Source: Salinivirga cyanobacteriivorans (GTDB lineage Bacteria > Bacteroidota > Bacteroidia > Bacteroidales > Salinivirgaceae). From it: a stretch of DNA of 32,000 bases. The translations under genes were made by a program, and so were the position numbers. Positions 1 to 32,000 of the stretch are shown here, one piece after another (within the stretch, counting starts at the first letter, position 1; every line of letters begins with the position of its first letter). The stretch spans positions 1,115,075 through 1,147,074 of the forward strand of contig NZ_CP013118.1 of the NCBI RefSeq assembly GCF_001443605.1, in the 5' to 3' direction. The notes below the pieces were generated by a model that was given only the letters and a program-made list of their open reading frames with translations, was not told where the DNA came from and made no database searches.

Positions 1-231
1 GCCATTAAACAAGTTGTAAGCTATCCTGAGCACACAGTAAAAGAAATTTCATGTGATATGGAAGTTGTTTTCAAAATCACTGATGATGGCCACCTGAAAG
101 TACGAAAAACAACCGGCAAACCAGAATTCACTGCTCATGTAACTGAGTGCTTAGAAAAACTGCAAGTTGAAAACCCCGAGCTTTACGGACGTTATTTCAG
201 TAAAAAAATTGAGTTCATCTACAGGAAATAA
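1..231 (+). CDS. 3' end of an unidentified protein-coding gene (partial, runs off the window start)
   Basis: Frame +1 is open from base 1 to TAA at 229-231 (...SKKIEFIYRK*). A hairpin plus T-tract follows 38 nt downstream. No family recognised. Confidence 0.35.
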   Translation, partial: AIKQVVSYPEHTVKEISCDMEVVFKITDDGHLKVRKTTGKPEFTAHVTECLEKLQVENPELYGRYFSKKIEFIYRK

Positions 232-249
232 TTTTTTCCTTCCCCCAAT

Positions 250-672
250 TTATCGCTGTTCCCCAATAGCCGGCACTCCGCCGGCTTTTTTTATGCGGTC
301 TATAAGTACTTTGTCAGCCCGGGTAAAATCCATTTTCGCAAGCTCTTCAATTTTAAACCAGCCTATTTGCTGATGTTCCAAAGGCTCAGGATAACCTTTT
401 ATAATTTTGCACCAGAAGGGATATAAATGAATTACAAAATCATTATACGCTTCTGTTATACTTTCTAGTTGCTCGAGTACCTGCACCTCAATATTCAACT
501 CTTCATTAAGCTCCCGCTTAATACCTTCACTCAGCAGCTCACCTGAGCGAATCTTTCCTCCCGGAAACTCCCATTTACCTCCATGTTTTTTTGCAACAGG
601 CCGCTGACAGGCAAAGTAGCGTAATCCATCGGAAATAATTGCACAAGTTACCACAAGCCCCTCTTTATCCAT
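250..672 (-). CDS. Nudix hydrolase (MutT-like pyrophosphohydrolase)
   Basis: The 140-aa ORF has a canonical Nudix box, GGKWEFPGGKIRSGELLSEGIKRELNEELNI (GX5EX7REUXEEXGU pattern). Confidence 0.85.
   Translation of the reverse strand: MDKEGLVVTCAIISDGLRYFACQRPVAKKHGGKWEFPGGKIRSGELLSEGIKRELNEELNIEVQVLEQLESITEAYNDFVIHLYPFWCKIIKGYPEPLEHQQIGWFKIEELAKMDFTRADKVLIDRIKKAGGVPAIGEQR
269..292 (+). terminator. Rho-independent terminator-like hairpin
   Basis: gccggc-actcc-gccggc forms a perfect 6-bp GC stem and is followed by T7 (286-292). It lies downstream of the partial + strand ORF and overlaps the last codons of the convergent Nudix ORF. Confidence 0.55.
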
Positions 673-761
673 ACTATTTTTAGTTTACATGAACGTCAAT
701 CCAAAATTACAGTTATAATCGAAATTTATTCAATTTTGGATACATTGAAAAATAATATAAA

Positions 762-3700
762 TTGCAGAGAAGAAATGTGCTTATGATAAAAAGTTGCCTA
801 ATATTAAAGATTTCAATACTGTTACTTACAGTAGTTAATGTTAGCGGGCAACAATATAACTTTCATCACTACAATGTAGAAAACGGATTTCCACAGGCCA
901 ATGCAGACGAAATAATACAGGACCATCTTGGCTATATTTGGATCACAACTCAGGTGGGTGCTGTAAGATTTGATGGTACCGATTACCATATTTTAAACGA
1001 GGAAAACGATTTGCCAAACAACCTGACCTCTACATTATACTCCGACAGCAAAAACCAACTCTGGATAGGAACACGCAAAGGGCTGGCTGTTTACAATTAC
1101 GACACCGTATTTGTATTCGGGGAAAAACAGGGACTTGTTGGCAATTGGGTCAGGCACGTTTGGGAAGATAAATATGGCAAACTTTGGGTAATGACTGATA
1201 AAGGACTCTGTTTTAAAAACGATACTGTTTTTGAATGTATCAATTTGCCCATACCGGATCAAACTATACAGTGTCATGTGCAAAAAGACAACCACATTAT
1301 TTTAGGCACAACATCAGGGCTTATTAGGCAAACCGGTGATACAACATTTGAAATAATACAGCCAGAATTACGATCATATAGCATAGAAGACATTGAGTAT
1401 GACACAACTGGCAGCCTCTGGATAGCAACACAGAAAAACGGGCTTTATCGCATTACAAACAACCGCATAAAAAAAATTCAGAATCAAAACACAATGAACA
1501 CCTCAGCCACCAGAGAATTACTTTGCGATAATAATGGAGTAATGTGGGTAGGAACTGAGGGGAATGGCATGTTCCGCTACGATGGAAAACAATTTCACCA
1601 GTATTCCACCCGGAACGGTATGTTTAACTCATCTGTTTTGGAGTTGGTGCAAGACAAAGAGGGCAATATATGGATTGGTGGAAGGAATGGCATTGTTGTG
1701 TATAATCCCACCAACCCTTTCACCCATTACCCACGGGCAAATATGGGAAACAAAGAAACGGTTTTCGGCATGCTCCTGGACAGTAAACACAACTACTGGT
1801 TTGCATCATATGGTGGAGGGTTGTCGAAATACGATGGGGAGAAGTGGACTTATTACACAAAAAAAGACGGTCTGGGAGACAACAGATTATTCTCTTTGCT
1901 CGAAGACCCAAAACACAACATATGGATTTCCACAGCCGGCCATGGTATTGTAAAATTCGACGGACACAAATTTGAAGTATTCGACTCAGACAATGGTTTT
2001 CTCAATGCCAGAGTTTTCAAAATCATTCAGGATAACGACCAAAATATATGGGCCTGCACGCAATTCGAAGGTATTGCAAAATACGATGGTCATAAATTCA
2101 GGCAGTATACAACTGACGATGGCTTGCCGGACAACTCTGTTATGAGCGCTGAGCTCGACACATCAGGTAACATATGGTTTGGAACCATAGGCAATGGAAT
2201 ATTTATCAGGAAAAACGATAAATTTATCGTTCCACAAATAAACACCGACAACATACCCACCTACATCAGGAGCATAGTGCGCGACAGCACAGGCGCAATA
2301 TGGCTTGGCACAGCTTCGATGGGTGCATGCCGGCTGTCTAAACAAAAAAATGGTTCGTATAATTTAGAATCGTTCACAACTAAGCATGGACTCAATTCCG
2401 ATAATATTTACTTCCTTTTTTGCGATGACAATGACCAGATATGGGCCGGAACAGAAAAAGGAATCAACCGGATTACATTCGACAGGCAAAGGGAAATAAA
2501 GCAAATATACACCTATGGCAAAGCTGAAGGATTTAAAGGAGTAGAAACTTCTATAAACGGAGCCATGATGGACCACATGGGCAACCTTTGGTTTGCTTCA
2601 ATTATTGGTGCCACCAAATATGAACCCGGTGTCGAACAACAAAACAACGTCGAACCACAAACACACATCACAGGCCTGAAGCTTTTTTATCAAAACACCA
2701 ACTGGGAAACATTCACTGACAAAACCGATGTGCACCAGCTACCCATTGGGCTTAAGCTTGCGCACAATCAAAACCACCTCACGTTTCAATTCGATGCCTT
2801 AAGTTTCACCAACCCTGACCAGGTTTTCTATCAATATAGACTTAAAGGATTAGACAGCAAATGGTCGCCCAAAACACACATAAAAGAAGCTGTTTATGCC
2901 AACATACCCCCAGGAGATTATACTTTTATGGTTAAGGCCTGCAACAACGACGGTTTGTGGAACAAACAGGCCACTAAATTCAGCTTTGAAATCACACCTC
3001 CATTTTGGCAAACAACCTGGTTTTATATCGTAGCATCACTGACATTGGTGTTTTTAATAATTTTTTACATACATTTCCGCATTAGCCAATATAAAAAAGC
3101 CCAGCAAATATTGGAGCAAAAAGTAGAAGACAGAACAAAAGAAATTGCCCAGCAAAAAAACGAAATTCAAGAAAAAAATGAAGAACTAAACCAACGTAAC
3201 GAAGAAATTGCTGCACAAAGAGATGAAATTGAGGAACAAAAAAACCGGATAGAAGATCTTTTTAGAGACCAAACCAATAGTATTAAATATGCCAGGCATA
3301 TACAAAAAGCCATCTTACCAAATACTACGCTCTTTAAAGAAGAGCTTAAAAACCATTTCATATTTTTCCGCCCCCAAAGCATTGTGAGTGGTGACTTTTA
3401 TTACATTGCCATTCACCGCGAATGGATCATTATTTCTGCAGTAGACAGCACAGGACATGGGGTTCCCGGCGGGTTTATGAGCATGCTCGGCATGTCGTTC
3501 ATGAACGAAATTATATATTCTATGCAGGATATCCAGGTAGACATCGTGCTCAATAAACTTCGCAAATACATAATTAGATCGTTAAAACAAAAAGGCAAGC
3601 CCGGCGAACACAAGGAAGGACTCGAAATGGCCCTGATTGCCATTAATAAAAGAACCCTTGAATGCCAGTATGCAGGAGCAAGCAGCCCACTATTATTGGT

Positions 3701-4064
3701 CAGAAATAATAGTAAAAAACCACAAAATGCAGAGAAAGTACAAACCGTTGAGGCAAATACACTTTACAGGTTTACGCCCGATAACATGCCCATATCCATC
3801 TATCCTAAAATGCAACCTTTCCGGAAACACACCTTCAATTTAATTAAGGGCGATAAACTTTACCTTTTCACCGATGGTTTTATAGACCAGTACGGAGGAC
3901 AAAATATTAAAAAAGTATCGAGCAAGCAATTTCAGCAATTAATTCTTAAAACTGCTACATTAGAAATGCCTGAGCAAAAAAAGCAACTGATAACTTTTTA
4001 TGACAAATGGAAAAGCAACCAACTCCAAATTGATGATGTACTCGTACTGGGCCTGGAAATTTAG
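762..4064 (+). CDS. Sensor protein: signal peptide, two-component-regulator beta-propeller repeats, Y_Y_Y domain, one TM helix, coiled coil, C-terminal SpoIIE/PP2C-type phosphatase
   Basis: There are many repeats of the G(L)xxxxVxxIxxDxxGxIWIGT type. A Y_Y_Y-like motif (FYQYRLKGLDSKWS) and a TM helix (WFYIVASLTLVFLIIFYI) follow. Next comes a K/E-rich coiled coil, then SpoIIE-like motifs (SGDFYYI, DSTGHGVPGGFMS, DGFIDQ). The true start may be an internal Met (MIKSCL...). Confidence 0.8.
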   Translation: MQRRNVLMIKSCLILKISILLLTVVNVSGQQYNFHHYNVENGFPQANADEIIQDHLGYIWITTQVGAVRFDGTDYHILNEENDLPNNLTSTLYSDSKNQLWIGTRKGLAVYNYDTVFVFGEKQGLVGNWVRHVWEDKYGKLWVMTDKGLCFKNDTVFECINLPIPDQTIQCHVQKDNHIILGTTSGLIRQTGDTTFEIIQPELRSYSIEDIEYDTTGSLWIATQKNGLYRITNNRIKKIQNQNTMNTSATRELLCDNNGVMWVGTEGNGMFRYDGKQFHQYSTRNGMFNSSVLELVQDKEGNIWIGGRNGIVVYNPTNPFTHYPRANMGNKETVFGMLLDSKHNYWFASYGGGLSKYDGEKWTYYTKKDGLGDNRLFSLLEDPKHNIWISTAGHGIVKFDGHKFEVFDSDNGFLNARVFKIIQDNDQNIWACTQFEGIAKYDGHKFRQYTTDDGLPDNSVMSAELDTSGNIWFGTIGNGIFIRKNDKFIVPQINTDNIPTYIRSIVRDSTGAIWLGTASMGACRLSKQKNGSYNLESFTTKHGLNSDNIYFLFCDDNDQIWAGTEKGINRITFDRQREIKQIYTYGKAEGFKGVETSINGAMMDHMGNLWFASIIGATKYEPGVEQQNNVEPQTHITGLKLFYQNTNWETFTDKTDVHQLPIGLKLAHNQNHLTFQFDALSFTNPDQVFYQYRLKGLDSKWSPKTHIKEAVYANIPPGDYTFMVKACNNDGLWNKQATKFSFEITPPFWQTTWFYIVASLTLVFLIIFYIHFRISQYKKAQQILEQKVEDRTKEIAQQKNEIQEKNEELNQRNEEIAAQRDEIEEQKNRIEDLFRDQTNSIKYARHIQKAILPNTTLFKEELKNHFIFFRPQSIVSGDFYYIAIHREWIIISAVDSTGHGVPGGFMSMLGMSFMNEIIYSMQDIQVDIVLNKLRKYIIRSLKQKGKPGEHKEGLEMALIAINKRTLECQYAGASSPLLLVRNNSKKPQNAEKVQTVEANTLYRFTPDNMPISIYPKMQPFRKHTFNLIKGDKLYLFTDGFIDQYGGQNIKKVSSKQFQQLILKTATLEMPEQKKQLITFYDKWKSNQLQIDDVLVLGLEI

Positions 4065-4240
4065 GTTCATATGTTTATAATTTTGATTTCAATGCTCATA
4101 ACCTGTCCCGCCAAAGGCGTGATGAACTCACTATGATGAATCAAATTTCCGTCACACATGGTTTTTACTTCCATTTATAATCAATGGGTAGATTCATAAA
4201 GAATTACGGTCAACAAACGGCAAAATTCACGAACTAGCAT

Positions 4241-4248
4241 TATTTTTG
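4241..4248 (+). promoter_or_regulatory. Bacteroidota-type -7 promoter element (TAnnTTTG) ahead of ygiQ
   Basis: TATTTTTG lies 5 nt upstream of the ATG at 4253. Similar ttatttttgctg motifs precede the genes at 22851 and 26090. Confidence 0.35.
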
Positions 4249-4252
4249 CTTA

Positions 4253-6091
4253 ATGAAATCCATGCAATCAACTCCAAAACCTGATTACACCAAATGGCTC
4301 CCGACCACAATTAAAGAAACACGCCTGCAAGGGTGGGAAGAAGCTGATGTGGTGTTATTTTCAGGCGATGCATATGTCGACCATCCGGCTTTCGGAGCTG
4401 CTGTAATTGGCCGAATTATTGAAAACGAAGGGTTTAAAATAGCCATTGTACCACAACCCAACTGGCAAGATGACCTACGCGATTTTAAAAAATTTGGCCG
4501 TCCCAACCTGTTTTTCGCCGTCACTGCCGGCAGCATGGACAGCATGGTGAACCATTATACCGCTGCAAAAAGACGCAGAAGTGACGATGCCTACACGCCG
4601 GGAGGAAAAGCCGGGTTCAGACCTGACTACACCGTTACCATATACACCCAAATACTGAAAAAACTTTACCCGGAAACACCTGTAATTATTGGCGGAATAG
4701 AGGCCTCAATGCGACGACTTACCCATTATGATTACTGGTCAGATAAACTAAAACCCTCCATTATGCACGAAAGCGGCGCCGATTTATTGGTTTACGGTAT
4801 GGGCGAGCAAACCATACGTGCCATTTGCAGGCTTATGTATAAAGGGGTACCAACCGAAAACTTAGCCACCCTGCCACAGGTTGCGACTTTACAAAACATC
4901 AATGCAATTCCGGCACACAAAAAAACTGAATACATATGGCTACACAGCCATGAAACATGTGTAAATTCAAAAAAAGCCTTTGCAGCCAATTTTGCACAAA
5001 TCGAAACCGAAAGCAATAAAATCGAGTCTGAAAGATTAATACAACCCATTGAGGATAAGGCAGTGGTGGTATCGCCACCGGACGCACCTGTAGACGAAAA
5101 ACAAATGGACGCTATTTGGGCACTTCCATTTACCCGTTTACCCCATCCAAAGTATCATAAAAAACCGCCAATACCGGCTTATGAAATGATCAGACATTCG
5201 GTAAACTCACACAGAGGTTGTTTTGGAGGATGTAGTTTTTGTGCCATCAGTGCGCACCAGGGTAAACAAGTCGTTAGCCGTAGTCCTAACAGCATATTAA
5301 CGGAGGTAAAACAAATTACCAATATGCCTGATTTCAAGGGGCACATTTCAGACATCGGGGGCCCCTCAGCCAACATGTACAAAATGCAGGGCAAAGACCT
5401 GGCTATTTGTAAAAAATGCAAAAGACCATCGTGCATATACCCACAGGTATGTAAAAATCTTAAAATGGAGCACCAACCAATGGTAGACCTCTACAGACAG
5501 GCACAACAAATACCGGGCGTAAAAAAAATAACCATTGGCAGCGGCATACGCTACGACATGCTTTATGATAAAAAAGGTGAAATGACCAGGGACGGTAAAA
5601 GATATGCCAGCCAGGTAATAAAAAACCATGTAAGCGGAAGGCTTAAAGTAGCACCCGAGCATTCGCAGCCATCTGTATTAAAATGGATGCGCAAACCCAA
5701 TTTCGGGCAATTTCGCAAATTTCAAAAATACTTTGCAGAAGAGAACCGCAAAGCCGGACTCAAACAGCAACTCATTCCTTATTTCATCTCCAGTCATCCG
5801 GGCTGCGACTGGCAGGATATGGCAGAGCTGGCCATTGAATCCAAAAAACAACACTTTCATTTGGAGCAGGTGCAGGATTTTACCCCTACGCCAATGACAC
5901 TGGCCACAGTAATGTTCTACACCGGCCTCGATCCTTACACCATGAAACCCGTTAAGGTAGCCCGCAACATGAAAGATAAAAAACTACAGCGCAGCTTCTT
6001 TTTCTGGCACAAACCCAACGAACGCAAGCAAATTTTACATTTTTTAAAACAACAAAAACGGCCTGATTTGATTAAGAAACTGAATGGGTGA
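4253..6091 (+). CDS. ygiQ: YgiQ-family radical SAM protein (UPF0313)
   Basis: The 612-aa ORF has an N-terminal YgiQ-type region (LFSGDAYVDHPAFGAAVIGRIIE...IVPQPNW) and a CX3CX2C radical SAM motif (CFGGCSFC). Confidence 0.85.
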   Translation: MKSMQSTPKPDYTKWLPTTIKETRLQGWEEADVVLFSGDAYVDHPAFGAAVIGRIIENEGFKIAIVPQPNWQDDLRDFKKFGRPNLFFAVTAGSMDSMVNHYTAAKRRRSDDAYTPGGKAGFRPDYTVTIYTQILKKLYPETPVIIGGIEASMRRLTHYDYWSDKLKPSIMHESGADLLVYGMGEQTIRAICRLMYKGVPTENLATLPQVATLQNINAIPAHKKTEYIWLHSHETCVNSKKAFAANFAQIETESNKIESERLIQPIEDKAVVVSPPDAPVDEKQMDAIWALPFTRLPHPKYHKKPPIPAYEMIRHSVNSHRGCFGGCSFCAISAHQGKQVVSRSPNSILTEVKQITNMPDFKGHISDIGGPSANMYKMQGKDLAICKKCKRPSCIYPQVCKNLKMEHQPMVDLYRQAQQIPGVKKITIGSGIRYDMLYDKKGEMTRDGKRYASQVIKNHVSGRLKVAPEHSQPSVLKWMRKPNFGQFRKFQKYFAEENRKAGLKQQLIPYFISSHPGCDWQDMAELAIESKKQHFHLEQVQDFTPTPMTLATVMFYTGLDPYTMKPVKVARNMKDKKLQRSFFFWHKPNERKQILHFLKQQKRPDLIKKLNG

Positions 6092-6171
6092 AAGAATTAA
6101 GTCTTGAATTTACATCAAACCACAACTGCGCTTTGTAAAGAGTAAGTTATTTTCATGTTTTTTAAAGTCTT
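6091..6171 (-). CRISPR. Leader-distal fragment of the CRISPR array: degenerate terminal repeat, one spacer, and the 15-nt half of a repeat split by an IS
   Basis: Bases 6101-6126 match the repeat exactly (gtcttgaatttacatcaaaccacaac), while the adjacent 10 nt are diverged. The spacer is 6127-6156 (30 nt). Bases 6157-6171 (gttttttaaagtctt) are the first 15 nt of the repeat on the + strand. The terminal repeat abuts the ygiQ stop codon. Confidence 0.9.
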
Positions 6172-7793
6172 CCTGTTTTCCGGATAGGACACCCATTTTT
6201 AAAATTTCGAGTTTATTAGGTCAATAATGTTTTGTTGAGTTTCATTGTTCCTAAGTAGAATTCTTTTATTACCGACTTGAATTTCATACATCTTATTTAT
6301 AGCTTTAATTGCTTTATTTATAGATATGCCAGTGTCATTCTCTTTAAGTGTTTTTTCTAATTCTTTGTACAGTAAGTATGAAACAAATGAAATACAAATA
6401 TGAGCTTCAATTCTTTCTTTTAATCGATGATAAATTGGTCTGATTTTAAGGTCAGTCTTAGATATCCTAAATGCTTTTTCAATTTTCCATAGGTTATTAT
6501 AGTTTTCAATTACTTCTTTCCCTGATAGTTTTGTGTTTGTGAGATATCCCTTTAAACCATCCCATGTAGAATCATTTCTAAACTTTTCATAATCAATATT
6601 TATCTTGAGTTCTCCTTGCATTTTTAGATACTTGTTGTAACCACGGTTGTTAATATTGCTTTTTGTCAATCGACCTGCATTTAGGCTTTTCTCTAATCTT
6701 TTTAATCCACGTTCTCTATTTGAAAGGTCTTTCTTTGCCCTTTTATCAGAAAAACTTATAAATAAGACAGTGTTATCTGGCTTTTCTATTTTTGCAATTT
6801 GTCCATCTTGCAGGTTCAGTTCCCTGATCTGTTTTTTTATGATATTATTTTCATTTTTGATTCTTGCTCCTAAAATGAATGTATATCGATTGATTTTCAG
6901 TGACTCAATATTTTTTGCTGATAATAACCCGGCATCAGCTACTACAATGGGTTTATTTAAACTAAACCGCCGCTCAAATTTTTCTAATATAGGGATCAAA
7001 GTATGGCCTTCATAGATACTACCTTCAAAAATATCGTATCCAATTGGATACCCTTCCTTGCCGACTAGCAGCCCTAAAAATATTTGTGGGTGCTGGTGTT
7101 TCCCATCCTTTGAGAAACCTGTTTGTTTTAGTTCGTCTGGTTGACTACTTTCAAAATAAATCGTAGTCATATCATAAAAGACAATTCCTATTTTGCCCCC
7201 CAATACTTTTTTTGTGTATTGAAAACTGATCTCTTCAACTTGCTTTTTATACCTCGAGTTTAAACGATCCATGAAATAATAAATCCTATCTACAGAAATA
7301 TCTGATTTATGGTTTTCCTGTAGATATAGAGATAAATTAAGTTTACTGCCTGGATGTGTTATCCTGGAAATACACAAGGCTTTAAACAACTCATCCTTTA
7401 TTTGATTAAATCCTATATAATTGAAAATTTTGCTGAAAATAAGCTCAGGTCCAACTACATGAATATCATCATTTGTTAGATCGCATATTCTGGATTCTTT
7501 TAGTGGATCAAATAACGTAGGGCCATATAAACGAGGCAGTTCATATAAGGCTTTGTAATAAAGTCGTTCAATTTCATCTGGTTCTGATGAGGAGCCTATA
7601 GTCTTGATAACTTTATTACTCCTATCAATTTTCTTAATGATTTGAATGCTTACACTACCACTTTTATTTTTCTTCTTCCGAACAAACATTCAACAAATAT
7701 AGCACGGGACACCCACTTTTAAAAGAATCATTATGATAATGTGCTGATAACTAATAGCTTATTTTTTTAGGTGAAAATAATCCGGAAAACAGG
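6172..7793 (-). mobile_element. IS1634/IS4-like insertion sequence (1622 bp) inserted in a CRISPR repeat
   Basis: The ends carry perfect 14-bp terminal inverted repeats: CCTGTTTTCCGGAT at 6172-6185 and its reverse complement at 7780-7793. A 4-bp direct duplication TCTT (6168-6171 and 7794-7797) is present, and the two repeat halves sum to 36+4 nt. The element holds a single DDE transposase ORF. Confidence 0.85.
6199..7689 (-). CDS. IS1634-family (IS4-related) DDE transposase
   Basis: The 496-aa ORF has an N-terminus (MFVRKKKNKSGSVSIQIIKK...) typical of IS1634-type transposases. It fills the IR-bounded element. Confidence 0.7.
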   Translation of the reverse strand: MFVRKKKNKSGSVSIQIIKKIDRSNKVIKTIGSSSEPDEIERLYYKALYELPRLYGPTLFDPLKESRICDLTNDDIHVVGPELIFSKIFNYIGFNQIKDELFKALCISRITHPGSKLNLSLYLQENHKSDISVDRIYYFMDRLNSRYKKQVEEISFQYTKKVLGGKIGIVFYDMTTIYFESSQPDELKQTGFSKDGKHQHPQIFLGLLVGKEGYPIGYDIFEGSIYEGHTLIPILEKFERRFSLNKPIVVADAGLLSAKNIESLKINRYTFILGARIKNENNIIKKQIRELNLQDGQIAKIEKPDNTVLFISFSDKRAKKDLSNRERGLKRLEKSLNAGRLTKSNINNRGYNKYLKMQGELKINIDYEKFRNDSTWDGLKGYLTNTKLSGKEVIENYNNLWKIEKAFRISKTDLKIRPIYHRLKERIEAHICISFVSYLLYKELEKTLKENDTGISINKAIKAINKMYEIQVGNKRILLRNNETQQNIIDLINSKF

Positions 7794-9332
7794 TCTTGAA
7801 TTTACATCAAACCACAACTAGTGAACAAGTTGAATATGCTATCGAAAAGTTTTTTAAAGTCTTGAATTTACATCAAACCACAACTCCTGTGCCTTGCTCC
7901 CCCCCAGTTAATAGTTTTTTAAAGTCTTGAATTTACATCAAACCACAACATGTTACCTTTGGAACGCGCCTGGACAGTTGTTTTTTAAAGTCTTGAATTT
8001 ACATCAAACCACAACGCAAGGTTTATGGGAGTGGCAAAAAAAGAGTTTTTTAAAGTCTTGAATTTACATCAAACCACAACTTTACAAAAATCTCGGTCCC
8101 GTTTTCATCGTTTTTTAAAGTCTTGAATTTACATCAAACCACAACACCTTTTTGACCAACGCTTTGACACTTGTGGTTTTTTAAAGTCTTGAATTTACAT
8201 CAAACCACAACTAGGCAACTTCTGTCATTTCTCTATTCTTAGTTTTTTAAAGTCTTGAATTTACATCAAACCACAACAGGTATCACTGATACATTAGGTA
8301 GATATATGTTTTTTAAAGTCTTGAATTTACATCAAACCACAACAAGGAGATTTTAGCGAGTTAAAACATGTTGGTTTTTTAAAGTCTTGAATTTACATCA
8401 AACCACAACTTGGGAAATTAATTGAAAGACAGGTAATAAGTTTTTTAAAGTCTTGAATTTACATCAAACCACAACTAATAATTGATTTTCCATGTTGTTT
8501 AAATCGTTTTTTAAAGTCTTGAATTTACATCAAACCACAACATAAAAAAAACTATAATGCCACGAAAACCGGTTTTTTAAAGTCTTGAATTTACATCAAA
8601 CCACAACATATTGATTTAAGCACCCGTATTGACGGCAGTTTTTTAAAGTCTTGAATTTACATCAAACCACAACAGCGATGTGGGTGTCGGTTGAATTTAA
8701 ATCGTTTTTTAAAGTCTTGAATTTACATCAAACCACAACGAGCCCATCATGGGGCAATGATGCAAGAATGTTTTTTAAAGTCTTGAATTTACATCAAACC
8801 ACAACATCTATTCAACACGAACCGGACGTATGTAAGTTTTTTAAAGTCTTGAATTTACATCAAACCACAACACTGGAACAATTAGCACCACAGCAGGACA
8901 AGTTTTTTAAAGTCTTGAATTTACATCAAACCACAACGGCCGAATAAAAAAGCGATAAATTGCGTTAGTTTTTTAAAGTCTTGAATTTACATCAAACCAC
9001 AACACCTTGTTTTTCTGCAACCTCTTCAGCTTTGTTTTTTAAAGTCTTGAATTTACATCAAACCACAACTTGGTGGCTTCATCAGCAGTTTGCCTGTATG
9101 TTTTTTAAAGTCTTGAATTTACATCAAACCACAACGTGATGATGATTATAATGTGACATTACAAGGTTTTTTAAAGTCTTGAATTTACATCAAACCACAA
9201 CGATTATTTTTTTTTGATTCCGCTTCAATGGTTTTTTAAAGTCTTGAATTTACATCAAACCACAACATCTGCGCCCTTGTCAAAGGTGCATCAAATGTTT
9301 TTTAAAGTCTTGAATTTACATCAAACCACAAC
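7794..9332 (-). CRISPR. Main CRISPR array block: 24 repeats (the first is the 25-nt half of the IS-split repeat) and 23 spacers
   Basis: In crRNA orientation (minus strand) the repeat is GTTGTGGTTTGATGTAAATTCAAGACTTTAAAAAAC (36 nt). Every full copy I read is identical. There are nineteen 30-nt and four 29-nt spacers, which sums exactly to 1539 bp. Orientation follows from tracrRNA anti-repeat pairing and from the degenerate terminal repeat at the far end. Confidence 0.97.
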
Positions 9333-9562
9333 CTGGGGCTCAGAAAGCCTTATTTGGCTTTGTTTTCAGTTGTCTTTTTGACTGAAATTATGCCTGTTTA
9401 CTCCACAGGAAGTGGTTTTCAGTTGTAAATTTATCATTCTACGATCATTTTTCCAATGACTTTTTTAATATCATGATGTCAAAGAGCATTTTTAGTTCAT
9501 GTTGACTTACGAAAATAACCACTTTTTGTTTTATTTCAATGATTATTAAATCAAATCGCTGA
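9333..9562 (-). promoter_or_regulatory. Putative CRISPR leader between cas2 and the first repeat
   Basis: This is an AT-rich 230-bp non-coding gap directly upstream (minus strand) of the array. A candidate -33/-7 pair lies on the minus strand: TTG, then about 20 nt, then TAAATTTA (complement of 9426-9433). There is no experimental support. Confidence 0.4.
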
Positions 9563-9901
9563 TTAGAATATTTCCAACTGCTTTGGCCCTTCGGGCAAGG
9601 GATCTTCTTTCACGCCCCAATAATTTACAATATTCCCATACTGTTTATCCGTTATGCGCAAAATACTGACTTGCCCTTTTTCCGGGATGAAGTTTTTTAT
9701 GCGTTTTTCGTGCACATCGGCACTCTCTTTACTGGCACAATGCCGGTTGTAAACCGAATACTGCATCATACTAAACCCATCACGCATCAAATCTTTGCGG
9801 AATCTGGCTGCAGCCTTCCGTTCTTTTTTAGTGTTGGTGGGTAAATCGAAAAATACAAACAGCCACATAATATGATAAGCATTTAACCGGTTTTGTTCCA
9901 T
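9563..9901 (-). CDS. cas2: CRISPR-associated endoribonuclease Cas2
   Basis: The 112-aa ORF lies 4 nt downstream of cas1. It has a type II Cas2-like sequence (YHIMWLFVFFDLP...MQYSVYNRH). Confidence 0.9.
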   Translation of the reverse strand: MEQNRLNAYHIMWLFVFFDLPTNTKKERKAAARFRKDLMRDGFSMMQYSVYNRHCASKESADVHEKRIKNFIPEKGQVSILRITDKQYGNIVNYWGVKEDPLPEGPKQLEIF

Positions 9902-9905
9902 CGCA

Positions 9906-10796
9906 TTAAATCAATATTGGGTATTCTATATTTTTTTTATCCCTGGTAAAGCATGCTGCCAATGATGCGGTAGTATGTGTAATGGCCACCATAAGTGGAC
10001 GGGTTTGTTTTTTCATACCCACATCAACAGATAGCACTTGTAACATCTCCGCCTTAATTTCTTTATGCATTTCGGTTACATCAGGGTATTTCTCACATAC
10101 ATTCCAAACGGCCATATCTACAAAAGGCCGGTAGGGCTCCATGATATCATCAGCCAGACAAAAAGCATTGTATCGGTTGTGATGAAATATGCCAAAAGAA
10201 GGGAAAAGGCCAGAACCGGTCAGTGCCCTGGCCACTGCTGCCCGAAGCACAATATAACCGTAATTTAAAAGGGCATTGGGCCATTTTCCATACCTGTCTC
10301 TCAAAAATGACTGACCAAAAATACGTTGCCAGTAAACTCTGGCGGCCATACCTTCGCGATTATCAACATCGCCACTTTTTACCCGGCTTGCCAAATGTGG
10401 CAGGGGATTCGGGTCAGCTCCAATTTTCTCCAGCAATTTAGCCTGGTTAGCAATTTTGGCTGCTACAGTTTGCTTCCATAAGTTTTTCTTCAATGGTTCC
10501 GAAGCAGTAATTTGTTGACGATAAATTTCAGTTTGTTGATGATGCCCTTCCATATTGAGCAGCATAGATTGCGGATGATGCCGGCTATCGCAGAAAACAA
10601 CAGCTACATTGTGATTCATGAGTTCTTCAATTAATGGCGATGAAACAGTAATTTGTTGGTTTTCAAGGATCATGAATCCAATATCTTCAACAGGTACATT
10701 TTTAACATCACTACCATTTTTCGGATCAAAAACCAGTTGCATATCTTTAACTGATAAAAATCCGGGGCTGGAGAAATAAATTGTACGTTTCAACAT
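9906..10796 (-). CDS. cas1: CRISPR-associated endonuclease Cas1 (type II)
   Basis: The 296-aa ORF carries conserved Cas1 motifs: NALLNYGYIVLRAAVARAL and FHHNRYNAFCLADDIMEPYRPFVD. Confidence 0.92.
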   Translation of the reverse strand: MLKRTIYFSSPGFLSVKDMQLVFDPKNGSDVKNVPVEDIGFMILENQQITVSSPLIEELMNHNVAVVFCDSRHHPQSMLLNMEGHHQQTEIYRQQITASEPLKKNLWKQTVAAKIANQAKLLEKIGADPNPLPHLASRVKSGDVDNREGMAARVYWQRIFGQSFLRDRYGKWPNALLNYGYIVLRAAVARALTGSGLFPSFGIFHHNRYNAFCLADDIMEPYRPFVDMAVWNVCEKYPDVTEMHKEIKAEMLQVLSVDVGMKKQTRPLMVAITHTTASLAACFTRDKKNIEYPILI

Positions 10797-10815
10797 AACT
10801 TCGTTTGTTTTTCAA

Positions 10816-10840
10816 ACCCGGCGTGTTTTCAAAACACACC
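10816..10840. repeat. REP-like palindromic hairpin, copy A (partly degenerate)
   Basis: The sequence is acccggcgtgttttcaaaacacacc. Its reverse complement matches copy B at 12801-12825 except for the central base. It sits between the Y1 transposase stop and the cas1 start. Confidence 0.7.
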
Positions 10841-10870
10841 TAGTTTTATGGTGTACATTGTGGCTTCCAT

Positions 10871-11511
10871 TTAAAAATCAATATATTTAAGCGCTACGCT
10901 TTTATTAACCAATGTTCCATTCCTTAGCCCTGCATAATCTTTTGCCGACGAAAATTCCCATTCTTCAGGCTTCGCAACCAAACCGGCTTTCACCGGATTT
11001 TGATGAATATAGTTAAAGCAAGCTTGTGGATACTCTTTTTTGGGGTTGCTTACATGAACTTGCGTACCAAATTCGGTTGTATAAAACGTTGGTGTGATAC
11101 CGTTTGGGCAGTTGATACATTCGGCTTTGGTGGTTTTACGGAAAAGTGAACCCGAACGGTTTTGCTGTTTGTTGATCGCGTTAGTGTATGACCGCAGCAT
11201 GATGCCGATAGAATGCTTTATGGTTCGAGAATTCCCGGAACCGAACGTTTCATGCCTGCTACCGAGGGTTTCGCTTGGAGCGAAGCCCTCGGTACGTCTG
11301 CGATTTTCTTCCTTAACGGGTAATTTTACATCATTCACCAACACCATCAAATGAAAATGATTCGGCATCAGGCACCAGGCTAAAATATCACAAAATGGCA
11401 GCATATATTTCCTCACTTTTTTCAAAAAGAAAAGATAATTCTCCCTCTCAAAAAACACTTTACCCCGGTTGTTTCCCTGGTTGTAAATGTGGTATATGTA
11501 TCCTTTTTCGA
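10871..11511 (-). pseudogene. HUH/Y1 tyrosine transposase (RAYT / IS200-like, PF01797-type), 5' end severed by the IS3 insertion
   Basis: The ORF has the HUH motif (MPNHFHLMV) and the catalytic Tyr motif (YIHQNPVKAGLV). The reading frame stays open upstream of the tracked start through GYIYHIYNQGNNRGKVFFEREN, up to the IS3 end at 11511. Deleting the IS3 and one TSD copy joins the frame to ATG GAA at 12781-12786 (minus strand), giving MEIEKGYIYHIYNQGNN... (about 215 aa). Confidence 0.7.
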
Positions 11512-11568
11512 TGGAGTTGCTACATTTGCCCGGACATATAGTTAAGCCTAAAGAACTAGATTTGCATT

Positions 11569-11889
11569 ATGAGTGTACGAAGAAAGAAGTTTGACAAAGA
11601 ATTTAAAAAAATGGCAGTAGAGCTTTGTCAGACACAGCAAAACAGGCCAAAAAAGGAAATTGCACAAGAGTTGGGCATTACAGACAACATGTTAAACCGT
11701 TGGGTCAGGGAGCATGATAAATATGGAGATAACAGCTTTGCTGGACAAGGCAGGCCTGTGATGACCGACAAGGAGAAAGAGCTGGCACAGCTTCGAAAAG
11801 AACTGCGGGAAACGCAAATAGAGCGCGATATCTTAAAAAAGGCAGTGAGCATTTTCTCCAAGGGCGACAGCAGAAATACGAATTCATAA
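11569..11889 (+). CDS. IS3-family transposase OrfA (HTH DNA-binding part)
   Basis: The 106-aa ORF has an IS3 OrfA-like sequence (KKFDKEFKKMAVELC..., leucine-zipper-like C-terminus). The slippery site lies near its 3' end. Confidence 0.85.
   Translation: MSVRRKKFDKEFKKMAVELCQTQQNRPKKEIAQELGITDNMLNRWVREHDKYGDNSFAGQGRPVMTDKEKELAQLRKELRETQIERDILKKAVSIFSKGDSRNTNS
11835..11841 (+). other. Programmed -1 ribosomal frameshift heptamer A AAA AAG of the IS3 element
   Basis: AAAAAAG lies in orfA, and orfB is in the -1 frame relative to orfA. This is the classical IS3-family OrfAB fusion signal. Confidence 0.6.
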
Positions 11890-11891
11890 AC

Positions 11892-12746
11892 ATGTACCAG
11901 CAAGAATTTGCTGTTGAGAAAATGTGTAAAGTGCTGGGGGTGGCAAGAAGTAGTTACTATGCATGGTTAGAAAGGAAACCATCAGCGAGGGTCATGGAAA
12001 CGATAAGGTTGATGAAAAAAATCGGAGAAATATATCATGATAATAAAGGGCGTTACGGGAGCCCAAAGATAACCGATGAGCTGAATGAGCAGGGGTTTCA
12101 GGCATCGCGCCCGCGTATTGGCAGGATGATGAAGAAAATGGGGCTTCGGAGCATTACCCGCAAAAAGTACAGGGTAGCTACGACGGATTCAAACCATGGG
12201 TTCCGGATAGCTGAAAACATCCTGAAAAGGGAGTTTTACCAGGAAGAGGTTTCTAAGGCATGGGTATCAGACATCACATACGTCCCCACGGCAGAAGGGT
12301 GGTTGTATTTGACCATCATCATGGACTTATTTGACCGTAAAATCGTGGGATGGTCGCTTTCAGAAGACTTAACCACTGAGGCTACGATCATCCCGGCCTG
12401 GCAAATGGCCAAAACCAACCGGCCAGTAGCACCCGGGTTGATTTTTCACTCTGACAGGGGCGTGCAATATGCCGCAGATAGCTTTAGAAAAGAATTAAAA
12501 GGCAATGATGTGGTTCAAAGCATGAGCCGCAAGGGCAACTGTTGGGACAATGCAGTGGCCGAAAACTTCTTTAAAATCATCAAGTCCGAGATGATTTATC
12601 ACTATGATTACCGCTCTGTAAAACAAGCAAAAAACGCAATTTTTGAGTTTATAGAAGTATGGTATAATCGAAAAAGAAAACATGCTTACCTGGGATATAA
12701 AACACCAGAAGCTTTTTCAAATTTTTTAAATATGAACGCGGCTTAA
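11892..12746 (+). CDS. IS3-family transposase OrfB (DDE/RNase H-fold integrase core)
   Basis: The 284-aa ORF has a DDE region: WVSDITYV, HSDRGVQYA and NAVAENFFKIIKSE. It is probably expressed as an OrfAB fusion. Confidence 0.88.
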   Translation: MYQQEFAVEKMCKVLGVARSSYYAWLERKPSARVMETIRLMKKIGEIYHDNKGRYGSPKITDELNEQGFQASRPRIGRMMKKMGLRSITRKKYRVATTDSNHGFRIAENILKREFYQEEVSKAWVSDITYVPTAEGWLYLTIIMDLFDRKIVGWSLSEDLTTEATIIPAWQMAKTNRPVAPGLIFHSDRGVQYAADSFRKELKGNDVVQSMSRKGNCWDNAVAENFFKIIKSEMIYHYDYRSVKQAKNAIFEFIEVWYNRKRKHAYLGYKTPEAFSNFLNMNAA

Positions 12747-12797
12747 TCTTTTGTCCATTTTTTTGTTGCAATTCCACGATTTCCATAGCATTTTTTA

Positions 12798-12828
12798 GAC
12801 CCGGTGTGTTTTCAAAACACGCCGGGTC
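12798..12828. repeat. REP-like palindromic hairpin, copy B
   Basis: The sequence is gacccggtgtgttttcaaaacacgccgggtc, with 15-nt arms and one T:G position. It lies between the cas9 stop (12842) and the displaced ATG of the Y1 transposase gene (12784-12786). It is inverted relative to copy A. Confidence 0.75.
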
Positions 12829-12841
12829 TTTTATTTTTATT

Positions 12842-15800
12842 TTATATTTTTTCGATTTGGCCGAGGATATTGATTTTAATTTTTATTGGATGAACTTTCT
12901 CCCAGGCAGTAAAACTTGCAATTCTAATTTCCTCCTCCTTTTTATTAAGTGTTGAGGCAAGATGAAATCTAAATGAATAATCACCGCCAGAAACTTTTTG
13001 TACTCTATACAAATACTTACTCAAAATCTTTTTATCAATAGTTAAAAGATTATTTGCTTGTTCGCTATCTAGTCCCAATAAAAACATATCGTTTACTTCT
13101 AAAGTTGTAACTTTCTCTTTACCATCTGGTGGGAGCTGATACACATCTTCCTTTTGACTTTTTCGCTCCACAGCTTCCCATAGAGTCACAACACTTTCAC
13201 GTAACTTTCCTTCATTATCTCGATAAATTAAAACGTGATGGTTATTACGGGGATTCACATACTGATTCACGTTTTCAGAAGGCTTTAACATTTCTGTATT
13301 GCCTAAATTCTCTCTAATGCGAACCTTTTTTATAGGAACCCTGTCACCATTTTTGTTCGGAAGGGTATACAACAGACGGATTTCTTCTTCTAAGCTTTTA
13401 ATTTGCTCATCAATGTTTTTTTCTTCTATATCGCCAGCTTTTGTCCGATCTTTTTGTAAAGCTGTAATTTGTGCTTTCAAAATCTTTTCTCTTTCGCGGG
13501 CATGTTTTACAATTCTTTTAACATTCTCATCTACAATTTTATCTAATTGGTTATCTTTTAAATCCTTAAGAAATTTGCGCTTATGGAAAGACTGTTCTCC
13601 CATTGGAGGCTTTCTTTTGCCGTAAATATATTTTTTATGTAATTCACCACGAACCGCCTGTCCTTCACTTAAAAATTTCTTTCCATTCTTCTCAATAAAC
13701 ATTTTAACTTTTTTTGTAACAGTATTGTCTTTATGATATGAAACTAAAATGTTTCCAGCTATTTGTTTGGCTTGTTTGAAAAAACCGTCCCATGGTTCAT
13801 CAAAAGATGGTTTTTCTGCTGCATTCCCTTTTTGGAGTGTATCTTTTTCAGCATTGTACCGGTTCAATTGGTTGATAATATTATAATCTGTAAGAGCAAT
13901 GGTTATAGCATCAATAGCATGATGCCTGTGATCATCCCTATTCTTTTTCGGATCAAAGCGAATTTCTCCGGTTTTGTGATCTACCCATACTTTACCTTCA
14001 ATTAGTTTTTCATTGTCATCAATTTCCGGCGGCTTGTTTTCAATAGCAGTAAACTCAGGTTCAGCAGACAAGATATTAAGTACTGCCCAATACCTTCCGG
14101 GTTTTTCATCCCAATCAAACTGCAACTGCATATCATGAATGGCGGTAAATTTCTTTTCTTCATTCACATCTCCTAAAACCAGAATTTGATTTTCTCGAAT
14201 CTCAGGTTTCTTGTTTTTAGTTGGAATAAATTCAACATTATCAAAATCTAAATCAAGCAACACCCAGTATTGGCCATCCTTCAAATCTGTTTCGCACTGG
14301 TATATGTATGATGTAAAATGATTATCTTTTACCTTTCCAAAAAGGCAAATTCCATTTTTATTCTCAGGTCGTTTATTTTTCTCCGGTATTTCAAAACCTT
14401 TATCAATTATCTTAAATTTCGCCCAATATTTACCATCTTCGAGATTTTCATTCACATCAACGCGTTGCTTCAAACTATCGTGCTTAAATTTATTTCGATT
14501 AATCAATCCCCTTAAAATAACTTCATTATCCGCATATTCAGGCTTTTCAATATATTGCCTTATTGTTTCAACAGGATTTGAAACAGGAAATTTTACATAA
14601 TATTTGCCATCGGGTATTTCAGGAGCATCAAACTCAAGATTAAGTCTCTGCGATTTAAATTTATTTTTAGTGACATTTCCTGCAACAACCGTTTCACCTT
14701 CTGCGACATCAGGTCTCGGGTTATTGGTAGGATATAATTTTCTAATATTCTTGTTTTCGTCAGTTACAGCCCAATATGAAAGACTTTTATTCTCATCAAT
14801 ATCGAAATTGTCTTTAGGCAATCCAATTGTTGGTTGAAGTATATTATTTAAACCCCACAATCTTCTGAGGTCTGCCGTTACAGCACCTGGCATAACTAAA
14901 ATCTCATTACATACTTCAGAAAGCACTTCTTTGGTTTTCCTGCTTATATATCGATCGTCATTCAATTGGCGGGAAATAAACTCTTCTGTTTTCCACTCTA
15001 GTTTTTTTGTAGTAAATCGCTTTGCCTTATTAAAATGTAAAATATTGTACGCTCTTTGTTCAATTTCATCCCAACTGGCAGCGCCCCACAACTTTTTATC
15101 GCTATTTTTTAAATAGAATTGATATGGAGTTAAGTTGCCTTTTAGTTGATTAAACTTTGCATCGCATAATGTTTTATTAGCAAAACTATCATCTTGGGAG
15201 TAACTTCTTGGAATAATATGTTCTATTTGAACCTTATTCCCCACTCCCAGCAAATCGCTAATATTTAAAGCCTTCCCGGTATATGGACAAATAACCTTGC
15301 CTGTTTTATCTTGAATTTCATTAAAAAGAAGCACTTTTTGAATGTTTTGTCTGGAAGGTGCTAATTGATATTCTTTTAATATTTCGCGCACATTTTCATT
15401 AGCCTCGAAGTTCTGTCTAATCGCACGAGATAATTCATTTCGGCCTTTTTTGCCCAATTTCATTTCCCGTCCCATCTCTACTACAATCCTGTCAAATTTT
15501 CCATGTTTTTTCAATAATTCATTAACCATTCGTCTCATTTCTTGCACTGCCCGCTGAACAATGGGATTTCTCAGATTTTCAATTTCCGATATTTTATCTG
15601 ACTTTTCCTTTTCTTCAATTTCCTGACTATGATGATAGAGTTTTTTTAATGCCGGAGAATTCTGTTCAAACCCATATTCATTTATTGGATTAGTTAAATA
15701 TTCCTTTATCCGCTCTATTGTTTCTCCCTGTTTATTTTTTTGATTTATTATAGAAAGAATATCTTTAACTATTGTATCGTGATCATCTTCGAACCTATCC

Positions 15801-17422
15801 CATCGTGGAACTTCATCGCTTTGTACTTTATAATTAAAAGCGTTCTTAACTCCTCCTAAAACAACCGCCTGATTATATAACAATCCTCGCTTCAAGAATG
15901 GTAAGATATTGCGAACAGCTTTCAGTGATATACGGGCATATGCATCATCTTTAATACTAATTTTTTTAATATCATCTAAGGTAATCTTATCTTTTAATTC
16001 GTAAGCTTTTGCATTTGACAGCTTTTTAAATAATAATTCAGAATCATCATAAAAATAGAAGTCATGCCAGATATTGTGATAGTTCTGTGTCCAGCCACTT
16101 CCACTAAAAAGCTTACTTAATTGTGCAATGGTAGGACACCCTTCAACTTTGTCATCATCTTTATAATTAAAATTCTCATGCGACATTTGCAGCAATTTGA
16201 TAATATCTGCAAATTTCACTGCTGATTTCTTTGTTTTTAGGTAGCCTATAATTTTCTGTTTTTGCTCCAGAGGTAATGGTATATTATTTCCAAATTTTAT
16301 TGTATTTACATATAGCCAGGCCCTATAAATTTCAAAGTCAGGATGTGAAATTGATACCGGCGTCTTATTCTTTTCATAACGACATTTCCCCAATAATTTC
16401 TTTTGAGATCGCAAGGGTCGCTGATAAAACAAAACACTATCCTTATTATCAAATTTAACTTTATCATCCTGAAGTTCAATTCTTCCTCCTAAATGATCGT
16501 GTAATGATATGTTTTTATAAGAAGTTACACGAGTTAGTTTTTTATTAGCATTTTCCCTCCGAATAATAATCTCATCTATATCAACTTTATCGCGGTGTTT
16601 TTTCAAATACTCTATCTTTTTTGCATTTCTGTTCCGGGTTTTCCCTCCATTCAAAAAAACAATTTTCTTTTTTGTAACATTAACTTTATCCAGCCCAAGT
16701 CTTTTCGCTTGTTGATTCCATATTTTTTCAAACTCCTCAACATACATATCCCGTAAAGTATATCTTCCTCTTATTCTTAAGTCATCACCCTTCTTGTCGC
16801 GCATATTTTGAAATGATTCGTTGTCTTCCGGGTAAATAGAGTAAAGGTATTCACCAAGGGTATTGCTATTTAAAGCTTCTTTAGTATCATCAATACCAAC
16901 CATATTTTCTTTACCGGTGTAAATTTTTCCGGTATCTTTTTCCTTGCGGGAACTCAAAAAACCTCTTCGCTGAATCATATGATACAACAATCGGCCAAGC
17001 TCCATTTTGGTTAATTCTCCATTAACACCTCTATTTCGAAGATCATAAGGATTGAGAGTTAACCATTCAGAAAACCTCTCGTTTTGAGGAAAATGTCTTC
17101 CTTCACTTTTCTTACTTTTATCCCAATGTTTCCAAACCATCAACTGATCTTTAGTCAACGGACACATATCTTGCTCAATTAGTAACTCTAATAACTTTAT
17201 TTTCCTGAACCTTCGTCTTGCAACTTGCCGTCTAATCTGCCTGTTTTCTGTTCGCAATGCATTTTTTGATTTTTCTCTTCCCTCGCCTTCATTTTTATTT
17301 ACAACACCTTCCGGAAAAATCCTTACTCCGGAATCTTCAATTTGTTCTTGTTCTTTATCCACCACAGCCCATCCAATGCTGTTGGTGCCCATGTCTAATC
17401 CTAAAATGCGTGTCATATGCAA
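12842..17422 (-). CDS. cas9: Cas9 endonuclease, type II-C, unusually large (1526 aa)
   Basis: RuvC-I is ILGLDMGTNSIGWAVV (aa 6-21). The Arg-rich bridge helix is RRQVARRRFRKIK. RuvC-II is RIVVEMGRE (about aa 645-652). HNH is QIEHIIPRS...NKTLCDAKFNQLKGN (about aa 732-763). RuvC-III is DHRHHAIDAITIA (about aa 1164-1176). cas1 and cas2 lie downstream, and no csn2 or cas4 is visible in the window. Confidence 0.97.
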   Translation of the reverse strand: MHMTRILGLDMGTNSIGWAVVDKEQEQIEDSGVRIFPEGVVNKNEGEGREKSKNALRTENRQIRRQVARRRFRKIKLLELLIEQDMCPLTKDQLMVWKHWDKSKKSEGRHFPQNERFSEWLTLNPYDLRNRGVNGELTKMELGRLLYHMIQRRGFLSSRKEKDTGKIYTGKENMVGIDDTKEALNSNTLGEYLYSIYPEDNESFQNMRDKKGDDLRIRGRYTLRDMYVEEFEKIWNQQAKRLGLDKVNVTKKKIVFLNGGKTRNRNAKKIEYLKKHRDKVDIDEIIIRRENANKKLTRVTSYKNISLHDHLGGRIELQDDKVKFDNKDSVLFYQRPLRSQKKLLGKCRYEKNKTPVSISHPDFEIYRAWLYVNTIKFGNNIPLPLEQKQKIIGYLKTKKSAVKFADIIKLLQMSHENFNYKDDDKVEGCPTIAQLSKLFSGSGWTQNYHNIWHDFYFYDDSELLFKKLSNAKAYELKDKITLDDIKKISIKDDAYARISLKAVRNILPFLKRGLLYNQAVVLGGVKNAFNYKVQSDEVPRWDRFEDDHDTIVKDILSIINQKNKQGETIERIKEYLTNPINEYGFEQNSPALKKLYHHSQEIEEKEKSDKISEIENLRNPIVQRAVQEMRRMVNELLKKHGKFDRIVVEMGREMKLGKKGRNELSRAIRQNFEANENVREILKEYQLAPSRQNIQKVLLFNEIQDKTGKVICPYTGKALNISDLLGVGNKVQIEHIIPRSYSQDDSFANKTLCDAKFNQLKGNLTPYQFYLKNSDKKLWGAASWDEIEQRAYNILHFNKAKRFTTKKLEWKTEEFISRQLNDDRYISRKTKEVLSEVCNEILVMPGAVTADLRRLWGLNNILQPTIGLPKDNFDIDENKSLSYWAVTDENKNIRKLYPTNNPRPDVAEGETVVAGNVTKNKFKSQRLNLEFDAPEIPDGKYYVKFPVSNPVETIRQYIEKPEYADNEVILRGLINRNKFKHDSLKQRVDVNENLEDGKYWAKFKIIDKGFEIPEKNKRPENKNGICLFGKVKDNHFTSYIYQCETDLKDGQYWVLLDLDFDNVEFIPTKNKKPEIRENQILVLGDVNEEKKFTAIHDMQLQFDWDEKPGRYWAVLNILSAEPEFTAIENKPPEIDDNEKLIEGKVWVDHKTGEIRFDPKKNRDDHRHHAIDAITIALTDYNIINQLNRYNAEKDTLQKGNAAEKPSFDEPWDGFFKQAKQIAGNILVSYHKDNTVTKKVKMFIEKNGKKFLSEGQAVRGELHKKYIYGKRKPPMGEQSFHKRKFLKDLKDNQLDKIVDENVKRIVKHAREREKILKAQITALQKDRTKAGDIEEKNIDEQIKSLEEEIRLLYTLPNKNGDRVPIKKVRIRENLGNTEMLKPSENVNQYVNPRNNHHVLIYRDNEGKLRESVVTLWEAVERKSQKEDVYQLPPDGKEKVTTLEVNDMFLLGLDSEQANNLLTIDKKILSKYLYRVQKVSGGDYSFRFHLASTLNKKEEEIRIASFTAWEKVHPIKIKINILGQIEKI

Positions 17423-17428
17423 TTATTT

Positions 17429-17460
17429 TTTGTTTTTTCTGTATTCCTTTTTTATATTTG
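17429..17460 (+). promoter_or_regulatory. Candidate Bacteroidota-type promoter of the tracrRNA (-33 TTTG / -7 TATATTTG)
   Basis: TTTG at 17429-17432 and TATATTTG at 17453-17460 are separated by 20 nt. The element lies only 7 nt upstream of the divergent cas9 start codon (17422). Confidence 0.45.
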
Positions 17461-17463
17461 TGT

Positions 17464-17538
17464 ATTACATCTTATCACAATAAGGCTATATGCCGAAGGT
17501 GTTAAAACCTATACTCCCGCTTCGGTGGGAGTTTTTTT
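17464..17538 (+). ncRNA. tracrRNA (compact, about 75 nt; 5' end uncertain)
   Basis: The anti-repeat ATTACATCTTATCACAAT (17464-17481) pairs with crRNA repeat positions 1-17 as 8 bp, a UU/UU mismatch, then 7 bp, including two G:U pairs. A nexus-like AAGGCTATATGCCG follows immediately (compare SpCas9 AAGGCUAGUCCG). The RNA ends in a terminator: CTCCCGC-TTCG-GTGGGAG plus T7 (17514-17538). Confidence 0.75.
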
Positions 17539-17818
17539 ATGATCATTTTTAAATGCATTATACTTTATTGTACCGACAACTAGTGTCGGTCCAAGCTAAA
17601 AATGACTCAATACTATTAAATATCAGAACATCGGTTTTCGGTTGGTTAATTTCAAGGGCAGTTTACCAAAGTTAATAATAAAAATCCGGAAACAATGTTA
17701 TTTCACTTTCTTTCATGAAAAGGCGGTATAAACTAAGAGTACATAATTTTTTACTCCAATGCAAAACGAGCAGTTAATGGACCTAAAAAAATGATTTTTT
17801 GAATTGAAGGTTTTAAGC

Positions 17819-19597
17819 CTACTCCTCCGAAAAGTCCCTTAAAATTTTGCGGTAGGTGGAGAACATATTCGCGCGGGAAATAAAACCAATGTACTTGCCA
17901 TCTTTTACCACGGGCAGGTTGTAGTGCGATGTGGTTTGAAATTTCTTGGCTACGCCTTCCATCGATTCGTCCGGATGCACAAGTGGCGATGGCATATACA
18001 TTAAATCGCGCATCTGAATTTTATCGTACAAATCACGCTTCAGAATAATGTGCCTGATATCGTTGATAAATACAATTCCCTGCAAGTTATTTTCATGATC
18101 AATGACCGGGAAAACATTTCGTTTCGATTTTGTAACTGTTTCAAGAAACTCACCCAAATTGGCATCGGCATATACAGGTAAAAAATTGGTTTCAATAAGA
18201 TTGTCGATGGTCATAAGGTTGAGCACTGACTTGTCTTTATCGTGCGTAATAAGTTCTTTACGCTGAGCCAACTGATAGGTATACACAGAATTTGGGTGAT
18301 AATACCGCACAATAACATAAGAAAAAATACTGGTAATCATAAGCGGCACAAACAGGCTGTAGCCACCAGAAATATCTGCAATGAGGAAAATGGCGAACAG
18401 GGGTGCGTGCAGTACCCCGGCTATAAGCCCACCCATTCCTACCAGGGCAAAATTCCGCTCAGATATCTCATGCAAACCAGTCATATTAATCAATTTGCCT
18501 AGAAACATCCCCGCATTGGCACCGATAAAAAGTGCCGGCGCAAATATTCCACCAATACCACCAGCGCCGAAGGTAGCTGCTGTAGCCACCACCTTAAGCA
18601 TAGTAACTGCAAAAAGTAACAGTATAATTACCCATATCTGATCCTGAAACCCATAGAAAAAGCTGCGACTAAATAAATAATCCATATCACCCGCCAGACA
18701 CTGATTTATTTCGTTATAGCCCTCTCCATAAAGTGATGGAAAAAGAAAAATGAGCAATCCAAGCAACAAACCACCTGCAAGTAGTCGATGGTAAGCATTG
18801 CGCACACGCTCAAACCGGTGATCCATGAACCGATAAATACGAGCAAAAAATACGGAAACCAGTCCACTAAATATTCCCAATAGAATATAAAAAAGCAAAT
18901 CGCTTAGTTCAAATGTTGTGATAACCTCGAATTTATACAGGATATCGTTTCCAAGGAAAAAATACGATGTTACTACTGCAGACGCAGATGCAATAAGCAG
19001 TGGAATGAGCGATGAAAAAGTAAGGTCGAGCATCAGTATTTCAAGACTAAACACAATACCTGCAATAGGAGCATTAAAAATTGCTGCTACGGCACCCGAA
19101 GAAGCGCAACCAATAAGTGTAACTATTTGCCGGCGGTTTAATTTAAAAGTCCGGCCAACATTGGATCCGATAGCTGCTCCAGTTCCTACAATAGGCCCCT
19201 CCAACCCGACTGAACCGCCAAAACCCACTGTGAAGGTACTTGCGATTAATGACGAAAACGTTTTATATCTGTGCAAAAAACCATTGTTACGCGAAATAGA
19301 ATGAAGAATACCGGGCACACCATGCCCAATAGGTTTTCTCAATACATACTTTATAAACAAAATGGTGAGGAATATCCCAAGCACAGGAGAAATTATGTAA
19401 ATGTAGTTCTGATACTCCTCGATTGAAAAAGCGTGCAACTGATGTGAAATAAAATGGACCATGTTTTTCAGCAACACAGCGGCAAACCCGGCTGCAAGCC
19501 CTACCAAAGCAGCCAATATTCCCATAAGCTGTCGCTTTGAGAGGTTGTTCACCATCCATAAATAAATCCGGTTTCCGACAGTTCCTTTTCTGCGCAT
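17819..19597 (-). CDS. ClC-family voltage-gated chloride channel/antiporter with C-terminal CBS pair
   Basis: The 592-aa polytopic protein carries ClC selectivity motifs (GSVGLEGP, GGIGGIFAP). The C-terminal soluble region is CBS-like (VFPVIDHENNLQGIV..., LPVVKDGKYIGFISR). Confidence 0.88.
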   Translation of the reverse strand: MRRKGTVGNRIYLWMVNNLSKRQLMGILAALVGLAAGFAAVLLKNMVHFISHQLHAFSIEEYQNYIYIISPVLGIFLTILFIKYVLRKPIGHGVPGILHSISRNNGFLHRYKTFSSLIASTFTVGFGGSVGLEGPIVGTGAAIGSNVGRTFKLNRRQIVTLIGCASSGAVAAIFNAPIAGIVFSLEILMLDLTFSSLIPLLIASASAVVTSYFFLGNDILYKFEVITTFELSDLLFYILLGIFSGLVSVFFARIYRFMDHRFERVRNAYHRLLAGGLLLGLLIFLFPSLYGEGYNEINQCLAGDMDYLFSRSFFYGFQDQIWVIILLLFAVTMLKVVATAATFGAGGIGGIFAPALFIGANAGMFLGKLINMTGLHEISERNFALVGMGGLIAGVLHAPLFAIFLIADISGGYSLFVPLMITSIFSYVIVRYYHPNSVYTYQLAQRKELITHDKDKSVLNLMTIDNLIETNFLPVYADANLGEFLETVTKSKRNVFPVIDHENNLQGIVFINDIRHIILKRDLYDKIQMRDLMYMPSPLVHPDESMEGVAKKFQTTSHYNLPVVKDGKYIGFISRANMFSTYRKILRDFSEE

Positions 19598-19704
19598 TGA
19601 AGAATATAGTTTGCAGTTGCGAAATTATAAATTATATGGGTAAAATACATTATCAGCATATAAAGATGCAATGTTTGTAAGCATAAATAGTGAAAGCATA
19701 CGAA

Positions 19705-20688
19705 TTATTGGGCGCCCGCTTTGTTCTTTTTTCGGTACGTCAGGTAAAAGACTCCTCCGATAAGCGAAAAAAACACAAGAAAAACCCTGTAAAATAATGC
19801 AAGCCCAAGCGCTATTTCTTCAGGTAGTCCAAAAATTACCAGACTTAAAACAATTGCCGCTTCCAAAGTACCCAGCGCGCCAACACTAATGGGTAAAAAC
19901 CCAATAAACGTAGACATAAATAGCAAAAATATCATGTGTACGGGCGCCACGATAGCGCCAAAATAAAGAAGCAACATATAAAAAGCAAGGCCCCGGAACG
20001 CATGAAACAACACAGAGTGAATTGATACGAAAACCAACTGGCGTTGCGAAATTTGCTTTAATCTGTATTTAAAATCCTTTAACCCCTTTAAAATCTTCTG
20101 TCCAATACGCTTATTGCGCAGAAGCATCAAGACCAGCACCGCTGCTATAAGCAACAATACACCACCCACAATTAACCAAAACTTTCGGCTGTCGACATGA
20201 ACCAGCTCTGCCACGAGGCTCCAGGCCTCCGCATACACATCTATAAAAAACGGAGAATAAACAATCCAGGCCAAAAATATAGTGGCAAACCCTATAAATC
20301 GTTCAGTAAAAATATAACTCAGGCTCTTACCCCATCCTTCTTTACCCTGCTCCTGCTTAATCAGATACAGTTTAATACCATCGCCGCCCACATTCGTTGG
20401 TAAGAAATTATTGAAAAAAAAACCAATAGCAGTAAACTGAAATGACTTATAAAAAGACCGGGTAACACTGCGTACCAAAACATGAAACCGGTAAGAAAAA
20501 AAGAGGCCGAATGCCAGCGTAAAAGCCAAAAAGGCCCAAAGCAAATACCAAACGTTACCTGCTTTAAAAGTATTCAGCACCTGACGAAAATCTATCCTAT
20601 TAAACAAAAAGTATATGAGAGCTGCCGCTACAAGTAACTTTACAATAAAAAGAACGGTACTTTTGAACTTTTTCATATATACTTTCAC
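19705..20688 (-). CDS. Flippase-like polytopic membrane protein (lysylphosphatidylglycerol-synthase TM region / UPF0104 family)
   Basis: The 327-aa protein has about 8 TM segments. Its N-terminus (KLLVAAALIYFLFNRIDFRQVLNTFK) and a GGDG-containing loop (LPTNVGGDGIKLYL) are typical of PF03706-like proteins. It abuts the upstream sulfotransferase gene. Confidence 0.6.
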   Translation of the reverse strand: MKVYMKKFKSTVLFIVKLLVAAALIYFLFNRIDFRQVLNTFKAGNVWYLLWAFLAFTLAFGLFFSYRFHVLVRSVTRSFYKSFQFTAIGFFFNNFLPTNVGGDGIKLYLIKQEQGKEGWGKSLSYIFTERFIGFATIFLAWIVYSPFFIDVYAEAWSLVAELVHVDSRKFWLIVGGVLLLIAAVLVLMLLRNKRIGQKILKGLKDFKYRLKQISQRQLVFVSIHSVLFHAFRGLAFYMLLLYFGAIVAPVHMIFLLFMSTFIGFLPISVGALGTLEAAIVLSLVIFGLPEEIALGLALFYRVFLVFFSLIGGVFYLTYRKKNKAGAQ

Positions 20689-21687
20689 TTAATCCGATTT
20701 CTTTGGTGCAGTCAGTTTTCTATAAAAAGCAATGGCCGGAGCTGTTATAGCTAATGGAAATTTATAAATAAGCTTCTCCAAAAAAGTCACCCAGTGAGCA
20801 TACAAACAATGTGGAACTGTAAGCAAGCGGCGTAAACCTGCATATTTGACCTCAGGCATCTCATAACCAAATTCGGCGGCCATTTTTCGTGTGATGGCGG
20901 AGGTATATTGAATGTTTTCAGAGCGCATATCCTGCTTCCATCGAAATGCTTTCTGAGGATCAAGCGGACTTTTCAGGTTTTTCCGGAATTCAGCCTCCCA
21001 GTCTTGCTCTTTTTTGTAAAAATTGAGCATTTCAGGATCATAGTTGACACCTAAAAACTCACATAGGTTGGTCAAAGTTGTCTCGGGATTTGAAAGCAAA
21101 TCTTCAAAGCGCAAAAAGTGAAATTTTCCCGGCATTTTCCTGCTGAATTTCACAATCGCCTTGTTGTAAATATTCCATCTGTTGGCCAGCGTTGCAGTAT
21201 GGTCGGCATCGAAATTCACAGCCTTGTATGATAAAACCGTATCGCGCGGGTCCCTTACAATGTGCACAAACTTTGCGATGGGATAAAGATCAATCAAATG
21301 CTTAAGATATAAGGCATAGTGCGGGTTTTTATCACCTACTATTTTCAATTGCTTTTTTTGTTTCGACAAACCATACTGGAAATAAACCTCCTTACAAAGC
21401 GTGGCAAAGTCTGCATTTTCGTTATGCTTTAATAATTGCTGTTTCAGAGCTTCAGGCTCCAGGTGCCAGTTCTCCATGCGCTCCTCGAGCCAAAGATCGC
21501 GGGCAAATGCCGCTATTCTTGATTCATTCCAGTTAGCATTTTGATACCTGCGCCGCAGGAACATGATAAATTGCGCTTCGGGAGCAACAGAAATTTGCGG
21601 ATGCGTATTCAGGATAGTCTGAAGCAAAGAAGTACCGGAACGCCCCCGCCCCACAATAAACAATAGTTTTGTATCATCCACTGCCAT
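20689..21687 (-). CDS. PAPS-dependent-type sulfotransferase (soluble)
   Basis: A 5'-PSB loop (IVGRGRSGTSLLQTIL) and a 3'-PB motif (HIVRDPRDTVLSY) are present. The gene overlaps the upstream GT2 stop by 1 nt, suggesting translational coupling. Confidence 0.8.
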   Translation of the reverse strand: MAVDDTKLLFIVGRGRSGTSLLQTILNTHPQISVAPEAQFIMFLRRRYQNANWNESRIAAFARDLWLEERMENWHLEPEALKQQLLKHNENADFATLCKEVYFQYGLSKQKKQLKIVGDKNPHYALYLKHLIDLYPIAKFVHIVRDPRDTVLSYKAVNFDADHTATLANRWNIYNKAIVKFSRKMPGKFHFLRFEDLLSNPETTLTNLCEFLGVNYDPEMLNFYKKEQDWEAEFRKNLKSPLDPQKAFRWKQDMRSENIQYTSAITRKMAAEFGYEMPEVKYAGLRRLLTVPHCLYAHWVTFLEKLIYKFPLAITAPAIAFYRKLTAPKKSD

Positions 21688-22628
21688 TAATCTCTATCTT
21701 TTTCAATCGTCTCTTTTACGAAATAAGATGGACGGTTTTTCACTTCTATATTGGTGCGGCCCAAATATTCACCAATAATACCCAACATTACCAGAATTAT
21801 GCCACCTAAAAACAGCATAACAACCATCATGGACGGCCAACCCTGCACCACAGCATCCGTAAATAAAGCTTTATAAAGAATATATAGCGCATATAAAAAA
21901 GCGATTCCGCTTATAGCAAAACCAAACCAGGTGGCTATTCGTAGCGGGAAAAAAGAAAAGCCAATGATGCCGTCAAGAGCCAAAGCCAAAGATTTTTTGA
22001 ATGGATATTTCGATTCTCCTGCTTTCCGTTCCTGTCGTTCATATTCAACACCAACCTGATTAAAGCCAGCCCAGGCCACCATACCGCGAATATACCGGAA
22101 GCGTTCCGGCATATCCTTCAAGGCATCAATAACTTTACGATCTATTAAACGGAAATCTCCGGTATCAACTGGAATCTCAAATTTTGTTATTTTTTTAAGC
22201 AAACGATAGAAAATGTTGGCCGACCATAGTTTAAACCATGATTCACCCTTCCGTTTTGCACGTTTTGCGTATACTACATGGTAATTTTCTTTCCATTTCT
22301 CAATCATAACAGGAATAAGACCTGGGGGATCCTGTAAGTCTGCATCAATAATTACGGCACAGTCGCCTTTGCAATGATCAACTCCCGCAGTAACAGCAAT
22401 CTGATGGCCGAAGTTCCTTGACAGGTCTATTACACGAATTCGACTGTCTTTTGCTGCCATCTCACGAAGAATATCGAGGGTTTTATCAGTACTGCCATCA
22501 TTCACACAAACAACCTCAATTTCTTCTTCAATATCTTTTAAGGCGTCTGTTACCTCATTCACCATATCAACAATTACCGCTTCTTCGTTGTAGGCCGGGA
22601 TTATAACTGAAACAAGTTTTTTACTCAT
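21687..22628 (-). CDS. GT2 polyprenyl-phosphate glycosyltransferase (ArnC/GtrB/DPM1-like)
   Basis: Motifs are VSVIIPAYNEE, NDGSTDKT and IIDADLQDPP (DXD). Two C-terminal TM helices are present, an architecture typical of bactoprenol-phosphate sugar synthases. Confidence 0.85.
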   Translation of the reverse strand: MSKKLVSVIIPAYNEEAVIVDMVNEVTDALKDIEEEIEVVCVNDGSTDKTLDILREMAAKDSRIRVIDLSRNFGHQIAVTAGVDHCKGDCAVIIDADLQDPPGLIPVMIEKWKENYHVVYAKRAKRKGESWFKLWSANIFYRLLKKITKFEIPVDTGDFRLIDRKVIDALKDMPERFRYIRGMVAWAGFNQVGVEYERQERKAGESKYPFKKSLALALDGIIGFSFFPLRIATWFGFAISGIAFLYALYILYKALFTDAVVQGWPSMMVVMLFLGGIILVMLGIIGEYLGRTNIEVKNRPSYFVKETIEKDRD

Positions 22629-22850
22629 GGTTATGAATTTGAGTATACAAAGAAAGAAAATTATTTATAAAACTTAGCGGTAACTAAATGACATCTCTCT
22701 CTCCCAAGAATATCTCCTCAAAAACTATTTTTATTGCATCTTTAGTAAAGCAACAAAGGCTAAATACCTAAATATTTATATTTTTGCTGAAATTAAAAAA
22801 CAATCTAAACAAACAAGAGTTAAGCTATTTAATTTCCTAACACCTAATTT

Positions 22851-24464
22851 ATGAAGTATTTCATTTTTCCTCTAATCGCACTTCTGATTTTAAGCTCATG
22901 TAAAACAGAAAAGCCAGCACCTGATTTATCCAGAACTAATTTTATTTATTTAAATAATAATGAATTTAAGCATAGAGATTCCACATTTTTCCCTTTAATG
23001 CTGAATTACCCAATTTGTATCAGAAAAATTGGCGATGAATATGTAGTTTCTCCTTATCACGATTATGAGAAAGCCAGACATTTTGAAGGCAGTACTAAAG
23101 ACAGTGCATTGCTTCAGGTTGAAGGGCATATGAAGTTGATTAAAGAGATGGGCTTTAATACCGTCCGGCTTGCAGCAGACAACATGTTATGGGAAATTGA
23201 TGATACAAAAAAATATAACATTATCGCATTCAAAGAGGATATTAGCCTGGAAAAAAGACGGTTGAAAAACAACTATGACATATATTTTGACAGAATACAT
23301 GAAATTACGGACATTGCAAAAAAACTGGATTTACGAATAATGTATTTATTAACCACGCCAATTGACGAAGAGGTTAAAAACTTTACTAAAGCATTGCTCA
23401 AAGAATTCAGTAACAGACCGACCATATTCGCCTATGATTTTTTTAATGAACCATTGTATTTTGACAATGAGGAACTCAAAGGAAGCAAAAGGAAAAGACA
23501 AAAAGAGGATGCTTATAACATTGTAGTTGAGTGGAAAGAAATGATGGATGAATATGCACCAAATCAACTTTTCACAATTGGTTTTTCTGAGCCAAATGAG
23601 GTATTGGAATGGGATGCATCAATCTTACCTGTTGATTTCGTAGCTTTTCACACATATCATCCTTTAAGAGTTCCCAATGAAATATACTGGTATGCCAATT
23701 ATATTGGAAAACCATGGATGCTGGGCGAAACTTCTCTCCCTGCTGACAATGATTCAATTAGTTTTCAGGAGCAGACAAAATTCATGAAAGAAACTTATCA
23801 ACGAACGATTGACTGTGGTGGTATCGGCTTCGGATGGTGGGCTTTCCAGGATGTAAACTGGGGAGCTTTTGGACATGATCACACGAGCCTGTTAACGAGA
23901 AAAGGGATAACCTGGACAAAGGACAAGCAGCATAAAATTATTGGTTCGTTAAAGCCAGCCGCAAAGATTGTTAAAACCCTTAAAAATTACAAACCATCAA
24001 AAGATTGCCCATGCTGGACCAACTATTACAATATGTTGGGTTACCACAATATGATGATAAAAGGGAAAATAATAAATGGGGAAACCGATAAACCAATTGA
24101 AGGTGCTGTAGTCAGAGGTTGGTCAAAAAACTGGAAAATAGCCACTCAGACTTTTACGAGAAAAGATGGTCAATTCACTTTTTACAGCAACACACCTTTT
24201 GTCCATTTTGAAATATCTGCACCCGGAATGACAAAAATAAAATTTAACCAGAAAATTAATTACAAACCAAAAAATGAAAATGTTCCTCCCATGGATTCAT
24301 TGAAAAACCAAAATCTTGAATACAAAAACATTTCATATAAACCATTCTTAAAGAGTGATTCAACCGGGAAGATCTTTGGTTTTAAAAAGCAAGCTTTTAA
24401 TCAATATTATTATGTTGGAGAAATGGAAGCTAAAAAATTATATCCTTTGGACTTTGTAGATTAA
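22851..24464 (+). CDS. Lipoprotein with GH5-like TIM-barrel glycoside hydrolase domain and C-terminal carboxypeptidase-regulatory-like beta-sandwich
   Basis: The lipobox is LILSSC. GH5-like motifs are GFNTVRLA, FFNEP (acid/base Glu) and MLGETS (nucleophile Glu). The C-terminal part reads GKIINGETDKPIEGAVVRG...RKDGQFTF. Confidence 0.5.
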   Translation: MKYFIFPLIALLILSSCKTEKPAPDLSRTNFIYLNNNEFKHRDSTFFPLMLNYPICIRKIGDEYVVSPYHDYEKARHFEGSTKDSALLQVEGHMKLIKEMGFNTVRLAADNMLWEIDDTKKYNIIAFKEDISLEKRRLKNNYDIYFDRIHEITDIAKKLDLRIMYLLTTPIDEEVKNFTKALLKEFSNRPTIFAYDFFNEPLYFDNEELKGSKRKRQKEDAYNIVVEWKEMMDEYAPNQLFTIGFSEPNEVLEWDASILPVDFVAFHTYHPLRVPNEIYWYANYIGKPWMLGETSLPADNDSISFQEQTKFMKETYQRTIDCGGIGFGWWAFQDVNWGAFGHDHTSLLTRKGITWTKDKQHKIIGSLKPAAKIVKTLKNYKPSKDCPCWTNYYNMLGYHNMMIKGKIINGETDKPIEGAVVRGWSKNWKIATQTFTRKDGQFTFYSNTPFVHFEISAPGMTKIKFNQKINYKPKNENVPPMDSLKNQNLEYKNISYKPFLKSDSTGKIFGFKKQAFNQYYYVGEMEAKKLYPLDFVD

Positions 24465-24511
24465 CAGGCCATTTACAATAACTTAAACCAAAATTAGCAT
24501 AGATTAAACTT

Positions 24512-25795
24512 TTGACCATGAAAAAAGTTCTCACAATATTCTCAATTATTGTCATTTCATTATTTGTGCTTTCCTTATATGGATGGATGGTAAAACAAAT
24601 AGCAAAAGGGGAAAAGAAATTCGGCGTCTTCACAGAACCAGTGAAATTTATGTATACTTTTCCTGACATTTTTAAGCAATCTGTTGAGGAGGTGAAAAGC
24701 TTACCAAAAACATTTATCCCCACGCCCAAAGATTTCGATCCCATAAATAACTTAGAAGAAGATCTATTGGTTTTGACATCATATACGAATGGCAGAAAGT
24801 CCAGAGCTGTAGCCCTCAGAAATCTAAAAAATGATTCCATACTGAAAGAATGGACTTTTAAAAATGCACGCAAAGAAAATCATAGAATAGTAAACCCCAT
24901 TCTTCATCCAGATGGATCGCTGATTTACAACTATTATTACCAGCCATCTGGCCTAAAAAAAATTGACAGCACCGGAAACATTGTCTGGACACAAAAAAAT
25001 CTATTATTTCATCATGGCATGAATTTAAATAAAGATGGCGATATATGGGCATCTACAAAGATACCAGGTTGGAAAGCTACAGGCATGTACATCTTAGGAG
25101 GTAAAAAAATCTTCTATATTGATTATACTATTGCAAAAATTGACCATAAAACCGGTGAAATCCTTTTCCACAAATCGATATCAGAAATTTTGACAGAAAA
25201 TAATCTAGGCAATTATTTACTCAAATCAGCTGTTGTAAAAGATCCAGTCCATCTTAATGATGTTCAACCAGCACTTAAAACAACAAAATACTTCAAAGAA
25301 GATGATGTTTTTATCAGCTTAAGAAACATGTCAATAGTTTTACACTATAGGCCCTCAACCAATGAACTGATTCAATTAATTGAAGGTCCTTTTATTAATC
25401 AACATGACGTTGATTTTCTAAACGATAGCACATTAGTATTTTTTAATAATAACACACCTGTTGATATACCTTTAAAAGGGGCAACTCCACATAAAAAGAA
25501 AGAACGTGTTACCTTCTCAGGAAAATTTTATTCCAACATTATTAAATACAATCTTAAAGATCAAACTTTTTCTGCTATTGGCGACTCTCTTTTTATCGAA
25601 AATGATATATATACAAAAAATGAAGGGTTAATGGAATTTATTGACGCTTCCACATATTTCGTGGAAGAGCAAAACCAAGGGCTTTTATGGGTCATTGATG
25701 ATGATAAAGTCATTTATAAAAACGTATTCAAATCCCAGCATAAAGGGCACCATCATTTACCCAATTGGACCAGAATAATAAAGCACTATGACTAA
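24512..25795 (+). CDS. Membrane-anchored arylsulfotransferase (ASST, PF14269-like) family protein, paralog 1
   Basis: An N-terminal TM anchor is followed by ASST-like motifs: FHHGMNLNKDGDIW, DPVHLNDVQP, FISLRNMSIVLHYRPSTNELI and INQHDVDFLNDSTLVFFNNN. Confidence 0.55.
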   Translation: MTMKKVLTIFSIIVISLFVLSLYGWMVKQIAKGEKKFGVFTEPVKFMYTFPDIFKQSVEEVKSLPKTFIPTPKDFDPINNLEEDLLVLTSYTNGRKSRAVALRNLKNDSILKEWTFKNARKENHRIVNPILHPDGSLIYNYYYQPSGLKKIDSTGNIVWTQKNLLFHHGMNLNKDGDIWASTKIPGWKATGMYILGGKKIFYIDYTIAKIDHKTGEILFHKSISEILTENNLGNYLLKSAVVKDPVHLNDVQPALKTTKYFKEDDVFISLRNMSIVLHYRPSTNELIQLIEGPFINQHDVDFLNDSTLVFFNNNTPVDIPLKGATPHKKKERVTFSGKFYSNIIKYNLKDQTFSAIGDSLFIENDIYTKNEGLMEFIDASTYFVEEQNQGLLWVIDDDKVIYKNVFKSQHKGHHHLPNWTRIIKHYD

Positions 25796-26089
25796 TCTAT
25801 TATTTTGAAACCGGGCTGGTCATTAGAACTATTGTTCTGTTCCTAAACTGGAGCTATTATGCTTTGTGCCATTTGAATACATTATTTTTTAGTCAAACAT
25901 TTTCAAAGTAAAGAAAAATAAGGACAATGATTCTTCTCTACAACTGTATTAATAAAGGTTACCATAGATCGAATTTAGAAATTTAAATAATTTAGCTTAT
26001 TTTTGCTGCTTAAAATTCAAATTACTTTTCATCAATAAATTCGAAGAGAAGTGAATCAAAATATTTCATACCAGGCACTTTAAAACCTC

Positions 26090-27367
26090 TTGAAAATGAA
26101 AAAAATACTCACTATTTTTTCTATAACTATAATTTCTTTGTTTCTATTGTCACTTTTTGGATGGATGGTATACCAAATATCCAACAAGAATAAAGAATTC
26201 GGCATTTTCACTGAGCCCGTTAAGTTCATGTATAAATTCCCTAACCTTTTCAAAGAATCGGTAAAAGAAGTTAAAACTTTGCCCAAAACGTTTATTCCTA
26301 CTGATAAAAACTTCAAACCTGTAAATAAATTAAAAAGTGATTTGCTTGTACTTACAACCTATACGAATGCAAAAAAATCCAGAGAAGTAGCACTCATGAA
26401 TCTGAAAAATGATTCGATTCTGAAAAAATGGACGATAAAAAAACAATTTAAACCACATACCAGAATTAAGCATACAATGCTTCACCCGGATGGATCACTG
26501 ATATATCAACTTTTTAGTAAACCTTTTAATGGGCTTTACAAAATTGATTCAGCAGGAAACCAGATATGGAGACAGAAAAACTTAACATTTCATCATTCCA
26601 TAAATCTTGATAAAGATGGAAATATATGGGCCTGTACCCGAAAACACCCCTGGAAGTATTCCGGTAAATATCAATTAGGAAATTTCTTTGTCTATTATAA
26701 TGATCACTCAATTACAAAAATCGACGGTAAAACTGGTGAGGTTCTTTTCAACAAATCAATTACAGAACTTTTAAAAGAAAATGATTTGGCCAATTATGCA
26801 TTAAAATCATCAAAGCCCGAAGACCCCTTCCACCTCAACGATGTACAGCCGGCACTAAAAACCAATCCATACTATCAAAAGGATGATGTATTTATAAGCT
26901 TAAGAAACATCCATATGATATTACATTATAGACCATCTACAAATAAAATCATTAACACATTAACAGGTCCTTTTGTAAACCAACATGACATTGACATTCT
27001 GAACGACAGCACACTGGTAATGTTCAACAACAACACTTTTGTCGACGTTAAAAGAGAAAGCAAAAAACAACATATAGAGAAGGGTTTAGTAAATTTAGGT
27101 AAATTTACCTCCAACATAGTAAGTTATAACTTTAAAACTGGTAGTTTCTCCGTTATAGGCGACTCTGTTTTTAAGAAAAACAAAATATATACTTATACAG
27201 AAGGGCTGGTAGAATTTATAAATCCGAACACATATTTCGTAGAAGAGCAAAACTCCGGATTGCTTTGGGTCATTAAAGATGATGATGTCATTTATAAAAA
27301 TGTATTTAAATCACAGCATAAAGGATATCATCATTTACCTAACTGGACACGAATAATTAAAGATTAA
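26090..27367 (+). CDS. Membrane-anchored arylsulfotransferase (ASST-like) family protein, paralog 2
   Basis: It is collinear with the 24512 gene over its full length (by eye roughly 60% identical) and carries the same motifs: FHHSINLDKDGNIW, HLNDVQP and VNQHDIDILNDSTLVMFNNN. Confidence 0.55.
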   Translation: MKMKKILTIFSITIISLFLLSLFGWMVYQISNKNKEFGIFTEPVKFMYKFPNLFKESVKEVKTLPKTFIPTDKNFKPVNKLKSDLLVLTTYTNAKKSREVALMNLKNDSILKKWTIKKQFKPHTRIKHTMLHPDGSLIYQLFSKPFNGLYKIDSAGNQIWRQKNLTFHHSINLDKDGNIWACTRKHPWKYSGKYQLGNFFVYYNDHSITKIDGKTGEVLFNKSITELLKENDLANYALKSSKPEDPFHLNDVQPALKTNPYYQKDDVFISLRNIHMILHYRPSTNKIINTLTGPFVNQHDIDILNDSTLVMFNNNTFVDVKRESKKQHIEKGLVNLGKFTSNIVSYNFKTGSFSVIGDSVFKKNKIYTYTEGLVEFINPNTYFVEEQNSGLLWVIKDDDVIYKNVFKSQHKGYHHLPNWTRIIKD

Positions 27368-27373
27368 AAAAAT

Positions 27374-27517
27374 ATGATTAATTTATACATTGGACCCGGA
27401 CTGGGCATAGGAACCATCGTACTGATATTTATTATTGCAGGTATTGTTCTCTTTGCATTTGGCTATATCTTTTGGATGAAATTCAAGAGGTTCTTCAAGA
27501 AAAAAGATAAAAAATGA
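27374..27517 (+). CDS. Small (47 aa) single-pass membrane protein, not in the ORF track (below its length cut-off)
   Basis: The ATG at 27374 gives MINLYIGPGLGIGTIVLIFIIAGIVLFAFGYIFWMKFKRFFKKKDKK*. The sequence is one hydrophobic helix plus a basic tail. Its TGA overlaps the ATG of the next gene (ATGA at 27514-27517). A decayed copy follows paralog 1. Confidence 0.5.
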   Translation: MINLYIGPGLGIGTIVLIFIIAGIVLFAFGYIFWMKFKRFFKKKDKK

Positions 27518-28908
27518 TTATTTATTACCCGGTTCTCGTAGTTAGTTTTTTTATAATAGGGCTGCTTTTACGTGTAAACAGGTTTGTATTTCACAGGTTG
27601 GCAGAAAACAGCGTTGGTCTGGTAGATGGCTTAATATCAGCCACAGAAGAAGATGAAAAAATTAAAGAGGTACAGCAAAAAACCAATGGTTTGGTTGCTG
27701 CTCTGCTTAAAATGTTCCTGGTCATAATCATTGCTTTCGCTGCGGGGAGCATTCCTATAATCATTTATGCATTGGCCACAGGAACGAGCTACGCTGAACT
27801 CGATTTTTTCTCCTTTTATGCCATACTTTTTCTCTCTTTGGGTGCTACTATTCCCTTTATAATTCCACTGGGAAAGAAAAAAGAATCGAGTTACTCCGAG
27901 CTCTCACAGCTATTGCACAGAATGGCACTCGACAACTACAACATTTCCAACCGGCTGTTCAAAAGAGAACGAAAAAAGATTAGAAAAAAAGGGTTTAACA
28001 AGAAACCCGATTTCGTTATCGTATCCGGGCTGGCCAGAGCGGGAACCACTAGCCTTATGAATGATTTGTCGGAGGTTGATGGTTTTGTGTCGCTCAATTA
28101 TGCCAACATGCCTTTCCTGATGGCCCCAAACACCTGGCGCAAATTCTACAAACCGAAAACCAAGAAGCTCAAAGAGCGCAGCCACAAAGATGGCATTATG
28201 ATTGGCTATAACTCCAATGAAGCACTGGAAGAATATTTCTTTAAGGTAAAAGCCGATGATGCTTTCATAAAACCCGATCACCTTACAGAATACGTTATCA
28301 CAGAAGAGACGTACAATGACTACCTGGACTACCAAAACATCATTAAACTTGATGATAAAAAAACGTACCTGGCCAAAAACAACAACTTCATTTTAAGGTA
28401 CAAATCCATGCGTGAGTTCAATGATGAATTCATTATGGTACTGATGTTTCGGGACCCACTTACACATGCTGCATCTTTAATGGAAAAGCACCTCGAATAT
28501 CAAAAACTGCAAAAAGAAGACCCATTTGTGCTTGAATACATGAACTGGTTGGGGCATCACGAATTTGGCCTGAATCAAAAACCTTTTGTTTTCAGTGAGC
28601 ATGCATACCATAATCAATATGATAAAACCAGCTTAAACTATTGGTTAAAAAACTGGATTTATTATTACCAATACATCCTAAAAACCGATCACCCGAACAC
28701 ACTGCTCATCAACTATGATGATTATTGTAAAAACCCCGGCTCTATTGTAGAAACCGTGCTGCAAAAAACAACAATATCCGCTGACATACCGGATTACAAG
28801 GCCTTCAATAATTCACGAAAAACAAATCGCGAATACGATAAAAGCCTTTATGAGGAAGCACAGCAAGTTTACTCGAAACTTATTGACAAGGTAAGCAACA
28901 TAAAATGA
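27514..28908 (+). CDS. Membrane-anchored sulfotransferase (N-terminal polytopic domain fused to a PAPS-type sulfotransferase domain)
   Basis: The first ~120 aa contain about 3 TM helices. A 5'-PSB loop (FVIVSGLARAGTTSLMNDL) and a 3'-PB motif (MFRDPLTHAASL) follow. Confidence 0.75.
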   Translation: MIIYYPVLVVSFFIIGLLLRVNRFVFHRLAENSVGLVDGLISATEEDEKIKEVQQKTNGLVAALLKMFLVIIIAFAAGSIPIIIYALATGTSYAELDFFSFYAILFLSLGATIPFIIPLGKKKESSYSELSQLLHRMALDNYNISNRLFKRERKKIRKKGFNKKPDFVIVSGLARAGTTSLMNDLSEVDGFVSLNYANMPFLMAPNTWRKFYKPKTKKLKERSHKDGIMIGYNSNEALEEYFFKVKADDAFIKPDHLTEYVITEETYNDYLDYQNIIKLDDKKTYLAKNNNFILRYKSMREFNDEFIMVLMFRDPLTHAASLMEKHLEYQKLQKEDPFVLEYMNWLGHHEFGLNQKPFVFSEHAYHNQYDKTSLNYWLKNWIYYYQYILKTDHPNTLLINYDDYCKNPGSIVETVLQKTTISADIPDYKAFNNSRKTNREYDKSLYEEAQQVYSKLIDKVSNIK

Positions 28909-29068
28909 GAAACACAAGAAAAATTAAGAATTGTTAAGGCCTGCGCGTTATTTATCTTTTATATTTGTCTAAACGGTTAAATTCTATAATCTTGAGCATT
29001 TTTTCTTGAAAAATTAATATGAAAAAAAAATTCTGACTTATACCATAATTACCATTATCGGAACTCTA

Positions 29069-30493
29069 ATGTATTTTGCATTTATTCACAATCTTGGTAA
29101 ACTATCTATAAGGTTATGGGATGAATCTCGAATGGCAAATAATGCTATAGAGATGTACGAGCATGGGGATTTTATAATAAAGCATTTTGACGGAAAACCT
29201 GATAATTGGAGCTCAAAACCACCTTTTACCGTATGGATGCAAACTCTATCATTCCATTTATTTGGAATTAATGAATTTACTTTTAGACTTCCATCAGCAT
29301 TAGCTGGCATATTAACAAGTTTGATTCTATTATTTTTCTCGTTTAAGATTATAAAAAACGAGCTACATGGTATTTTAAGCTTAATGGTACTTATTTCAAT
29401 TGTCGGTTATGTTGGATATCACGTAACTCGAACAGGAGATAATGATGCCATATTAACATTATGGACAACACTTGGAGCTTTGTCTTTTTTCAGTTTCACT
29501 GAAAATAAAAACAAAAAATATCTTTATCTGGGTTTTATTTCATTTGCCCTTGGGGTATTAACTAAAAGCGTTGCCGCACTCTTTTTAACTCCTGGAATTT
29601 TGATTTATATTTTAATCTCAAAAAAAATTAAAGTTTTCTTTTTAAATAAGCACTTTTACATTGGTATAATTGTATTCTTAATTATTTCTCTTGGATATTA
29701 TTTATTAAGAGATAGCCTATCACCGGGTTATATCAACCATGTATTAGAAAATGAAATATTCAGGTTTCATACAGTAAAAGTTCGTCATTCAGGTCCATTT
29801 TTGTTTTACATAAACAGGCTAAATGAGCAGATTCCGTATTGGTTCTGGGCTACTCTTCTAATTCCTTTTGTGTACATTTCTAAAAAATTAAATCCTGTTG
29901 CTAAAAGATTCACAACATTTTCCATAATTATTGTTTTAACATACTTGTTAGTAATTTCTACAAGTCAAACAAAACTGCCTTGGTACATTGCACAAGTATT
30001 TCCAATTTGGGCTTCTCTAATAGCAATAATTGTAACTTCATTAATAAAATTCAAAAAAAGCCTGATTATTAAAGGAATAATACTGTCTATTTTTATTACA
30101 ATATTTTACTTAAACTATTCTTTAATATTAAGAAATAACAATCATACAAATTGGGAAATGGTAATGGTACAATTTGGTTATTTAAATGATCATTTTAACC
30201 TAAACGAATACACCGCGGTATCAGAAAAATATAGTGCTCCAGTTGTTTTTTATGTTAAAAAAGATATATTAAATGGTAAAAAAGCACGTTACATTAGGGT
30301 ACATAAAAACGGAAATACGACTACAATTTGGCCAAAAAACAAAAAAGGCAAATTAGAAATTGGTGATACTTTAGTTTTTTGCAGTAAAAATTCGGAGAAG
30401 TTCTTTTTACGAATGCACAATACTGAATCCATAAATAAATACAGAAGAATTGAGATACATACCTATAAAGGTTTAAAGGAAAACAATAAGTAA
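29069..30493 (+). CDS. GT-C glycosyltransferase (ArnT / PMT_2 / GT39-83-like), 5' end probably mis-set by an A9 homopolymer
   Basis: The N-terminal loop motif is RLWDESRMANNAIEMYEHGDF...KPPFTVWMQTLSFHLFGINEFTFRLPSALAG, and more than 10 TM helices follow. The frame is open upstream to 29018 and encodes the missing first TM helix. Confidence 0.7.
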   Translation: MYFAFIHNLGKLSIRLWDESRMANNAIEMYEHGDFIIKHFDGKPDNWSSKPPFTVWMQTLSFHLFGINEFTFRLPSALAGILTSLILLFFSFKIIKNELHGILSLMVLISIVGYVGYHVTRTGDNDAILTLWTTLGALSFFSFTENKNKKYLYLGFISFALGVLTKSVAALFLTPGILIYILISKKIKVFFLNKHFYIGIIVFLIISLGYYLLRDSLSPGYINHVLENEIFRFHTVKVRHSGPFLFYINRLNEQIPYWFWATLLIPFVYISKKLNPVAKRFTTFSIIIVLTYLLVISTSQTKLPWYIAQVFPIWASLIAIIVTSLIKFKKSLIIKGIILSIFITIFYLNYSLILRNNNHTNWEMVMVQFGYLNDHFNLNEYTAVSEKYSAPVVFYVKKDILNGKKARYIRVHKNGNTTTIWPKNKKGKLEIGDTLVFCSKNSEKFFLRMHNTESINKYRRIEIHTYKGLKENNK

Positions 30494-30716
30494 CCAATGA
30501 AAACCCCACTCCCCTCGAGTGAGTTATAATTAAAAATCATGCTAATCGCGACTATAAATATTATGATGGGAGGCCCCAAGGTCGTCTCGCTGTAGCAGGT
30601 CTAAACTTGCCTTTTTGAGAAGAGATACTTAAACATCTTAACTAATCTATTTCGATATTAGTTTTTAAAATATTCCTTAAAAATCACTATTTTTACTTTT
30701 ATTTAAATCACTTACC

Positions 30717-31241
30717 ATGAAAAAAACACTGCATATCACGTTAGCTATGGTCATAGTAGCATTGCTGGGAGCATGCTCATCGAGCCCGAAAGATCAGCCG
30801 GAACCGGATTATTTACCTGAATTAAAAGCAGAAATTCCCGCTGAACTACAGGACAACCCTGAAGTTGTGGAATACATCGAAACCACTACCGAAGCCCTAA
30901 ATGAGCTATCAATTAACCTTGAAGACCTTTTTGTAAAAATAGAGCCTTATGTGCAAAAAGACGAAAGTGAACTCTCAACCATGGAAAAGCTCAAAATGAG
31001 CAAACATGTGTTGGCTTTTACAGCACAAATGGCAAAGGTCGGCGCACGAATGGCTACTATGAAGCAAACCTACCACATGATGTCCGACAACCTCACCCAG
31101 GAAGAGCAGCAAGCACTCGATGTGATCAATGAAACCTTTGAGAAACGCATTCGCGAACTGGATAAAAAATATCAGGACCTGGATAACATTCAATTGCACC
31201 CGGACGAAGAAATGCCGGAACCGGATTCTGCAATGGTTTAA
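30717..31241 (+). CDS. Lipoprotein of unknown function (acidic, helical)
   Basis: A signal peptide with the lipobox LLGAC is present. No family recognised. Confidence 0.6.
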   Translation: MKKTLHITLAMVIVALLGACSSSPKDQPEPDYLPELKAEIPAELQDNPEVVEYIETTTEALNELSINLEDLFVKIEPYVQKDESELSTMEKLKMSKHVLAFTAQMAKVGARMATMKQTYHMMSDNLTQEEQQALDVINETFEKRIRELDKKYQDLDNIQLHPDEEMPEPDSAMV

Positions 31242-31246
31242 GAGCA

Positions 31247-32000
31247 TTGCTCAAAGTAATGCTGATTGACGCTAAACTGTTACGTTGGCCCAGGTGTCAT
31301 TGCGGTTGTCCAAAATTAGCATTCAACATACTTTTGTTTACATGAATGTTTTCTCGCAAAGCACGCCACGAGAATAATACGCAGCGCACGCCACGATTTC
31401 CTGCGTTGCGATCGTTGCGCCTTCGTTGCGAACGTTGCGTGAAATAATATTCGAGGATATCATTGATAAACTTCATGAAAAACTTCAGGGCCTTGCTCAA
31501 AGTAATGCTGATTGATGCTGAACAGGTACGATGGCCCAGGAGTCATTGCGGTTGTCCAAAATTAGCATTCAACATACTTTTGTTTACATGAATGTTTTCT
31601 CGCAAAGCACGCCACGAGAATAATACGCAGCGCACGCCACGATTTCCTACGTTGCGATCGTTGCGACTTCGTTGCGAACGTTGCGTGAAATAATATTCGA
31701 GGATATCATTGATAAAACTTCATGAAAAACTTCAGGACCTTGCTCAAAGTAATGCTGATTGATGCTGAACAGGTACGATGGCCCAGGAGTCATTGCGGTT
31801 GTCCAAAATTAGCATTCAACATACTTTTGTTTACATGAATGTTTTCTCGCAAAGCACGCCACGAGAATAATACGCAGCGCACGCCACGATTTCCTGCGTT
31901 GCGATCGTTGCGACTTCGTTGCGAACGTTGCGTGAAATAATATTCGAGGATATCATTGATAAAAACTTCATGAAAAACTTCAGGACCTTGCTCAAAGTAA
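31247..32000. repeat. Tandem repeat of a 246-248 bp unit, at least 3 copies, continuing past the window end
   Basis: The anchor ttgctcaaagtaatg recurs at 31247, 31493, 31740 and 31988. The units are near-identical and differ mainly by A3/A4/A5 in gataaa(a)(a)cttcatg plus a few substitutions. Confidence 0.95.

Follow-up and report, generated by a model that had tools for sequence, protein, structure and literature searches.

A clade-specific array of five homologous beta modules in the RuvC-III loop of large Bacteroidota Cas9s, with a possible steric role at the non-target-strand cleft

A Cas9 gene of Salinivirga cyanobacteriivorans raises the question of what fills the long stretch between two neighbouring motifs of its RuvC nuclease domain, where this stretch came from, and what it might do to the enzyme. 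We analysed a window of 32,000 nucleotides that contains the gene (contig NZ_CP013118.1, positions 1,115,075 to 1,147,074), for which an initial annotation had proposed five tandem modules beside the RuvC active site. The features of the locus and of the protein are collected in the table.

The encoded protein is a Cas9: it scores 520.8 bits against the curated model TIGR01865 (cut-off 100), with one stretch of the match on either side of the module array, it has a split RuvC domain with an inserted HNH domain, and it is accompanied by a CRISPR array and a predicted tracrRNA. Translation probably starts at an ATG at codon 3, giving a protein of 1524 aa, the same as in the closest homologs. The catalytic residues of RuvC and HNH, described as intact in the initial annotation, are all present, namely D10 in GLDMGTNSIGWA (RuvC-I), E649 in VVEMGRE (RuvC-II), the EH/N residues of the HNH motif IEHIIP...NKTLC...N, and H1168 and D1171 in DHRHHAIDA (RuvC-III), which correspond to H983 and D986 of SpCas9. 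The locus contains only cas9, cas1 and cas2, without csn2 (II-A) or cas4 (II-B), as in subtype II-C; the same three genes are the only ones that recur in 23 related loci, with no conserved accessory gene among them. The anti-repeat of the candidate tracrRNA is predicted to pair with the CRISPR repeat (RNAduplex, -20.8 kcal/mol) and its terminator lies at 17513-17532. An Rfam scan of the window returned no matches. An IS1634 element breaks the far end of the CRISPR array, which resumes at about 6098-6175. The other ORFs that lie among the cas genes or near them are of the IS3, REP-tyrosine-transposase-like and IS1634 transposase types or code for a channel of the ClC type and a radical SAM protein. 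From the intact motifs and the complete locus (predicted tracrRNA, cas1, cas2, at least 24 spacers), we infer that this Cas9 is a functional nuclease.

Table. Positions of the CRISPR-Cas features and of the parts of the Cas9 insertion in the window.
Feature	Position	Strand	Evidence or description
CRISPR array	7793..9332	-	36-nt repeat GTTGTGGTTTGATGTAAATTCAAGACTTTAAAAAAC, about 24 repeats, 30-nt spacers
cas2	9563..9901	-	Pfam CRISPR_Cas2, 71.8 bits
cas1	9906..10796	-	Pfam Cas_Cas1, 111 bits
cas9 ORF	12842..17422	-	1526 aa from TTG; ORF list, TIGR01865, Pfam HNH_4 and RuvC_III
RuvC-III catalytic motif DHRHHAIDA, aa 1164-1172	13907..13933	-	motif search, Pfam, alignment to PDB Cas9s
Whole insertion, aa 857-1163 (neck and five modules)	13934..14854	-	outside Pfam/NCBIfam Cas9 models
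Module 5, aa 1109-1163	13934..14098	-	module HMM, 51 bits
Module 4, aa 1050-1108	14099..14275	-	module HMM, 59 bits; strongly acidic
Module 3, aa 997-1049	14276..14434	-	module HMM, 62 bits
Module 2, aa 939-996	14435..14608	-	module HMM, 49 bits
Module 1, aa 879-938	14609..14788	-	module HMM, 52 bits
Neck (pre-module segment), aa 857-878, GLNNILQPTIGLPKDNFDIDEN	14789..14854	-	family consensus GLNNILQPv..ld
Left flank motif ADLRRLWGL, aa 850-858	14849..14875	-	final RuvC-III element ahead of the insertion
HNH nuclease domain core, aa 712-767	15122..15289	-	Pfam HNH_4, 74.9 bits
Candidate tracrRNA	17449..17539	+	divergent from cas9; anti-repeat, CACAAUAAGG, terminator hairpin with T-run

Among proteins in the PDB, the best sequence matches to the window Cas9 are compact II-C enzymes (E 1e-36 to 1e-30), that is, Nme1Cas9 (6JDV/6KC8) and Cas9s of 1055-1095 aa (8HNT, 9AR4, 8JTJ), which have the same RuvC-I/II/III and HNH catalytic motifs, the same layout of cas9-cas1-cas2 plus tracrRNA, and a 36-nt repeat. 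The short spacing that had been attributed to such enzymes was recovered: 6-14 residues separate the W..L motif from the HH motif in 8hnt and 9ar4 (HMMER), about 6-14 lie between W(G/N)(L/F) and the HH catalytic helix in these solved enzymes, and the count for compact II-C Cas9s is 8-18. In the window Cas9, W856 (LRRLWGL) and D1164 (DHRHHAIDA) are 308 residues apart, and the array provides about 300 of the roughly 450 extra residues, in line with the view that it makes up much of the excess size.

The motifs listed in the initial annotation lie exactly where they had been placed (ADLRRLWGL at 850, SYWAV at 882, KYYVKF at 940, KYWAKF at 998, QYWVLL at 1051, RYWAVL at 1110 and DHRHHAIDA at 1164), and its interval of 13943-14788 is equivalent to aa 879-1160. 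The left flank ADLRRLWGL aligns with AHLRSRWNFN and ALLRSRWGL in PDB Cas9s and, presumably, with SDFRKDFQF of SpCas9. The TIGR01865 match ends at aa 859, and the Pfam RuvC_III match (105.6 bits) picks up again at aa 1148, profile position 77. The insertion is thus beside the RuvC-III catalytic helix, as proposed, but not in a linker between HNH and RuvC; it interrupts the Pfam RuvC_III unit itself, at the loop that matches SpCas9 973-980. The neck is predicted to contain a short strand at aa 866-868, and at the other end, the final hairpin of module 5, EGKVWVDHKTGEIRFDPKKNRD, continues into the RuvC-III catalytic helix.

The five modules, each of 53-60 aa, share the consensus G-x-Y-W-A ... P-x2-N-x-K-P ... 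G-x-V-x-K-x-x-F, and their homology was evaluated by three internal comparisons. In Smith-Waterman alignments, 8 of the 10 module pairs scored above 300 shuffles (z 2.6 to 12.6); in hhalign comparisons of module profiles built from 121 homologs, all 10 pairs reached 95-98.6% probability (E 1e-8 to 1e-15); and a module HMM trained with the window protein left out found exactly five copies, at 882-931, 939-993, 997-1049, 1050-1096 and 1109-1155 (49-62 bits each), with no further copies in the remainder of the protein. Together, these results rule out chance similarity or a low-complexity artefact, and they bear out the five-fold repeat that had been read from the letters. No tandem repeat was detected at the DNA level in the insertion region, and the duplication is therefore ancient; a recent DNA duplication is also ruled out by the divergence of the modules, which are 13-53% identical to module 1.

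The array was found in every measurable member of a clade of large Cas9s (1450-1600 aa, mostly from Bacteroidota) that is known from at least 120 clusters of proteins and some 50 species-level genomes, with a spacer of 304-333 aa and a single six-module case. Of 120 homologs, those that could be measured have 304-317 aa there; the range is 305-333 aa for divergent representatives at 50% identity and 305-325 aa across about 44 genome loci. The five-module count and the length are nearly invariant down to about 27-30% identity, and about 900 nt of array coding sequence are kept in every clade member. A search of 1.84 billion representative proteins with the module HMM returned 35 matches, of which 33 come from Cas9s or pieces of Cas9. 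The matches of two further proteins (P0150, P0154) are weak or partial and look convergent, and we do not count them as occurrences of the module in other protein families.

The lengths of the spacer at this site are trimodal among relatives (15-18, 71-75 and 304-319 aa). No spacers between 80 and 300 aa were found among the relatives, and no forms with 2-4 modules or decayed intermediates among about 250 sequences. Loops of 15-18 aa occur in 25 of 81 relatives with the same core. The nearest array-less relatives (loci L053, L064, L075; P0156-P0232) are uncharacterised Cas9s from Chitinophagales, Chitinophaga and other Bacteroidota. They have about 1090-1235 aa in total and 71-79 aa in the spacer, and share 33-36% identity with the window Cas9 over about 1000 aa; they are the closest array-less proteins in our sample, at 424-592 bits, where the remaining II-C enzymes without an array reach no more than 307. 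Their spacer probably represents the ancestral single module, because hhalign pairs it with the module profile (91.4%, E 9e-7) and it contains GEY.A and G.V.KG.F strands as the array modules do; these proteins differ in having one module rather than five and in a K/E-rich, probably helical linker that replaces the N-x-K-P loop of the array. Most likely, the array arose by amplification of the single-copy module that survives in these nearest array-less relatives, here those with about 1210-1235 aa, a scenario based on moderate profile similarity and BLAST ranking. The clade thus offers a natural experiment in domain birth: close relatives have zero, one or five copies of the module and nothing between, so that reciprocal swaps are directly testable.

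An AlphaFold2 model of the array is all-beta (pLDDT 87.3, pTM 0.68; MSA of 26 sequences). In a two-module construct, confidence drops in the half that is without its neighbour, and the modules therefore appear to interlock. Foldseek found no match at E <=0.001 for the whole-array model in PDB and BFVD, nor for a model of modules 3-4 in PDB; the top 50 matches (PDB, BFVD) contain no Cas9 chains and no beta-propeller or beta-pinwheel, and all have TM <=0.2. At the sequence level, Pfam and NCBIfam hold no domain for the insertion or for 70 individual modules, with no TOBE match among them; phmmer of the array against PDB sequences found no Cas9, the module profile gave 0 matches in PDB at E up to 10, and a condensin match of 21 bits in the PDB sequence search is spurious. 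The statement that the repeat has no counterpart in characterised Cas9 structures therefore agrees with the sequence, profile and structure searches alike. The initial annotation had also considered that the segment might be an ordinary, already characterised domain of large Bacteroidota Cas9s. It is ordinary for its clade, of which it is a fixed feature, but we found no characterisation of it: Cas9 is heavily studied, yet this clade-fixed domain of ~300 residues is covered by neither Pfam nor NCBIfam and has no solved or similar structure, and the literature that we searched neither describes it nor yielded an experimentally characterised member of the array clade.

To our knowledge, no large Bacteroidota Cas9 other than CbCas9 has a structure. 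This II-C enzyme from Chryseobacterium (1442 aa; PDB 8IYQ, 8WMH and others) resembles the window Cas9 in its size and lineage and is the best PDB match for its C-terminal half, but the similarity is distant, ranking behind the compact II-C enzymes at E 1e-30, and its spacer at the site has 50 aa, WGLNDVWNDLILPRFERMNQLTNSKDFTAWNENHQKFLPTVPIEFSKGFSKKRIDHRHH, with no evident module; the first 15 residues of this spacer did not match the module HMM. The C-terminal helix of CbCas9 binds a PIN-domain protein, PcrIIC1 (PMC13153721), and no PIN-domain gene is present in the window cas locus. Cas9s of clade X have repeats of 45-50 bp (PMC7606464); among them is the Cas9 of Flavobacterium frigidarium (1345 aa, 45-nt repeat), the sole Bacteroidota enzyme in a 79-ortholog catalogue. 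Membership of the window Cas9 in a CbCas9-type group or clade X is ruled out by its 36-nt repeat, the lack of a PIN-domain gene, and the distant similarity to CbCas9. Another large enzyme, Fp2Cas9 (1548 aa), carries the catalytic Glu of HNH at residue 868 (PMC12609912), a position like that in CbCas9 and unlike that in the array clade (about 730-760), and is probably not a member of the latter.

The array is thus a clade-specific domain of five homologous all-beta modules, spliced into the RuvC-III loop before the catalytic His/Asp helix. By a loop-level motif alignment, it appears to replace the loop Y973-N980 of SpCas9 (with K974 and R976), which occupies the same RuvC-III position, with the helix ...DFRKDFQF before it and the catalytic helix of H983/D986 after it. 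The SpCas9 loop is basic and 8 residues long, whereas the window Cas9 has a 308-residue acidic beta domain there. Mutations in the Y973-N980 loop alter the placement of the non-target strand and the cut position (bioRxiv 10.1101/2022.03.10.483793), and because the array is sited at this loop, it may alter R-loop dynamics, cut geometry or specificity, all of which are relevant to genome-editing tools.

Within the protein, the array is the region with the most constant length (CV 0.014) and the lowest mean pairwise identity (0.42, as compared to 0.51 for the PI domain and 0.55-0.72 for other regions). Most of its residues conserved at >=85% are Gly, Pro or aromatics, as would be expected of structural roles. 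Module 3 is the best conserved of modules 1-4 (FKSYIYxCxTN and the QPKK loop), and aa 1151-1175, from the end of module 5 into the catalytic helix, have the highest conservation in the protein (0.92). The array has a mean net charge of -6 and a pI of 5.8, as compared to +50 and 9.4 for the remaining Cas9; the family means of single modules include +2.0 for module 2, +2.7 for module 3 and -6.5 for module 4.

We propose a steric role, because only shape and size are conserved, the surface varies, and the array is acidic overall. The five interlocking modules would fold as a single rigid body, which a conserved neck of two strands (LQP..l.. and GEIKFDPKKNR) would anchor to the rim of the non-target-strand cleft next to the RuvC active site. 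Rather than bind DNA in general, this body would line the RuvC side of the cleft as a wall or lid. Such a wall could guide or confine the displaced non-target strand and hamper its re-annealing, thereby tuning R-loop stability and the site or rate of the RuvC cut; the mildly basic modules 2-3 may contact DNA, and the enzyme would otherwise be an ordinary tracrRNA-dependent type II-C Cas9. As a whole, this explanation, in which a clade-specific five-module domain came from the amplification of one module and acts as a steric wall at the cleft, is tentative, at slightly less than an even chance. The stronger proposition, that the array is an undescribed fold born by one-to-five amplification and serves the enzyme at the non-target-strand cleft as a beta assembly, either closed or length-critical, is possible and on balance unlikely. 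Such an assembly would change the holding and cutting of the displaced strand, for example by stabilising the R-loop, by shifting or staggering the RuvC cut, or by altering fidelity. If it were true, the clade would be a structurally distinct Cas9 sub-lineage with properties absent from compact II-C enzymes. The patterns of charge and conservation would also fit a protein-docking platform or a tolerated passenger.

As a tolerated passenger, the array would be an expanded loop repeat that folds stably, became fixed, and is kept since its loss destabilises RuvC, with no specific contribution to targeting or cleavage. The low sequence conservation is consistent with this, as are the absence of any known functional motif in the array, the abundance of array-less relatives with 15-18-aa loops, and the solved II-C enzymes of 1050-1100 aa that do without it. 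However, a passenger would hardly keep its module count, length and roughly 900 nt of coding sequence across the whole clade with no partial or decayed forms seen, nor strongly conserved segments in modules 3 and 5, and we consider this reading improbable. About 0.9 kb might be removed from the gene for smaller enzymes if the array is dispensable; otherwise, the array is a handle that cannot be removed.

To a platform for protein-protein interactions we likewise give little credence. Here, the array would dock another macromolecule, for example Cas1-Cas2 when spacers are acquired in a PAM-dependent manner, a host factor (repair, helicase or nuclease), or a further Cas9 to give a dimer. Scaffolds typically have beta surfaces of this kind, acidic, rigid and built from repeats, and CbCas9 offers a precedent of a large Bacteroidota Cas9 that uses a partner via a dedicated extra element (PMC13153721). 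That partner, however, binds the C-terminal helix, away from this site, and CbCas9 has no array; together with the absence of a conserved accessory gene, this rules out the array as an adaptor for a PcrIIC1-like partner encoded in the locus and argues against docking more generally. The surface sequence of the array is also the least conserved in the whole protein, which argues against a fixed partner unless that partner co-evolves or binds only the conserved patches of module 3 or 5.

The steric reading also has to be weighed against a built-in binder of single-stranded DNA, in which OB-like (TOBE/MOP-like) barrels would grip the displaced non-target strand as an SSB/RPA array does and stabilise the R-loop, offsetting the weak DNA unwinding that has been reported for II-C Cas9s. 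TOBE/MOP-like barrels are small, five-stranded and occur in tandem. The C-terminal TOBE/OB-like domains of two ABC-transporter ATPases, which are regulatory, are the only structural neighbours of the array with appreciable Foldseek probability: those of CysA (1Z47; prob 0.90, 120 columns, rmsd 4.6, E 0.42, TMq 0.20) and GlcV (1OXX; prob 0.69, non-significant at E 0.4 or worse). The alignments span roughly two array modules, and a module of about 55-60 aa with about 5 strands suits a small barrel. Aromatics (Y-W and F) and a loop with K/R-Pro are retained in every module, and the array would be located at the non-target-strand cleft. The two families, however, have no sequence or Pfam relationship, the E values and a TM of about 0.2 are poor, and the two-module model has no match, so that the resemblance in the predicted fold is a lead and not a classification. 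The acidity of the array beside a strongly basic remainder of the protein, and conserved residues that look like core residues under variable surfaces, also speak against a grip on DNA, and this alternative seems quite unlikely.

Least probable, and very unlikely in our view, is a shield or decoy that covers or mimics nuclease-lobe surfaces targeted by phage inhibitors: the array lies on the nuclease lobe, is acidic where DNA mimicry is frequent in anti-CRISPR biology (AcrIIC5 is reportedly an example), and diverges fastest over long distances as in an arms race, but we know of no anti-CRISPR against the clade, and at short distance the array is 91% identical to the homolog P0002, as compared to 81% for WED/PI and 89% for REC, and therefore shows no sign of accelerated recent change.

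The segment at aa 857-1163 of the window Cas9 is a clade-wide, Cas9-specific, structurally unassigned domain of five repeats, with a function that can be proposed from sequence, and it represents variation within Cas9 rather than a new system. The local alignment scores of 8 of the 10 module pairs exceeded those of all 300 shuffles (z 2.6 to 12.6), and hhalign of module profiles cut from a 121-member family alignment gave 95-98.6% probability for all ten pairs (E 1e-8 to 1e-15). In an alignment of 70 module sequences (consensus G-x-Y-W-A-x12-P-x2-N-x2-P-x10-G-x-V-x4-F), the Y, P, and G columns are near-invariant; an HMM built from it minus the window's own rows detected the module exactly five times in the window Cas9 (49-62 bits each), with no further copy elsewhere in it. 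By these tests the five-module repeat proposed in the initial annotation is real, and its interpretation as a repeat domain added to the nuclease was essentially right. No DNA-level tandem repeat was found across the array region.

The motif positions quoted earlier for this protein were all exact, with W856 of ADLRRLWGL lying 308 residues from D1164 of DHRHHAIDA. When compared with solved II-C Cas9s by HMMER, both flanks align normally and the intervening segment has no match: query residues 850-859 pair with AHLRSRWNFN and ALLRSRWGL, and 1159-1172 pair with the residues directly next in those enzymes. The Pfam RuvC_III match is split in two, with the second piece starting at aa 1148 (profile position 77), and the TIGR01865 match ends at aa 859. 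Together, these alignments place the insertion within RuvC-III itself, where it occupies the loop ahead of the catalytic His/Asp helix. The true start of cas9 is probably the ATG two codons after the TTG (MTRILGLD...), giving 1524 aa as in the closest homologs. The HNH catalytic dyad (window 15226-15231, aa 732-733) is E-H (QIEHIIP), whereas Nme and Ana Cas9 have D-H; the identical E-for-D substitution was noted for Fp2Cas9 (PMC12609912).

A full-length search returned at least 120 homologs (45-90% identity, 1497-1610 aa), and the spacer between the W(G)L and DHRHH motifs is 304-317 aa in every listed homolog with both motifs locatable, except for P0026, a homolog with a 345-aa spacer and a sixth, shorter module. 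When one genome per GTDB species was scanned, the complete array was present in about 50 species, comprising Bacteroidales MAGs (one of them, at 77%, the nearest), Marinilabiliales (Draconibacterium, Saccharicrinis, Mangrovibacterium, Prolixibacteraceae, and Salinivirgaceae), Flavobacteriales (four Flavobacterium species, Gelidibacter, Bizionia, and Halpernia), Cytophagales, one Porphyromonas (29% identity), and a few MAGs whose binning assigns them to other phyla. Against 1.84 billion representative proteins, the module HMM gave just 35 matches at E ≤1e-3, of which 33 were Cas9s or Cas9 fragments; in every full-length Cas9 match with both flanking motifs locatable, the spacer measures 307-333 aa, and five modules can usually be detected. 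The array is not special to this one protein, being shared across the clade, but it is specific to Cas9. The two non-Cas9 matches were weak and partial. P0150, a surface-repeat or autotransporter-like protein of 1828 aa, has eight identical repeats with DGKYYVVLDEENK...NPNMGKPEDG that weakly match module HMM positions 1-18 (E 7e-7), a likeness that is probably convergence, not homology.

The array has the lowest sequence conservation in the family Cas9 (mean pairwise identity 0.42, as compared to 0.51 in WED/PI and 0.55-0.72 in other regions) and is its most length-constant region (CV 0.014). Array positions conserved at ≥85% are mainly Gly, Pro, and aromatics; the exception is the last M5 hairpin (EG.VWVDK.TGEIKFDPKKNRDDHRHH), the most conserved stretch in the entire protein. 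Spacer length is quantised at about 16, 72, and 306 aa, that is, zero, one, and five modules (P0155-P0248; L051-L079). Among 81 proteins related to L064, a locus with a single-module Cas9, the spacers were 15-18 aa (n = 25), 71-75 aa (n = 36), or 304-319 aa (n = 20), and 53 genome loci had 16-25, 55-79, or 305-325 aa; no spacer between 80 and 300 aa occurred in either set, nor any form with 2-4 modules in about 250 related sequences. Spacers of 71-79 aa align with the profile of the module over the stretch GEY.A to G.V.KG.F (hhalign 91.4%, E 9e-7), with weak scores of 4-10 bits against the plain module HMM. Within the sample, no array-less relatives come closer to the clade than the Cas9s that carry them (1213-1235 aa), which show 33-36% identity and 424-592 bits, as compared to at most 307 bits for other array-less II-C enzymes, and the size gap between single-module and five-module Cas9s is nearly all array. 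The simplest reading of these lengths and alignments is that one module was amplified to five and then frozen.

The initial annotation did not recognise the array from characterised Cas9 structures, and our searches agree. The array alone had no meaningful match in a PDB sequence search, the module profile had zero PDB matches at E up to 10, and the 70 modules searched individually against Pfam matched no recurrent family. AlphaFold2, given aa 846-1180 and a 26-sequence alignment, produced an all-beta model of high confidence, with pLDDT 87.3 (over 90 within the modules), pTM 0.68, and about five strands per module. Foldseek with this model found nothing at E ≤0.001 in the PDB (to April 2026), with no Cas9 chain among the top 50 matches, and nothing in BFVD. 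The only matches of appreciable probability were the ABC ATPases CysA (prob 0.9) and GlcV (prob 0.69), which aligned locally, across about 120 columns of their TOBE/OB-like C-terminal domains, at E 0.4 or worse. A model of M3-M4 only, which also matched nothing by Foldseek, was confident in M3 and the first M4 hairpin and not in the remainder of M4, and from this loss adjacent modules appear to interlock. The literature searched held no description of the array. Characterised large Bacteroidota Cas9s belong to another type: the CbCas9 spacer at this site is 50 aa with no evident module, Fp2Cas9 appears CbCas9-like, and the Flavobacterium frigidarium enzyme in an ortholog catalogue is a clade X protein of 1345 aa.

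ADLRRLWGL and DHRHHAIDA align with SpCas9 residues 964-972 (SDFRKDFQF) and 980-987 (NYHHAHDA), so that the array, judged by this alignment, takes the place of loop Y973-N980. The SpCas9 substitutions R976A and H982A move the non-target-strand cut (bioRxiv 10.1101/2022.03.10.483793). The array has a family mean net charge of -6 (pI 5.8), with -6.5 in M4 and +2 to +3 in M2 and M3, as compared to +50 (pI 9.4) for Cas9 outside it. With one short loop for both entry and exit and a fixed count of five modules, the insertion is more likely to be compact or closed than to form an open rod. We tentatively propose that the array would be a rigid interlocked body, anchored at the cleft rim via a conserved neck, and may serve as a wall or lid shaping the non-target-strand path and R-loop behaviour. 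Its interlocking, invariant module count, variable surface, acidity, and anchor all point to this steric role more than to general DNA binding. An OB-like ssDNA binder, which would go with the TOBE/OB-like matches and less with the acidity, is unlikely; equally improbable are a docking platform, against which speak the variable surface and the finding that no accessory gene is shared across the clade's loci, and a tolerated passenger, in keeping with the low identity and less so with the constant length. An anti-CRISPR shield, to which a variable surface might be suited, is the least probable, and very unlikely beside the steric wall or lid.

Features of the cas9 locus and array modules (window positions unless marked aa)
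Feature	Position	Strand	Remark
cas9 ORF	12842-17422	-	1526 aa; ORF list, TTG start
M1	aa 879-938		segment cut for repeat tests
M2	aa 939-996		segment cut for repeat tests
M3	aa 997-1049		segment cut for repeat tests
M4	aa 1050-1108		segment cut for repeat tests
M5	aa 1109-1163		segment cut for repeat tests
Candidate tracrRNA	17449-17539	+	divergent from cas9; anti-repeat to 36-nt repeat
IS3-family element	11569-12746	+	between cas9 and cas1; strand opposite cas genes
IS3 orfA	11569-11889	+	
IS3 orfB	11892-12746	+	NCBIfam transpos_IS3, 336.9 bits
REP-tyrosine-transposase-like ORF	10871-11458	-	195 aa, LMPNHFHLMV motif; between IS3 element and cas1
cas1	9906-10796		
cas2	9563-9901		
CRISPR array	7793-9332		36-nt repeats, ~24 repeats
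IS1634-family element	~6176-7797		inside CRISPR repeat near array end
IS1634 transposase ORF	6199-7689	-	344.8 bits
CRISPR array remainder	6098-6175		one more 30-nt spacer, then degenerate last repeat

As read from its sequence, the window locus is a complete II-C system. The candidate tracrRNA has a CACAAUAAGG junction resembling those of other II-C tracrRNAs, and its terminator hairpin (17513-17532) precedes a T7 run. No family was matched when the whole window was scanned with Rfam at the gathering threshold. Mobile elements (IS3, a REP-tyrosine-transposase-like ORF, and IS1634) are scattered through the locus, and the IS3 element may uncouple cas1-cas2 expression from cas9. The 195-aa ORF is similar to REP-associated tyrosine transposases, with 47.7 bits against NF047646 (under the cut-off of 80), and of 23 related loci, 5 have ORFs like it adjoining the cas operon. 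The IS1634 element ends in CCTGTTTTCCGG and CCGGAAAACAGG, and the repeat that it interrupts is broken at ...TTCAAGAC and picked up again with AAGACTTTAAAAAAC. Elsewhere, a 247-bp tandem repeat at 31247-32000 (3.1 copies, 97% identity) continues past the window end.
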